Below are positions 1 to 64,000 of a DNA stretch of 64,000 nt, in pieces (the first letter of the stretch is position 1; each line of letters opens with the position of its first letter). The notes beneath the pieces are model-generated. The model was not told the origin of the DNA. It did not search any database and worked only from the letters and a program-made list of their open reading frames with translations. The position numbers were made by a program, and so were the translations under genes. The stretch lies in IMG/VR virus record IMGVR_UViG_3300028549_003662, positions 32,001 to 96,000 of that record. One strand, 5' to 3'. The DNA comes from a virus.

Positions 1-144
1 ATCGTGATTCGTCTTCTGCTCAGCATTGTCGTTCTCCTTGCGCTTGGCGCCGTACGCACGCAGCGTGGCGCTGTTGATGTCGTCAGTGGCCAGGATGGCG
101 GCGAAGTAGGCGTTGATGGCTTCATGCAGATTAGGCTTGTTCAT
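1..144 (-). CDS. hypothetical protein, runs off the window edge
   Basis: ATG at 144 with GGAGGAG SD, overlapping the MTase stop; frame stays open to position 1 (MNKPNLHEAINAYF...). Confidence 0.6.
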   Translation of the reverse strand, partial: MNKPNLHEAINAYFAAILATDDINSATLRAYGAKRKENDNAEQKTNHD

Positions 145-2527
145 TGCTCCTCCATTCTTGCAGGATGCGCTGTCCGATGAACTCCATGACTTGGCGCACC
201 ATGCTGTTTCCGAGCATGCGGTAGCGATGCCCGTTTGGCATCATCTTGCCCTTCGTCCAGGGCACCAAAGTGAACCCGTCCTCGTAGCCCATCAGGCGCT
301 CACACTCCGTCGGTGTCAGCCTGCGCACACGCAGCCGGTTGCGGAGATCCGCGTAGGATACGATGATGTGCTTCGGAGGGTCGTGGCGTTCGTCCCAGCC
401 ATTCAGGTACGCCGCCAGGTCGGTCTCTGTAAACGTGGGGGCCTCTGCGGCGCTGTGAGGGTTCGTACCCTTCACGTAAGCGATGGCTGTCGGGTTCTTC
501 GCCCCCAGGGCGGGGCAGATGTTCTCAGCGGCCGCATATTGTGTCGAGCTCATGTTGCCGGGGAAGGCCACCAGCAACGTGCCGGCCTCGAAGTCGCCGG
601 GGTTGTGGGTGCCGCGGTTGGTTGTGAGAGCCGGTGTTACGTCGATAGGCCCTTGGGTGTTATTTCCTCCGAAGGCGAGTGTGCGCCCGACACAACCGTC
701 AGTGCCAAGTCCAGCAGCGTCGGAAGCTGCTTTTCTGCTGTGCTCGCGCGATGGAGGATTCCCGCACAGGCCTTCGGGCTCAAATAGAATTCTTCGGGGG
801 TCGCATCCTCCGCTTCTAGGACAGCCCACAACGAACACACGCGAGCGTCGCTGGGCGACACCGAACCATTGTGCGTCGAGAACTCTCCAGGCAATAATCC
901 TTTTGGGTCCGACAACCCACCCCGCAGGCGGCCACTTTGGAACATGGCAGGCGCGTTTCTTGTCCCACTTCCAGAACTGCGAGCTCTTGCCTTCTGCGGG
1001 CCGGTCTCCGGGAGTGGCGGGGTCGTCGTCCCCAGCGAGGTATCCGATGAGGCATCCGAATGCGTTGGTGTGGTCGCTGAGCACGCCGGGGACGTTCTCC
1101 CACACGAACGCTCCGGGGTCGATTTCGTCAGCGAGCCTGACGTAGTGCAGGGTGAGGTTTCCTCTTGCGTCGTGGAGGCCTTGCCGCAGTCCCGCTTTGC
1201 TGTAGGACTGACAATTGTGAACAACGATAGCATCGGCGACATACGAGTTGTCTTCTTCGACTTCAAAGTTGTACACCTCCTTAACTTCGTTTGTTTCGAA
1301 AACACTGCGAACTTTACCCCACATGAACTGCTGTGACACAAAAGCGCTACGCGACTTTTCGTACATAGACACAGAGTATAGCGGCTTTTCGTTAACAGCG
1401 CGACCCTCTATAAGAAGCCTTCTCTTAGGGTAGCTTAGTACCACTGTGGTACTTACTCCGAGAGACGCAGCGATAAGGCGGACTCCTACAACCAAAGATT
1501 TGTTAACTGTGGCTATTTTACGAACAGTACCTCCGCCACATTTTTGTATTCCGACGCACCCATCAGCGAATAGATAGCCGTCGAGGAAGGCTCTTTTGTT
1601 CTCTTCTGACTCTCCGAAAAGCCACGCCGGTATTGTCTTGCCGGAGCACCCTTTACCGAAGTTGTCTACGAGCCAACGTGTAAGTGGTTTGGAACTTATT
1701 TGAAAACGTACAGTTGTACGTTCTTGTGAAACGCTGGCGTGCAATCCTGTAGCCGCTATGCGCTCAGCTAAGTAGTGCTGGTCTTTCTTGTTTCCGCAAA
1801 TGCACACGTAACCTGACGTTTGCCCTTCTGGGCGTTTACTACGTTGCGCATCGCGCACCCACCCGTCGCCTACCCACGCCCCGACAAGCCAAAAGAAGTC
1901 TTTCCCTAAGCTCGTAGGCATGTTTCGGCCTTCGTGGTTGCGCGTGTCGTCTATTTGCGGCGTACCTACTTCAGAGACCGCAGTAGGTGTCGCCCAGAAA
2001 CGACCAAGCATGTCTCCTGCGTTGGCCCATTCTGGATCTGAAACTATTTTGTAGTTGAGCGTCTTACCTGCGCGGCTTGTGGCGCTGAACTTTTTAGTAC
2101 GACTCCAGAATGGGTGCTCCCGTGTTGTTTCTAGCCCGTTGTGACCCTGGCCGCGCAGAATTACTGTTGGCGCGTTTTTACGCATCGTGGCAGTTACTTT
2201 GCGCCATCTGTTTTTATGCGTAAGCACCTCATCACCTACGACTACCGATTCGATAGGTACTAGCCCGCGTTTGGCGAGTATGAGTGTCCCCGCAACGAAA
2301 CAGGGAGTGCCACCAACGAGAACATCGACAAGGCCACGATACGCTCTCCCGTCGATCTCGGTCATGTCGCCGAGGTTAGGTGTTGCTGTGTAGCGGTGCC
2401 GGAGCACAGCGCATGGCGCGGCTTCTATCTCAGAAAACGCCACGGCTGTGAAGTCCGGTTCCTTCCAGGCCGCGCTCGCGCAGTCGATGCCGCTGCACAC
2501 GGAGAGGAAGCGTAACGGGTCCATCAC
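131..2527 (-). CDS. DNA (cytosine-5)-methyltransferase, intein-containing
   Basis: C5-MTase motifs in order: I (LSVCSGI), II (SEIE), IV (GGTP|CQSYS after intein removal), VI (ENVPG), VIII (QRRSRVFVVG), IX (RRLTPTECERLMG), X (RYRMLGNS). Confidence 0.95.
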   Translation of the reverse strand: MMDPLRFLSVCSGIDCASAAWKEPDFTAVAFSEIEAAPCAVLRHRYTATPNLGDMTEIDGRAYRGLVDVLVGGTPCFVAGTLILAKRGLVPIESVVVGDEVLTHKNRWRKVTATMRKNAPTVILRGQGHNGLETTREHPFWSRTKKFSATSRAGKTLNYKIVSDPEWANAGDMLGRFWATPTAVSEVGTPQIDDTRNHEGRNMPTSLGKDFFWLVGAWVGDGWVRDAQRSKRPEGQTSGYVCICGNKKDQHYLAERIAATGLHASVSQERTTVRFQISSKPLTRWLVDNFGKGCSGKTIPAWLFGESEENKRAFLDGYLFADGCVGIQKCGGGTVRKIATVNKSLVVGVRLIAASLGVSTTVVLSYPKRRLLIEGRAVNEKPLYSVSMYEKSRSAFVSQQFMWGKVRSVFETNEVKEVYNFEVEEDNSYVADAIVVHNCQSYSKAGLRQGLHDARGNLTLHYVRLADEIDPGAFVWENVPGVLSDHTNAFGCLIGYLAGDDDPATPGDRPAEGKSSQFWKWDKKRACHVPKWPPAGWVVGPKRIIAWRVLDAQWFGVAQRRSRVFVVGCPRSGGCDPRRILFEPEGLCGNPPSREHSRKAASDAAGLGTDGCVGRTLAFGGNNTQGPIDVTPALTTNRGTHNPGDFEAGTLLVAFPGNMSSTQYAAAENICPALGAKNPTAIAYVKGTNPHSAAEAPTFTETDLAAYLNGWDERHDPPKHIIVSYADLRNRLRVRRLTPTECERLMGYEDGFTLVPWTKGKMMPNGHRYRMLGNSMVRQVMEFIGQRILQEWRSNEQA
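1214..2302 (-). mobile_element. intein (363 aa) with LAGLIDADG homing endonuclease, in the C5-MTase
   Basis: Starts CFVAGTLI (block A); TREHPFW (block B); two LAGLIDADG motifs (WLVGAWVGDGW, FLDGYLFADG); ends VYNFEVEEDNSYVADAIVVHN before Cys+1; visibly more AT-rich than the flanks. Confidence 0.95.
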
Positions 2528-2735
2528 ACCCCCAGTTCGTGGCCGTGCTCGATGAGCTCATCAGCGACATCAGAAGAAGTCATGCCGTGATAGCAGTGCC
2601 GTGACGCCCAATCACGAAGGCGGGCGTTGCGCGCCCGCTCGGTGTCGTAGCGCTTGGCTTCCTTCTCGTTCTCGAACACCTTTTCGTCCGCCGTTTTGTA
2701 GGCGGTTATTACTGCGATACCCATGTCGGTCCCCC

Positions 2736-3185
2736 TTAGAGCAGTTTTGCTGTGCTCAGCCATTTCGCAGGGCCTTCGGCGATGATCTCCTCGGCGAGTT
2801 CGAAGTCCTCGACGAATTGTCCGATGAGCTCTTGCGCGTACTTCAGCCACCGCTTCGGCGGGCTGGTCTTGCGGATGGCGCAGCGCACCGCCCACTCCAT
2901 CGTGACGGCCTCGCGCCAGCCCTTGATGAGGTCGTAGAGGCCTTTCGGCCCCTGGCGCTCACGCTCCCAGAACCATGTAAGGCTCACCGAGGAGCTTGCA
3001 CCGGCGCCGGCGTTACCGACACGAATGCGTGTCGACTCCATCAGCATGACGATGCGGTCATCGGGCAGGATGGCCAGCAGCCCGTCCTCGGTACGCTCAA
3101 GTTCTTCAGGCTGCGGTGGGTAGCCGTACTTGTCGATGATGCTGCGCTGTAACTTATCGTCGGTCACTTCTTCTTTCGTTATCAT
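2736..3185 (-). CDS. hypothetical protein
   Basis: ORF with GGAGG SD, tiles with neighbours. Confidence 0.65.
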   Translation of the reverse strand: MITKEEVTDDKLQRSIIDKYGYPPQPEELERTEDGLLAILPDDRIVMLMESTRIRVGNAGAGASSSVSLTWFWERERQGPKGLYDLIKGWREAVTMEWAVRCAIRKTSPPKRWLKYAQELIGQFVEDFELAEEIIAEGPAKWLSTAKLL

Positions 3186-3575
3186 GGTACCTCCGGGGGT
3201 TAGTACTCATCTTCGATCCGTATGGCGGGGAACACCCCGTGCATGTGCTGTGTCTGGTAGTTGTTTTCCGCGCAGGATTCAGACACTGCGCGGAGAGTGG
3301 CGTTGGCGATGTCCTGCATCTTCGTGGCGTGCCGGATCTGTGCGCGCTTGCGTGCCCTGAGACTTTCCAGGGCTTCTTCCGGCGTCGGGTAGGCGTACCG
3401 CTTACGTGCGGTCTTGCTCACCCAGACGTGGCACTCGCTGCTTTCCATCCAGTGGCTCAGCCACTACCCCTTGGGGGTCTCGCGCACCATGTAGTATCGC
3501 GTCATGTACACCTTCACGCTGCCATCAGTTAACGATACCGCATCGAAGCGGTAGAAGAGATCACCAACAGCTACG

Positions 3576-4022
3576 TCAGGCATTGCAGTCATCCTCCGTC
3601 GGTTTGCTGGCCATGTGCAGGGACGCCAGCACCTTGGCGATGTCGCCCTTGCTGAACAGGCTGCAATCCGTCATCATGTTCATGTAGGCGCTGAAGTAGG
3701 GTTCGAGTGCCCTGGGGTCGCGCTTGCAGCAGGAGACGATAACGTCCGAGACTTCGCGCTCCACGTCCGTTGTGCCGTTCTTGGAAGGCCTGGCATCTTC
3801 GAAGACAGGGAACGAGAACTCCGCGCACGTCTTGCGCCGGATATCGTCTCCCGGAATGATCTTCATGCATGAGGTGGCATACGAGCAGTTCACGCACACC
3901 CTGGCGGTGCGCATCAGCTTGTCGAAGTCCTCGCACATCATGGCTTCCGGTGTGTCACTCTCCTTGACAACAGCACACAATGAGAAATTGCAGCAGTTGC
4001 CGCATTTGCGCTCCTCACTCAT
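3576..4022 (-). CDS. Cys-rich hypothetical protein (duplicated CxNC-x4-C metal-binding motif)
   Basis: KCGNCCNFSLC...CEDF and VCVNCSYATSC...CAEF. Confidence 0.6.
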   Translation of the reverse strand: MSEERKCGNCCNFSLCAVVKESDTPEAMMCEDFDKLMRTARVCVNCSYATSCMKIIPGDDIRRKTCAEFSFPVFEDARPSKNGTTDVEREVSDVIVSCCKRDPRALEPYFSAYMNMMTDCSLFSKGDIAKVLASLHMASKPTEDDCNA

Positions 4023-4296
4023 GGCAGCTACCGTCCTTCCACGTGGCCATCAAGGCGGCCCGTTACCAACCATGCGGTCATGTACCGCATGAGCTCCTCG
4101 ACCTCAGCGGCGTCGAGGTGGTGGTCGCCCAGCCAGAGGCGGCTGCTTCCGGGGATGTCGTCGTGCCGGGAAGTCCCGTCACACGCCGACGACTCCTTGA
4201 TGATGGTGATGTCGCAGGGCTTGCCCATATGCGAGATGGGGTTTGTGACGTAGTTGAATCCGCGGTCGGTCTTTCTGAGCTTCATTGCGTGCTCCT

Positions 4297-4620
4297 TCAG
4301 TACGGCGCCTTGGCGCCGGGGTAGATGTTCTTGCAGTTCATCGGAATCGCCGAGTGCACGTAATTCTTTGTATGCCCGTGGTCGGTGTAACCGTTTTCGT
4401 CGGTGGTCCGGTAGGTGATGATGGTGTCGACGACCGGCGTCAACACCTGCGTGAGCTCACCCTTGTCGTTAATCAGGAACTGCATTCCGTACACGCACAC
4501 AGCGCGTATGGTGCGCTGCGAGTCCTTGTACACGATTGTTGCGTCGTCATCAGCGGCGTACCCGAAGGAGTAGATGAGGCAGATGACGATGGCGATAAGC
4601 GTGGCGATGAAGTAACGCAT
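4297..4620 (-). CDS. secreted/membrane-anchored hypothetical protein
   Basis: Likely start MRYFIATLIAIVICLIYSFGYAA (signal-peptide-like) with AGGAGG SD. Confidence 0.6.
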   Translation of the reverse strand: MRYFIATLIAIVICLIYSFGYAADDDATIVYKDSQRTIRAVCVYGMQFLINDKGELTQVLTPVVDTIITYRTTDENGYTDHGHTKNYVHSAIPMNCKNIYPGAKAPY

Positions 4621-5171
4621 TATGCATCCTCCTTTTCTGTTTTGAACTTCAACTCCGGTATGACATCCTGTTCCCAACCACGTACCGTCGACACGTGGAT
4701 GCTCTGCGTGGTCGTGATGACTACGACGTGGCCGCACCAGTACGGGTTCTCCGTGCAGTCGCGGATGAACTTGAGGGCCTTGGCGGGGTCTGTAGTGCGC
4801 CCGGCGAAGTCCTGATGCGTTCCGCGCGGATCGCCGTCCTCGGATTCAGCATCATACATGATGAACCACGCATCATCGGCGTACACTTTCCGCACACGAT
4901 GTTGCTGCGCATCACGTAGTTGCTTCAGCATCTCCTCGGTGTGCACGAATATGGCGTACACATTCCCCGCGTTGTCTTGCAGCGCGCACTCGCTGACATC
5001 GAAGGTGCGTCCGTGCAGCTTCTCGAAGTGCAGCATCATGTCGTTGACTTGGTGCTCGAACATCACTGCCGTGAACTTTTTGGTCAGGCTGTTGAAGCAC
5101 GGCCGGTGGACGTCAACTACATATGTGGCGTCGGAATGCTCTTTCACGTAGGACTTTAGGCGGTATCCCAT
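4620..5171 (-). CDS. hypothetical protein
   Basis: ORF with GGAGGAG SD, tiles with neighbours. Confidence 0.65.
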   Translation of the reverse strand: MGYRLKSYVKEHSDATYVVDVHRPCFNSLTKKFTAVMFEHQVNDMMLHFEKLHGRTFDVSECALQDNAGNVYAIFVHTEEMLKQLRDAQQHRVRKVYADDAWFIMYDAESEDGDPRGTHQDFAGRTTDPAKALKFIRDCTENPYWCGHVVVITTTQSIHVSTVRGWEQDVIPELKFKTEKEDA

Positions 5172-7449
5172 CGCTCCTCCTTTTCTTCAGGGTAGTGCGT
5201 ATCCAGCCACTCCTCTATGTTTTGGAGACAGATGTTCATTGCGGCGCGGTGTTTGCGCGCTGAGGTATGCGGGTAGCGGTCCTTGATTGCGTTCATGGCG
5301 TCGCACATCTCCTGTGAAGGCGGCGAGCTGAGGATGTTGATATCACGCAGACGCGTTTGGCTTTCGTAGAATGCGCAGAACTCGCTGTCGTTTTTGCGAT
5401 GCTCAGCTATGCGATTCGCTAGGTGCTGCACGCTTTTTTGGTGCTCCGTCGCTTTTATCAGTGCACGCCCGGCATGGCGCAGAGCATCCTGTAGCCGCAG
5501 CCTCTTGTTTCGCGCCGAGATGACGTGCAACAAGTAGGCTACCGCTGCGATGCCCAACACAATGAGCGCGATAACTTTTGCGGCGGCCATCACAACACCT
5601 TACTGAGCGCCTTGAACCAGCAGTCCACAGCCATCTCCGGTTCTTGACTGCAAAAGGCGTCACCGTGCTCGCATGACGCGCTGTGTGTGCGCGGGCAACC
5701 ACGGATACTGGCCATCGTGACCGCGGCGTCGCGCAGTCGCCGCATCTGCCCCGCTTTCTTAGCATCTGCGCAGCCGGGCAACGCCGTGTATATGAGATGC
5801 CCAAAGTTCGCGTTCGTGGGGTAGAGGAGGTACTTCGCTGCGGCGTCAGCGGCCGGATGCGCTATGTACTCCACGACTTTCTCCGGCGGCGGGGCCTCGT
5901 AGTTGCGCAGCGCATCGGCGTTGCGAACCAGCCGGGCAGCGACGGCCTCCAGCAATCCGGCGCTGCATTTATTCCCGAACTTCTCAAGGGCCTTGGCCAT
6001 GTCGTACGAGGACATGCGGTTGTAGTCGTTGCTCATTGCTCCTCCAGGTGCAGGGCACCGATGTGTGTAGTGGTGCGCATGACGAGTTGGTTGGCCAGCT
6101 TTTCACCGAAGCGCTTCTTCATCGCGGTGACGACCCGGCGCATGTCCGACGTGATGTCGTCGCCGTATTCCTTCGACGGCGCGGTGGCGCGGAGCTCGCG
6201 CAACTCAGCGAGCCTCGCGACCTGGCTGGCCAACCAGCGCAGGTCGTTGTCCTGGGCCTTGCGGTAGGTGCGTTCGAGGTCAGCAGCTTTCATCGGCGTC
6301 CTCCGCGATTACGCGGCCGTTGAAGTAGCTCGCCAGGGTGGTGCAGGAGCGTTCCTCTTTAGGCAACAGGTTGCACGTGAAGAAGACGTCGATGTGCCCA
6401 TCACAGTCTTCAATGACCTCGATGAGTTTCTCCGGGTGCTTGCACGACATCTTGATGGCGACGTCGTGGTATTCGCCGAGGCGCTTGATGAGTTCCGGGA
6501 TCGCGGCAGGCGGGGTTCCGAGCTTGCCGTCCATCCACATGAGGGCCTCTTCGAGACTGCGCTGGTGGGTGCAGCCGCTGCGGCCGGTCTTGTTCAGCCA
6601 CGCGTTGACGTTCCTGGCGGCGCAGATGAGGTGCTCGACCTTCTCCAGGAAGCGCTTCACCGGCACGGCGCCGTTCCACGTAGCGGGTTCGCCCTTGGCG
6701 CCGGAGATGAGCTGGTAGATCTCATGCACCGTCGAGGAGTGGCAGCGCGCCTCCCCGGAGTGGATCTGCGCTTCCAGCTTCAGGCGCTCGGTGAGGTCGC
6801 GCAGCTTTTCGTTCTCGGCCAGCAGGGCGCAGACACGCTGCTCGACCTCGTTGAGGTCGACGGTGATGAGCCCGGTAGCGGTGTCGTAGCTGACGTTGAC
6901 GTGGGTATCGGAAAGGCTCTCGCAGAGCATGGAGCCTTGGCGGCGAGTGGTGCGTCTCATATCTTCTCGACCTCCTTGAGGATGGTGGTTACGGCTGCGG
7001 TGTTGCCGGCGCGGGCCTGAGAGGATGCGGCGGCGATGTGCCCGCGTATTCTTCCCAACTTTTCCAGTACGACCCCCAGGCTGGCGCGGGAGTCGTCGAT
7101 GTCGCGTTGCATGTTCTTTTCGCGGTGCTGGTAGTTGCGAACGTGCGAGCGCATGCGGCTGATGTCCCTGAAGGCGGCTTCGAGGGCCTTGTAGAGCGCG
7201 GGCGAGCACATGTAGTCGCTGTCCGCGATGGTCACGCTCTCTGATGTGGCGTCGTGGAGTTCGCGGCGCATGTGCGCGATCTCGTTGCAAAGCTCCCGCA
7301 GGTAGCCGGGGCGCTTGATGTGCGCGATGTCGGCGGCCTCAATGCTCTCGCCGTTGTTGGTGTACACGTGCTTGCCGTCCTCAGACACGCGGTGGATGAT
7401 GACGACGCGGCGCTCGGATATCTGCAAGGCGATGTCGTCACGTATGAAC

Positions 7450-8124
7450 TCAGCGGTCATGTTCACGCTCCTCTATGCGCAGCGCGTCAAGCGCGCTTTG
7501 GAAGGCTTCGTCAGTGGCCTTGGAGAGCTCGGCGCGCACGCCAGGGATGTCGTAGACGCTCTTGAGCATGAGCTCCAGTATAAGCACCCGACGCTCCGCG
7601 ACGTGCCGGGCGTCCATCTCCGCGATCATGCGCAGAAGGTCAGGGTGCTCGACGGCATAAATGATGTTGTCGAGCTTGCTGATGATGTATCTCTGCGCGG
7701 CGATGGTCTGATCGCGCTTCGCCACAGCATCTTTCTGGCAGATGATCTCGGCGCGCAGAGCGGCCATGTGATCTCCGAGAGAGGCAACATAGCCCATGAG
7801 CTCACGCATGTTTTCGTGTGCAATGGCGCAGAAGGCAGCATGGTAGTTGCTGTCGAACTCCACGGGGTTGTGTCCGGGGATGGTGAGCATCCCGTCGGTT
7901 TTGTCGGCCGCCCACCCCTGCGAGGGGCAGTTGTTCCAGGCCCGCCAGACCTGTCGCAGCGCATCAGGAGCGTCCGGCATGGCGGTAAAACGGTCCTCGT
8001 GGGCCTTGCACGCTGCGTGCGCATCTTGCAGCGCTTGCTCGCCAGCATCGTCGGTCCAGTCATGGCCGGGGATGGCCAGTGCAAGCATGTTCTTCATCGC
8101 CATGTAGAGCTTGTGTGCGCTCAT
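7450..8124 (-). CDS. hypothetical protein (coiled-coil C-terminus)
   Basis: ATGA overlap with upstream gene, SD present. Confidence 0.65.
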   Translation of the reverse strand: MSAHKLYMAMKNMLALAIPGHDWTDDAGEQALQDAHAACKAHEDRFTAMPDAPDALRQVWRAWNNCPSQGWAADKTDGMLTIPGHNPVEFDSNYHAAFCAIAHENMRELMGYVASLGDHMAALRAEIICQKDAVAKRDQTIAAQRYIISKLDNIIYAVEHPDLLRMIAEMDARHVAERRVLILELMLKSVYDIPGVRAELSKATDEAFQSALDALRIEEREHDR

Positions 8125-8546
8125 TGTTCCTCCGTCACGGCTTCTTCGCCGAGCTTGGTGAATTTTACCACGAACTCCGAGTACTCGCGGCAGAACACGC
8201 GGCCCGTGCGGTCCATGTACACCGCCATGCGCTGCCCGTCCTGTGCGTTCGTGGCGTTGGTGGCCTCCGTGTACAGGACCACGTAGAGCTTCTTGTTCTT
8301 GTCGTTGCGGTAGATGTTGTCGCTCACCAGTTTCTCCCCGCGCAGCACGCGCTTGTAGCGGTCCAGTTCAACTTGCAGCGCAGCGCCCGCGCCGTTCTCG
8401 CCGCGAATGTGCGCCCACACCTTGCGGAGCAGCACCTGCACATCGCGGACACGCATGAGGCCACCGCCAGGGCTCTTGTGGAGGGCCATCTGGCCCTGAT
8501 CGCCAAGAGAGTACTGAAACTGCTTGATGAGTGCTTTGTTGCTCAT
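8121..8546 (-). CDS. DUF1653-like domain protein
   Basis: C-terminal IYRNDKNKKLYVVLYTEATNAT...MAVYMD...VFCREYSEFVVKF pattern; start reassigned to MSNKAL. Confidence 0.6.
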   Translation of the reverse strand: MSNKALIKQFQYSLGDQGQMALHKSPGGGLMRVRDVQVLLRKVWAHIRGENGAGAALQVELDRYKRVLRGEKLVSDNIYRNDKNKKLYVVLYTEATNATNAQDGQRMAVYMDRTGRVFCREYSEFVVKFTKLGEEAVTEEQ

Positions 8547-9269
8547 TCCGGCATCTCCTTGACGTACTGAAGGAGTTCCGCAGCCAGGGCCGCCATGTCC
8601 TCCCGGCACCCCGACAGCGGCGGCGTGTTCGGCGGCGTCGCCCACTGGCGGATGCCGTCAATGCTGACGGCCTCTTGGTACTGGATGCACACCATGCCAC
8701 CGTCGTTCTCGGAGATGCGGTAGCGGTAGTCGGGCAGCGTGATGAAGGACTCGCGGTAGACTTCAGGAGTGGCCATGCTAGCCCTCCTGCGTCGCAGCGA
8801 TGCGGGCGTCGATCACCAGCAGCTCTTCAGCGAACTCTCGCGTCTTCACCATCCGCAGGTGCTCCAGCGCCAGCGCTTCTTCATCGTAGAACCGCATGCC
8901 CCTGCGGCTGTCAGGGTGCTCCCACCGCTGTTCAGGAAACCATGTGTTTCGTTCCTCGCTGAAGTGCCTGACGCCTTCGCGGCATATCAGGTGCTTGGAG
9001 ACACGGCCGGTGTGGATGTTGATGGTGTAGCGCGTGACCGCCAATTCCGGCGGGACGCCGCCGAAGTGTTCCGATCCGAAGCTCTCCGAGTCAGCGTAGG
9101 TGGGGAAGCGCAGCGCACGGTGCAGCGCAAGCTCGTGCTCGACGCGTTCCAGTTCGGCACGCTCCTTCTTTGTCATCGCCATGATGACCTCCTGTGGGGT
9201 TAGTGTTTCGACACGCCGTATCCTTACGGTGTTTTTGTGCTGTTGTCTACAACATTCTCGTATGCTTTT

Positions 9270-9467
9270 TTACATCCGAGGCGTGAAGGCTCCGACGTCG
9301 GCCTCGTGACTGCAAGCGCGGCACCGGCAGGGGTCGCCGGGCAGGGGCTCGTAGGGATCGTTGGAGAGGCCGATGCCGGGGCCGTTGTAGTAGACGTTCA
9401 CCGTCATGGTGATTTCGATATGGCCGTTCTCACCATCGTTTCCGCAGTTCGGGCACACATAAGGCAT
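9270..9467 (-). CDS. small Zn-ribbon protein (paralog family)
   Basis: CPNCGNDG ... CRCRAC. Confidence 0.65.
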   Translation of the reverse strand: MPYVCPNCGNDGENGHIEITMTVNVYYNGPGIGLSNDPYEPLPGDPCRCRACSHEADVGAFTPRM

Positions 9468-12400
9468 GGGTTACTTACCCTCCTTGAGTTGGCGCGCGAT
9501 GGCCTTCAGGACGCAGACGCTCGTGGACTTCGTCACGCTCTCTCCGGCAGCCTTCATGGCGTCCTTGTTCGCCAACATTCTGAAGGCAGGGTAGAGGTTG
9601 TCCCACCACACCAGGAAGATGTCGTTGAAAGCGGGGTCGGTGCTGGCCTGGATGGCATCCAGACCGATGTGCTGCCCGACAGCCTGCTTCAACTCTTCGG
9701 TGGCGAACTGGATGTAGTAGTCGTTGTGTGCGGCCTTGCCGCTGATGTACTCGCTACGCGTAATCACCGTTGTCTCCCATGTGGTGGTTGATGTGCTTGA
9801 GAAGGCCAAACTGGCTGTCGATGAACCCCGCGTTGACCTCGGCCATGCATCGGGCAGTGAAGCGCTCTCCGGGGCTTGTCGACCACCCCATGCAGCGCGC
9901 TGCCGACTCGTAGTGGTTGCGGTGCAAGCGCGCCACGACGCTACTGTGCCAGTGCCGGATGCTGTTTTCCTTGCTGGGGTTGGCGTCGTTGTTGTTGTTG
10001 TTGAAGCCACCCTCCAGGATGCGGTTGAGTTCCGCGAGGAAGCGTTCATAGATGCGCAGCCGGTGCGCGGCCTTGGTCATCTCGACGAGATGCCACTCCA
10101 GGGCCTCCATGATCTCCCAGCCCTTCTCGGATTGCAGCAGCTTGGCGGTGCTGTGCGCTTCCTCGTAGGCGTCGTTGGCGCACTTGATGAGGTAGTCGGC
10201 GACGGCGTAGGCGCGGCTAAGCATTCTTCACCTCCTTGCGGCGCACGAAGAACCAGCCGTTGACCCAGAACCCGGTCTGCCCGCCGTCCCCGGAAGGCAC
10301 GATGAGCGGAGCGACGTCGATCTCGATGTCGTTGTCACTGGGCAACTCGTACTTCTCGCGCGCCAGGTCGACGTAGGGCTTGAGTTCGTCGAGGTCGAGC
10401 AGGCTTTCCCGCATGGCGACGACGTGGCGCTTGATGTCGGCAACGCGTTCCGCGCACGGCGGGTCACAGGATTCGGTGAAGCCTTCAGCGGCAGCGATGA
10501 GGTGCTCGATGTGTTCGCGCATTATTTCACGTCCTTCAGGTTTGTGACGCTCTTGGCGTCGTAGTGGGTGTGGAACTGATACAGCTTCCGCGTCTCGCGG
10601 GGCAGCGGGCACTGTGCCTCGTTGCAGTTGCCCTCAACATCGCTGGTGTTGTCGTCGTGGATGCAGAACACCAGTTCAGGTGTGCAGGTGTTTTCGTAGT
10701 CTGGGGTGTCGCGGCAAGCCACCTCCCAGAGACCCCGGAAGTACGGGCAGCCTTTGCCGAACCAGTAGGGGGATTCAGGCATTGTCTACTCCTTGAGCGC
10801 GTCGTTGAGCAGCGCGATGTGAATCTCGACGGTCTCCATAGCTTTCTTCATGCGCTTCGCTCCAGCGATCTTCTTGTCGCGCATGTAGATGATGGCCTCA
10901 CGCTCCGTGGGCCGCCAGGGCTGGTCGTTGTTCGTGACCTGTGCGCGGTTCAGCCACAGGCTCTGCTTCTCGACGTCGCGCAATCCCGTAAAGAGGTTCT
11001 TGCGCTCGAACTCCACGTCCAGGTAGTTGCTGTTGGCAGTGGGCACCTTGACGACGGTGCCGGAGATGACGTTGAACTTCTTCTTTCCGACGGAAGTGAC
11101 CGCGTATGCGGTCTGGCCGATCTGGAGATTAACCATGCTGTGCTCCTTTTAAGCGTCGAGCACGTAGACGACAACATCCACATGCTCACGCTGCTTGCGC
11201 GTTATTTCTTCTCGCTCCAGTTTCCAACCCGCCTTGCGTGCGATCTCTGCTGTGTAATCAGCTAGCAACTCCTGCGCTTTTCCAAGCGTCGGCGCTCGCA
11301 TATTGCGGTACGAGCCGTTGTGGTTTTCACAGCGCAAAGCGCGCCACTTCGTGCCCCAGAAGCTGGTTTCTTGCGTCTGCACCTCGAAGCCGTAGAGGGG
11401 TCCGCGATCAATGATTCTGTAGAGCACGGCTACAACCCCAGTGCGGTGAACTTGTCGCGCAGCGCGTCGAAGCGCATGCGCTCTTCGCCGGTGAGGGTGA
11501 GGTAACGGCAGGAGAGGTGGAAGAACTCGCGCATGTCCTCGAACAGCGAGCCCTGCGCGAGGATGGGGTGTGCGGCGGCTATTGCGGCCGTCCCGGTCTT
11601 GTACAGCTCTTGCGCGGTCTCTCGCGTCATTGGGGAACCCGCGGTGTTGCCGCACACTGCGATGTACGCCCCCAGGGCGCCTTGCAGCGTAGCGAGCACC
11701 GCGGCGACCTCGCGTCCCCACCAGTGGTCGTGCTTGCTGCACGGCTCACGCATACACAATGCTAGGTTGCCCCTGTTGCCGCAGTGGCCGCATTCATCGG
11801 TTTCGAATGCGTTCTGCTTCCGCGCCACGTACACGGTAACGGTGAATGCGTGGGCGTCACCCATCGTCTTAAATTGGTACTCAGTGCGGTCAGGGAGGTG
11901 CAACGCGTCGATGGTATAGCCATGCGTGTTCACGAGATGCGTGATGATGGCATCCAGCGCTGTGTTGTCAATGGCGATTATGCGGTTCATTGTCGCTCCT
12001 TTTCAGTAGTTCTTGTGGGCGTCCCAGCCCTGGTCGTCGTCCTCATCGGATTCAGCGGCGACTTGCCGCGACGCGATGAGTCGTGCTTCTTCCAGGGGGA
12101 GGACACGAGGGTTGTTGTACTGCAACTGCGCGACCTTCTTATCGGCGGCTGCCCGTGAGGCGTACACGAAGGCGTCATCGAGCGTCCGCGACCAGAAGCT
12201 CTTCTGGCAGACGTGGCGGTTCACCATGAAGATCGTCTCCGCGTTCTTGAACGAGTAGGTGGCGATGACGAAGCCGCTCATCCGTGCCTCCTTGCGCCCT
12301 CAATAGCGGAGAGCTTCATGTCCGCGCTTGCCTTGCGCAGCCCCGCAGCCAGGTCGCGCAGCCTGACGATGAGGCGCATCTGGTCGGTGCTGAGCGCCCT

Positions 12401-13768
12401 GATTTCCAGCTTTTGCGCCTTGGCGTCGTGTGCGGTCAGTCCGGGGTCGCCGGTTTCGATGGTGTTCGCCCACATGTCCAGGGCGTAGGCGGACAGTTCG
12501 CGGTCATCCATGTTCATTGGCATTGCTGGCCTCCTGCAAGTTCTCCGCGAGTGCGATCCGCAGCACCAGCAGCCGGTTGTACTCCACCCAGAACCTGTCG
12601 TCTTCCGGCTTGACCAGCGTGCTGCCGAACACCTTGAGGCGCTCCATGCGGTGGAAGATGATGCAGGTGTAGAAGCACCCGTTGTTGCCGCCCACGGTGC
12701 GGGTGTCGCAGGGGCAGAGGTGATGATTGAGACGGTACAGCGGAGCGATGCGGTCGTGCTTGGTGAACTGATCCGGCCAGAGGTGCATGGCGGGCTCCGG
12801 CCACATCTCCTTGGCCTCACTGCACAGCCCCCACGTGCAGTTCGTGTACTTGTCACCGATGCAGTCGCTGTTCTCGTAGTGCAGCGGGAGCCCGGAGAGC
12901 ACAAGCGCCTGGAGGCGTTGCAGCGCCTCCAGGTAGCCCTTGTCGGTCATGTAGAGGGAGCGCGAGCGCTCCTGCATGTTATTCACTGTCAGCATCGTCG
13001 TCCTCCTCCGGGGTGCGAACCCCGAACACCTGTTCGTTGTTGAGGCCCATGACATCGACGGCGTAGTCCTGCACGGCGTCGATGAGGTTGACGATGCCCT
13101 CGATGGCCTCTTGCGGTTCCTCATCGAGGAGCGCATCCAGGGTCTGCACGTTCATCAAGGCCATCTTCTGCTGCCGCAGCAGCGGCCAGTCCATGCGCAG
13201 CATGAACTCCGGGTGCGTGGCGTCGAGGTCACGCACTCGGATGCTGCGGAAGACCGCGCAGGCCGCGCAGTCGTCCTTGGCGGCGAGTTCCGCAGCCAGT
13301 TCCTTGGCGCGCTCATTCGCGCCGGTCTCGTTGATGTACGGCGTGGGGTCGATGCGGTCCCAGCCGCCGTTGCCGTTACGCATTTCGATCACGTACAAAG
13401 GCATGTCAGGCTCCTTCGGTTTCAGGGTGGTGGATGTCCAGGTAGGTGAGTAGCTTTGCCAGCATGAGCCGTGACGGCGCGCTGTGCATGCGGAGCGTGT
13501 ACTCCTCGTGAAAGCGGTCGCCCTTTCGGGGCAGCAGATCCGCTACAGCTTCTCGCGCTCTCTGCATTTCTCTCTGGCAGTCGAGGTAGTATGTGAGGAA
13601 CTCCATGTCGCTGCGCAGGTAGCGGCGCACACGCTTGTTTGCGATAGGCGCGCACACCCGTCGCGGCTGCTTGCGCTTCGGCGGCCCGCAGTAGTTGCGG
13701 TCACGTTCGCAGGCTATGACGACAGCGATTACGACCAGGATGAGGAAGAACTCCATAGCGGCCCTCCA

Positions 13769-14755
13769 CTAGCAGGCACGGGTGAAGACGATGCGCCCGG
13801 TGGTGATGAGTTCTTCTGCGGCGCTGGTGGTTTCGTACTGTGGGTACCACCACAGCGCCGCCCCGCCCTCGGCACCATCATCGCCGTCACCCTGGTTGGT
13901 CAGGATCGGAGCCTCGGTGAGCGCGCCGATCCGTTCGGGACGGACGAAGGCGAGATGGTCATTGCAGGTGATGGGCTCCAGCAGGTCGATGAGCATGGCG
14001 GATTCACTGCGGTCAGCGAGCGCGTCCCGCAGGAGTTGCACTTCCACAGCCGGGGTGAAGGTGAGTTCCAAGTCGCCGCCGATGTCCATCTCCGCGATGC
14101 GGATGACGCCGTAGTAGGATTCCCCGGTGACGTGGATGGGAGCCCTGGGGACATCGCCGGGGTCGACATCGGCCTTGCGCAGCACCGTATAGATGTCGGT
14201 GAGGAGCACGTCTGCGCTGTCCTGCGAGTACTTGCTGTACCCGGCCTTGATGCTCTTCAGGAACTCGTAGACGTTGCCGAGCACGACCGACATATCGGGC
14301 GCGGCAGCATGGAAGTCCCGCGACGGGCAGTCGCCTTCAGGGCAGTACCCGCCGGGCTCAATATCGCCAGCGTCATCGGTGGGGTCGAACTCGCGTCCGC
14401 AGTACTCGCACACGCAGTTGGCATCGAGCGCGAGGATTTTCGTGACGTCGAATTCCAGAACCGGCTTCGGCCGCACATACACGCAGCCCCCGCCGGGCGC
14501 CGCAACCGGAACGTGTTCGGCGTGGCGGGTCAAGACGGGCCGGGTGCCGACACAGCATTCGGCGTGGATGTACTTCAGCAGCTCCACGTAGTCGTCAGCG
14601 AGTTCCTGCGGGGCGTTGTCGAAGAGCACAACACGCTTGCCCTCACACAGCGTATGCAGCTTGCTGGCCTCGACGCTGGTGAAGACGTTGGCGAGCAATG
14701 CAAAGATGGAGTTGAAGTCAACGTAGGGTCCGAGGTAGAGAATGAGCGGGCGCAT
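13769..14755 (-). CDS. hypothetical protein with central CxxC...C motif
   Basis: 328-aa ORF with AGGAGG SD; CEYC...YCPEGDCP. Confidence 0.7.
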   Translation of the reverse strand: MRPLILYLGPYVDFNSIFALLANVFTSVEASKLHTLCEGKRVVLFDNAPQELADDYVELLKYIHAECCVGTRPVLTRHAEHVPVAAPGGGCVYVRPKPVLEFDVTKILALDANCVCEYCGREFDPTDDAGDIEPGGYCPEGDCPSRDFHAAAPDMSVVLGNVYEFLKSIKAGYSKYSQDSADVLLTDIYTVLRKADVDPGDVPRAPIHVTGESYYGVIRIAEMDIGGDLELTFTPAVEVQLLRDALADRSESAMLIDLLEPITCNDHLAFVRPERIGALTEAPILTNQGDGDDGAEGGAALWWYPQYETTSAAEELITTGRIVFTRAC

Positions 14756-14765
14756 GATGGCCTCC

Positions 14766-15353
14766 TTACGCCGTGATGGGGATGATGGTGAAGATGGGCG
14801 CGGTGTCGGGGCTGAACACGGTGTCGCTGATCCAGGACTCCCTGATCTCGCGCACGATTTCCTGGGTGTCGCCGTAGTGTGGGAATGTCGGGACGGTGTC
14901 GCTGGTGTCGGTCTGGAACGCCCTGGTGACGCGAAGGTGGTCCTTGTCCTTGTTCTCGTTGCGGCAGCGGTATTCGGTGATGAAGACGCAGTACATCTTG
15001 ACCTCGTAGGGCTGCATGCATCGCGTGAACTTGCGGGTGTAGTCGATCCCCATCACGTTGGCCATCGTGACGTACTCCGTGATGGGGTCGCAGCATTCCG
15101 GCATCAGGAACACCGCAAGGTCTTCAGCGTATTCGATGTCGCTGACGAAGGCGTACAGGATTTCCTTGTCGGTGGCATTGGCGGCGCGGAGTTCGACAGC
15201 TTGCACACCAGGGGCGTTCACCGCCCAGGCCCTCGCGCAGCCGAAGTCAGATCCGGCAGCAGCAGTGAAGGTGAAGTCGGCCCGCACATGGTGGCGGTGC
15301 ATGAGCATGACGACGTCTTCGGCTTTCTTGTCCGACTTGGTAATCTTTTGCAT
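14766..15353 (-). CDS. hypothetical protein
   Basis: ORF with AAGGAG SD. Confidence 0.65.
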   Translation of the reverse strand: MQKITKSDKKAEDVVMLMHRHHVRADFTFTAAAGSDFGCARAWAVNAPGVQAVELRAANATDKEILYAFVSDIEYAEDLAVFLMPECCDPITEYVTMANVMGIDYTRKFTRCMQPYEVKMYCVFITEYRCRNENKDKDHLRVTRAFQTDTSDTVPTFPHYGDTQEIVREIRESWISDTVFSPDTAPIFTIIPITA

Positions 15354-15907
15354 GATGCGCTCCTTGCGCGGACTACATGTGGATGTAGTAGTTTTCGATG
15401 ATGCGGTTGATGCGCCGGTTCGGGTTGGGGCGGCGGTACTGGTGCATGCCCTCCTTGCACAGCGCGACAGTGAAGTCCTTCGGCGTGGCGAAGTTGCAGC
15501 CGTTGTCGAGGTGGTCGCTGATGAGGCCGCAGCCGGAGGCGTCCAGCTTCTCGATGCGCTCCAGCGCCATCTTGGCCATGTCCGCCATAAGGCCGCTAAC
15601 CTTGGTGATGAGGTCGGCCTTCGCTTCTGCGCGCTCGGCGTCCGTGTACTCTCTGCGGGGTTGCTTGCTCATGCCGGTCTCCTTATTCCGTGATGTCGCG
15701 CACAATGGAGGCGATAGCGTCTTCACAGATGGTGTGCTCGATGTCGCATTCGCCCTCGCCCACACGCAGCATAAGCAGCTTGTTGGCGGTGTCTGTGCCT
15801 TCCACACTGCCTTCGATGACGCGCCTGTCGCGCAGTGTGATGATGATTCCGTCGTCGATTTCGTACTTGTCCTCAATGTACTGGATGATACCCATGATGC
15901 ACTCCTC

Positions 15908-16705
15908 CTACTCGTCACGGACGAGGTAGCTGGTTTCTCCGTAGAAGACTTCACTGTAGTCGTAGCGCACCCGCGCCGCCGTGGCCTCCCAGTCGACGAC
16001 CAGGACGTTTTCGGCTTCTTCGCTGATAAGCCCCAGGCTGCGCAGGTCTTCGCGGACGAAGTCCTCGAAGTTGTCGGACTTGACGATGCTGTTGCCGTTT
16101 TGCGGGTTAGCGTGCTGCTTGACGTCCTCAAGGAAGTCGGCCAGCTTGTCGCGGTCCTGCGCTTCCGTGAACGTATCGCAGCGCGTTTGCAGGCGGTCGA
16201 CGAGTTCACCGAGACGTGTCTTGACAGCACTGTCGGGCTTGTCCTTGTGCCGCACCCACGCATTCGTGGCGCGGTCCAGCCGCTTTTCCAGGCGCAGGAA
16301 CGGTGCGTGGTACATGCGGTCCATGTACGCCAGGGCGTCGACGAGTTCGCGGGGGTCGAGCACGTTGCTCCCCTCCTCGTACTCATCGCTGGGCTCGTCG
16401 GGGAAGTCCTTGACGCGCTCCATGAGCCACACATCAACGGCCTCTTGCATCCCGTTGATGAAGGCGTAACCGGCAGTCGTGAGGGGTGCGCACCCGGTAT
16501 CTTCGCCCTCCGGGGCGTCTTCCAGCCACAGCCCCTCATAGCGAGGGTTGTCTTCGCAGAGACCTATGAGGCAGTTGGCGTCGATGTGGTCGTGGAGATC
16601 GCCGAAGCACTTCACGTTCTCCGGTATGTCGCCGAACTCCATGTGCTTCAGGATTTCGATCTTTGCCTGGGCGATGGCGTTACGCAGATTCATTGGCTTG
16701 CGCAT
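15908..16705 (-). CDS. acidic hypothetical phage protein
   Basis: 265-aa D/E-rich ORF with AGGAG SD. Confidence 0.7.
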   Translation of the reverse strand: MRKPMNLRNAIAQAKIEILKHMEFGDIPENVKCFGDLHDHIDANCLIGLCEDNPRYEGLWLEDAPEGEDTGCAPLTTAGYAFINGMQEAVDVWLMERVKDFPDEPSDEYEEGSNVLDPRELVDALAYMDRMYHAPFLRLEKRLDRATNAWVRHKDKPDSAVKTRLGELVDRLQTRCDTFTEAQDRDKLADFLEDVKQHANPQNGNSIVKSDNFEDFVREDLRSLGLISEEAENVLVVDWEATAARVRYDYSEVFYGETSYLVRDE

Positions 16706-16967
16706 CAGATTGCTCCTTTTCGCGTTCGTTTGTAAACACTGGGCCGTCTCCGTGTAGCAGGTACTGCGGACGTACTCCGCGAGTCATGTAGAGGTGCAGC
16801 ACCCAGTCGCTCCTCACTATGGCGCGCTTTTGCGAACCTTGATACGCGCAGTACGTTACTCCGAGGGCGCGAGCTATCTGCGGCATAGACTTCACGCCTG
16901 TGATTTCTTTGACGCGCTCCGAGAAAGCCACAAACGCGGCTTTCTCTTCAGGCGTTGGTTCGCTCAT
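16680..16967 (-). CDS. CI-type helix-turn-helix protein
   Basis: ERVKEITGVKSMPQIARALGV...KRAIVRSDWV...YLLHGDGPVF, the Phage_CI_repr-type pattern. Confidence 0.75.
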   Translation of the reverse strand: MSEPTPEEKAAFVAFSERVKEITGVKSMPQIARALGVTYCAYQGSQKRAIVRSDWVLHLYMTRGVRPQYLLHGDGPVFTNEREKEQSDAQANESA

Positions 16968-16970
16968 GTG

Positions 16971-17462
16971 CTAGACCTTCTTTCCGAGTGCGATCTCGGC
17001 GCTGAATGCGTTGAGGCGATTGAGAACGTCCTGCGCCTTGACCGCGCCTTCCTGCATGTCGTGGGCGGCCGCGTCCTTCTGGCGCTGCAAGCCCTCCGTG
17101 GTCGTCTTCAGGACTGCCATGCTGTCGTTGTAGCAGTCCACGAGGCCGCGCATTTCGTCGATGAGGCCTGCAAGGCGGTCCTGGAACTTGCGCAGCACGA
17201 CCTCGTCGGCTCCGGCGATGAACTGCGGGCCAGTGCCGGTTGCCAGCCACATCGCGATGACGCCGTACTTGCCTTCCAGCTTGAGCAGCCAGTCCGAGGG
17301 GATGCTGGCGCGGCGCTTGGCGTCACTGATGCTGCTCTGCCGGACATCGAGGACGCCAGCGAGTTGCATCTGCGTCTTCGCGCCGGTGATGGCCTGGATG
17401 CGGGACATGATGGCCTCGTAGCGGGTGATGTCTTCCGGGGCGGCGGTGAGGGGCTTCGCCAT
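16971..17462 (-). CDS. CI-type helix-turn-helix protein with coiled-coil tail
   Basis: RIQAITGAKTQMQLAGVLDVRQSSISDAKRRASIPSDWL...WLATGTGP. Confidence 0.85.
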   Translation of the reverse strand: MAKPLTAAPEDITRYEAIMSRIQAITGAKTQMQLAGVLDVRQSSISDAKRRASIPSDWLLKLEGKYGVIAMWLATGTGPQFIAGADEVVLRKFQDRLAGLIDEMRGLVDCYNDSMAVLKTTTEGLQRQKDAAAHDMQEGAVKAQDVLNRLNAFSAEIALGKKV

Positions 17463-18702
17463 GATGTTCTCCTAGATGTCGCCGTTGTAGGTGGCGGTTG
17501 CGGTTTCAACGATTTTTGCGTCCTCGATGACGTAGTGGCGGCCACCGAGAATGACGTCTTGGCCGCCGACGTTCGCGATGGTATCGTTCGTAGGGTCGAC
17601 GTCCGCCAGATCAGCATCGGCGACGCGGTAATAGGAGGGAGCGTCTGCATAGACATCCTGCACGAGACCGCCGTCGAGCATGACAAGCAGCTCGACGCGT
17701 TCAAGGGGGCAGTCCACCGCCCCAAGGACACAGCCTTCGAGGTTGTCGGGGATGTTGTTGTCGTCCGCGCCTTCGCGCAACCATGTCACGAACGCGACGT
17801 CATCGGGGTCGATGAGCTGCGTGTCGATGAGCACGACCTTGTCCTCGTGCTCGACGAACTCCAGGCTGTTGCCGGTACCCGCGACGAGTGCCATCACGGC
17901 TTCCAGGGCTTCGCGCTTGATGAGCTTCTTCATGGCTTTAGAACTCCTTCGTGCTGTAGGGGACGACTTCCACGATGCCTTCCGGGGCGTCGTCCATCGT
18001 CACCGGGGTTGCGCCGTGGAACCAGTCTTCGAACTCCGGGTCTTCGGAGCTGATGTGGTCGGGGTTGTAGATGACGCACACATCGTCCTCGATGAACGCG
18101 CAGACGGGGAAGTCGCGCTCCATCGCCTGGATGATGCCCAGAAACACTTCCTGCGGGATGTAAGTCTTCATGTGTGCAGCGCTCCTTGTATTAGGCGTCG
18201 GGGTTGAGGTCGGAAGCGAACTTGAACTTCGGGAAGGCGGTGCGCAGATCGCGCAGGTTGCGCCAAGTTGCCTGCATAGCCTCCCTGCGGTTGTCGGTGG
18301 TGATGATGGTGTCTTGCAGATGCGACACCACGTAGCCGCTCACACCCATGTGGCTGGCGCGGACAACGACAGCGGGTTGGTTCTTGCGAAGCAGCGCCAT
18401 GCTAGGCCTCCTCGGCTTCGACTTCGGTGGTGTAGTTTTCCAGCGCCGCTTCGAGCATGCCCGCCACGGCGGTGCTGACATCAAACACGCGGCCCTCGAA
18501 GCGGATGTACACGGTACCGTCGCTGGCCAGATTCGGCAGCCTGTCCGTGAGGTGGAAGGCGTCCGCGATGACATCGCAAACTTCCTCATCGAGCACGATG
18601 CCGATGTGGTCGAACGTGTTGTCGGTGTGCTGCACAGGAGTCTGGTTGGGGTAGCCTTCAATGCGCGCCGCGACACGCTTCGCCTTTTCTTCGTTGGTCA
18701 CG

Positions 18703-18930
18703 CTAGGCCTCCTCTATGGCGAACTCGCTGTAGATGCCGTCGTAGTCACACTTTGCGCAGACGCAGGGGCTATCAGGCCCCCACTCGTCGACTTCGGTGT
18801 CCGTGATCCAGGCCTGCTCGCCGTTGAGTTCCGGGGTGTCGTTGGGCACCGCGTACAGGCTCGCCTTGACACAGATGCGGATGACGGCTTCGTTGCCGTC
18901 GTTGCCGCACTTGGGGCATTTGAAGCTCAT
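18703..18930 (-). CDS. small Zn-ribbon protein (paralog family)
   Basis: CPKCGNDG ... EWGPDSPCVCAKC. Confidence 0.65.
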   Translation of the reverse strand: MSFKCPKCGNDGNEAVIRICVKASLYAVPNDTPELNGEQAWITDTEVDEWGPDSPCVCAKCDYDGIYSEFAIEEA

Positions 18931-20311
18931 GTGCTTAACCCTCCTTGTGCTGTGCGAGTTCGTCGATTTCCGGCAGATTCAGGAAACGGAAGTCGTGATG
19001 GCCGGTAGCCACCGCGAGGAGCCGGCAGGCCTCCATGTCGCTCTTCAGGATGTCGCCGTTCACGGCGTTGCAGGACACGCACCGGGCGAGTTCGCGCACC
19101 AGGGCGGGGATGAGGGCGCTTTCGCCCTCGTAGGTCGTGAACTGCACGACAACAGTCTCTCCGTCCTCGCTCACGATGCCGTTCACGGTCATGCCATGAA
19201 GGAACTCGGCCGCGACGACATCGTAGCCGAGTTCCTTCACGAGTTCGATGAGGTCGCTGAATCCGAGGTGGTTGAGTTCAATACGCTTGCTCATGTTGGG
19301 CTCCTTTTTATCTGCGCCAGATGAGCGCAAACACGGTTTTCCAGATGGTGATGCAGAGCCAGTAGTCGGTGATGCTGATGGCGAACTCCCAGGACGGCCC
19401 GTGGCGGAACACACTGACGTACATCGCTAGTCACCGGCCTCGGCATCGGTGATGGCATCGTTCTCGTAGTTGTCCTTGGCAATGCGCGCCAGGTCGTCGA
19501 AGTCCAGGCCGCCGAGTTCGCAGAGGTGCATGAGGTCAGAGAGGACGTCGACAACAGCGACACTGTCCACGTCCGCCCGCACAACATCCTCGGTGAAGAT
19601 GTCGGCGATGACGCGGAAGTCGAAGCCGTCAGGGTAGTTGGCGATCTGGCTGTAGATGCGCCGGGCGCGCATGATGTTCTTCACGGTCATGGTCATGGTG
19701 GCCTCCTTTTTTAGCCGAGCAGGCGGACGATGATCTCCGCGCTCAAGATGTAGCCCTCGGTGGGTGTGTGCTGCTTCTTTTCCAGATTGTAGGCGTTGCC
19801 GTTGCGGAGGTTCACCACCAGCGGCGTTGTCCAGCTATCCTGGCGCAGACACTGCTGGAAGCCCTCGTTGTTCGCCTTGAGCTTCATGTAGATGCTGAAC
19901 TTGTCACCGCCGCCCAGGATGGTTTGCGGGGAGTGGTAGGCGTTCACGAACACGGTGCCGGGAGGCATGTCGGCGATGCGCATCTTCTTGAACGACGGGA
20001 GCGGGGTGGCGATGGTGATGACGGGGGCGGGGGTGTTTCCGTGGTTGCTCATTGTGATGCTCCTTCCGGCGCGCTGTGCTTGCGCTTGCCGGTGTTGCGG
20101 GTTTCTATGTACTTGCGCACAAGGGGGATGAGGTCGTTGCTCGTCGTGAGGTGGTCGCCGCGCAGCCGCCAGTACACGGGCAGGAAGTGCCCCTTGTAGC
20201 GGACCTGCATGACTTGGTACTCGCCACGACCATCGCGGACCTCATAGCCGTTCTCGACGCACCATGCTTTGAACTCTTCGAGTTTCCTCGGATGCAGGGT
20301 GCAGCGCTTGC

Positions 20312-21721
20312 TCATTCACACACCCTCGCGGCCAGGGTGGTGATGTTCCGCATCAGCAGGCGGTGGCAGCCCACGACGATGATGCCGGTCTCGCGGTCAT
20401 AGCTGTGAATGCGGTAGCCCGCCATGAGCTTACGCAGGCCTTCAGGGATGTCAGCGACCGCCATCGTGCCGTCATTGAGCGCGGCGATGATGGGGCAGTA
20501 GCGCTTGAACTCCTTCAGCGTGATCTCGCTTTCCATGCTGGTGCGGATGCGCTGCGTTTCCGGTATCAGCCAGATGACGGCGTTCGGGAGGTCACGCGCA
20601 TCGCTGTTGTAGGTGGTGTCACCGATCTTCGGCACAGGACCGCCGAAGGCGCAGCGCAGGATGACAAAGCGGTGCAGGTCGAAGTGCGCTTCCAGAAGGT
20701 CCGAGTAGCGGGAGTCGAAGCCCTTGCGGCCATTCTCGACCAGTTCGGCGTATGCGGCCTTCGCGCCCTCATGCAGCGCGGCGTAGTAGGCCGTGATGGG
20801 CGCGGTGTCGACGTCCAGGTACACAGCGGCACGGTAGATGTGCCCGATGTTGAGCACGTTCAGGGGCGCGTTGGCATCCAGGTATTCCGTCTTCGAAACC
20901 GTCAGCAGCTGCATCATTTCCGGCAGCTTGGCAGTGATGCGCTTCGCGCACACCGTAAGCGCGCCCAGGATGGTGGTGCGGTCGTCGTCAGGGAGTTCCC
21001 GCGACTCCAGCACCCCCATCGCTTCGCTGACGGCGTTAGAGACCTCCATCCCGACCTGCGCGGTGTTCTGAAGCATGTCGATGATGTCGCCCATCTTCTT
21101 GCGGTACTTCTTGATGCGCTTCTCGCGCATGACCGCCTCACGTTCGTCCTGTGCCCTCTCGCTGGCTTCGAGGAGGTTCGTGACGTAGTCGTCGGCCATG
21201 ACGCGGTCGATCAGCGCCTGCGCCTCCGCAGTGATCTTGCGCTTGTAGGTATTGAAGGCCAGGGTGAGCAGCCGCACATTGCCGCGCACGGCGTTAAGCT
21301 GTTCGGGTCCGTAGATGTTGCCGTGATTGACCGCAGACAATGCATCCCGTTCCTCATCAAGCGCCAGGGTGTGAATGAGGTTGATGATCTCCTTGGGCGC
21401 GGCGGCGTCAAACGAGAACGTGGCGGCGTCGTCGACGGTGATTTCGAGCATAGACTTGCGGTCGATGGCATGCCAGAGGTCGTTCTGGTGCCCGGATGTT
21501 GTGATGCTGTACTGACGCTGGGAGCGCACGATGACGCGGTCGTAAGCGCCGATGGGGCGGGGCAGCATGTAGAGCTTTCCGAGCACGTAGTGCGTCCCGT
21601 AGCTGTAGATGGTGCCGCGTTCGTAGAATATTGTGCCCTTGCCGTTCTTGCCCGAAATGCGCCCGTGACTCACGTCCTGGTGAACGAAGGCGTGGCAGAC
21701 TTCCTTGTTGGTCATTGACAT
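20312..21721 (-). CDS. hypothetical phage protein (469 aa)
   Basis: Long ORF with AAGGAG SD; N-terminal IYSYGTHY...YSITTSGHQ motif recalled from phage early proteins. Confidence 0.75.
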   Translation of the reverse strand: MSMTNKEVCHAFVHQDVSHGRISGKNGKGTIFYERGTIYSYGTHYVLGKLYMLPRPIGAYDRVIVRSQRQYSITTSGHQNDLWHAIDRKSMLEITVDDAATFSFDAAAPKEIINLIHTLALDEERDALSAVNHGNIYGPEQLNAVRGNVRLLTLAFNTYKRKITAEAQALIDRVMADDYVTNLLEASERAQDEREAVMREKRIKKYRKKMGDIIDMLQNTAQVGMEVSNAVSEAMGVLESRELPDDDRTTILGALTVCAKRITAKLPEMMQLLTVSKTEYLDANAPLNVLNIGHIYRAAVYLDVDTAPITAYYAALHEGAKAAYAELVENGRKGFDSRYSDLLEAHFDLHRFVILRCAFGGPVPKIGDTTYNSDARDLPNAVIWLIPETQRIRTSMESEITLKEFKRYCPIIAALNDGTMAVADIPEGLRKLMAGYRIHSYDRETGIIVVGCHRLLMRNITTLAARVCE

Positions 21722-22259
21722 AGCTGTGCTCCTTATCGCTACAGGGTTGTGGCTTTCACGTGAGCGCTGTGAGTGCGGATGCGCTCGGCTGCGCTCTCAA
21801 GGACGCTGGCGTAGAAGTCCGACTTGTCTTCGAACTCACGCTCGCTCACAGTGGCGATGGCGTCTTCGAGCAGCACGTCGATGCGTCCGCGCACGGCGTT
21901 GAACTGTTCGGCGGCGGTTTCTTTCGAGGGGAATCTCATACCAGCTACCTCTTCAGCATACCGGAGAGCGCCAGCTTATCCTGCACACGCGGCCACCAGT
22001 CCGGGTTGTGGCCGTAGGCGACGTGGCCCACGACCTCATCGGGGAAGGCCTTGTAGAGCCGGGCCAAGTTGGTGAAATCGGCGCGGATGATGGCCTCGGT
22101 GAGCGCGGTGCGGAAGCTGCCCATTGCGCGCTTGTACTGCCAGTTGAAGACGAACTTTTCGGCCTCGGTGAGCGGTGCGTCCACGTCCACGGTGAGGTCG
22201 TTGGCGGCGGCGAGAAGCGTTGAGGAATCCATGAATTCTTCGACAGACATGATGGCCTC

Positions 22260-22541
22260 CTATTCTGTGCGGGTGACGACGTAGCGCTGCGGGGCGTCCG
22301 CAACGGCTTTGATGTCCTCGTAGGTGAGTTCCTTGCCCCGCAGCGCCTGTGGGATGTGCAGGGGGACGACGGTGACGCTCTCCGCACACGCTGCCAGGGA
22401 GAGCGGCACAACGCCGCAGATGTGCTTGCCTTTGACGTCTTCAGGCCGTGCGTGGGCAACGATGGGGGCTTTGATGCCAAGGCCACGCAGATACGTTGCC
22501 AGGGCGGGATGGCGAGTGATGATGATGTCGATGTGCTGCAC
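22260..22541 (-). CDS. Csx16 (VVA1548)-like protein, putative cyclic-oligoadenylate ring nuclease
   Basis: GTG start at 22541 after AGGAGG; 93 aa: IITRHPAL...HARPEDVKGKHICGVVPLSLAA...LHIPQALRGKELTYED...RYVV follows the Csx16 pattern (RH, G-x-[LV]P-xx-LAA, LRG-x-EL). Confidence 0.7.
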   Translation of the reverse strand: MQHIDIIITRHPALATYLRGLGIKAPIVAHARPEDVKGKHICGVVPLSLAACAESVTVVPLHIPQALRGKELTYEDIKAVADAPQRYVVTRTE

Positions 22542-22978
22542 TGTTCCTCCTGTGTTTAGTAGCGGTCGAGCCAGAACCCCGTGATGAGTTGCTGCGATGC
22601 GGCGTCGGCGACTTCCAGGAAACGCTTCCTGGCATACGCGCGGGCCTCCTTGGGCGTTGCAATGTGCTCCGGTACGATCTCCTGGCAGTAGTCCTTGCTC
22701 CACAGGGTGTAGATGGCGTGGTAGCGCGCCCCAGGTACGGGGTAGTTTTCGAGTTGCGAATCTGTGTACTTCGCGTTGTAGGGGAGCGCGTCGGGCTCTG
22801 CGGCCTCTTTCTGCTCTGCCATCCACGCATCGAGGACGGCGTTGTTGTAGTGCTCGCTCACGACCTCGTAGATGCCGGGGATGGCGAGGAGCGCGCTGGG
22901 GCTCACCTCCTCGTCCATCGCGCCAGCCAGTAAGCGGTCGAAGTCTTCAGTGGTCATCGCGCTGTAGTCGTTCATGGT

Positions 22979-23890
22979 CTAGTCCTCCTCGGCGAAGTGA
23001 TCGGACACGGCGTCATTGCGCAGCTCCATGCGCTCACGCTGGATGCGCTTGGCGTCTTCCAGCAGCTTCGCCAGGGTGATGGGGCTGATGTCCGCGCAGT
23101 TGTCGCGCAGCAGCTTGTACTGCTTGCGCAGGTCGACCTCGTGGCGGCGCATGGCGGTGAAGGTGTCGTCGACGAACTTCGCCCGCCCCTTGGTGTCCGC
23201 ATTGGCCAGTAGGCTCTTCGCCTCTTCCTTGGCGTAGTCGCTGCCGTAGAACCCCCAAAGGGAGTCGACTTCCTCGCCGTAGATGTCCTCGACAACAGCG
23301 CCCCACACGTCCTCGGTGAGGTACTGGTCATAGGTCTCGACCTCGTCCCGAAGCAGCTTCGTCGCCTTTTCACGGATGGCCTTGGTGGTGATCTTGCCGC
23401 CGTACTCCTTGCGGATCATTTCCGGGGTCGCATAGATGTACCCGACCTGACCGCTATCCCACGGGCAGGCGAAGCCGGAGGTGTTCATGCTGATGCCGCT
23501 GTGGTCGTAGAGGTACAGGGGCAGGATGACGCCCTTGTCGAGAACCTCCCACATTGCCTTCCTGATAGCGGCATCGGCTGTCTTCCCAGCCGCGATGAAG
23601 TTGCCGGGGTGGGCGCTCTGTGCGCGCTGCCAGCCGTTGCCGTTCTCCCAGTAGTCGATGATGTCTTCGAACTTGGGGTCGATCTCTTGCGCCAGACCCC
23701 GCAGGAACTCATCCACGTCGTTGAAGGTGTGCTCCTTATCACCCAGGCTGTAGTTGCGGTGCTTGATGCAGGCCATAATGCCAAAGTTGCTCCAATCACG
23801 CGGGCCGTCGTCCTGGCGGTCGTCCTTCACGACCTTCACGTAGTGGTAGGTGCCGGTGTCCTCGAAGTCGATGTACTCGTTACTGCTCAT
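22979..23890 (-). CDS. conserved hypothetical phage/MGE protein
   Basis: LPLYLYDHSGISM...CPWDSGQVGYIY...YDQYL...DSLWGFYG signature of a widespread uncharacterised MGE family. Confidence 0.75.
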   Translation of the reverse strand: MSSNEYIDFEDTGTYHYVKVVKDDRQDDGPRDWSNFGIMACIKHRNYSLGDKEHTFNDVDEFLRGLAQEIDPKFEDIIDYWENGNGWQRAQSAHPGNFIAAGKTADAAIRKAMWEVLDKGVILPLYLYDHSGISMNTSGFACPWDSGQVGYIYATPEMIRKEYGGKITTKAIREKATKLLRDEVETYDQYLTEDVWGAVVEDIYGEEVDSLWGFYGSDYAKEEAKSLLANADTKGRAKFVDDTFTAMRRHEVDLRKQYKLLRDNCADISPITLAKLLEDAKRIQRERMELRNDAVSDHFAEED

Positions 23891-25186
23891 GGCCGTTACT
23901 CCTTCGTGTAGATGTGGATGCGGGCGGCGTTGAAGACCTCGTTGAGCTTGGCGTCGCGCAGCGGCATACGGTCGCCACGGTAGCCGACGACGCCGTCGTA
24001 GAGGTTTTCAAGCAGCGTCTCTGCCCGGAAGATGCGCGCCACCGTCGGGGTCGGCAGGTGCTTGCACAGGAACGCGGTGATGGCTGCGGCTTCGAGGTCG
24101 TAGTCCACCGCGAGGCATGGACCGTCGGGGTTCTCTTTCACGTACCGCTCAAGCGTGGTGAGTGTCAGCACCGCCTTGCCGCAGGTATCCGACGCAGCAT
24201 GTAGGGCTTGCAGATGCGCAACAGCGCCCTTCTTTACGAGCGGGTTGTCCTGCATTGCGCCTTCGATCAGTTCGGCCAGCTTGTGCTTTGCTTCCTTGAG
24301 TTCGCCCATGATGTTCCTCCTACAGGCTCACGTGGCTGTGAGGTTCGGGTGCGTCGATGCGCTTGTAGGCGCGGTCCTCGCGGAACAACTCCAGCACGTA
24401 GCCCTTACCCGCAGGGAACGCGGTAGCTGCGAGGTGGTGCATGATGTTCCCAGCTTGCTTGAATTCGACACAGACGCGGCAGACCTGCACAAGCGGGGTT
24501 CCGTCAACGGTGCGCTTGCGTCTGCGGGAGACGTTGATGAAGTAGCACATGGGTTTACTTGTCCTCCTTGCGTTTGAGCACGACGTACTGCCCGGCGATG
24601 ATGATGGGCTTACACGCCTGCATCAGGTGGTTCATGAGGTTTTCGTTCATTCTGTGCTTGATCGGCGGCACGAACTTCGAGCGGGCGTTAGGATTGTGTC
24701 CCATGCTATTCCACCCGGCACGTGCCAACGGTGTTGCCGTTGCTGTCGCGGATGAGGTGCGGTATCACGTTGTCGCGGAAGGCTTCCGCGAGGTTGTCCA
24801 AGATGCTGGCGACTTCAACGCCGGGATGCGGGCCGTCCGCGAATGCGGCGTTCTCGGTTTCGATGACGATGGTGACTTTATGCATGATAGCGCTCCTAGA
24901 GGATGTTGATGTCGTTGATGAGCTTTTGAGCGCGCACCACATCAGGATGCGCGGGGCCGAGTTCGTCGGGGTTGGACTGCACGGAGAGCGTAAGCGCCTT
25001 GAGTTCCGCCAGCAGCCGCTCCGCGTTAGCGAACATCGTCGCGTAGCACTCGGCCTCGTGCTGGTTGGGGAATGCCTTGACGTTCATGGTGGCGTAGACG
25101 ACCGCGCTGTCGCCCTCGCTGACCACCAGCGTCTTGGTCCTCGCGGTGAACTGGTAGTGGACTTCCATGTTCATGCTGTGCGCCTC

Positions 25187-25801
25187 CTATGCGCTGAAAC
25201 CGTCGAGATCGTTGATGAGGTGGTCGTCCCAGGCGTCTGTGCCGAGCACGTCGAGGTTCCAGGAGAACTCGGCGTCGTCACCTGTGATGCTCCAGAAGCG
25301 ACCCTTGTTGCCTTCGCTGTCCACGAGGCTGAACTCGTACGTGGGCAGCTTGGTGTTGCGGACGTAGTGCTCGAACTCGCGTTGGAACTCTTCCCACCAG
25401 AAGTCCTCATCGGGCGGGAAGTAGCCCTCGCAGCATATGTCGTCGTCATCGTTGCTGCGGTACGCTGCCGGGAATTCCATCGCGGTCACGTTGGCCGCGT
25501 CGATGTCTAGCAGCCAGCGGTCCATATCGTCGAAGATGCCGCCTGTGCTGCCCACGACCTTGCTGCGCTCCAGGAGCGGGATGGTGATTGTGCAAGATTC
25601 GGTGCCTTCGTGATAGCCCGTGCTATTGTAGCCGGGCCGGGTCATGTACACCTCAAGCCGGGGCTCTTGCGTGTCCGTGATGAACGTGTTGAGGCGCATG
25701 GACGGGTTGGTCATGCTGTTCTTGCACAGCGGGCCAACCATCAGCAGCACAGCGCGCAGGCTGTAGTACATCTTGGTGATGGTCGTGTTCTCGTTGCTCA
25801 T
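25187..25801 (-). CDS. acidic hypothetical protein
   Basis: ORF with AGGAGG SD and a very acidic C-terminus. Confidence 0.65.
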   Translation of the reverse strand: MSNENTTITKMYYSLRAVLLMVGPLCKNSMTNPSMRLNTFITDTQEPRLEVYMTRPGYNSTGYHEGTESCTITIPLLERSKVVGSTGGIFDDMDRWLLDIDAANVTAMEFPAAYRSNDDDDICCEGYFPPDEDFWWEEFQREFEHYVRNTKLPTYEFSLVDSEGNKGRFWSITGDDAEFSWNLDVLGTDAWDDHLINDLDGFSA

Positions 25802-25877
25802 GTTGTCCTCCTGGTGGCGAACGCAGCTTCGCCTTTTTGGGTTTCCCCGACTGGTTGCAAACAGTGTCTCACGATTC

Positions 25878-25921
25878 TAAACACCTGTCATACTCCCCTT
25901 CGGGGAGTTGACAGGTGTTTA
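25878..25921 (-). terminator. long hairpin at the 3' end of the endonuclease-like gene
   Basis: TAAACACCTGTCA-TACTCCCC-TTC-GGGGAGT-TGACAGGTGTTTA; about 20-bp stem starting at the stop codon; no clear U-tract. Confidence 0.45.
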
Positions 25922-26641
25922 TGCATCAGTAGCAATAGCTTTACAAACGGTGTTGCGGCTCACGCCTAGCAGTTTAGCCACCTGCACTTTGTTCATGTTG
26001 CTGCGGTAGGCCTCACGTATCGCAGCGTAGTCGCTGTAGGCGCGCTTCACGTCGATGTCCTCCACGAGTGCCATGATGGTCGGCCTGCTTATCAGAAAGC
26101 GGCGGCTGATCTCTGTTGCGTTGCCGCACTTGCGGTATGCGGCCCTGATGGCGTCCACGGTGACTTGCGGCGGGCTGTTCTGGGGTCGCGTGGTGCGCTC
26201 CCCGTGCTTGAGCACGGTGATGACGTTTACGTTGCCCGGCCCATACGGCTGCGTGGCGTCCTTGAGCCGGATGATGTGCTTGGCCGTCACGGTGTAGCTC
26301 TGTGCGAGCCACCACGCCTTGAAGTCCTTGTAGTCTAGCCACTTCAAGCAGACACCTTGCGGGCTGCCCAGCATGTTGCGCCAGCGCACATAGAGCTTGT
26401 TGCGCTGTTTCGCGCTGGCATCGTTGCCCTGCTTTCCTGTGCGCTCATTGCGCAGGCACCCGCATGACTTTGTAGCGCCTCTGCGCAATGACTGCGACAC
26501 CGTGCAGATGATGTTCCCGCAGTCGCATTGGCAGTACACACCGACGCGAGCGCAGAAGAGCTTGCGTGACCTTGTGAAACCGATGACGGTCAGTCTGCCG
26601 TAGCGGTCATCGACCGCCACAAGCGTCTTGCGCCCCGCCAT
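25919..26641 (-). CDS. HNH-type homing-endonuclease-like protein with C-terminal HTH, possibly degenerate
   Basis: RYGRLTVIG, CQCDCGN, LRRGATKSCGCL, LYVRWRNM, VCLKWLDY..F..W, PYGPGN; C-terminal QVAKLLGVSRNTV. Confidence 0.7.
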   Translation of the reverse strand: MAGRKTLVAVDDRYGRLTVIGFTRSRKLFCARVGVYCQCDCGNIICTVSQSLRRGATKSCGCLRNERTGKQGNDASAKQRNKLYVRWRNMLGSPQGVCLKWLDYKDFKAWWLAQSYTVTAKHIIRLKDATQPYGPGNVNVITVLKHGERTTRPQNSPPQVTVDAIRAAYRKCGNATEISRRFLISRPTIMALVEDIDVKRAYSDYAAIREAYRSNMNKVQVAKLLGVSRNTVCKAIATDA

Positions 26642-27144
26642 CACGCCCACCGCATGAGGACTTCACCTTCCGGCAGCGGGCAGTTCGCTATCCACACGAT
26701 GTCGCGCTTGATGGTGAAGATGTCCGAGACATCAGGCACGTCGATGCCCTCGAAGACGTTCAGGCGCATCGTCTTGCCCTTCACGCCCTCGGTGTGCACC
26801 AGCCACTCGTAGAGGCGCATGAACTGCGCGACATCGTCCTGTTCGTGCAGCGTTATCGTCATGCCGTCGAGCAGCCACAGCACCCTGGAGACGGCGTTGA
26901 TGGTGTAGTGTGCGGTGTAGAGGAGCAGCCGCGTGTCGGGGTCGCAGACGCTGCGGATGCCGCGAACGAGTTCCCGCACCATGTCCGGGTACAGCAGCGG
27001 CTCACCGCCGGTGAGGATGATGTCCTTGTACCCTGTGAAGCCTTCAGGGCGCGGCAGCGCTTCGTAGTTGAAGCTCTTGTTGCAGCAGCCGGGGCAGTCA
27101 CGATTGCATTCCGGCCATAGTATCAGGCGCATTTTGTCGGGCAT
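26641..27144 (-). CDS. small radical SAM protein
   Basis: CNRDCPGCCN (CxxxCxxC) and LTGGEPLL; start reassigned to MPDKM. Confidence 0.85.
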   Translation of the reverse strand: MPDKMRLILWPECNRDCPGCCNKSFNYEALPRPEGFTGYKDIILTGGEPLLYPDMVRELVRGIRSVCDPDTRLLLYTAHYTINAVSRVLWLLDGMTITLHEQDDVAQFMRLYEWLVHTEGVKGKTMRLNVFEGIDVPDVSDIFTIKRDIVWIANCPLPEGEVLMRWA

Positions 27145-27353
27145 GTGCTCACCACTCCTTTTGCGCGATCCCGCGCATCTTTGAACGCGTTGGCCATTAC
27201 GAACATGCTCGGCGCGATGTCGCTGCATTCGAAGCCGAACTTGAACAGTTCGAAAAGGCTTTCGATTTCGTACACCTTCGGGTCTTTGTCGCCTATGAGC
27301 GTGATGCGCCGCACGAGTTCTTCGTGGTCGCCAGTGAAGTGTGCCAGCATCGT

Positions 27354-27995
27354 TTATTCCTCCTCACGCTTGCGGATGTAGACGGTCCAGTTGGTGTCGA
27401 ACTGCCCGCTGTCGGTGATGACGAACAGGAAGTCATGCGCGGGAAGCTCTCTGCGCAGCGTCTCGGCTTCGACCTTGGGGTCGTCGTTCTGTCCGGCGTG
27501 GAAGCCGGTCTCGTAGCGCACACAGCCGTTGGTGTCGCGCTCCATGCACGTCCACCCCTCTGCGACCAGCACAGGGGCAAACCATCCCCAGACCGCCTTT
27601 GCGGGGTCGTTCTTGTAGGCGTCGATGATGCCACCGCGGCTGCTGTGCGCGCATTTGTAGCACCCAGCGCCTTCGCCGGGTATGTAGATGTAGTTGGGCT
27701 GCCACCCCCAGCCCGTCGGCGAGGTGTTGACGAACGCGCCGCAGTCGCAGCAGCCTTCGATTTCGTCGTAGAAGGTGCGCCTGACGGCGGGGTAGTTGCG
27801 GCGCAGGAAGCGCCCCAGGCGGTTGAATTCGGGCTTGTTCCAGTTCGCCACGACGACAAGCTCACCGCCGTCGGCTTCTTGGTAGCGGCCCCAGTTGAAC
27901 TCGCCGCTGTCACCGTCACCCCTGGCGTAGTGGTAGTCCATGAGTGCGGTGAACACGTCCTCGGTATCGCGATTCAGCTTCTTGCAGCCCATCAC
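27354..27995 (-). CDS. hypothetical protein with two CxxC pairs
   Basis: CCDCG...CYKC; YETGFHAGQNDDP. Confidence 0.7.
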   Translation of the reverse strand: MMGCKKLNRDTEDVFTALMDYHYARGDGDSGEFNWGRYQEADGGELVVVANWNKPEFNRLGRFLRRNYPAVRRTFYDEIEGCCDCGAFVNTSPTGWGWQPNYIYIPGEGAGCYKCAHSSRGGIIDAYKNDPAKAVWGWFAPVLVAEGWTCMERDTNGCVRYETGFHAGQNDDPKVEAETLRRELPAHDFLFVITDSGQFDTNWTVYIRKREEE

Positions 27996-29070
27996 GACCT
28001 CCTAGAAGCAGCGCAGGGCGTAGCGGATCGCGCCCTTGCTCATCACGCTGCCGTCGGGGAGCGTCGTGGAGTTCGTGCTCTCCAAGTCCTCGTAGATGGC
28101 TTCAGCGGCCTTGTCCTTGTTGCCGTACTTGCGCACAGCGCGCCGCGCCATGTCATAGAGGCCTTCGTCGTTCGCGATCCAAAGGCTGACGTTCTCGTAG
28201 TTCGTGCTTGCCATGTCGTTACCCCTCCAGTCTGTAGTTGATGATGACGCGGGCGAAGTCGGCGGCGAAGGGCATGTCGTTGCGGAACTCCCGCCACGGC
28301 CCGTTGTCGAGGCTGCACATGAGCCCGCCAGCGGTATCGACGACAACATCGAAGCTGTGCCCGTTGCCCTCGTAGCTGTAGCGGGGGAGCACCTTCACGC
28401 TGCCGTCGCCGTTGTCCATGTTGAACTTGCCCTGGCTGAATCCGTTGTCGCTATTAGAATTCACGCTGCACCTCCACGGCTTTGCCGTCCTTGTTCACCC
28501 AGGTGACGCTGTACGTGCCCACACAAGCGCACATGACGCCTTCGAGCCGCAGCACCTCCATAGCCAAGTTAGGAATCTTTATGCTGCCGCAGTCGTCCAC
28601 GATCTTGCCGTCGGCATCCGTGAACACGCTCGTGCCCATGTAGGCGTCGTAGCACTTCAAGCGAGGATGCCGCTTGAAGACACGTTCGACCTCCTGCCGC
28701 AGTATCTCCTTGCCCGCTTCAATCAGCACCGCCACAGCGTCGTCCCAGCGCCGTTCAGCGCGGCTCACGTAGTCGTGCTTGCGTCGCTTCATCCCGGCAG
28801 CCCGCCGAAGAGAGCGTCCTTGAGCGCCTCCAGCGTGTCTGCGGGCAGGTTGATGCGTAGGAAGGAAGCGATGTGCGCGGCCTCCATGCGTGGCTGCGGC
28901 GGCAGGTACTGGCCGGTGATGGCCTCATAGCTGCGCTGGGTGAAGAGGGTGAGGACGGCCTCGCCGGGTCCGACATCGTTCTTGCGCGTTGTCACGACGT
29001 TGCGTCCGTAGAGGTCCATCTGGACTCCATTTTCCGTGGTGATGATGTCGCTGCTTTCCATGCTGTCCTC

Positions 29071-29718
29071 CTAGCGGTTAGCGGTTATGGCGTCTGCCAG
29101 CGTGGAGTAGGTGCCGTGGCCGTCCTTCTCCGGCTTGTCACACAGAACCATCATGGAGTTCGTGTACTGCGTGGCCGCCCAGAACCGGCATATGGCGAAG
29201 TGGCTGCTGATGCGGGTGACGTGGCCGTCGAAGCGGAAGATGAACAGTTCCCCGTTTTCGGTGTCGTGGTAGTAGTGCTCATCAACGGCGTCGAACATAC
29301 CCAGGCACTTGATGATTTCGTTGTTGGCCACCATAGCGGAGCACGCCGCATTGAGCATGTTCGTGCTGTGCCGGGTATCTTCCTGGCTGTTCACGATCAT
29401 GAATCCGCGCTCGACGAACACGCCGTTGGTGTAGTGGATGACGACAGGCATTGTCATCCCCAGGGCCGCCATGACCATGTGCAGTTCATCCGCGAACATG
29501 TCGATGATTTCAGCGCCATTCTCCGTGAAGGCGTACTGGCCTTTGCCGGGCTGCGAGGTGACGACGACACGGCTGGGCTGGTAGTCGTCACCGTAGATGC
29601 TCTTGAGTTCGCGGATGATTTTACGTGCCGTCTCCGGCCCGTCCTCCCAGCCCTCTGCGACGTTGCGCAGCACGATGAGTTCGTCGAAGGTGAAGCTGCC
29701 CAGATTGGCGTGAAGCAT
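29071..29718 (-). CDS. hypothetical protein downstream of the hammerhead ribozyme
   Basis: 215-aa ORF, AAAGGAGG SD. Confidence 0.7.
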   Translation of the reverse strand: MLHANLGSFTFDELIVLRNVAEGWEDGPETARKIIRELKSIYGDDYQPSRVVVTSQPGKGQYAFTENGAEIIDMFADELHMVMAALGMTMPVVIHYTNGVFVERGFMIVNSQEDTRHSTNMLNAACSAMVANNEIIKCLGMFDAVDEHYYHDTENGELFIFRFDGHVTRISSHFAICRFWAATQYTNSMMVLCDKPEKDGHGTYSTLADAITANR

Positions 29719-29734
29719 GTTGCCTCCTTTGTGC

Positions 29735-29813
29735 GGGTGTCTGCCTCGTCAGCGCCGGGAGACTATCTCCGGCGTATCGCCCCTGCTCCTACAGGGGCGA
29801 TTTCGGCTCACAC
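29735..29813 (-). ncRNA. type II hammerhead ribozyme
   Basis: Minus strand: GUGU-GA-GCC GAAA UCGCCCCUG-uaggag-CAGGGGCGA UA CGCCGGAGA-uag-UCUCCCGGCG CUGACGA GGC-AG-ACAC; complete core (CUGAnGA, GAAA, UH) and three helices, essentially intergenic. Confidence 0.9.
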
Positions 29814-30152
29814 TTCCTTGTCGCGTCTCCAGTACTTCTGCACGATGCCGCTGATGGCCTCGGTGATAGCGTCGTGCCCGGCGTCGCCCACATGCTGCCA
29901 GTCGTCCATGCACAGCATGTCGCTCACGGTGTCGTCAACGACAGCGCGCTGGGCGTCTGTGAGTTCAGCGTAGACCTGGCGGGCGTGTTCTTCCCGGACA
30001 CGCTTGGCGATGCCGCTGATGAGCGCGCCCAGCTTCTTGTGCGCGGCCAGGAAGCCGTTGTCGAACTCGTTCGCGCAGGGCATGTTTGCGATGATCTCAT
30101 CGCAAGCAGCGGCGATTTCCTCCAGGGCTGTGATGTGCTTGTCTTCCATGTG

Positions 30153-30791
30153 CTAGGCCTCCTTGGTGAGGTACTCTGCGTAGATGCAGCCGTCGGGGCC
30201 GTCCTCGTAGTCCTGCTCGGCAGCGCGCTGGATGAAGTCCATGTCGCTCTCGCCTTCCGCGACCTCGTACCCGGCGTTCTGGTAGCCTTCGTAGGCGTTC
30301 TCGGTTCCGGCGATGTAGTCGGCGATGATGGCGGCAACGAACTCCTGGCGGGTGCGTCCCGTGGCGGGAACAGCGGCGGCGAGTTCGTTGTATGCTCGCA
30401 TGAGGCACTCGTTGCTCCAGCGCGCGCCGCCAAGCCCGCATGTACTGTTCACCACCGCCCAGCCCGACCCGGCTTCACCGCCTTCTGCGTTCGGGCTGTA
30501 GTGAACGGTGACGACATCGTTGATCTTCGCGTACTGCATGAGCAGTTCGAGTTCAGCTACGAAGGCGTCGATGTCGCCGCAGTCGCAGTGGTAGGCCTCC
30601 TTGCGGATTTCGAACACGTCCACGTAGCTGGGTGCGTATTCGGCACCGTGTGCGTCCTTGAGGGCTTCCGTGACCTCGCGCACCCAGGTGCCTACGATGT
30701 CGTCCTCGTCGCAGAGTTCGTCGTGCGTGATGTACTTCAGCGCCAGGATTTGTTCCGGCGTCCAGCCCGCCAAGCTAACGATAATACCCAT
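30153..30791 (-). CDS. acidic hypothetical protein
   Basis: Likely start MGIIV after GAGGAGG; D/E-rich. Confidence 0.65.
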   Translation of the reverse strand: MGIIVSLAGWTPEQILALKYITHDELCDEDDIVGTWVREVTEALKDAHGAEYAPSYVDVFEIRKEAYHCDCGDIDAFVAELELLMQYAKINDVVTVHYSPNAEGGEAGSGWAVVNSTCGLGGARWSNECLMRAYNELAAAVPATGRTRQEFVAAIIADYIAGTENAYEGYQNAGYEVAEGESDMDFIQRAAEQDYEDGPDGCIYAEYLTKEA

Positions 30792-31399
30792 GCTACCCCT
30801 CCTCGGTTGTGTACTTGAGGCCGTTGCTGGTTTCGTTTTCGAGCACATGCTTCAGCGCGTTTATGGAACTCGCGCTGTAGTTGCTCCTGATGAGGCTACG
30901 TGCGAGGTCGCACACCGCGTCGTAGTTGTTCAGGGCTTCCAGGATGTGCTCGGCTTGCGCGTTCTTGGGCAGGCGCTCCGTGCACAGGTGGCCCACGAAG
31001 GTCGGGCCGCCTTCGCCGCCGCAGCACTCGCAGCGCGGCAACGTGTAGGTCAGCGTCTGCGCCCTGGTCGGGGTGCTGTGCGGTTCAGACAGCGCCCAGA
31101 GTGGGTTGCGTTTATTGGTCATGCCTATCCGCCCTCCAGGCGATTGAGTAGTGTGCGGATGCGCTTGCCGTCGAACTCCGGGTCGAGCGAACCCTGCTCA
31201 AGCAGGTGCAGGACGGTCTTGAGTTCGTCGCGCATTTCGGGCGCGGCCACAAAGAGCTTGGCGTAACGCTCCGTCTCGGCGATGGACAGGTCAGGCGCGC
31301 TTTCGCTATCCATCAGCGCCACGCAGCGCACAGTATCCTCGTCCAGCTTTTCGTAGATGCCGAAGAAGTCATCGGTGTAGAACAAGTCGCCCATGTGCT

Positions 31400-32074
31400 T
31401 TAGCCCTCCAGGATGTAGCTGATGGCCTCTTCCAGCGTGTCCACGGTCTTGACAGCGTAGCAGTCACCCTCTGCGCCCAGGAAGGTGATGAGGCTGGAAG
31501 CGCGCAGGATGCTGTAGTCCGCTGTGCCGGTGCGGATAAAGATGCAATGGCAGTCGTCGTTGCCGCGCTGAATGTACAGGCGGTCTTGGATGTCGTCGTA
31601 GTTCCATTCGATATCCACGCGCTCCGGCAGCCAGTCACCGACGCCGCTCTCCTGGTACTCGAACTTCAGCGGGTGCATGAGCTTGCGGATGTGCGCGGCC
31701 TCGTTGGGTGTGATGCGGCCCATGTCCACAACGTCCATCGTGTCCTCGGCCACAACGACTTCACCGTCCTCGCTGATGGGGAAGCTGTAGTAGGTGCCGC
31801 CCTTGTAGCTGAACATGGTGCCCGTTGTGGGGTCATAGACGACGCGGTCGCCGATACGCAGCGGCTCCCGTGACGTTTCCGTGAACTCTCTGACAGTGCT
31901 GTCATGGCCGCAGTTGATGCACATGCAGGAGCTATCAGGCGTCCACTCGAAGCCGTCGTGGTCGTCGGTGCCGCTGTCGCGGACCTGCACATTTGTGGTG
32001 CTTTCGATTTCGAACGGCCCTTCGCTCTTGCACTTCGGGCACGACATCCCTATAAGCAGTCCTTTGTTTGACAT
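31400..32074 (-). CDS. multidomain protein with N-terminal Zn ribbon (paralog family)
   Basis: CPKC ... EWTPDSSCMCINC. Confidence 0.7.
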   Translation of the reverse strand: MSNKGLLIGMSCPKCKSEGPFEIESTTNVQVRDSGTDDHDGFEWTPDSSCMCINCGHDSTVREFTETSREPLRIGDRVVYDPTTGTMFSYKGGTYYSFPISEDGEVVVAEDTMDVVDMGRITPNEAAHIRKLMHPLKFEYQESGVGDWLPERVDIEWNYDDIQDRLYIQRGNDDCHCIFIRTGTADYSILRASSLITFLGAEGDCYAVKTVDTLEEAISYILEG

Positions 32075-32088
32075 ATCGTCCTCCTCGG

Positions 32089-32796
32089 TTAGAACATGCG
32101 GGCAATTTCTGCCATGTGCTCCACGCCTTCACGCCCCACGAGGCGCAGCATGTCAGGCAGATAGTTGCGGCAGGTGTTGTAAATGGCCTCGGCCTTGCGG
32201 CTGTCGCTGTCGTAGCCGAAGTTGCCCGCCCAATCCTCGAACGTGCTCTCAATGGCCTCCAGGGCGTCACCGCACACCGTGGCGAGCACTTCTGCGGGTT
32301 GCGCCCCCAGGGGCTTCTTGTACCCCTGCTTGACGCTCTGCGAGGCGTTGAAGATGTTTACGATCTTCGCGGCCAACTCGGCTTGGTTGTGCAGGTGGCG
32401 TTGTTTACCGTTGAGCATGTTGCGGGCGGTGTAGCTGTCGCTCTCGGTGTACTTGCACCCCACCGGCCAATGGTTCAGCGCTTCTATGGGGCGCAGGAAG
32501 CTGTGTAGGACACAGCCGATGCCCATCTTGTAGGGCAGTTCGACTGTGACGAGTTCGCCACTTTTGTAGGTGACAACGTATGCGGTATGCGGCCACGGCC
32601 TCTTGGCGTGATCGCCGGTTTCGTCCACCGCACCTAGCGCAGCGCTCACCTTCGCGGTGACACCTGCTGCGGTCATGAGGCGTAGCGCTTCTTGCTGCGC
32701 TTCTTCGGGTGTGAGGTCTTCGTAGGAGCCGTTGATGGGGTTCTTGGTGATGCTCAATGCGTCCTCCGTTTCCATAGTGCTTTTCGTTTTGACCAC
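32089..32796 (-). CDS. conserved hypothetical phage protein
   Basis: FEDWAGNFGYDSDSRKAEAIYNTC motif. Confidence 0.7.
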   Translation of the reverse strand: MVKTKSTMETEDALSITKNPINGSYEDLTPEEAQQEALRLMTAAGVTAKVSAALGAVDETGDHAKRPWPHTAYVVTYKSGELVTVELPYKMGIGCVLHSFLRPIEALNHWPVGCKYTESDSYTARNMLNGKQRHLHNQAELAAKIVNIFNASQSVKQGYKKPLGAQPAEVLATVCGDALEAIESTFEDWAGNFGYDSDSRKAEAIYNTCRNYLPDMLRLVGREGVEHMAEIARMF

Positions 32797-33113
32797 CCAA
32801 CAGTGCTGTATTACGCGAAGTTCCTGTAGTAGGCCCAGGCGTGACCGCGCTGGACACGGACGTTCAGGCCGTTGCTGAATCCGCCGGTGTCGTAGAAGGT
32901 ACGCTTGGTGATTCGCATCATGCCGAACATACTGCGCTTGTAAAGGTGCGGGTTGTTATCCATGCCGCCAAGGACGGTACGCCTTCTCTTTCTACGCATG
33001 GTGCCTCCTGGTGGTTGTGGCGGGCACACCGGTGCCCGCCAGGTCTATGATGCGGTTATCTCTACTTCATAACGCCTCCACGGGGTTGCAGTTGAAAATA
33101 CCGTACACAAATG

Positions 33114-33152
33114 AAAAAGCCCGCATCCTACACAATGGCGGGATGCGGGCTT
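33114..33152 (-). terminator. Rho-independent terminator
   Basis: AAGCCCGCATCC...GGATGCGGGCTT stem followed by a U-run on the minus strand, directly after the stop at 33156. Confidence 0.75.
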
Positions 33153-34468
33153 CTATTATGCGCGGTCGGTGTTGATGCGGAATTGCTGTGTCTGCCGGTT
33201 GACGATGATGCTCCCGCGCCTCTCAAGCCCCTCAATGGCGCGCAGGTTAGGCTTGTCGTTCTTGTAGGTGTGCCACGTTTGGAACTTGAAGGCGAAGTCG
33301 AGCAGGTTGATTTGGTTGCTCCCCCTGGCGGTGAAGGGCTGTGCGCGCCCTGTGTAGATGCGCATCGCCCCTGCGGACTCGATGATGGTTGTCATGTCTG
33401 CCCCCTTGTTTTTTTTAGGTGAAGGCCGCGTCATTTTCATAGACGGGGAAGATGCTCCCCACATAGGCCCGCATGGCGGCTTCAAGCGGTGTACCGCCCT
33501 TGTAGCGGCATACGCGGTTGTGGACCTGATAGGAGAGATTGCCGTACCGCTTGCCGCCCGTGAAGGTAAACCTGCTCCAGCGCGCTATCTCGCCGCTGCC
33601 GACATCGCGTCCATGCATGGCGTACCATGTGCCGCCGTTCTCACGCAGTGCTATGCGGTATGCGGTGATGATGGGTCCGCCGTCCTCCCAGCGCGTCACG
33701 GGGTCGTACACCCCCTCCCGCTCTGCGGCTGCTGCTGCGGCATTGACATACCCCTGGCAGCGCGCAACGGCTTCCGTGAGTTCCGCGAGCGACATCGTGT
33801 ATGCGTTCACGCCGCCTCCCTGTTGCGGGCCTCGACGGTGTATGCGATGCCGTCAAAGCTGCTGCTGCCGTATGTGCGTGCCTCATCGGCGCGCTTGGCG
33901 TAGTCTTCTTCCGCGCTATCCGTGGCCTCCCCGGCTTCGTATAGGGCATCACCGATGCAGCGATTGGCCTCTTCGGCGGTGTGGAAGGTTCCCACCACCT
34001 TGTCGTCTATGAGGGCGACATAGACGATATCGACACGCGGCCCATGCACCCAGAAGGCTTCATTGCAGGACGTGCAGATGTAGGTTTCGGCGTCGCCTTC
34101 TATGGCATAGCCGTTGTTGTCGGTGTACGCGCCCATTTCGATAAACGCGCCGATGCTCTTCTTGACCTCGTTGCACAGACAGTACGGGCACCTCAGCATG
34201 TCGCCTCCTCCTGCCGCATGTAGCGGCATTGCTTTCTGTATTCCTTACGTGCGTTGCCGAGTTCGTTTCCGGGGAAGACCTCCCAGGCTATGCGGGTGTG
34301 CGTCTTGAAGTCGTGTGTGCGGACGTGGAAGTGTCCGTGTTCCAGCCAGAACGTTGTCCAGATGTCGTCCCTTTCCGTGCGCTGTATGTATCCGCATCCC
34401 AGCGCATACAGGGAGAGGTCAACGCCGTTCTTGAGCCTGAAGCGAAGTTCGGCCATGTCGTCCTCCCT

Positions 34469-35197
34469 TTATGCTATGACGCGCATCTGGCGCAGTATGG
34501 CGGTTGCGGTCATTGTGGCGGCCTCACGAGGGACGCCAAGGTGTGCGAGGTCCATCGCGTAGTCGGTGATGCGCGCCTTGCCCTCAAGGCTATCAGCGCC
34601 GTATGGCGTTGCGGGCACATTCTGCATCGACACCGGGAGCTTCGTGGGACTCATGGTCTTGTCTATGCAGCGCGGCTTCTTGGTGCGCTGTTCGTGTGTG
34701 CCCTGTGTTTCGCAGTCCACGACGGTATCGAACACCTTGACGGCCTGTTCGCTCCCCACCTTGCCGTTACCGCGCTTCTCTATGCGCTCCGCGGTCTGTA
34801 TGGCATCAGCGACGCTTTCAACGACGACACCGGCCTTCATAGCCTCTGTGCTGATCTCGTCAACGTACAGCGGCGCCTTCGCCCCCATGAGCACCGCACA
34901 CGGGTATCCGGTTTCTGCCGTATACCCCAGCCCCTCCATGTGCTCAACGCTCACCGCCAGCGTACCGTGATCGCCGTGGTAGAGCAGCCGCCCCGTGCTA
35001 TCCTGCATGTGTTGGCCGTCCATGTTGAGCACGGCGTACATCATGCCGGCCATGCAGACCATCTTGCACGTGGTGGCGTATTCGCGGACTTGCAGAGCGG
35101 TTTCGAGTTCAACGCTCTTGCGCGTTTCTGCGATGCTCATGCGGTTCTTGATCTCGACGACATTCGTGGCCTTCTGCTGCTTACGTGCGGTATTCAT
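34469..35197 (-). CDS. hypothetical protein
   Basis: 242-aa ORF with GAGGAG SD. Confidence 0.65.
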   Translation of the reverse strand: MNTARKQQKATNVVEIKNRMSIAETRKSVELETALQVREYATTCKMVCMAGMMYAVLNMDGQHMQDSTGRLLYHGDHGTLAVSVEHMEGLGYTAETGYPCAVLMGAKAPLYVDEISTEAMKAGVVVESVADAIQTAERIEKRGNGKVGSEQAVKVFDTVVDCETQGTHEQRTKKPRCIDKTMSPTKLPVSMQNVPATPYGADSLEGKARITDYAMDLAHLGVPREAATMTATAILRQMRVIA

Positions 35198-35745
35198 AGT
35201 GCGCTCCTCTGGCTTTTATTTCTACACGTCTATACATTTTTACCACCGTCAAAGGCTGTATGCTATGTGCGGGGCATCCAGATCATCATCGCTGCTACCT
35301 GCATCAGCATTCCGACCATCAGCGCGGCCAGTATGCGCTCACGCCGCTCCCAGACCGCAACCCTCACCATACGTCCTATGTACATTACTCCGACACCTCC
35401 AGCGTGTAGTCCATAGAGGGGATGAACCCGGTTTCTTCCATCGCATCTTCCAGCCCGCCCATGATACGCACAAGGGCTTTCTGCGCGTTGTTGCAATTCA
35501 GCACCTCGTCGAGTGCCTTCTTCCGCGTCCACACGTTGGCGTCTTTGTCTGCCAGGATAAACGCGCTCTTCTCTCTGCGCGCTTCTATGAGGCGGTAGAT
35601 GGTGTTGAAGTCCTTCACGAGTTCGTCCTGGGCGCATTCATAGGGGCTTTTTCTACGGGGTTCCTTCGCCACAATCGTTCTCCTATCGCGTCTATATGTC
35701 GCGGTTTTTGTGTTTTTGTTGGCCTTTCTCAACCAACTGGCAAAC

Positions 35746-35774
35746 ATTCTCTCACACTTTTTCACCTTTGTCAA
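35746..35774 (-). promoter_or_regulatory. sigma70-type promoter driving the leftward early-type gene array
   Basis: TTGACA-17 nt-GAGAAT with extended -10 TG, at the edge of the non-coding block. Confidence 0.6.
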
Positions 35775-36030
35775 GAGGCTGAAATGATTGACTTTCTTTT
35801 CCAAGTCACTAATATAGCATAGATAATTACTATGTAGCTTAATAGATTATAGAATGTCTACAACACGATACTATCATAGAGGGGTAAAGGGGGAGTACTA
35901 TGCATAGGCCGCAAGGGGCGTCATAGATGCATAGGTTTGATCTTTGAAGAAGGGGAAGAACACGGATAGATGGATAGTTGATTAGGAGGCTATCATAGGA
36001 GGCCTTCCACGTGGTATTATCTGGTACCTC

Positions 36031-36177
36031 CCTCGCGCCACCCGCACACCCGCACACCCGCACACCCGCACCCGCACACCCGCACACCCGCACACCCGCA
36101 CCTCCCGCACACCCGCACCCGCACACCCGCACCCGCACACCTCGCACACCTCGCGCCACCCGCACCCGCACACCCGC
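36031..36177. repeat. (CACACCCG)n / (CACCCG)n microsatellite-like tandem repeat
   Basis: About 16 copies of CCCGC in 6-8 nt units; G-rich on the minus strand. Confidence 0.95.
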
Positions 36178-36196
36178 TACTATGCGCGCGTACACG

Positions 36197-36561
36197 TCTA
36201 TAGCGGAGTCATTTCCATAGCTTACTACGTTCTGACGGCAGATGTGGGCCTCTATAGAGGGGCTATTTCCATAGCCGTTTAGAACCCGACCACAGATGCG
36301 GGCTTCAATAGCAGGCCTCTATAGACCTCGGCCCGCTATAGACGCGGAATGACACGCGCATGCCCCCTCTATAGAGGCGCGTGCCCGTATGTGCGCGTCC
36401 TCTATAGATCGCGGGCGTATTGCGCCTCTATAGAGGGGATCTCCCCTGTCGGGATAGCAGGTATGCGGGCACTTCTGGTAGCAGGAAACGCCCCTATTGC
36501 GTGACCTGGCCGGCGTTTCTATGGCCGCACAAGGCCATATAGGGCGTAAAGCCCCTATAGG
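36197..36561. repeat. cluster of CTATAG-core palindromes (CCTCTATAGAGG)
   Basis: Full 12-mer at 36249, 36366 and 36425; partial copies at 36197, 36316, 36335, 36399 and 36554. Confidence 0.85.
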
Positions 36562-36731
36562 AGAGATACGCATAGCTGTGAATATCGGCGTTTTTCGTGG
36601 ATTATGTTGGTATCAGGGGCTTACAAGGCAAGCCCCCCTTTCGGGCCGATACTGCCCTACAGGGGAAAAGGGGAAGGATAAGAAGAGGGTATGAAGAGGC
36701 GATTATGGGCGATTATGGCCGATTATAGGCG

Positions 36732-36773
36732 AAAAGCAGGGCACAAGGGCTTTTTATGATGCCCTTGTGCCCT
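36732..36773 (-). terminator. Rho-independent terminator
   Basis: Perfect 13-bp stem AGGGCACAAGGGC/GCCCTTGTGCCCT followed by GCUUUU on the minus strand, after the stop at 36791. Confidence 0.7.
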
Positions 36774-36790
36774 ATATGGCGCGGCCCCTC

Positions 36791-37087
36791 CTATTCGAGT
36801 TCAAAGGCCATGCTACGGGTAATGCGCTCAATCTCCTGATACGGCACCTCCTCCTGTTCCGTCACGAATTCAATTACGCCGGAGTACCGAGACAACGGCT
36901 GGCGCAATTCCGCGCCTATGTCCATTGCCCGGAGTTCGTCCAATGCAGAGCGGCGCAACAATGCGGCGCTTTTGTCGTTTCCCTTGTCATATGGCGCGCG
37001 TCTTGGCGTTCTGGCCTTTGCGGATGCATCGGCGCAAAAAGCATCTAAAGCACGCTCAATCTTTGCGATATCGGTAGCAGAAAGCAT
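36791..37087 (-). CDS. hypothetical protein
   Basis: ORF with AAGGGG SD, between two hairpins. Confidence 0.6.
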   Translation of the reverse strand: MLSATDIAKIERALDAFCADASAKARTPRRAPYDKGNDKSAALLRRSALDELRAMDIGAELRQPLSRYSGVIEFVTEQEEVPYQEIERITRSMAFELE

Positions 37088-37154
37088 GATTTTTTCCCCT
37101 TTACGTTTACAGGGCAGGAAAGGCTTTTATGCCTTCCCTGCCCCGTATGGTGGA

Positions 37155-37769
37155 TTAAGCGCCTATCTTCTTGGCAATCTTCAGCATCATTGCGGCCAAT
37201 TGGTCAATGGCCGCGCCTTGCGAGTTCACCTTATCTGCCAGGGAAGCAGCTTCGCCATGCTCGGACTTGGCAGGCACCTTGTCCCCAGCGGCCATGCGCG
37301 AGGTCTTGGCAGGTGCCTTGTCTCCTGCGGCCATGCGCGAGGTCTTGGGCGTTTCCGTCAAGAGTTCCGTCATATGCTCGGAAACGCTCTTTCCGTAAAT
37401 GTCCTCAAAGTCGGCCTTGCCCTCCTCAAAACGGTTTTGCATGGTACGCGGCACCACTGCGAGGACATTGGAAGCGGCCTTTCCCTTTGGGGTGATAACC
37501 ATTTGCACGTCCACACCTTCAGGCAGGTAGCCGAACGCCCGCGCCATATCGGCAAGGTTGACGTAAAGGTCCGGGCCGCCTTCTTTGCGTCCGTCGAAAA
37601 CGGCAAGATGTCCACTTGTGCTGATATGCTTCACGCTCGCCGTGAAATTAACCGTCATTGGCTTTGTTTCGCTCTTGCGCGAAGTGGAAGCGGCCTTTGT
37701 TTCGCTCTTGCGCGAAGTGGAAGCGGCGGGAACGGCCTTTGTCGTGTTGGGCTTTGTCAATCTCGGCAT
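37155..37769 (-). CDS. divergent cold-shock-domain (OB-fold)-like protein with low-complexity repeats
   Basis: ASVKH...EGGPDLYVN...LPEGVDV...TPKGKAASNV resembles a CSD; repeats AASTSRKSETK x2 and KTSRMAAGDK-x-PA x2; start MPRLTK. Confidence 0.55.
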   Translation of the reverse strand: MPRLTKPNTTKAVPAASTSRKSETKAASTSRKSETKPMTVNFTASVKHISTSGHLAVFDGRKEGGPDLYVNLADMARAFGYLPEGVDVQMVITPKGKAASNVLAVVPRTMQNRFEEGKADFEDIYGKSVSEHMTELLTETPKTSRMAAGDKAPAKTSRMAAGDKVPAKSEHGEAASLADKVNSQGAAIDQLAAMMLKIAKKIGA

Positions 37770-38007
37770 GTTGAATTCCTTTGCCCTTTCGGGCGGGGTT
37801 TTGCGGGTAGTGCGGGCTTGCACCGTTCCGCGAAAATTCATCTTATCCGGTTTTCTTGTCTCACGCCACAAAAGACGTGTCAAACATTATTTTCACTTTT
37901 TCACAAAATAGATTGTTAACAATTACAAGGCACTGTTAAGCAAGTATGCGGAATGATAAAGAGAACATAGGCAAGGAAATTTTAGCAGGGGGGGGGTGGG
38001 CTGTTTG

Positions 38008-38156
38008 ACACCTCTCGCAGCGCACTACAAAATTTAGGCATACTGCCCTTTACAAAATGTGTACACCTCCATCGCAGCGCACTACAAAATTTAGGCATAC
38101 AAAATGTGTACACCTCCATCGCAGCGCACTACAAAATTTAGCTATACAAAATGTGT
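38008..38156. repeat. 47-bp tandem direct repeat (about 3 copies)
   Basis: ACAAAATGTGTACACCTCCATCGCAGCGCACTACAAAATTTAGGCAT at 38052 and 38099 (2 mismatches), partial copies at 38008 and 38146. Confidence 0.95.
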
Positions 38157-38167
38157 CGAGCGTAGGC

Positions 38168-38197
38168 AAAAAGAAAAGGGAGGCCTGACCTCCCTTC
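38168..38197 (-). terminator. Rho-independent terminator ending the purZ-containing transcript
   Basis: AAGGGAGG-ucagg-CCUCCCUU then UUCUUUUU on the minus strand, directly after the stop at 38200. Confidence 0.8.
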
Positions 38198-38199
38198 TA

Positions 38200-38436
38200 T
38201 CACAAGCAAGCACGCTGCTTACTTCGTGGCAGACCTGATCGCTCCCTCCCTGCTATCGTTGGCCGGTACGCTGATACACGCGCAGAGCATGCCACGTAGC
38301 CGAGACCGCGCAACTCCTCCAAAACCTCAATGGTGCGCACTGGGTCGATGTACGTCCACTCCACGGCCTCGTAGTCCGGCCGCCACATCCCCTGCGTTAC
38401 CAACAGAACGAGTACAGCGTGCTGGGCGTCTGTCAT
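38200..38436 (-). CDS. small hypothetical protein (winged-helix-like)
   Basis: LEELRGLGYV...YRPTIAGRE; ATGA overlap with purZ. Confidence 0.55.
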   Translation of the reverse strand: MTDAQHAVLVLLVTQGMWRPDYEAVEWTYIDPVRTIEVLEELRGLGYVACSARVSAYRPTIAGRERSGLPRSKQRACL

Positions 38437-39434
38437 TTCAGTAGCCCTGTGAATGTGAGGAGGCCGCTACTCCCCCTTATGGACGTGATATCCTCCAGGC
38501 ATGGACCCGTACCTACCAGGATACGCTTCCCACGCAGCAGGCGGGCAAACTCCTTCATCTCCTCCCAGGTGCGGACGTAGTTGTAGAAGTTCAGGAACAC
38601 CACGTCGGGGCGGCACAGCTTGAGGGCGTCGCGGAGTTGCTGCGCAGAGAAGGTGGCGACGCGGCGGATGCGCTGCGTTACCGTCGTGCGCTCAGCGGGC
38701 TGACCCAGCGCCTCCCATGACGTCTCCGTGCTGTCGGGGTAGAATGGGCCTGATGGCCCGCCTACACGGATCGGATACGTGCGCAGCGACAGATACACCC
38801 GGCCGAGATGACAGGGATGGAGACGGGCGTCGGATAACGCCTGGGAGGGGCTGATGTCGCGTGAGGTGCAGTGGGGGTAGAAACCGGCGTTGATGCCAAG
38901 CGACACCCCCTGTGCGGTCTCCATCAATGCCGTGCATCCGTCGTCGAGATGACCAGCCAGGTCAAAGGGCGCGCACATCGACCGCAGAAGCGGATGCTGG
39001 CCCGCCAATACGGCCTCACGGAGGATCTTGCGCGACAATGCATGGCCGGTGCCGGATGCCGTCGTTGATATGGCGGCAACAGCAGATGCGGGGTCGCGCT
39101 CGAATGCGACGTCGGTGTCCTCCACAACAGCAGCAGCGGGGTGGATGCGCACACGGTCGGCGTCGACATCATACGCGTCCATCTCCGCAAGCAGCGCCGC
39201 AGGAGCAATGATGCTCCCCGCGGTGAGGTAGATCTGCGCGCGCTTGTTGATGACACCACCAACCGGCAACTGCTTCACCATCACGCGGTAGCCGTCGCGC
39301 TCACGATATGTGTGCCCGGCATTCGGCGACAACGATGATGCGAAGATGTCGTAGTGGCGCGTGTTCGCGATGTACCCCGCCAGCGCACCCTTGCCGGTGC
39401 TGCCGAACTGCCCGTCTATGATGATGTCCATCAC
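38433..39434 (-). CDS. purZ: PurZ, N6-succino-2-amino-2'-deoxyadenylate synthase (PurA paralog)
   Basis: GQFGSTGKG (Ser in place of the PurA catalytic Asp), PNAGHT, ETAQG, YPHCTSRD, RTYPIRVGG, RTTVT..IRRV, and VFLNFYNY (ATP-type, not PurA TKLD); short 333-aa form. Confidence 0.9.
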   Translation of the reverse strand: MMDIIIDGQFGSTGKGALAGYIANTRHYDIFASSLSPNAGHTYRERDGYRVMVKQLPVGGVINKRAQIYLTAGSIIAPAALLAEMDAYDVDADRVRIHPAAAVVEDTDVAFERDPASAVAAISTTASGTGHALSRKILREAVLAGQHPLLRSMCAPFDLAGHLDDGCTALMETAQGVSLGINAGFYPHCTSRDISPSQALSDARLHPCHLGRVYLSLRTYPIRVGGPSGPFYPDSTETSWEALGQPAERTTVTQRIRRVATFSAQQLRDALKLCRPDVVFLNFYNYVRTWEEMKEFARLLRGKRILVGTGPCLEDITSIRGSSGLLTFTGLLK

Positions 39435-39880
39435 ACCACCGGGACGAGGTAGCCGTGCCGCTCGGCAGGAACGCCGGAAGCCTCACGTCCCTCTGCTGTC
39501 GGTGTATATGCGGTGCGATACGGGGCCACGACAGCGCATGTCGCGAGACCACGCCGCACAAGACTGTTCATGATGCGCGTGGTGTGCGAGCAGTTGCCGT
39601 ACGTCCACCCACAGGTGAAGTGCACCTCCCAGTACCCGTACTCGCACAACCCGCGCAGGCACGATAGCTGGTCACTCCCCAGGGCGCGCATCCGCGGGCT
39701 CCATCGTGAACTCGGCGACCACACGCACATCCACCTCCACGACTACGAGGTGGAATCCGAGCTCATATATGCGCTCCAGGCACATGTTGGTGCGGTCCTG
39801 CATCTTCGTAATAGCCTCTATGATGTCGTTGTAGCGCGCATCCTGCAGATCACCGGCGGGGTTCCGCCACCCCCAGCACC

Positions 39881-40618
39881 TCATGACGCCTCCCCCACGA
39901 ACTTCAGCATCTCACGCAGCAGCTCGGTGCCGACAACGGTCTCGTCACCCCTGTGCTCCGAGCGCTGTATCTGCTCCAGCACCTGCGCGCGTATGATGCG
40001 CTCCCTGTCGCCGCACTGCGCGATGGGGCGCAGAGCACCCACGGAGGCGTAGAAGTCCATCAGGAGGTTCCGCGGCAGCGCGATGTGCGACTCCGGGTAC
40101 TCATGCAGCCTGTTGCGGACCTTACCCACCACAGCGTAGTCGCAGACGGGCTCCTCAATGAGCTTCAGCATGTCACGCAACAGCACCACCGGTGCGATGA
40201 CGGCATCGGCGTCGTCAGGGTTGTAGATGCACTTCTCCACCGCATCGAGGATGTCGAACTCGCGCTGCAGCAATGGACGCTTCGCACGCAGAGTGTGCTC
40301 CACCTCATGGTGGGCGTCCAGGAGCATCTGGCGCGGGAGCCCGATGAGGCGCTCCACGACACCATATAAGGCCCGGTGGAGTTGCGTGATGGCGTCAGGG
40401 GGTGCTGGGACGGCGCGCGCAAGAACCCGCAGGAGCACGATGAGGTCGCCGACGTCGACATGCGCATGCAGTGTACCCTGCTGCCGCGTGAGGCCCTCCA
40501 CGCGCAGAAACGCCGCATGCTCCTTCGGCGTCAGCTTGTGCGCGCAGAACGGGCACGGCTCCGCGACATCGTTGCTGCGCCACTCACGGCCGCATGTTCC
40601 GCAGTTGATTTCCATCAC
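39881..40618 (-). CDS. hypothetical protein with N-terminal CxxC...CPFC Zn ribbon
   Basis: CGTC...CPFC; similar N-terminus in 50105..50554. Confidence 0.6.
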   Translation of the reverse strand: MMEINCGTCGREWRSNDVAEPCPFCAHKLTPKEHAAFLRVEGLTRQQGTLHAHVDVGDLIVLLRVLARAVPAPPDAITQLHRALYGVVERLIGLPRQMLLDAHHEVEHTLRAKRPLLQREFDILDAVEKCIYNPDDADAVIAPVVLLRDMLKLIEEPVCDYAVVGKVRNRLHEYPESHIALPRNLLMDFYASVGALRPIAQCGDRERIIRAQVLEQIQRSEHRGDETVVGTELLREMLKFVGEAS

Positions 40619-40948
40619 AGCGCTCCTTCACCGAGCGCTGTGAGCTCGTACTTGCCGTTTTCGCGGAAGACGAGACCGAGATCCGTCGCTTCGCGCAGCA
40701 GCGTCGCCGTGATGGCGCGCACGTCGCCGTTCTTCACGGCATGCAGCGCCCGCACCAGCGCGGCGTCCATAGCGGGCGGGGCGTCTTCCACGAAGCGGAC
40801 GAAGTTCGGGTACGCGATCTCGACATTGCCGTCATCGCGTTCCACCACAATACCGGCTGTGTGGCTCCCCAGGACGACCCCGGTGTACCTCACGCTTTGC
40901 TTGGTGTAATCGGTGTGGACCTCACAGCGGCGCCCGGAAATACGTGTA

Positions 40949-41464
40949 TTATCCAACATCTCGTCCTCCTGTGCGCGCCCGGCATTCGAGCGCGGTTTTT
41001 TCGATGTGACACTTCGTGCAGAGCGTCTGCAGGTTGCTCGGCAGCCACGCCGCATACCACTCGATGACATTAGCCTGCGTGAGCTCCTGCAGGTCCAGCA
41101 GCGGCCACCTGTGCAGCGGTATGATGTGGTCGACCTCCGTCGCGGTCTCGTACGCTGTGAGCCCGCATGTCGCGCACGTCCAGTTGTCACGCTTCTTGAT
41201 GAGCTTGCGCATGTACTTCCAGTCGAAGAGCATGCGGTACTCGTTCACGCACTCCAGGTGCCAGGTCGCGCGCGTCGGCGACTTCCGCTGCCCCTTCAGG
41301 ATGGGCTGGTCGCACCACTCACACCAGCCGCGGCGGTCGGTGCCGTGACGCTTGTAGTGGGCGTACATCCACGGCGGCTTCGGCGGGCAGCGGTGGAGGT
41401 GCGGAACCACGATACCCGCGCGCACCGGCGGCGTCCGATCCCCTGCGCTCTTCAGGAGCTTCAT
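40949..41464 (-). CDS. HNH endonuclease
   Basis: RDNWTCATCG...EVDHIIPL...SNLQTLCTKCHIEKT. Confidence 0.9.
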   Translation of the reverse strand: MKLLKSAGDRTPPVRAGIVVPHLHRCPPKPPWMYAHYKRHGTDRRGWCEWCDQPILKGQRKSPTRATWHLECVNEYRMLFDWKYMRKLIKKRDNWTCATCGLTAYETATEVDHIIPLHRWPLLDLQELTQANVIEWYAAWLPSNLQTLCTKCHIEKTALECRARTGGRDVG

Positions 41465-41791
41465 CCCTTCCGCGCCTCCGCGATAGCGAAGCGCAGCGCG
41501 TCCGCGATCTCATCGCGCCGCAAACCCCCGATGACGACCGTCTGGGCGTCAAGGCCGTCCACAAGCAGCAGAAGGCGTTCCAGAATCTCGAATTGGCGCG
41601 CGTAGAAGATGCGGTGCAGTGTGCACTCTTCGCCCTTCAGGGGGTAGTTGTGGTCCATCCCCATGTCGTAGGTGTCGCGGAGGCCGCCGCAGGTCTTGCA
41701 CGTCCAGGGATTGCTGCGATGACCACCACGGATGGGGCAGTCGAGCGGGCACTCGTCGCTTTCCACCATCTCCTTCGTGATGACAAACTCC

Positions 41792-42712
41792 TTAGAATAT
41801 GCCATGACCGCCTCCCTGCAGGAAGCGCTCGACGTCGTCCCAACGTGTGGCGGCGATGGCGAGGTTGGCGCGATGCTGCTCCTCTTTGACCGCAACAGCA
41901 TCCCAGGCGTCGGCGTCGATGAGGTTGTCGATCTCGTCCGCGATGAGGGCGTCGATGACAGTGGGTTCCAGGGCATCAAGCTCCCAGGAACTGTCGCCGT
42001 AGAGGGTGCGGTAGCCGTCGGAGCGGCTGTCGCTGTCCTTGGCGGGGTTGGGCGGCGGACGGTACTGCTCGATCTGGTCGAAATTGAGGGCAAGGCGGCG
42101 CACCTCCACCTCCTCACCGGCGAACATGGCCAGCCGGTCGGTGTTGTCGCGTGTCATGTCGATCCCAGAGGGGTCGTGGTCGCCAAGGTGGAACACGATG
42201 GGGGTGAGGCCGCGCTGCAGCAGTGCTGCGAACCTGCTGCCCGCGCGCCACTGCTCGCTCTGGCTGGTGTAGCCGCGGCAGGCGAAGAAGGGGACACGGA
42301 AACGGCGGCACGCGGGTTCGATGACACCCACGAGGGCGTCCTTCTCGATCCACACTTCGGGGCGGTAGCGCTGCCCCTCCCAGAGGTCGAGGCAGAACTG
42401 ATCGGCAAGGGCGTGCATGACCTCGCTGGGGCTCTCCCAGGACGGTGAGGTGCGGACGTTGCGCGTGCGGTCCTCAATGGCCTCCCAGTCGATGAGACCC
42501 GCGAGGCGGCCGTCGTTGATGATGCCGCCGAGGCGCTTGTACTCGCTCTGTCGGTTCGGGACGATGTCGCGGGCCACGAACTGGTAGTAGAGCTGGCGCA
42601 GCGTCAGTGTGAAGCCCTGGCGGCGGTACTCCTCAATGATGATGTTCGCCGTCTCAATGACGGCCATGCTGCCGGGGTGGAAGCGCTTGGGGACGTACAA
42701 CTCACAGGCCAT
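41792..42712 (-). CDS. Toprim-domain protein, TopoVI-A/Spo11/JetD-like
   Basis: LTLRQLYYQ (winged-helix Tyr), EVWIEKDAL, RGYTS, LGDHDPSG (DxD), WELDAL. Confidence 0.8.
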   Translation of the reverse strand: MACELYVPKRFHPGSMAVIETANIIIEEYRRQGFTLTLRQLYYQFVARDIVPNRQSEYKRLGGIINDGRLAGLIDWEAIEDRTRNVRTSPSWESPSEVMHALADQFCLDLWEGQRYRPEVWIEKDALVGVIEPACRRFRVPFFACRGYTSQSEQWRAGSRFAALLQRGLTPIVFHLGDHDPSGIDMTRDNTDRLAMFAGEEVEVRRLALNFDQIEQYRPPPNPAKDSDSRSDGYRTLYGDSSWELDALEPTVIDALIADEIDNLIDADAWDAVAVKEEQHRANLAIAATRWDDVERFLQGGGHGIF

Positions 42713-43133
42713 GACCGGTTTCCTCCATGTCATCGACGAACTCAGCGAGGCTCGTCCACATGTTCTTCCCCTCGGAGTGTCCCTTTCCGGTGCTGTAGCA
42801 GCACTCCTTGGCGTTCGGGCAGGGGTCTTTGCGCGTGGGGCGGTTCAGGCAGGTCGCGCAGGCCAAGTTGTTCTTCAAGGTCGCGATGGCGCCGTCCTTG
42901 AGCCGGATCTCTTTGCCCAGGTCGGATATGACGACAAGGAGATCAGGGAAAACAACGAAAAGGCGCTCGCAGAGGTAGCGGTACGCGGTGACGTCCTTGT
43001 CAGGGAATGTGGCGCGGTCATGACAGGTGGCTTCGTAGCACCGGCAGAGATCCGCAAGTTCGATGTCGGTAATCATGGTGGGGTGCGCCTCCGGCCACGG
43101 TGTGGCCAATCAGGGTTAGGGTCGGGCTTCGAA

Positions 43134-43162
43134 ACGGCCGGGAGGAAGGGGCTCCCGGCCGT
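43134..43162 (-). terminator. intergenic hairpin, possible weak terminator
   Basis: 11-bp stem ACGGCCGGGAG/CTCCCGGCCGT, short U-run on the minus strand. Confidence 0.45.
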
Positions 43163-43520
43163 ACATATTTTGGTCTTTTACGCGGAATTTTACGGCCTGT
43201 CAAGGACGTTTTTGCTGATTTTCCACCTTCCATACCATATATGGCCGTCCCAGGTGTGCGGGCCGCTCTCGACCACTACCGGGCCGTCGAAGAGGGCGTC
43301 GCACGTCCATTGCAGCACGCATTCGATGGCGCGGCGCAGGGCGTGGTCGTGCATCTTCTTTCCGGCGAGCCGCATGCAGTACATCTCAAAGAAGAGGCGG
43401 CTCAGTGCCTGGATGAGAGCTCGCGCCGGAGCGGCAATGACGAAGTGCACGATGAGGGCGGTGATTACCACCCACACCGCGATGCCTGACCATTGTAGAA
43501 ACGCCGCCAGCGTCATTTCA

Positions 43521-44243
43521 TTACTCCACAGGGCACTTGAAGGTGAGGTGCGACATCAGCGGAGCATACGCCGCCACGGCGGCAATCCACTGCACGTGCT
43601 TGTTCGCGCCGTTGATGACCCCGCCGAGGATGTTTTCGAGGACATTGACGTGCACGCTTCCTTCGCCATTCGGGCACACCATCGAAGCGTCGAAGATGTT
43701 GCGGTGGTAGGCACGCACGTAGACGGTGTTGGTGCCCTCGTCGTAGGCGAAGATCTCCCAATGCGGGACGCTGATGCCGGCGTACTCAAACAGGACGTCG
43801 TTGGCGGCCTTCTCGACGCCGGCGGCGTCGGTGCGCGAGATCGCAGCAGTCTTCGAGGGGAAGCGCATGCGGCCGTCCTTGGTGCGATGCAGCATGTACA
43901 TCTTCCCCTGGGGGTCGGCGAGCACGACGGCAATGGTCATATCGCCGGGTTTGGGCAGCATGCTGTCCTCGGCAATCAAGCTCGACGTGTACACGACGGG
44001 CTCGGTCGTCCCCGCCATAGCCACAGCGGCGCTGGTGAGGGTTTCGCGCAACACATCGGACTGGTCGCCGACACTGAGGACGGAGGGCGAGATGGTGACG
44101 TCGTCAGTGATCTCTTCGTCGCCGATGAACTCCAGGCCATAGGTGTCAAGGCTGGCGAGACTCGGAGCCTCCGTGGTGTCCTTGCTTTTGCTTTCTTCAG
44201 GACGGCGTATCTTGGCCATTTTCGTACTCCTCGATGGCCGCAA
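43521..44243 (-). CDS. hypothetical protein with degenerate Nudix-like C-terminal region
   Basis: VVLADPQGKMYMLHRTKDGRMRFP...AANDVLFEYAGI echoes Nudix topology but lacks the REUxEE box. Confidence 0.4.
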   Translation of the reverse strand: MRPSRSTKMAKIRRPEESKSKDTTEAPSLASLDTYGLEFIGDEEITDDVTISPSVLSVGDQSDVLRETLTSAAVAMAGTTEPVVYTSSLIAEDSMLPKPGDMTIAVVLADPQGKMYMLHRTKDGRMRFPSKTAAISRTDAAGVEKAANDVLFEYAGISVPHWEIFAYDEGTNTVYVRAYHRNIFDASMVCPNGEGSVHVNVLENILGGVINGANKHVQWIAAVAAYAPLMSHLTFKCPVE

Positions 44244-45847
44244 GTCCGGCCGGTTTGATGGTGACTAAAGGGTTCCCGTATTCGTCACTGCCATGCCACA
44301 CCAGCCCCTTGTTGTGCAAGCGGGTGCTCCACCGGCTCGCGAGCATCCCCAGGCCCTGGGCGTTGCTGCCTCTGCTGCCGCCTCTGAGGTTGAACACGAC
44401 GCCTCCGAGTGCTGAGTTGCCGCGTACGCCGCGGATGCCACCGGTGGCGACGTGCTTCAGGAACTTGTACACGAAAGGGGAGATCATGGCTTCTCCTGCG
44501 GCGCGACGAGCTCCCCTACCTCAGTGAGGTGGTAGAGCTTGCGGCTGTCGCGGTAGACGTAGCCCTTGCTTTCCAGAAACAGCAGCGTCTGCCGCACGTT
44601 TGTCCGGGACACGCGGCTGATCTCCGCGATTGTCGCCGCTATGCCACGCCTCTTCAGCTCAGCCATGATCCGCAACGTGGCGATGGAGCGCTTCCGCAGC
44701 GCCCCTGCATCTTTGCGCGCGGGCTTCGGGGGGATATCCAACGGCGCGCCCCCGAAGTTCAACGCCTGCAACTCCGCTATCCGCCCCTGCAGCTTCAACA
44801 GCAGACGCGCTCGTTTGGCGTACGCATCCGCAACGGCGGCCTCATGGTTGTCGAGGCAGTCGTACTTGCGGACCTTGCGCGCTTTCCCGCGCACGTACAC
44901 CTCGTAGTACATCGTGCCGTTCACTATCCGCAGCAACGGCGCCTGGATGATGCCGTGGGTGCGCCACCACGTGGTTACGAAGACGTCAGGCATAGCATCT
45001 CATCCAACTCGACACGTTCTTCATTGCGCGCATTCTCGGCCTCGTACTCGATGTCCAGGCAGCGTTGGCAGCGCATGATCGCAGGGTTGCGGGTCATCTC
45101 CTGCACGCCGCGCTCCAGGACTTGGAAGGTCAGCGTGCAGGCGTAGTTGAAGGGCTTGTCCTTCTCGTACATGAAGGGGCAGTTGCTGGCGCAGCACTGG
45201 CTGTAGTACCGTGGGAGGACGTAGCCGAGATCCTCATACGCGCTTTGCTGCGCCGCGAAATGCGCGATGTCGTCCTTCTTGCCCTCCAGCCACGCCTTGA
45301 CCTTCTTGATATTGGCGCGTTCTTCGGGCTTGCACGTGCACTGCGCGGTGATGCAGCCGCAGATGCTGCAGATCGGGGCGCTCGCCGACAGATCCGCTAC
45401 GGTGGCCTGTGCGGAGTTGTACTGATGGATGAGCCGATGCAGCAGCCGCACCGGCACCACGATGCGCTCCAGGCTCTTGGCGAGCGCAATCTGTGTCTTG
45501 ACCTGCAGATCCTCTACCTCAGTGGGGCTGATGCCCATTCCGAAGCTCATACCAACCACCCCTCGTAGGCGCGCGACCTGGCGTCGAAGCGCTTCTGTAC
45601 GATGTCACCGGCATTGATGCGGCCGTCGTTGAGTGCCGCCACGATGCGCTTGGCCAAGTCCTCGGCGCGCTTAGGGTCCGCAGCGTCACCGACGACACGG
45701 AAGAGCACCTTGCCGCGCTTCTTCGCGTGCGGGTTCCCATTCACGGCCACCCAGGGGAACACCCCCAGGCTGAACGTGCCCTGGTTGGGGGTGATAGTCC
45801 TTCCGCCACGCGGCGCCCAGGCCCCGGCGTACCCGAACTGAATGTCA

Positions 45848-46648
45848 TCAACCATGCCGGAACTCCTTCAAGCGTTCGTAGCGCGCGCGGAGTTCTTCCA
45901 GTTCCGACACGGTCGCTTTGACCGCAAACGCGGTCATATTCTGCTCGCGCTCATTGGTGCGCAGGGTGTGCTCGCGCTTGTAGATCTCGCGCAGCAGCAC
46001 AAGCTCGGCGGTGACGGCAGTCAAGTCCTGGCGCACGTCAGCAGTGCCACCGAATGCTGCAGACGCCGCCACTTTGTCGTGCACGTGCACGACAGGCGTT
46101 TCCGCCAGGACGTCGCGCAGCAGTTCAACATGCTTGATGATGGTGTCGCAGTCCGTGCTGCGCTGCAGCCACCCCCAAAGCATCGCGCATTCGCTCATCT
46201 GGCTGTGCATCATGCTCTTCAACCACTCCACGCGCCCCAGAGGGCCGCTGTCGCGCCAATCCTTGGACGGGCTGAAGTCGTCGGGTAGCGCGGCGGCGAT
46301 ATTACCGAGCAGGGTGTTGGTGTTGTTGTGGACGTAGCGGTACTCGACACCGCGGTTGCCCCAACTGATGAGGAACTCCAGGAGCTCTACAACCTGGCGC
46401 GAGGACTCCTCAACAGGCATGTTCGCCCCCAGGGGAACGCCCTGCAAGATCTCCGCGAAGACATCGCGGTTGCTCTCGGTGACGTCGGTGTGCGCGCCCA
46501 GGCAGAAATTGTGCTTCTCGAACTGCGCTTTCGGGCACCACGAGGTGTAGCCGTCGGGGTAGACGACGGTGTAGCCGGGCTGACCATCTTTGCTTTCGTG
46601 GAACGCGCTGACGCACTTCACGCCGATGTAAAACTGTGTCTGGCTCAT
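45848..46648 (-). CDS. phage protein with N-terminal YIGxK...GYxVxYPDGYxSWxP domain
   Basis: YIGVKCVSA...PGYTVVYPDGYTSWCPKAQFEK; AGGAG SD. Confidence 0.65.
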   Translation of the reverse strand: MSQTQFYIGVKCVSAFHESKDGQPGYTVVYPDGYTSWCPKAQFEKHNFCLGAHTDVTESNRDVFAEILQGVPLGANMPVEESSRQVVELLEFLISWGNRGVEYRYVHNNTNTLLGNIAAALPDDFSPSKDWRDSGPLGRVEWLKSMMHSQMSECAMLWGWLQRSTDCDTIIKHVELLRDVLAETPVVHVHDKVAASAAFGGTADVRQDLTAVTAELVLLREIYKREHTLRTNEREQNMTAFAVKATVSELEELRARYERLKEFRHG

Positions 46649-46669
46649 GTCGGTCTCCTTCTTCAGGGG

Positions 46670-47134
46670 TTAGTAGGTGATGTTGGGCTTCACGAGGCGC
46701 GCGCCTTTGAGGCCCACTTCGAGCAGTTTCGAGTACCCGTAGTCGTGGCAGACCCATCTTCCGTCCAGGATGCCCCAGTTGCGGTAGAAGACGTCGGTGA
46801 AGAAGTTGGGGATGCTCTTCGGGAACGGCGGATCGTTCTTTCCGGGCTCGCGCGTGCGCGTCATCACCAGGGCGCGGCCCAGCGGGGAGATGAAGTGCAC
46901 CGGTGCGAACCACTTCGCCCAGATGCTGTCTCTCGCGGTGAGCCAGATGCTGTGCTCGTAGCAGTTGTGGAAGGTGGACGCACATTCTATCTTTACCACC
47001 CACTTCTCGTTGGGGCGGTAGACGTAGACCTCACGCGTCCCGCCTTCCCCGATGCGGTCGGAGAAGAGGAGCTGGTTGATGTCGGCCTGCAGGTCAGGCT
47101 TCCAGTTCAGGTATTCCTGGTGGCTCACTGGCAT
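46670..47134 (-). CDS. minimal protein-kinase-like protein
   Basis: IGEGGTREVY (Gly loop), VVKIE (beta3 Lys), helix Glu, DVFYRNWG (catalytic loop), HDYG (DFG equivalent); start MPVSHQ. Confidence 0.65.
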   Translation of the reverse strand: MPVSHQEYLNWKPDLQADINQLLFSDRIGEGGTREVYVYRPNEKWVVKIECASTFHNCYEHSIWLTARDSIWAKWFAPVHFISPLGRALVMTRTREPGKNDPPFPKSIPNFFTDVFYRNWGILDGRWVCHDYGYSKLLEVGLKGARLVKPNITY

Positions 47135-47659
47135 ATGCAAGCCGCCTCTGCAGCACACTTCCCCACGTAGGAGGAGGTGATGTAGCAGGCCAGTCCGACG
47201 GCCACCGGGTACCCCATCATGGGGCCGATGACGTAGAAGCCGTAGAGACCACATCCGAGACTGAACAGCAGGATGGTGACGAACACCATGAACTGGCACA
47301 GCGAGGGCTGCGCGCGCAGGACATTCACCAAGTTGAAGTGCCCCTCGACGACGAATGCCTGCGGGCACTCTACGCGCGTGGAGCGCACTCTGGCCTCGTG
47401 GACGATGGGGCGGCGGGTACCGCGGCAGAGCTTGCGCCGGCGGATATGCGCGCAGCAAAAGACGTTCAAGTTCTTCATCAGATGCGCTCCTCGATGACGT
47501 AGCCGGAGAGGCCACCAATCATGGCTCCAAAAAATACAACAACGGCGAACACGAGCTGGGTTGCATGCGGTGCGAGGAGCAGCACGAAGCCACCAAAAAT
47601 AACGCCATCGAGGACAGTCCCGATAAGGCAGAAGAAGTCGCCGCGCAGGCTGACCTTGC

Positions 47660-48217
47660 TCATTCCGCGACCTTCTTTCTGCAGATTTCCTCGTAAGCGA
47701 AGCGCACGACGTCCTCCACGGTGGCTGCCTCGAAGATGCTACGGTCGCCGCTGTCAGAGGTCAGGAACACGCCCCATCCCTTCCCGTAAGGCGCCAAGTG
47801 CATATGTGTGGTGCCGTCCGTCGCTTTGTCGAGCTTCTCCTTGATATCCTCCAGCATGTTGTGGATGTAGGAGGTGGGGGTGCGCTGCGCCTGCGGAGGG
47901 TTGGCGAATATGACGGTGCACGGCGTCGGGAACTCTTCCAAGTCCTGGTGGCGCGTGAAGTGGCGCATCTTCGCCGCCTTGTTCTGCATGGCCCGGCACA
48001 GCAGGTCCACCTGCAGGTCGCCGCAGGCCACCATGAGCTCGACGACGTAGAGGGCGTCGCCGACCTCCTTATGCAGCAGCATGTGGTTGGTGGTGTGCGC
48101 GGGGTCGTTGGCATCAAAGGCGTCCGGCCCGAAGCGGTGGATCTTCTGAACGATATGGCCGACCTCACACGCTTCTTCGGTGAGGTAGTGCAAGCGTTCG
48201 TCGCTGGAAGCGCTCAT
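47660..48217 (-). CDS. MazG-like nucleotide pyrophosphohydrolase domain protein
   Basis: LTEEACEV...KIHRFG...KEVGDAL (EExxE...ExxD). Confidence 0.7.
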   Translation of the reverse strand: MSASSDERLHYLTEEACEVGHIVQKIHRFGPDAFDANDPAHTTNHMLLHKEVGDALYVVELMVACGDLQVDLLCRAMQNKAAKMRHFTRHQDLEEFPTPCTVIFANPPQAQRTPTSYIHNMLEDIKEKLDKATDGTTHMHLAPYGKGWGVFLTSDSGDRSIFEAATVEDVVRFAYEEICRKKVAE

Positions 48218-50884
48218 TTCGTGTGCTCCTTCAGGGCCTTCGCGCCCATGTCAGAAATGATGATGTCGCATTTTCCGCAGCCAAACTCGCTCTTGATATT
48301 CATCCGCTTGGCGAGGCCGACACGGATCAGGCTATCGAAGATGCGTTTCGCGAACACGCCATATTTGTGAGGCGGCTTGACGTGGTAGACCTCCGTGGTG
48401 TTGCGCCGGAACGGTGTCGGGTACCACTCGCAGATTACGAGACCAGCATCCACGACCTTCAGGGCGTCAATGGCGCGCTTGGTGAGTGCGCTCATAACGG
48501 CAACTCCTTGAGGATCATGCCCTCTTCGGGCGCCGCTGCGACTTCCAATGCACGCTGCTTCGCCGAGAACGCTTCCGCGCGCTTCTTGAACGCACCCAGG
48601 AAGCTCTCCATGATGGGGACTTCGCCGCGCTCCCAGGCCTGCACGAACCCGAAACGCTCTTCGACAGGTGCCAGCAGCTCCGGCACGCAGCACGAGAAGT
48701 CGGGGCAGCACTCGTCGCTGTCGGGGTTGTGGGTGGGAGTGCCATCCAGCCACAGTTTAAGCTGTTCGCCGCCGTTCATCGTCATGCTTGTTCTCCCGCG
48801 GCGGTGAAGCCGCATTCGTAGAGGAAGTGTTGTCCGACGGGTGAACCCAGCCATATCATGACTTGGCGCACAACGGCCGCATCACGGGCGGTCATTTCTC
48901 CGTTGGGGAAATTGAACCTGTTGGCGAGCAGGACCGGGAGCACACCGGCGTATTCGGGGTTCTCCCACGTCTCGCAGACCTTCTTCTCCATCTTCGTTGT
49001 GGGCTTGCGCCGCAATGCCGCTGTGGCGGCATTGCCGTACCGGGCTTCGATCATCGCTTCCAGAGTGCCACGATGCATCAGCGGCGTGCCGCCGTTGTGG
49101 AGGATGTCGACGCGCTTCCCGCATGTTGGGCAGCACACGATGTACTCCCGCTCTTCTACGTACGCTTTCGAGCTCCCGCACCACACACAGATGTTGATGA
49201 CCTTGCTCATGTTTAAGCTCCGTGGCGGTTCGCGGCTTCCCACAGCGGCTGCATGTTCTCCGTCGGCCCCTCAGCGGGTGTGGCTTCGCGCTTGTCCGCA
49301 GCGATGCGGTAGTGCTTGCGCTCCAGCGCCATGATGCGCCCGCTGTCGAACACCACCGCTCCGTACCCTGTAGCGACCGCATAGACGTTGCCAATCTTGT
49401 AGCCGAGCTCCAGGATCGAAGCGTAGATGGTGTCCCAGTTGGGGTCGAAGGCTGCGATCCTGGGAAAGGTTTCCGCGGGGTACATGAAGTTCGCTGCACC
49501 CACCGGGGACTGGCTGAACTCACACACCAGCCGGATGTTGGCCTCGCGCAGGAGGTTGTAAGCGACGGTGTTGTCGCCACCTCCGAGGGCCTCATCGAGG
49601 TGCTTGGAATACACGTTGTTCCAGAACGGCGGACGGTGCCGCGCCAAGATGATGATGGCGTTGCTCTTCCAGTTCTTCTTGTCGTGTATCGCGATGAGGT
49701 GGGTCTCGGCGTCGAACTTGGTGAACGCGGCGCCGACAAGCGTCAGCACGCGCTCCTGCGTGGGGTGCTGCGCCATCTCGGCGTAGAACTCCTTGCAGTA
49801 GAAGAATTGCTCGTAAAAGCGTTCAAAGCGCATCATTTCTTGATCTCCTGTACGGCTTGCTCGCCCTTCGCTGTAAGGGCGATGTAATGGAAGGAAAAGC
49901 GGTAGTGCAGCGGCAGCATGATCCCCCCGGCGGCGATGAAGCCACGCTGGTTGAGAATGCTCAGCGTGCGGTGGCGGAACGGGAACCCCAACCAAAGCGG
50001 CTCCTTCCACTCCGCGCACAACATCACCGTGGCGGCATGCGTCTGCAAGTTGCGCGCGATGAAGCGCAAGGCGCGCAACTGCGTCACGGAGAACGACTTG
50101 GCGGTCACGTCCGCACCATATCCTTCAAGTTTATGGCGGCCGTCTGCTTCACACAGGGGAGGATGAGCTTGGCGAAGCTGCGGCCGGTCTTCGTGCACAC
50201 CTTCGCCGTCATCGTGGCGTGGTTGCCCTCCATGTCCTCGACACCGATCTCCAACTCCTGCAGCGCAGGGTAGAAGACGCAAGAAAGGAGGAACTCAGGC
50301 CGCGTGTGGCGGTCAGTGAGCGCCAGGGCGTCTTCGAGGTCGATTTGCGCGTTGGACAGCGCGTCCATGCGCGCCCTGGGGACGCCCATGCCGTGCCGGT
50401 GCCGCGCCGTGACCTGCGTGAGCCGCGGAAGGAAGCGGTCGACCGCGTTCTCCAAGCTCTCTACGCGGCAGAACGGGCAGGGCTCGGCAGAACTCAGCGG
50501 CGTCCACGCGCGCGAGCACCGCGTGCAAGTAGTGTTCTTGCGGGTGGCAGTCATTGTAGAGCGCCCTCACTGCTTGTCGCCGGTGTTGTAGACCCGGCCT
50601 TCAATGAGGGACAGGCGAAACTCAAGTTCCTTGACGGTCTCGGTGTTGGCAGCCGTGGCGTTGACGGCTGTGGTGAGCATCTGCACGGACTGCATGTTGT
50701 TCGCAGACATGTGCTCCACCATAATTATGGAGCGGTAGCTGACCCAGATGGACAAGATAAAGGCGACCATAAACAACATGCCCAGGATGGTGCTCCATGA
50801 AGCATTCAGCTCACGCTTTGCGGCCATAACTCCCTCTCTGAATTTGATTGCTCTTACAAGGTACTTGCGCACATCGCGCACACA

Positions 50885-51238
50885 TCAGGTTCGCTTTACA
50901 ATCACGTACGAACCGTCTTCAATCTCTAAAATTCGCCGTATACATACGTCGGCTTTTGAGATGTCAACATGCACGTTACAGCAGAAGATGTCAACCGTCA
51001 GTCGCTCAAATTCTGGAAAAGAATGGATGGAAATGTGTGATTCGCTGATGATGGCGATGGAGGTGACACCAATGGGCGTGAATTTGTGGGAGAAGACCTT
51101 GATGATCTTGCTTCCGATGGCATCGGAAATACGTTCGACAAGATATTCGAGAGCGGCGACGTTGTCGAGGGCGCGCAAGCTGCGCTGCGAGGCCGTGCTG
51201 ATGCGGTAGCTGCCGAGGAGGTTGTTTCCGATGGTCAT
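50885..51238 (-). CDS. speD: S-adenosylmethionine decarboxylase proenzyme (pyruvoyl)
   Basis: HKFTPIGVT...ISESHISIHSFPE...VDIFCC; E|SH autocleavage motif. Confidence 0.88.
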   Translation of the reverse strand: MTIGNNLLGSYRISTASQRSLRALDNVAALEYLVERISDAIGSKIIKVFSHKFTPIGVTSIAIISESHISIHSFPEFERLTVDIFCCNVHVDISKADVCIRRILEIEDGSYVIVKRT

Positions 51239-51327
51239 GTTGTTTCCGTGCTGGCGGGCAATAGGGAGTTGGATTGGGAAGGGGCTGACTTCTTTGTTTC
51301 TGCCGCGCCCATTGCCCGCCAGGTCGT

Positions 51328-51480
51328 TTAACCGAAGGCAGCGATGCCCAGGGCGGGGGTGAGGACGCGGTCCTTGTGCTCCTGCTGCTTGCCCTGGTTC
51401 CAGGCCCCTACGGGGCGGTAGTACCCGGTGACGCGAGCATAGGTGCCGGTGGTGCGAATCATCTTTTTACCTCTGACCAT
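51328..51480 (-). CDS. stand-alone NrdD glycyl-radical domain peptide (50 aa; absent from the ORF track)
   Basis: AAGGAGGG SD, then MVRGKKMIRTTGTYARVTGYYRPVGAWNQGKQQEHKDRVLTPALGIAAFG; RVTGYxRPVxxWNxGKxxExxDR is the class III RNR C-terminal signature. Confidence 0.9.
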   Translation of the reverse strand: MVRGKKMIRTTGTYARVTGYYRPVGAWNQGKQQEHKDRVLTPALGIAAFG

Positions 51481-51497
51481 GATTGTAATCCCCTCCT

Positions 51498-51941
51498 TTA
51501 GACGGTTTTGCCAGTGCTGCCGAGGCCGCCAGCACCACGAGCAGTTGCGGGAAGCTCATCGACCTCTTCGAAGACACCCTGGGCGACGGGGACGATCATC
51601 ATCTGAGCAACGCGTTCGCCGTGCTCGACGCGGCAGCCGTTGGGGCGGTCGGTCCACAAACCAAGGGTGATTTCGCCACGGAAATCATAGTCAATGACGC
51701 CGATCTGGTTGCTCAGCTTGAGGCCTTCGTTGATCCCCTTGCCGCTGCGCACGGCGATGATGCCGACGTAGCCTTCAGGTATGGCGACGGCGATGCCGGT
51801 GCTGACCTTGATGGGGGAGCCCGGCATGATGTTCTCGCAGCAGCGGGTGAGGATGGCCTGCAGGTCGAAGGCGGCGCTGCCATCGGTCTTGTAGGTGGGG
51901 ATGACGGCATCGGCGTGCATGAGCTTGATTTGGATGTTCAC
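51498..51941 (-). CDS. dut: trimeric dUTPase
   Basis: SAAFDL, RSG, GVIDYDFRGEI, RVAQM, RGAGGLGSTG. Confidence 0.95.
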   Translation of the reverse strand: MNIQIKLMHADAVIPTYKTDGSAAFDLQAILTRCCENIMPGSPIKVSTGIAVAIPEGYVGIIAVRSGKGINEGLKLSNQIGVIDYDFRGEITLGLWTDRPNGCRVEHGERVAQMMIVPVAQGVFEEVDELPATARGAGGLGSTGKTV

Positions 51942-52516
51942 TATTTGTCTCCTTCAATGGGTTTGATGACGTTGAGCCGCCATCCGTCGATGGCGAACTT
52001 GTCCTTGAGGAAGTCGAGGGTTCCGAAGCGTTCCGCGCGCGCCCCCATGTAGTCAACGACGCGAAGCTCCTTGTAGGTGGCGCTCTTGCAGCCGAACAGC
52101 ATGATGTCGAGCAAGCGCTGCCGGTACTGGCCAAGATTGCGGACGCCGTCATTGGTGGTCTTCACAGACAGCACGACGCTGTCGAAGACATCGCGGAATC
52201 CATTCAGGCCGTTCGTGTGCAGCGCCATGCTACGCCCCTCGGCCATGAAGTGGTCAGTGGCGGCTTGGAACCCTACAAGGTTCGCTGTGGGCTCGCCCCC
52301 GGAGAAGACGACGGCCACGCGGTTGCCCATCATGGCGGCGTCGGTCTTCTTCAGGGCGGCACTCACATCCTCAAGGTCGTACACGGGGCGCCCACCCACG
52401 ACGCGCTGGTTGTAGCAGTACGGGCAACTCAGGTTGCAGCCGTTGAAGAACAACGTGGCGGCCAAGCGGTTCGGGTAATCGACAAACCCGAAAACGAAGT
52501 CGTGGATGAACTTCAC
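51941..52516 (-). CDS. nrdG: anaerobic RNR activating enzyme (radical SAM)
   Basis: DYPNRLAATLFFNGCNLSCPYCYN, FSGGEPT, LHTNG; adjacent to nrdD. Confidence 0.9.
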   Translation of the reverse strand: MKFIHDFVFGFVDYPNRLAATLFFNGCNLSCPYCYNQRVVGGRPVYDLEDVSAALKKTDAAMMGNRVAVVFSGGEPTANLVGFQAATDHFMAEGRSMALHTNGLNGFRDVFDSVVLSVKTTNDGVRNLGQYRQRLLDIMLFGCKSATYKELRVVDYMGARAERFGTLDFLKDKFAIDGWRLNVIKPIEGDK

Positions 52517-52518
52517 GG

Positions 52519-54900
52519 CTAGCCCTCCACGTGGTCGGGGTAGCGGAGGCGGAACGCTTCCACCTGTTCGTCACTGTGCTCGAAGGGGCAGAACTCGTGC
52601 GTGCCGGGTATGATGCGGCCGCAGCACTCGCACTTCGTGTACACGGGGCTCACAGAGAAGTACGGGATGGGGGTGCTGCACATCGCCACCACCATCGCCT
52701 CCACTCCGACGCCGTCCAGTTCCTCACCGGTGTGGAGGTGCACAACGGTACCTCCGCTCAGGATGGGCTGCAGCACGGACTGCGTGCGCAGCAGAAGGTC
52801 CACCTGTCCCTGCAGCTCCACCGGGATGTGGCAGGAGTTGGTGAGATAGGGGGCATCAGAGGTTCCGCGATGCGGGGCCTGGGGGAACACCTTCAACATC
52901 TTGATGGCGAGCTTGTGGGCGGCGGACTCCGCAGGTGTGGCTTCGAGGTTGAAGAGCTTGCCCGTCTTCTCCGTCCACTCCTCAGTCGTGGTGCGCATGT
53001 GCTCCAGGATCTTCGCCGCCACAGCCAGGTTGGCCTCTTCAAGGAAGGAGTTGTCGTCGCCGCAGATGTACTCCACGGCCTCCCAGAGACCCACGAAGCC
53101 GACAGTGGTGAAGAAGGTGCTGAAGCCGCGCTTGAAGTTGGCCTTGGCCATGCTGAAGAAGCCGTCGTCGAAGGCCTTCTCCACGATTCCGCGCTTCCAA
53201 AGCTGCTCGTCGCGCACCAGACCCATGACGCGGTCAAGCTGCTGGTAGAAGTGCGCGAGCCGTTTCTCGGTGGTGTTGTGGTTCTCGAACACGCTGCTCA
53301 GCATGGCCAGCATGGGGAGGTTGAGCGTCACCACCTGCAGGGAGCCGGTCTGGTCGGCGTTGCCGAAGAGGCCGCCCACGTGCTTTCTTATATTCTTTTC
53401 CGATATTTGCAAACGACAGCACATACTCCTTACATCTGCGGGGTTTATCTTCTCCCCGGCGCTGTGGCCGTTGATGTAGTTCTGGAAGTAGGGGTTGCCG
53501 AACTTCGCGCTCAGCGAGAAGACGAGATCCTTGAGGGGGTGGCGGAAGAAGGCCTCGGTGACAGAGATGGTGAGGACGGGGAAGGTGAAGCCGGTCCCCT
53601 TGCTGTCGCCGCGCATGAAGTTCTTGAGGATGGCTTCGGCGACGATGTTCTGCCACATCTCGATATCGCCGTAGGTGAGGTACTCGCCCTTGCAGGAGCA
53701 TTCGAAGGTGTTGGCACCCCAGCGTTCTTCGAAGGTCTGGCCGCCGACGAGGGGGCGACGATCACGCATGTCTTCAGGAATTGTCAATGATAACGTGATA
53801 TTACTGAAGGGGCTGTTTCCGGTAACGAACATTTTGCGTGTGCTGCCGGGGACATTGCGACGCGCAATGAATGTTCCGGTGTTCGTCGTGGGACACCAAA
53901 CTTTCCCTTTGTAGTGCTTACGCCGAACTTCCGTAACGGCGAACTCCCCGATAACATTGGGCGTGTAACGGGTGTCCGGGCGCTTAATCTTCGGAATGTA
54001 ATATGCGCCTCCGGCGCTTTCCAACTCTGCAGCTTCACGCACATACAGTTTAGTCAGGCCAGAATCGGTGTACACGACACGATGCTTTTCGGTCACAACA
54101 GATTCGTAGCCCTCTCCTGAGAAATGCAAAAGGTCGCCATCGTGGTCGTAGATGTTCACATGCGTGAGCTTGTCTGACGTGACAGTTCTTGTTTCGAGGT
54201 CGACAACATATATGGAGTCGCCAACACTGAGCTCGTCGTAGCGCTTCCACCCCTTGTGCGTCAGGCACTCGGTTTTCTCATCGACGCACTGGCCGCCATA
54301 GCGGGTATTGTAATTGAGATGAAAAATCATCTCCTGCATGGATTGATCGACTTCTTCGAGAGTCATCTTCATGGCCATCTCAGGAGTCATATCGAAGGTA
54401 TTGATGCGGGAGAGGAAGAAATCCAGGGCGTAGGGGCCGAGGAAGAGGTCAACATCGTTGAAGGCCTGGGCACCGGCGAACTCGTTGCTGCAGGCTCCGA
54501 TGTGATTGATGATGTGGTTGACGGCGCTGCGCAGGCGCTTGGCGGGGCCGCTGATGATGTTCCCGGCCGATATGCCGTCATGGAGGAGATTCTCTAGGCT
54601 GTGGCCGCTGCAGTATGGGGTCTTCACGCCCAGGCCGAGATCGTGGATGTGCACGGCGCCGAGCTCATGCAGGTCAGCGAGACCATCATGTCCGGCCTTG
54701 CGCATCTCCGAGAGGTAGTTGCGCTTCAGCGCCTCTTCACCGATCACCAGCAGCAGTCCCGCCGGGGAGAGATGGCTCATGTTGGCGTTTTCCTTGGCCA
54801 GCAGACCCTCGCCGAGGTAGTTGGCGATAATGGGGTCGATGTCGAGAGTTGGGCCTTGGGGTGAGGCCGTGCCTGTGGCCGAGCTTTGAAGCTGGTCCAT
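52519..54900 (-). CDS. nrdD: class III ribonucleotide reductase core; intein-containing, no ATP-cone, no C-terminal glycyl-radical loop
   Basis: ENAN, HIHDL, PYC, NEFAGAQ, RSMCCRL, GSLQVVTLNLP, NLEATPAES, PYLTNS, SGGTVVH; ends shortly after CECCG...FCP. Confidence 0.93.
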   Translation of the reverse strand: MDQLQSSATGTASPQGPTLDIDPIIANYLGEGLLAKENANMSHLSPAGLLLVIGEEALKRNYLSEMRKAGHDGLADLHELGAVHIHDLGLGVKTPYCSGHSLENLLHDGISAGNIISGPAKRLRSAVNHIINHIGACSNEFAGAQAFNDVDLFLGPYALDFFLSRINTFDMTPEMAMKMTLEEVDQSMQEMIFHLNYNTRYGGQCVDEKTECLTHKGWKRYDELSVGDSIYVVDLETRTVTSDKLTHVNIYDHDGDLLHFSGEGYESVVTEKHRVVYTDSGLTKLYVREAAELESAGGAYYIPKIKRPDTRYTPNVIGEFAVTEVRRKHYKGKVWCPTTNTGTFIARRNVPGSTRKMFVTGNSPFSNITLSLTIPEDMRDRRPLVGGQTFEERWGANTFECSCKGEYLTYGDIEMWQNIVAEAILKNFMRGDSKGTGFTFPVLTISVTEAFFRHPLKDLVFSLSAKFGNPYFQNYINGHSAGEKINPADVRSMCCRLQISEKNIRKHVGGLFGNADQTGSLQVVTLNLPMLAMLSSVFENHNTTEKRLAHFYQQLDRVMGLVRDEQLWKRGIVEKAFDDGFFSMAKANFKRGFSTFFTTVGFVGLWEAVEYICGDDNSFLEEANLAVAAKILEHMRTTTEEWTEKTGKLFNLEATPAESAAHKLAIKMLKVFPQAPHRGTSDAPYLTNSCHIPVELQGQVDLLLRTQSVLQPILSGGTVVHLHTGEELDGVGVEAMVVAMCSTPIPYFSVSPVYTKCECCGRIIPGTHEFCPFEHSDEQVEAFRLRYPDHVEG
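53815..54288 (-). mobile_element. mini-intein (158 aa, no endonuclease) in nrdD
   Basis: RYGGQ|CVDEKTECLTHKGWK...VTEKHRV...VWCPTTNTGTFIARR...VTGN|SPFSN; removal restores RYGGQSPFSN. Confidence 0.92.
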
Positions 54901-55021
54901 GTCGTGATGCTCCTTGTTGGGTTTACTGGGATACTTCCTGCCGTTTCAAGGTGGAATGGCAGGCACCGCTCACTTATGTCTGTCGAAGGGAAAGAAGTCA
55001 AGTACGAAAAACGCCGAATGT

Positions 55022-55399
55022 TTACGCCTTGTCGGAGGTATTCGGTCTTTTACCATCACGGCGCTGCTGCGCCACTTCGGCCTCCTTGATCTCGCCATCC
55101 GTGGCACCAAGGTTCTCGCGCGCCATCTTCTTATACAGAATGTGCAGCGTCACCGGGCCGCCGAAGCCAGCCATGCCGACAACAAACTCCTTGAAGTGCG
55201 GAGCCAGGGGGCTGACGTCCATGAGCTTTCCCGCCATCAGGCCAGCGAACCCGCTGACGAAGAAACAGGAGAGGAGGGCGTAAAAGCTAGGGCGCCGGCC
55301 GCTGACGAAGAGATTCGCCAACCCACCAGTAACGCCCCAGAGCAATACGTCCAGGGCGTTCGTCAGTTCCTTTAACGGATTTGTGGTAAAGTCGATCAT
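55022..55399 (-). CDS. holin-like protein (LydA-like, 3 TM)
   Basis: GVTGGLAN...VSGFAGL...VGMAGFGG pattern, charged C-terminal tail. Confidence 0.7.
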   Translation of the reverse strand: MIDFTTNPLKELTNALDVLLWGVTGGLANLFVSGRRPSFYALLSCFFVSGFAGLMAGKLMDVSPLAPHFKEFVVGMAGFGGPVTLHILYKKMARENLGATDGEIKEAEVAQQRRDGKRPNTSDKA

Positions 55400-56007
55400 C
55401 AGCGTGCCTTCGCTAGCAGGTACAACCATGTACCGATGTACGCGAACCATGTGAAATTGAACAACCTTACTTTGTTGTACCGCGTTCTGATGTAGATGAT
55501 CTCAAGCAGCGAAATCGCAACCGCTGTACCGAACAGTATCCGCAAAACCAGCATTCCATCAAGGTCAAAAAAGGGTATGACGTGGTCGTAAACTACGTAA
55601 TTGAACCCGATTCCCAAAGCCGCGGCGTACCCCGCCAGCACCAGCTTGGGCTGCGCGTCGATATTCTCCTTCGGGACGTCCATGTCACAGGTGATGCAGG
55701 AGCTCACCATGTGGGACATGTACAGCCAGAGCAGCACGACTGTGGCCATTGGGCTCCACATGAAATTGATGTACGCATCCACTGGGTTGGCGAGCTTGAA
55801 GCCGATCTGACTCGCCACGTGCAGGCGCACGACAGTGATGGGGATCTGCGAGGCTACGTAGCACACGCCGAGGAGCATCACGGTGTGTGAGGAGTGTCCC
55901 TTGTTGAGGCTGGGGCGAATCCCCAGGGCGAGGGTGGCGGCAACGAGGACAGCGACACCCAGGAGGTGCACCGTCAGGAGGTACTGGTAGGTGTACGCAC
56001 AGATCAT
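55399..56007 (-). CDS. multi-pass membrane protein (about 6 TM)
   Basis: Several hydrophobic segments; start 56007 by ATGA overlap (56025 also possible). Confidence 0.65.
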   Translation of the reverse strand: MICAYTYQYLLTVHLLGVAVLVAATLALGIRPSLNKGHSSHTVMLLGVCYVASQIPITVVRLHVASQIGFKLANPVDAYINFMWSPMATVVLLWLYMSHMVSSCITCDMDVPKENIDAQPKLVLAGYAAALGIGFNYVVYDHVIPFFDLDGMLVLRILFGTAVAISLLEIIYIRTRYNKVRLFNFTWFAYIGTWLYLLAKAR

Positions 56008-56336
56008 AATGCCAGGAGGGCACATCGTCCGGTCTCCGCTGCTTTGCACTTTCGAATGCAGTTCAGGATGGCGATGTAGACGAGGAGAGATATGTGCTTG
56101 CAGACGAAGGGTACCCACCACTGCGCGTTGACTGGCATGATGAGGAGTTCCAGGCATTGCTTGACCTGGACGAGTGAGAGCAGGAACACAAGGCAGTAGG
56201 AGTAGTAGATGTGCGCGCCGGTGAAACGCAGCCTGTTGATGACCGGCCCGACGTACATCGCGAAAGCAAGCGTTACAACAGACAAAAATAGCAGATATGT
56301 CTGAACGGCTCTCGCCACTGCTTCTACGGTGTTCAT
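56004..56336 (-). CDS. membrane protein (about 3 TM)
   Basis: MNTVEA start after AGAGGA; hydrophobic segments. Confidence 0.6.
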   Translation of the reverse strand: MNTVEAVARAVQTYLLFLSVVTLAFAMYVGPVINRLRFTGAHIYYSYCLVFLLSLVQVKQCLELLIMPVNAQWWVPFVCKHISLLVYIAILNCIRKCKAAETGRCALLAL

Positions 56337-56418
56337 AAGGTAGTCCTCTGATATGGCGTTTGGATGCTCACGAACGTACAGGCCCTCACCATAAAAAGCA
56401 AGGGCCTGCACGTGTCGT

Positions 56419-57045
56419 TTAGGCTTCGACGGTGGAGGCGCGGACGATCCACCCATAGCAGAAGTCTTCCTGCGTGGGGTCGTCGCGCATGATCTTCTTG
56501 TAGTGCTGCACGGCCTCGGAGCGCATCAGCGCCATGATGACGGTCTGTCCGTCGCCGCGCCTCAACACCACATCGAGGGCGCGCGCGGTTGCGGGACCGG
56601 GGTGGCCGTCAACAACCAGATCCGGGAACATCTGGCCATTCTTGTTCATGAAGTTCAACTGCTCCTGCAGGAAGCGCCCGGCGGTCTGCGCGGTCCCGGT
56701 GTTCACCGCGTACTGGAAGAGGTAGTAGGCGATCTCGTAGGGGATGTTGTCGCCCCCGAAGCCGTCCCAATACGAGGTCTTGTAGAAGCCGCGCACAGCG
56801 GCCATGAACGCAGGATCTGCAGCCAGCGCTGCCGACATCGCCTTGCACTGCGCGGGGGTGGGGTTCTCGTTGGGTACGCCGAGACGTGCCTTGAGGGTGT
56901 CAACGACGGCCCAGCCCGGCCAGTCCGGGTAGAAGCGGCGGGAGATGCCGAAGGCGGTCTCCTTGCCGCGGTCAGTGGGCCTGTTGCCGTACGCGCCCTC
57001 GGCGCCCATCAGCTTCGCATACGCGCGCTCGTAGTTTGCAGCCAT
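56419..57045 (-). CDS. endolysin, glycoside hydrolase family 108 with C-terminal peptidoglycan-binding domain
   Basis: EGAYGNRPTDRGKETAFGIS, FYKTSYW, AVNTG, VDGHPGPAT, FCYGWIVR. Confidence 0.9.
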   Translation of the reverse strand: MAANYERAYAKLMGAEGAYGNRPTDRGKETAFGISRRFYPDWPGWAVVDTLKARLGVPNENPTPAQCKAMSAALAADPAFMAAVRGFYKTSYWDGFGGDNIPYEIAYYLFQYAVNTGTAQTAGRFLQEQLNFMNKNGQMFPDLVVDGHPGPATARALDVVLRRGDGQTVIMALMRSEAVQHYKKIMRDDPTQEDFCYGWIVRASTVEA

Positions 57046-57049
57046 TGGT

Positions 57050-57343
57050 CTACTTCTCCTTGGGTTGCGCCTGCGCGGTGTAGCAGTTCAGCGCGCTGTC
57101 CTGGCGGGTTAGGAAGAGCTCAATTTCCGCCAGGTCGGCGGTGAGGGCAGCCACGTTCTCCTTGCTCCCGATGTGCCTGTTCTCGGAGAGATCAGTGAGG
57201 TTGAGCGTTGCCGGCCGCGGGCACAGCGTGTACGCCTGTTGCACCTCTATATGCGTCACCGGCGGGACTGTCGGTGTGGAAACGCACGCGGAGAGCATGA
57301 AGAATACGATTGATGTAAGCGACAGCGCGAATACTGCTTTCAT
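57050..57343 (-). CDS. o-spanin (Rz1-like lipoprotein)
   Basis: Lipobox MLSAC, Pro-rich stretch, further Cys; overlaps the i-spanin 3' end in another frame. Confidence 0.8.
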   Translation of the reverse strand: MKAVFALSLTSIVFFMLSACVSTPTVPPVTHIEVQQAYTLCPRPATLNLTDLSENRHIGSKENVAALTADLAEIELFLTRQDSALNCYTAQAQPKEK

Positions 57344-57710
57344 TGTCCAGAACCTCCCCTTTTTGCTGCAGCGGCGCTGCTGGTGTCGATGTCATGCCCG
57401 CGATGAGCGCCTGCTGTTCGCCAATGCGCTCGCGGTAGGTGTTGATGTCGTGCTCCTGGTCCTTGACCTGCTTCTCCAAGGCCGCCAGCGCAATCTTCTT
57501 CTTGCCCTGGTCGTCCTGCAGGAGCCCGATCTGCGTCTCCTGCATAGTGCAGTTCTCCTGCATGTTGGCAATGGTGGCGTTCTGGCTGGAGATGATGGTG
57601 TCGCGGTTGGCGATCTGGATGTACTGCACGCCAATGTACGCCAGCATACCGAGCACGAGGAGCGCGGCAGCAATGTAGGGGATGTTCTTGACAGTCAAGA
57701 AGCCGAACAT
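57192..57710 (-). CDS. i-spanin (Rz-like)
   Basis: Single N-terminal TM plus long coiled coil, upstream of and overlapping the lipoprotein. Confidence 0.8.
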   Translation of the reverse strand: MFGFLTVKNIPYIAAALLVLGMLAYIGVQYIQIANRDTIISSQNATIANMQENCTMQETQIGLLQDDQGKKKIALAALEKQVKDQEHDINTYRERIGEQQALIAGMTSTPAAPLQQKGEVLDNESSIRAVAYINRILHALRVRFHTDSPAGDAYRGATGVHAVPAAGNAQPH

Positions 57711-57714
57711 GGCG

Positions 57715-57810
57715 TCACCTCGCACCCGTGGCTTTGTCGCACAGCCAGTTCCACACCGTCACAGGGAACAGGACGATCTTCAGCCACAGTGGAAATTCCA
57801 TACCGGACAT
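57715..57810 (-). CDS. 31-aa hydrophobic peptide in the lysis cassette (absent from the ORF track)
   Basis: AAGGAGG SD; MSGMEFPLWLKIVLFPVTVWNWLCDKATGAR fills the gap exactly. Confidence 0.55.
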   Translation of the reverse strand: MSGMEFPLWLKIVLFPVTVWNWLCDKATGAR

Positions 57811-57819
57811 GATTCCTCC

Positions 57820-58149
57820 TTAGAATGCTTTCGGGCAAGGCTCTTCGATTTGCGCAGTGGCCACTTCCTCAGAGATGCTTTCGGCAGAGGAGTGCCACTT
57901 CCGCTCGACGTATTTCTGGGCCACCTTGCCCACGATTACGGAGCCCACAATGTACCCGGCGTTGTCAGGGAAGTCGACCATCACACCCGCAGCGGCCTGG
58001 ATGTTCTTCCACACAAAGACGCCGAGGACCGTCGTAACGGCCATGAACCCGCAGATCCGCATCTGCGACAGTCGCTTCGTGTCGTCACCATTGATCTCGC
58101 GCATGATCGCGCAGAAGCTGCGAAACGCTTTTTTCAGCCATGCCATCAT
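57820..58149 (-). CDS. holin-like 2-TM protein
   Basis: RLSQMR-TM1...TM2-GKVAQKYVE; upstream of spanins and endolysin. Confidence 0.6.
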   Translation of the reverse strand: MMAWLKKAFRSFCAIMREINGDDTKRLSQMRICGFMAVTTVLGVFVWKNIQAAAGVMVDFPDNAGYIVGSVIVGKVAQKYVERKWHSSAESISEEVATAQIEEPCPKAF

Positions 58150-58925
58150 CGCCGCACCGCTACCTTGATGTACCCGCTGTTGACCCAGGCCGCTGTGTTG
58201 TTGTCCCAAAACAGCGCGTCTTTCTGAATGTCAAGTCCGATGGTCTTGTTCGAGATGGCTCGCGGACGCACCCCGTAGAACTTGTTGCTGGGGTCGGCGT
58301 ACGACACCGTCGTCAGCACATTATTGCTGTTTGTGGCCGTTGTCGAGTACATGAAGCGCACGTCCTGGGGGACAGCTCCCCAGCCGTGTTCGAGCGTCAT
58401 GTCGACATTGCGTGTCGCTGCCGTCCACGCGCCCTCCCAGTACAGCGGGGTGCACACCGTGAATGGAAGGATGCTGCCGGCGCTGCGGTACAAGACCTGG
58501 CCGATGTAGCGCCATGTTGTGTGTGCGGGGTGATAGAGCGGCACAGCGCGATGATCGGGTTTGAGCGTCGTGTCTACGACACCAGGAGCGGTAGGAGAGG
58601 ACGAAGAGAAATAGAGATTCAGTACGTCCCCTTCAATGGTGGCGTAGAGGTAGTAGATGGTGTTGGTGACAGGCGTTCCGGCGTCACCGAGGTCGTTGTG
58701 GATGTCCACCACGAACGGCGTCTCCACGGCAGCGAAAACCCCACTGATGATAATGTGGCCGGGTTGCACGGTAACGGTGCGCGTGGAGGTGTAGGTGAGC
58801 CACATCCCCGACAGGGTGTCGGCGGGAGAGAGCGAGGCCAAAACATCGTCCAAGGACGCGCCGGTGTCACCGTACGGAAGCAGCGCGGCGTTGATCTCCA
58901 AGAAGCGTTGCGGTGCACGCGCCAT
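58146..58925 (-). CDS. virion/tail-tip protein, paralog of the tail-fibre C-terminal domain
   Basis: TVTVQPG, NTIYYLYA, YIGQV, ILPF..C.P..WE, HGWG, WVNSGY shared with 61079..63397. Confidence 0.65.
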   Translation of the reverse strand: MARAPQRFLEINAALLPYGDTGASLDDVLASLSPADTLSGMWLTYTSTRTVTVQPGHIIISGVFAAVETPFVVDIHNDLGDAGTPVTNTIYYLYATIEGDVLNLYFSSSSPTAPGVVDTTLKPDHRAVPLYHPAHTTWRYIGQVLYRSAGSILPFTVCTPLYWEGAWTAATRNVDMTLEHGWGAVPQDVRFMYSTTATNSNNVLTTVSYADPSNKFYGVRPRAISNKTIGLDIQKDALFWDNNTAAWVNSGYIKVAVRR

Positions 58926-58928
58926 CGT

Positions 58929-59276
58929 CTAACCCTTTATTTGGCAGTCGTGCCAGTGGCTCTTGATGAGCTTAGCGCCGACATGGCAGCACCATGCGAC
59001 GTACCCAAGGAACCCCGCTTCAAGGCAGTTCCACATAATATCGTCGATGCTTGGGATTTTCGTATCGAGTCCCGTGATGAGCCAGCGAACTTCAGCTATG
59101 GCATACGCCGCAGAAAGAAACATGGCGCCGTGCGCGGCCCGGTAGAGGTCGGTCTTGTGCGCGAGGCAAGTTGCGTTGGCCTCTGTGATGCGGCGCGCGA
59201 TGCTGAAGTGGAGGCGCACACCGCACACAAACACAGCTATCGACAGCAGGAGCAGGATGAAACTCAGAATGTTCAT
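58929..59276 (-). CDS. membrane protein (about 3 TM)
   Basis: MNILSF start by ATGA overlap; hydrophobic segments. Confidence 0.6.
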   Translation of the reverse strand: MNILSFILLLLSIAVFVCGVRLHFSIARRITEANATCLAHKTDLYRAAHGAMFLSAAYAIAEVRWLITGLDTKIPSIDDIMWNCLEAGFLGYVAWCCHVGAKLIKSHWHDCQIKG

Positions 59277-59569
59277 TTGTTCTCCGGTGGGTACTTGCGG
59301 GATTCTCCGACGACCCAATTTTCAATTATCGGGAGGAGGGCGCCTGAACTGTACCCGGATGCACCGACGAAAGCCACCTTCATGCCTTCAGGGATGTTCC
59401 AATCCTGAATGAACAGGTAGGCGAGTACGCCGACAAACACTGCTGCCACTAGCGCGCCAAGAACCTGACTCATGCTGCGCTCTTGTCCCTTACGGAGTAT
59501 GCGCGCGAGCCCACCGAGGAGGGCCAGGGAGATCGGGAGGAGCAGCTTCGAGGTGATGATGTCATCCAC
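59273..59569 (-). CDS. holin (LydA-like, 3 TM)
   Basis: ALLGGLARIL...AAVFVGVL...VGASGYSSG. Confidence 0.75.
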   Translation of the reverse strand: MDDIITSKLLLPISLALLGGLARILRKGQERSMSQVLGALVAAVFVGVLAYLFIQDWNIPEGMKVAFVGASGYSSGALLPIIENWVVGESRKYPPENK

Positions 59570-59629
59570 GCCGCACCTCCTTGTTTTAATATTGCGAGAG
59601 ACGGTTTCCCGCCTCCCGCTACGTAGTCC

Positions 59630-60217
59630 CTAATGTATGTAGGAGGCCAAGTCCACCACATCGTACGGCGCGGCTGCCATCAACTCCGCGTACTGCGCGA
59701 CGCAAACACCTTCGGTACCGCCAACCAACGCCGCGAGGGCCTCAGCATCAACAGCGGCGGCAATGGCGGTCTTGAGCACGTAGTGCTTGGCCAGCATGCT
59801 CTTGTGCCAGTCGAAGTAGGTCTTGGCGCGCGCTTTGTCAGTGGTGCTCATGTTGTTGTAGATGAGGCTGAGCGAGTTCTGGCGGTCGGTGTCGGCGACG
59901 CTTTTGATGAGCGCCTGTGTGGTGGCTTCAAGCCCTGGGATCGCGGATGCTTTAGCGTCCACGAGGAGCTCCGCAGCGCCCTTCGGCCGCACCACAGCGA
60001 CAGGTGTGTCGGGGTCGCCCTCAATGCGCCCATCGGTGTCGATCACCAGGGCTGTCGGGCAACCCCAGATGTTGTCGACAGGCATGTCGGCGCTGACAAC
60101 ATGCGCGTAGTTGGCTTGCAGCCCCGGCAGCAACACCTCGGCGTCGGGGTAGATGGCTTCCACGACGAACACGGACTCCCCATACGTCTTCGACTCGTCA
60201 TTGCTCACATATATCAT
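59630..60217 (-). CDS. tail-fibre assembly-like protein, paralog 2
   Basis: N-terminal half similar to 60482..61069; ends LKTAIAAAVDAEALAA. Confidence 0.6.
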   Translation of the reverse strand: MIYVSNDESKTYGESVFVVEAIYPDAEVLLPGLQANYAHVVSADMPVDNIWGCPTALVIDTDGRIEGDPDTPVAVVRPKGAAELLVDAKASAIPGLEATTQALIKSVADTDRQNSLSLIYNNMSTTDKARAKTYFDWHKSMLAKHYVLKTAIAAAVDAEALAALVGGTEGVCVAQYAELMAAAPYDVVDLASYIH

Positions 60218-60492
60218 TGCAGGTCTCCCTTACGATTGTTCTTGAGAAGGATAGACAGCCACCCGAAGTAGCGCACAGCAACCATGAAGACGAATCCCAA
60301 GGTAGGGTACCCGTTTGCCGCCATGCAGCGCTGCAGGTGCTGGTCCGCCCACTTCCTGTCCTCTTCCGTCACGACCTGCTCATACGCGAGGTCGTGTTCA
60401 TCACAGCATCGCTCGAAGGGCGGAAGCTGCCGCGTGCACAGCTTCCACACCTTCGAACACAATCCAGTCATTCCACAGCCATTACTGGCCAT
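60214..60492 (-). CDS. phospholipase A2-like small protein
   Basis: NGCG...CCDEHDLAY...RKWADQHLQRC...AVRYFG. Confidence 0.6.
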   Translation of the reverse strand: MASNGCGMTGLCSKVWKLCTRQLPPFERCCDEHDLAYEQVVTEEDRKWADQHLQRCMAANGYPTLGFVFMVAVRYFGWLSILLKNNRKGDLQ

Positions 60493-61069
60493 AGGTGGTG
60501 CTCACCGCGTCAAGTTCTTCTTGCGTGGTCGCGGCCAGGACAAGCTGCTCCTGACCCTGCTGCCACGTGAAGGCTGCGGACTCATTGGCCAGCCCAGCCG
60601 GGATGAGCTTCTGCAGGAGCGCATACGTCATCTCCACCCATACGCCCTCGGAGGCCTTCCATTGCGGGATGACGGCTGCAGGGTTGGCCTGGAAGACGAA
60701 CACGGCCGTGCGCGTGTAGGCGTCCATCGCGCTCTTGTCGGTGTCGAAAAGGATGCCGTCGACGAGGATGCCCCCGTCGCGCACGCGCGCCTTCTCAAGC
60801 TGCAGGGCGTCGAGTTTGGCAGGCTTCTTGTCCGCGAGGAGCTCCGCGGCCCCTTTCTCGCGGACGATGGTGGGCTCGACGGAGGCGTCGATCACCAGGG
60901 CCGAAGGGCAGCCGAAGACGGTTGTCTCGTCGACTTCCATCTCGACGATGTGCGCGTAGCGGGCTTCCAGGCCGGTCTTGTCCTCGTAAGAGAGGAGTCC
61001 CGCCTCTACGGCGAACACCTTGTCACCGTAGAGCTTGCTGATGTCGTTGCTGCAGTATGTGATGAGCAT
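60482..61069 (-). CDS. tail-fibre assembly-like protein (DUF4376-like), paralog 1
   Basis: GGILVDGILFDTD...WKASEGVWVEM...AATTQEELDAV, directly after the tail fibre. Confidence 0.7.
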   Translation of the reverse strand: MLITYCSNDISKLYGDKVFAVEAGLLSYEDKTGLEARYAHIVEMEVDETTVFGCPSALVIDASVEPTIVREKGAAELLADKKPAKLDALQLEKARVRDGGILVDGILFDTDKSAMDAYTRTAVFVFQANPAAVIPQWKASEGVWVEMTYALLQKLIPAGLANESAAFTWQQGQEQLVLAATTQEELDAVSTTYGQ

Positions 61070-61078
61070 GCTGTTCTC

Positions 61079-63397
61079 CTATCCCTCGGTGAGGATGAGT
61101 TTGTAGTAACCGGATTTCACCCACGTGCCCGCCACATTGCGGTACATGTACGGCGAGACGCGCATGCTGAGCGAATTAGCGAGCTTGGGAGCGTAGCCGG
61201 AGACGGCTATGGTGCTCAACAACACACCGTAAGATTCCGTTTCGTAGTAGTAGAGCCCCGTGCACTCGTAGAGTGCGCCGCTGATTGCTTCGCTTGCGAC
61301 AATGCGCGGGTTGAACTTGGTACGCCCGAAGCCATGTGCGACATTGAAGTCGCCCGCTGCCGGAATAACGGCCGGAGCGCTTTCCCACAACCCAGGCATG
61401 CACTTGTCGTACGGCAGGATGTTGCTGCTCGCGTCGTTGCGGACCTGGCCAATCCAGCGCACGCCCGTTCCCAGCGTCGGGTGGAACCACGCGCGCGCTG
61501 CAGTGCAGTCATCGAAGCTCGCTACGAGGTTGCCGTAGCGGTCCATGAGCGGGGCCTGGGTGTCGAACATGAACGTCGGGGCGTTACCGGACTCCGGCCG
61601 CACCGCGTACATGTAGTAGATGGTGTTCGCGGCCTCGGTGAGCCCCGCACGCAGATTGCCAGAGAGCGTCACATTCTTAGCCTTCGTGACTTTCATGATG
61701 GCGCCATTGATCTCAATCTCGCCCGGCTGCACCTGCACGGTGTTGGCGTCGATGTACTTCGACCATACCGTGCAGATATTGGGGTTCGTGGTGGCGAGTT
61801 GCGACTTCACCTTCTTGTATATGCGGATGCGGCAGCTTACGGCGACACCGGCAGAGTGCACGTTAAGCGCCGTCACGGGACTCGTCGTGTTCGACCAAGA
61901 TGTTGTGAGAAGCGCGTTGTTTGCAGAGTTGCCGCCAACACAGATGCAGTTGCGTGGGGTGTTTGCTACTTTGAGGAATATGTCGGATACCGCAGACCTG
62001 CGCCCACCGACATAACCGATGTACAGACCAGGACGCGCGGAGCCAGACGAAGCCGCTACGGCTGAGCCCGTTCCTGTAAGCGACTGGTTCGGGTAATTCG
62101 CGGTCGCCTTATCTCCGTTGAGCGCGATATACACAGGCGTCGCGGCGTCAGAAAGCCCTTCGAACAGCACATGCGCGGTATCATCGAGTTCACCATCCCA
62201 GGGCAGCGTAACGTCGAGGACTTCGTTGTTGAGGTTCCACTCCTTGACGAGCTCTTCGCTCACGACCTCAACAGGCCGCACACCATCCACCCACTTGTAG
62301 ACCCTGATGGTTCCTGTGAAGGTATACGCTGTGGGGTTGACAACAACGGTATCCATGTTCGCGGTTCCGAGGTAGACGAAACCATCACTGCTGACGATCT
62401 GCCCGGCTGCTCCGGTGTGTCTGGCAGCGCCGCGCCACGTCCCTACCTTGGTGCGTTTGTTGAATTCCAAAACGTAGCTGCCTTGCGCGTATGCGGGCAC
62501 GAGGCGGAATCCGTTCAAATTAGTCAATCCCGCGCCAGCGGTGCTGGCCTGTCCGTAGAAGACCTGGTTGGCGTAGTTGGCAGCGGTGTCACTACTGAAT
62601 GTGGCGTTGAGGTGGCCGGTAATGCCCGCTCCGGGGTAGTCGACCTCGATGCGAAACTTCTCACAGTTGCTGACGTCAATGTTCTTGCCCGACAGCGACG
62701 CTGCATTGCTGCTGAATTCCGTGGTGAGCACCCAGCCAGATTGTGCAGTGGGGTCGATGAGGGCATTGAAGGCACTCACCCACGCGCCATCGTGGTACTG
62801 CATGGTCATGCCGGTGTCGACCACTACAGCCATGTCGCCCTCTTCCATTCCCGTGACCGCGTAGAGCTCAGCCATCGTGGCGTACTTGGTGATACCGCCA
62901 CCACCGCTGCCGCTGGTGAACTCCACCCAGGCCGTGTTGGTGTAGCGGTAGAGCTTGTCGGTATCGAGGACAGTGGCGAAGTCGCCGTCCGTCATCCCTG
63001 TGGCGGCCTGCAGGTCCGCCAAGGTGGCGAACTTCGGAATGCCCCCACCGGTAGAGGTGATCGCCACCCACTCCGCTGCAGTGGCGTCCCAGGAGTAGAG
63101 CTTGCGCGTCTCCAGGACGTGCACGACGAGACCGTCGTAGCGCTCGTCTGCCGCAATGGCATCGCGCTCCGTGATATCAGTGGCGATGCGAATGCCCGAC
63201 ACCTCCACCCAGGAGTCACCGTCCCAGGAGTACGTCTTGCGGGGCTGCGCCAGCACCTGCACGAGAAGGCCGTTGTAGCGCTCTCCTGCAGGAATGGCGT
63301 TGCGTGCGGCGATGTCAGCTACCACACGAACTGTTTTGCCGGTTCGCTCTTGGTAGAGGCCCTCGGCGAGTGCTTTAGTCCTTGGATCGTATGTCAT
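61079..63397 (-). CDS. tail fibre / receptor-binding protein
   Basis: Repeated modules (RNAIPAGERYNGL / RDAIAADERYDGL; FATLADL..ATGM / YATMAEL..VTGM; duplicated D.A.NY.NQ domain); beta-rich, G/T/A-rich; start MTYDPR. Confidence 0.8.
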   Translation of the reverse strand: MTYDPRTKALAEGLYQERTGKTVRVVADIAARNAIPAGERYNGLLVQVLAQPRKTYSWDGDSWVEVSGIRIATDITERDAIAADERYDGLVVHVLETRKLYSWDATAAEWVAITSTGGGIPKFATLADLQAATGMTDGDFATVLDTDKLYRYTNTAWVEFTSGSGGGGITKYATMAELYAVTGMEEGDMAVVVDTGMTMQYHDGAWVSAFNALIDPTAQSGWVLTTEFSSNAASLSGKNIDVSNCEKFRIEVDYPGAGITGHLNATFSSDTAANYANQVFYGQASTAGAGLTNLNGFRLVPAYAQGSYVLEFNKRTKVGTWRGAARHTGAAGQIVSSDGFVYLGTANMDTVVVNPTAYTFTGTIRVYKWVDGVRPVEVVSEELVKEWNLNNEVLDVTLPWDGELDDTAHVLFEGLSDAATPVYIALNGDKATANYPNQSLTGTGSAVAASSGSARPGLYIGYVGGRRSAVSDIFLKVANTPRNCICVGGNSANNALLTTSWSNTTSPVTALNVHSAGVAVSCRIRIYKKVKSQLATTNPNICTVWSKYIDANTVQVQPGEIEINGAIMKVTKAKNVTLSGNLRAGLTEAANTIYYMYAVRPESGNAPTFMFDTQAPLMDRYGNLVASFDDCTAARAWFHPTLGTGVRWIGQVRNDASSNILPYDKCMPGLWESAPAVIPAAGDFNVAHGFGRTKFNPRIVASEAISGALYECTGLYYYETESYGVLLSTIAVSGYAPKLANSLSMRVSPYMYRNVAGTWVKSGYYKLILTEG

Positions 63398-63411
63398 GTG
63401 TGCTCCCCTTT

Positions 63412-63744
63412 TTACATCACGTGCCAAGTAGCGCCGTCGCTGTACAACGTGTACGCAGCCATGAGTTCTGTTATCTCAAGAAGGCTTCCGCCGTCCACAA
63501 CATCTGTGCCCTTTGGCACAATACGAACTTTGTATACGCCAAAAACCTTTTTCACGCGTACAACGTCTTTTTCACACTCGGAGGCCGCAGGAAGTGTCAC
63601 CGTAACATCCGCAGCAGTGGCGGATACGAAGACCATTGCACTCGCCAACAACGTCGTATTGACACTGATGAAGAGGTTGTCGGCGTTGCTGCCGCCAAGC
63701 TCTTGGCTAGCGAGGCCGGACCCTGAAGCGAAGCGGTGCGCCAC
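63412..63744 (-). CDS. small virion structural protein
   Basis: VTVTLPAA...VKK...DVVDG...TLYSDGATWHV domain typical of tail-associated proteins. Confidence 0.65.
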   Translation of the reverse strand: MAHRFASGSGLASQELGGSNADNLFISVNTTLLASAMVFVSATAADVTVTLPAASECEKDVVRVKKVFGVYKVRIVPKGTDVVDGGSLLEITELMAAYTLYSDGATWHVM

Positions 63745-63747
63745 CGC

Positions 63748-64000
63748 CTACACCACGAACCACCCCAGCCCATCACAGACCAGGGAGTAGGAGGCGCCGA
63801 CCTCGTTGATTACAAGCTCTTCGTTGTGCTGGTCGACGAGCTCAGATCCGGTTGGGGCGATGGTGGCGTCGTTGCCGCCCTGCAGGAGCTTCACCAGCAC
63901 CGTCATGTCCTTGCTTGTCGCCACCGGAGGGAGCTGCACGAACACCGCGCGCGCCGTGGTGTCCACGAGCAGCGTGACGGACTTCGTGACGGTGTAGTTG
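63748..64000 (-). CDS. virion structural protein (5' end outside the window), paralog of 63412..63744
   Basis: VQLPPVA...VK...ELVD...SLVCDGLGWFVV; frame open to the window edge. Confidence 0.6.
   Translation of the reverse strand, partial: NYTVTKSVTLLVDTTARAVFVQLPPVATSKDMTVLVKLLQGGNDATIAPTGSELVDQHNEELVINEVGASYSLVCDGLGWFVV

Follow-up and report, generated by a model that had tools for sequence, protein, structure and literature searches.

A phage operon for class III ribonucleotide reductase with the glycyl-radical domain on a separate 50-residue peptide

Class III ribonucleotide reductase (RNR), a standard example of a glycyl-radical enzyme, has to our knowledge been described in every case as a single chain whose radical glycine lies close to the C-terminus. 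The window analyzed here, a stretch of 64,000 nucleotides from a 146-kb phage record, raises the question of how such an enzyme is to be understood when its large chain stops short of that glycine and the corresponding segment lies on a small gene of its own, two genes further on. The gene content of the record is simple, with one NrdD core gene that has no radical domain and one gene for a radical-domain peptide; no other NrdD pieces were found in the whole record. It is very probable that the operon encodes a class III RNR of two polypeptides, with the peptide as its regular and obligatory radical subunit.

The operon was found on the minus strand in the order nrdD core, nrdG, dut and a 50-codon ORF (GRD), and each of the features described here lies on that strand. 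The nrdD core occupies positions 52519–54900 and encodes 793 aa (Pfam NRDD, 369.9 bits). It is followed by nrdG (51941–52516, 191 aa), encoding the radical-SAM activase (Pfam Radical_SAM, 47.1 bits; Fer4_12, 30.7 bits), which starts with a GTG codon 2 nt past the nrdD stop and has a GGAGGG Shine-Dalgarno (SD) site within the end of nrdD. The best NCBIfam match of this activase is NrdG2 (TIGR02495) at 66.5 bits, under the cut-off of 131 set for that family, and it also falls under the curated NrdG cut-offs of NCBIfam. The dUTPase gene dut (51498–51941, 147 aa; Pfam dUTPase, 74.5 bits), whose start and the nrdG stop share 1 nt, is the same gene in the same place in L001/L017. A spacer read from the sequence (51481–51497) separates dut from the gene for the glycyl-radical subunit (51328–51480, 50 aa), and it contains the SD site of the latter, AAGGAGGGG, which ends 9–11 nt ahead of the ATG. 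The intergenic gaps along the four genes are 2, −1 and 17 nt, SD sites precede all four, and no terminator-like sites were observed between them (3.9 expected). The initial annotation had placed the radical domain on a separate 50-aa gene with its own SD past nrdG and dut, about 1 kb from the core, and the analysis agrees with this, the start of the peptide gene being 1,038 nt downstream of the core stop. Its further view that the two intervening genes are intact, and the split no frameshift artefact, is upheld by the Pfam matches of nrdG and dut, by their SD sites and by conservation of the split within the clade described below. A search for thioredoxin or glutaredoxin as a phage-encoded reductant gave no match above cut-off.

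The core spans positions 1–534 of the 562 positions of the Pfam NRDD profile and scores 338.7 bits against NCBIfam TIGR02487 (cut-off of 326). A phmmer search of core residues 362–600 against the PDB gave no match, and a search with the clade profile matched Thermotoga maritima NrdD, aligning SMCCRL of the core with CCRL of that protein. The finger-loop cysteine pair within this motif (C494/C495) is invariant in 39 sequences. Nearer the C-terminus there is a predicted metal site, C757-x-C759-C760...C771-P-x-x-H775, of which C757 and C771 are invariant. The claim that the core ends right after the metal motif was correct as regards the clean stop and the missing radical loop, the RVxGY motif being absent from the core and present on the 50-aa peptide, but the end is not immediate. 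An 18-residue tail follows the metal site, conserved within the clade and predicted to be helical, and the C-terminus reads ...CECCGRIIPGTHEFCPFEH SDEQVEAFRLRYPDHVEG-stop. On the basis of an AF2 model (pLDDT 83.8, with low confidence for the finger loop at residues 495–515) the core is confidently predicted to fold as a class III RNR, and the best fold matches of the model are the class III RNRs of P. copri, S. thermophilus, T. maritima and T4.

The core also contains a mini-intein (Hint domain) of 158 aa at 53815–54288, corresponding to core residues 205–362, the insertion of which splits the conserved motif GGQ/SPFSN. Its first residue is Cys and its last is Asn, followed by Ser. The region has a weak match to Pfam Hint and resembles the AceL NrdHF intein 6ZGQ in sequence (E 5e-4), and its fold matches are inteins and Hint domains, with a TM of about 0.77 to 6ZGQ. 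The insert is missing from L015 and L019, two members of the clade.

The peptide, which begins MVRGKKMIRTTGTYARVTGYYRPVGAWNQGKQQEHKDR..., matches Pfam NRDD at positions 534–560 with 33.9 bits (E 1.9e-8, family cut-off of 26.2). Core and peptide are thus exact complements within this profile (1–534 and 534–560), both above the cut-off. NRDD is the sole Pfam family matched by the peptide, with no match to Gly_radical, the radical domain of pyruvate formate-lyase (PFL). The peptide consists of the radical loop and a helix only, and it has no cysteine. Judging from its sequence motif RVTGYYRPV, the predicted radical glycine is Gly19 (codon 51424–51426), and a second motif, WNxGKxxExxxR, lies downstream. 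Fifteen columns are invariant across nine stand-alone peptides, with the residues of the radical loop among them. An alternative ATG is present at codon 7, where a 44-aa database relative starts. Searching the PDB with the peptide alone as query returned chance matches only, and neither NCBIfam nor PHROGs has a dedicated family for the small protein.

The split was found to be conserved among relatives of the phage. The window forms one clade with four other phage contigs, L015, L017, L018, and L019 (support of 1.0), in which all loci are split and the peptide gene stands after nrdG with its own SD and start. Syntenic homologues of the peptide, equal in size, thus occur in four contigs besides the window. 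Sites reading AAGGAGG were identified upstream of the peptide genes in L018 and L019, and AAAGGGGG in L015. Divergence within the clade is considerable, with synonymous sites saturated and identities of 42–63% for the peptide and 47–54% for the core. When viral contigs were scanned with the core, a query of a single protein gave no match and an alignment was needed as query; the best relative with DNA in the metagenome scan had 61% identity, and the nearest NrdD among isolated GenBank phages had 32%.

Beyond this clade, a search of 1.8 billion proteins found the radical domain to be missing in all 12 of the nearest core representatives and in 80 of the top 150 core matches. A survey of nrdD loci, proposed for phages in the initial annotation, was also carried out, and the radical domain had an ORF to itself in some 20 of the 80 viral loci sampled and in 49 of the 80 bacterial ones, the latter including Pseudomonas, Treponema, Castellaniella, and Microbulbifer. 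Small proteins with the motif form 1,129 clusters, and a Met start was present in all 120 listed. The history of the split comprises 7 or more fission or fusion events. As to how common the layout is, a point on which the initial annotation had not committed itself, the split proves to be widespread in both phages and bacteria, and the displaced position of the peptide gene after nrdG or nrdG-dut is a mark of this viral clade. The idea, already put forward in the initial annotation, that the RNR has two chains and that its radical domain forms a peptide by itself has strong support from this comparative evidence.

The peptide is regarded as a regular part of the enzyme and not as a spare because the phage core itself lacks a radical domain. 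In the mechanism proposed here, barrel, nucleotide sites, finger-loop cysteines and the metal site in its entirety would come from the 793-aa core once its intein is removed, and the 50-aa peptide would supply the radical-glycine loop with Gly19 and the short helix behind it. NrdG with SAM would abstract hydrogen from Gly19, and the loop of the peptide would be inserted in the core barrel beside Cys494/495, where the radical would be passed to a thiol as in one-piece NrdD. We infer that the two chains associate, are activated by NrdG and carry out catalysis together, and that there may be an advantage in having to renew the peptide alone when O2 has caused damage.

The peptide could instead act mainly to re-arm cores that have been stripped of their radical domain by O2, with host NrdD perhaps included; an exchangeable peptide to which the cost of O2 damage would be confined, and which might repair host NrdD, had been suggested in the initial annotation. 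Such a role for it is unlikely, as the core of the window has no radical domain and the peptide is therefore indispensable here; furthermore, no small stand-alone copy was seen beside a fused NrdD in the 421 Clostridia genomes searched. The idea retains some weight because some phage records have the peptide gene without an NrdD core, the best of these being L002, a provirus rated 100% complete, followed by L003 (71% complete) and L005 (26% complete). The large size of the peptide family also favors it, as does the spare-part precedent for PFL in GrcA/YfiD and T4 Y06I (PMC13450708). Orphan copies in core-less phages require some host target, which speaks for a peptide that titrates NrdG or blocks host NrdD, as a decoy or regulator with no catalytic role. 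However, this would leave unexplained a well-folded core that is complete except for this segment, as well as the invariance of the radical-loop residues, and it is considered extremely improbable.

Mobile elements often fragment phage nrdD (PMC3653736; bioRxiv 10.1101/2025.08.10.669567), and it could be imagined that an insertion of nrdG-dut broke the gene and left the small ORF as a functionless remnant. Decay of this kind is very improbable, given that an ORF of only 41–50 codons has retained its start, its SD and its 15 invariant residues despite the synonymous saturation, that the core tail is conserved clade-wide and that numerous bacterial species have this split in fixed form. A gene split by a mobile element was itself rejected as a description of the locus, since the intervening DNA consists of nrdG and dut and the intein of the core lies elsewhere (residues 205–362). 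The frequency of introns and inteins in phage RNR genes, together with the intein in this very core, might also suggest that RNA splicing, protein trans-splicing or ribosome bypassing makes a single chain of the pieces. There is, however, hardly any likelihood of this: an Rfam scan of 50500–55500 revealed no intron and no match at E ≤ 1, the 1 kb between the pieces is made up of two intact and conserved genes, and, with 18 residues in the tail of the core and as many at the N-terminus of the peptide, both stretches are too short for the halves of a split intein and have no Hint match.

No paper describing a two-piece class III RNR with a separate radical peptide was found in the literature searches, and a 2026 review treats spare-part repair of glycyl-radical enzymes other than PFL as an open question. 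With the peptide as an obligatory subunit, a radical domain that naturally acts in trans would be a convenient natural model in which to study access of the activase to the glycine and entry of the loop into the barrel, and the split enzyme allows a direct test of repair of O2 damage through replacement of a small peptide. With regard to annotation, cores without the motif should not be taken for pseudogenes, and ORFs of 40–60 aa are easily missed or automatically named as full reductases. The arrangement suggests that the anaerobic dNTP supply of phages can be tuned via a very small gene. A bolder proposal, which we consider unlikely, is that the radical peptide of NrdD serves as an exchangeable cartridge, with which core-less phages (L002 being the best case) arm or re-arm the NrdD of their host and by which split enzymes are renewed after O2 damage through the swap of a 5-kDa peptide. 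If true, a spare-part system would for the first time be known from a glycyl-radical enzyme that is not PFL, and viruses and their hosts would have it in common.

Compared with known systems, the phage enzyme shares the barrel fold of the one-piece class III RNRs (T. maritima 4COI/4U3E, P. copri 8P23, phage T4 1H78), along with their C-terminal metal site, RVxGY motif and adjacent radical-SAM activase, and it has the finger-loop CCRL motif in common with T. maritima NrdD. It differs from one-piece NrdD in that a separate protein of 50 aa, encoded 1 kb downstream, carries the last ~30 profile positions including the radical glycine and in that the core ends in a helical tail specific to the clade. 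Phage nrdD genes split by introns, inteins or homing endonucleases (PMC3653736; Jug phages, bioRxiv 10.1101/2025.08.10.669567) are likewise in pieces, whereas here two ordinary metabolic genes intervene and the search for splicing signals was negative. For PFL, autonomous glycyl-radical cofactors are known in GrcA/YfiD of E. coli and Y06I of phage T4 (PMC13450708); like the peptide they are small stand-alone glycyl-radical domains, presumably activated by the cognate activase, and they include a phage-encoded example. In contrast to GrcA/YfiD, the peptide is homologous to NrdD and not to PFL, and the core that it goes with lacks a radical domain, with no full-length enzyme in the phage record. 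The split class II RNR NrdJa/NrdJb of Pseudomonas aeruginosa (PMC4520616, PMC9669993) differs in class and in the module concerned, NrdJb carrying the Zn-finger and reducing tail and no radical site, but it too is a natural RNR in which a C-terminal functional module is a separate polypeptide.

The nrdD core, nrdG, dut and a small radical-domain ORF were found in succession on the minus strand, as the initial annotation had proposed, and Pfam matches together with reading of the sequence confirmed every coordinate of this split layout. The source virus record (146 kb, completeness rating 91%, 60% G+C) encodes a core of 793 aa (52519-54900) which matches Pfam NRDD at 369.9 bits over profile positions 1-534 of 562, followed by nrdG (51941-52516; 191 aa; Radical_SAM and Fer4_12) and dut (51498-51941; 147 aa; dUTPase, 74.5 bits). 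The radical peptide of 50 aa (51328-51480) covers NRDD positions 534-560 at 33.9 bits (cut-off 26.2), so the two NrdD pieces are exactly complementary; no further NrdD segment was detected in the whole record. Each of the four genes is preceded by a Shine-Dalgarno site, and the intergenic gaps are 2, -1, and 17 nt. No terminator-like sites were found inside the block, with 3.9 expected from shuffled sequence, and an Rfam scan of 50500-55500 returned no family, including group I introns, at E<=1.

Directly upstream of the operon lies a lysis cassette (55022-55450 and 56419-57045, minus strand) with a LydA-type holin (30.1 bits) and a GH108 endolysin carrying a PG_binding_3 domain. A 117-aa S-adenosylmethionine decarboxylase-like gene (50885-51238, minus strand; Pfam AdoMet_dc, 79.8 bits) lies ~90 nt past the radical peptide gene, beside the SAM-consuming activase system.

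The core retains the requirements of a class III ribonucleotide reductase (RNR) except for the radical loop. Its finger-loop cysteines C494/C495 (SMCCRL) are invariant across a 39-sequence alignment and are placed by the clade profile on the CCRL of Thermotoga maritima NrdD. A putative metal site (C757-x-C759-C760 ... C771-P-x-x-H775) is followed by an 18-residue tail, SDEQVEAFRLRYPDHVEG, which is predicted to be helical in the AF2 model (pLDDT 83.8, pTM 0.74) and has counterparts of the form HT-x-EQ...PEL in relatives. The modelled fold agrees with solved class III RNR structures from P. copri, S. thermophilus, T. maritima, and T4. The conserved GGQ|SPFSN motif is interrupted by an insertion of 158 aa (core residues 205-362; 53815-54288, minus strand), with Cys at its start and Asn|Ser at its end, which resembles the AceL NrdHF intein 6ZGQ in sequence (E 5e-4) and in its Hint fold and is most likely a mini-intein. 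The window shares the insertion with the related viral locus L017, and loci L015 and L019 are without it.

The window peptide, MVRGKKMIRTTGTYARVTG19YYRPVGAWNQGKQQEHKDR..., shares 15 invariant positions with the other members of a set of nine stand-alone peptides, namely the initiator Met, R16, V17, T18, G19, Y20, Y21, R22, P23, V24, N28, G30, K31, E34, and R38. It lacks cysteine, a residue that many of the other small radical proteins contain, and the metal site in the window clade is located entirely on the core. An initial protein search with the peptide recovered five relatives (44-50 aa, 70-98% identity), and no dedicated family for the small radical protein exists in NCBIfam or PHROGs.

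A 152-core tree groups the window with the viral loci L015, L017, L018, and L019 (support 1.0); all five are split and all five have the peptide gene downstream of nrdG. The gene order is nrdG, peptide in L015 and L018, nrdG, dut, peptide in the window and L017, and HU-like gene, unknown ORF, nrdG, peptide in L019. The contig of L017 (also L001; 136 kb, complete) has core, nrdG, dut, and a 41-aa peptide as in the window. A Shine-Dalgarno site and a start codon were identified for every clade peptide gene, the TTG start in L015 overlapping the stop of nrdG. Synonymous sites are saturated between these genomes, yet the peptide (42-63% identity) is about as well conserved as the core (47-54%); an ORF of 45 codons would be lost at such divergence unless under selection. 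Judged from these sequences, the split in this clade is conserved and not accidental.

The window RNR is probably an obligate two-chain enzyme, a model consistent with the clade-wide placement of the activase gene ahead of that for its substrate peptide. NrdG would install the radical at Gly19, the peptide loop would sit in the core barrel beside C494/C495, and the catalytic steps would be those of one-piece NrdD. A thiol reductant is hinted at by the CC finger loop and by T. maritima NrdD being the best match; as no phage thioredoxin or glutaredoxin scored above cut-off, this reductant would be supplied by the host.

When the core was searched against 1.84 billion representative proteins, 12 of the 12 nearest relatives ended without a radical domain, which by HMM was lacking from 80 of the best 150, fragments among them. 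Eighty viral nrdD loci were gathered with an alignment query and each scored by core and radical-domain HMMs; about 20 have the domain as a separate ORF, adjacent to the core, 0.4-1.35 kb downstream, or upstream. Viral locus L045 (4301-7149) reads peptide, nrdG, core, and in L089 (1871-7146) the peptide gene is found 2.6 kb upstream of the core. Simple fusion was seen at 28 of the 80 loci sampled from bacteria and archaea; at 49 a separate frame encodes the domain, directly after the core in nearly all cases, and examples of these are Pseudomonas brassicacearum, Treponema lecithinolyticum, T. bryantii, Castellaniella, Microbulbifer, Alloalcanivorax, and Paucibacter. The Pseudomonas gene for a 53-aa peptide follows the core and precedes nrdG; its product is auto-named 'anaerobic ribonucleoside-triphosphate reductase' in RefSeq. 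In Treponema the separate domain is joined to a C-terminal glutaredoxin-like domain (L126 7155-7832; L109 7198-7773; L096 7193-7861; L130 7304-7855), which would unite radical subunit and reductant in one small protein. A single in-frame TGA or TAA separates core and domain in 11 of the 109 Clostridia genomes with a match (300 sampled; G233, G202, G168, G220, G405, G149, G365, G285, G282, G372, and G131), which could represent a split or read-through form. At least seven transitions between the split and fused states are seen on the tree. A peptide profile search gave 1,129 clusters of 22-112-aa proteins; among the matches listed, 120 of 120 clusters start with Met, mostly just ahead of the motif.

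With this layout, cleavage by O2 at the radical glycine would cost the enzyme just its 5.6-kDa peptide, after which the core might be re-armed; the initial annotation had inferred an exchangeable peptide that might also repair host NrdD. The initial interpretation of the split is supported in part. The window peptide is a regular component of its enzyme rather than a spare. In 421 Clostridia genomes no fused NrdD was found to be accompanied by a small copy, which speaks against spare parts as a general cellular device. A spare-part or cartridge function is unlikely, but it and a host-directed role are kept open by three phage records with a peptide gene (47-64 aa) and no core. These genes lie between AAA_24 and DUF669 replication genes in L002 (5971-6114; a provirus rated 100% complete), near the portal gene in L003 (5953-6147; 71% complete), and adjoining a dATP/dGTP diphosphohydrolase gene in L005 (5977-6138; an 11.8-kb fragment, 26% complete). 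Absence of the core carries weight only for L002, the other two records being incomplete. Orphan peptides of core-less phages must act on a host partner. The database protein P0006 (112 aa) joins a DUF669 N-terminus to an orphan radical peptide; gene calling or a frameshift has probably merged the two genes that are neighbours in L002.

Phage RNR genes known to be split are interrupted by an intron, an intein, or a homing endonuclease (PMC3653736; Jug phages, bioRxiv 10.1101/2025.08.10.669567), and a split class II RNR, NrdJa/NrdJb, has been described (PMC9669993). Pyruvate formate-lyase has spare radical domains in GrcA/YfiD and T4 Y06I; a June 2026 review names formate lyases as the sole glycyl-radical enzymes with spare radical proteins, and states that their existence for other glycyl-radical enzymes 'is yet to be determined' (PMC13450708). 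Searches of open-access literature text yielded no account of an NrdD whose radical domain is supplied in trans. The split NrdD should be of genuine interest to those who study RNRs and glycyl-radical enzymes. The window belongs to a distinct viral clade, marked by a displaced, cysteine-free peptide gene after nrdG or nrdG-dut, and its core carries a probable intein.
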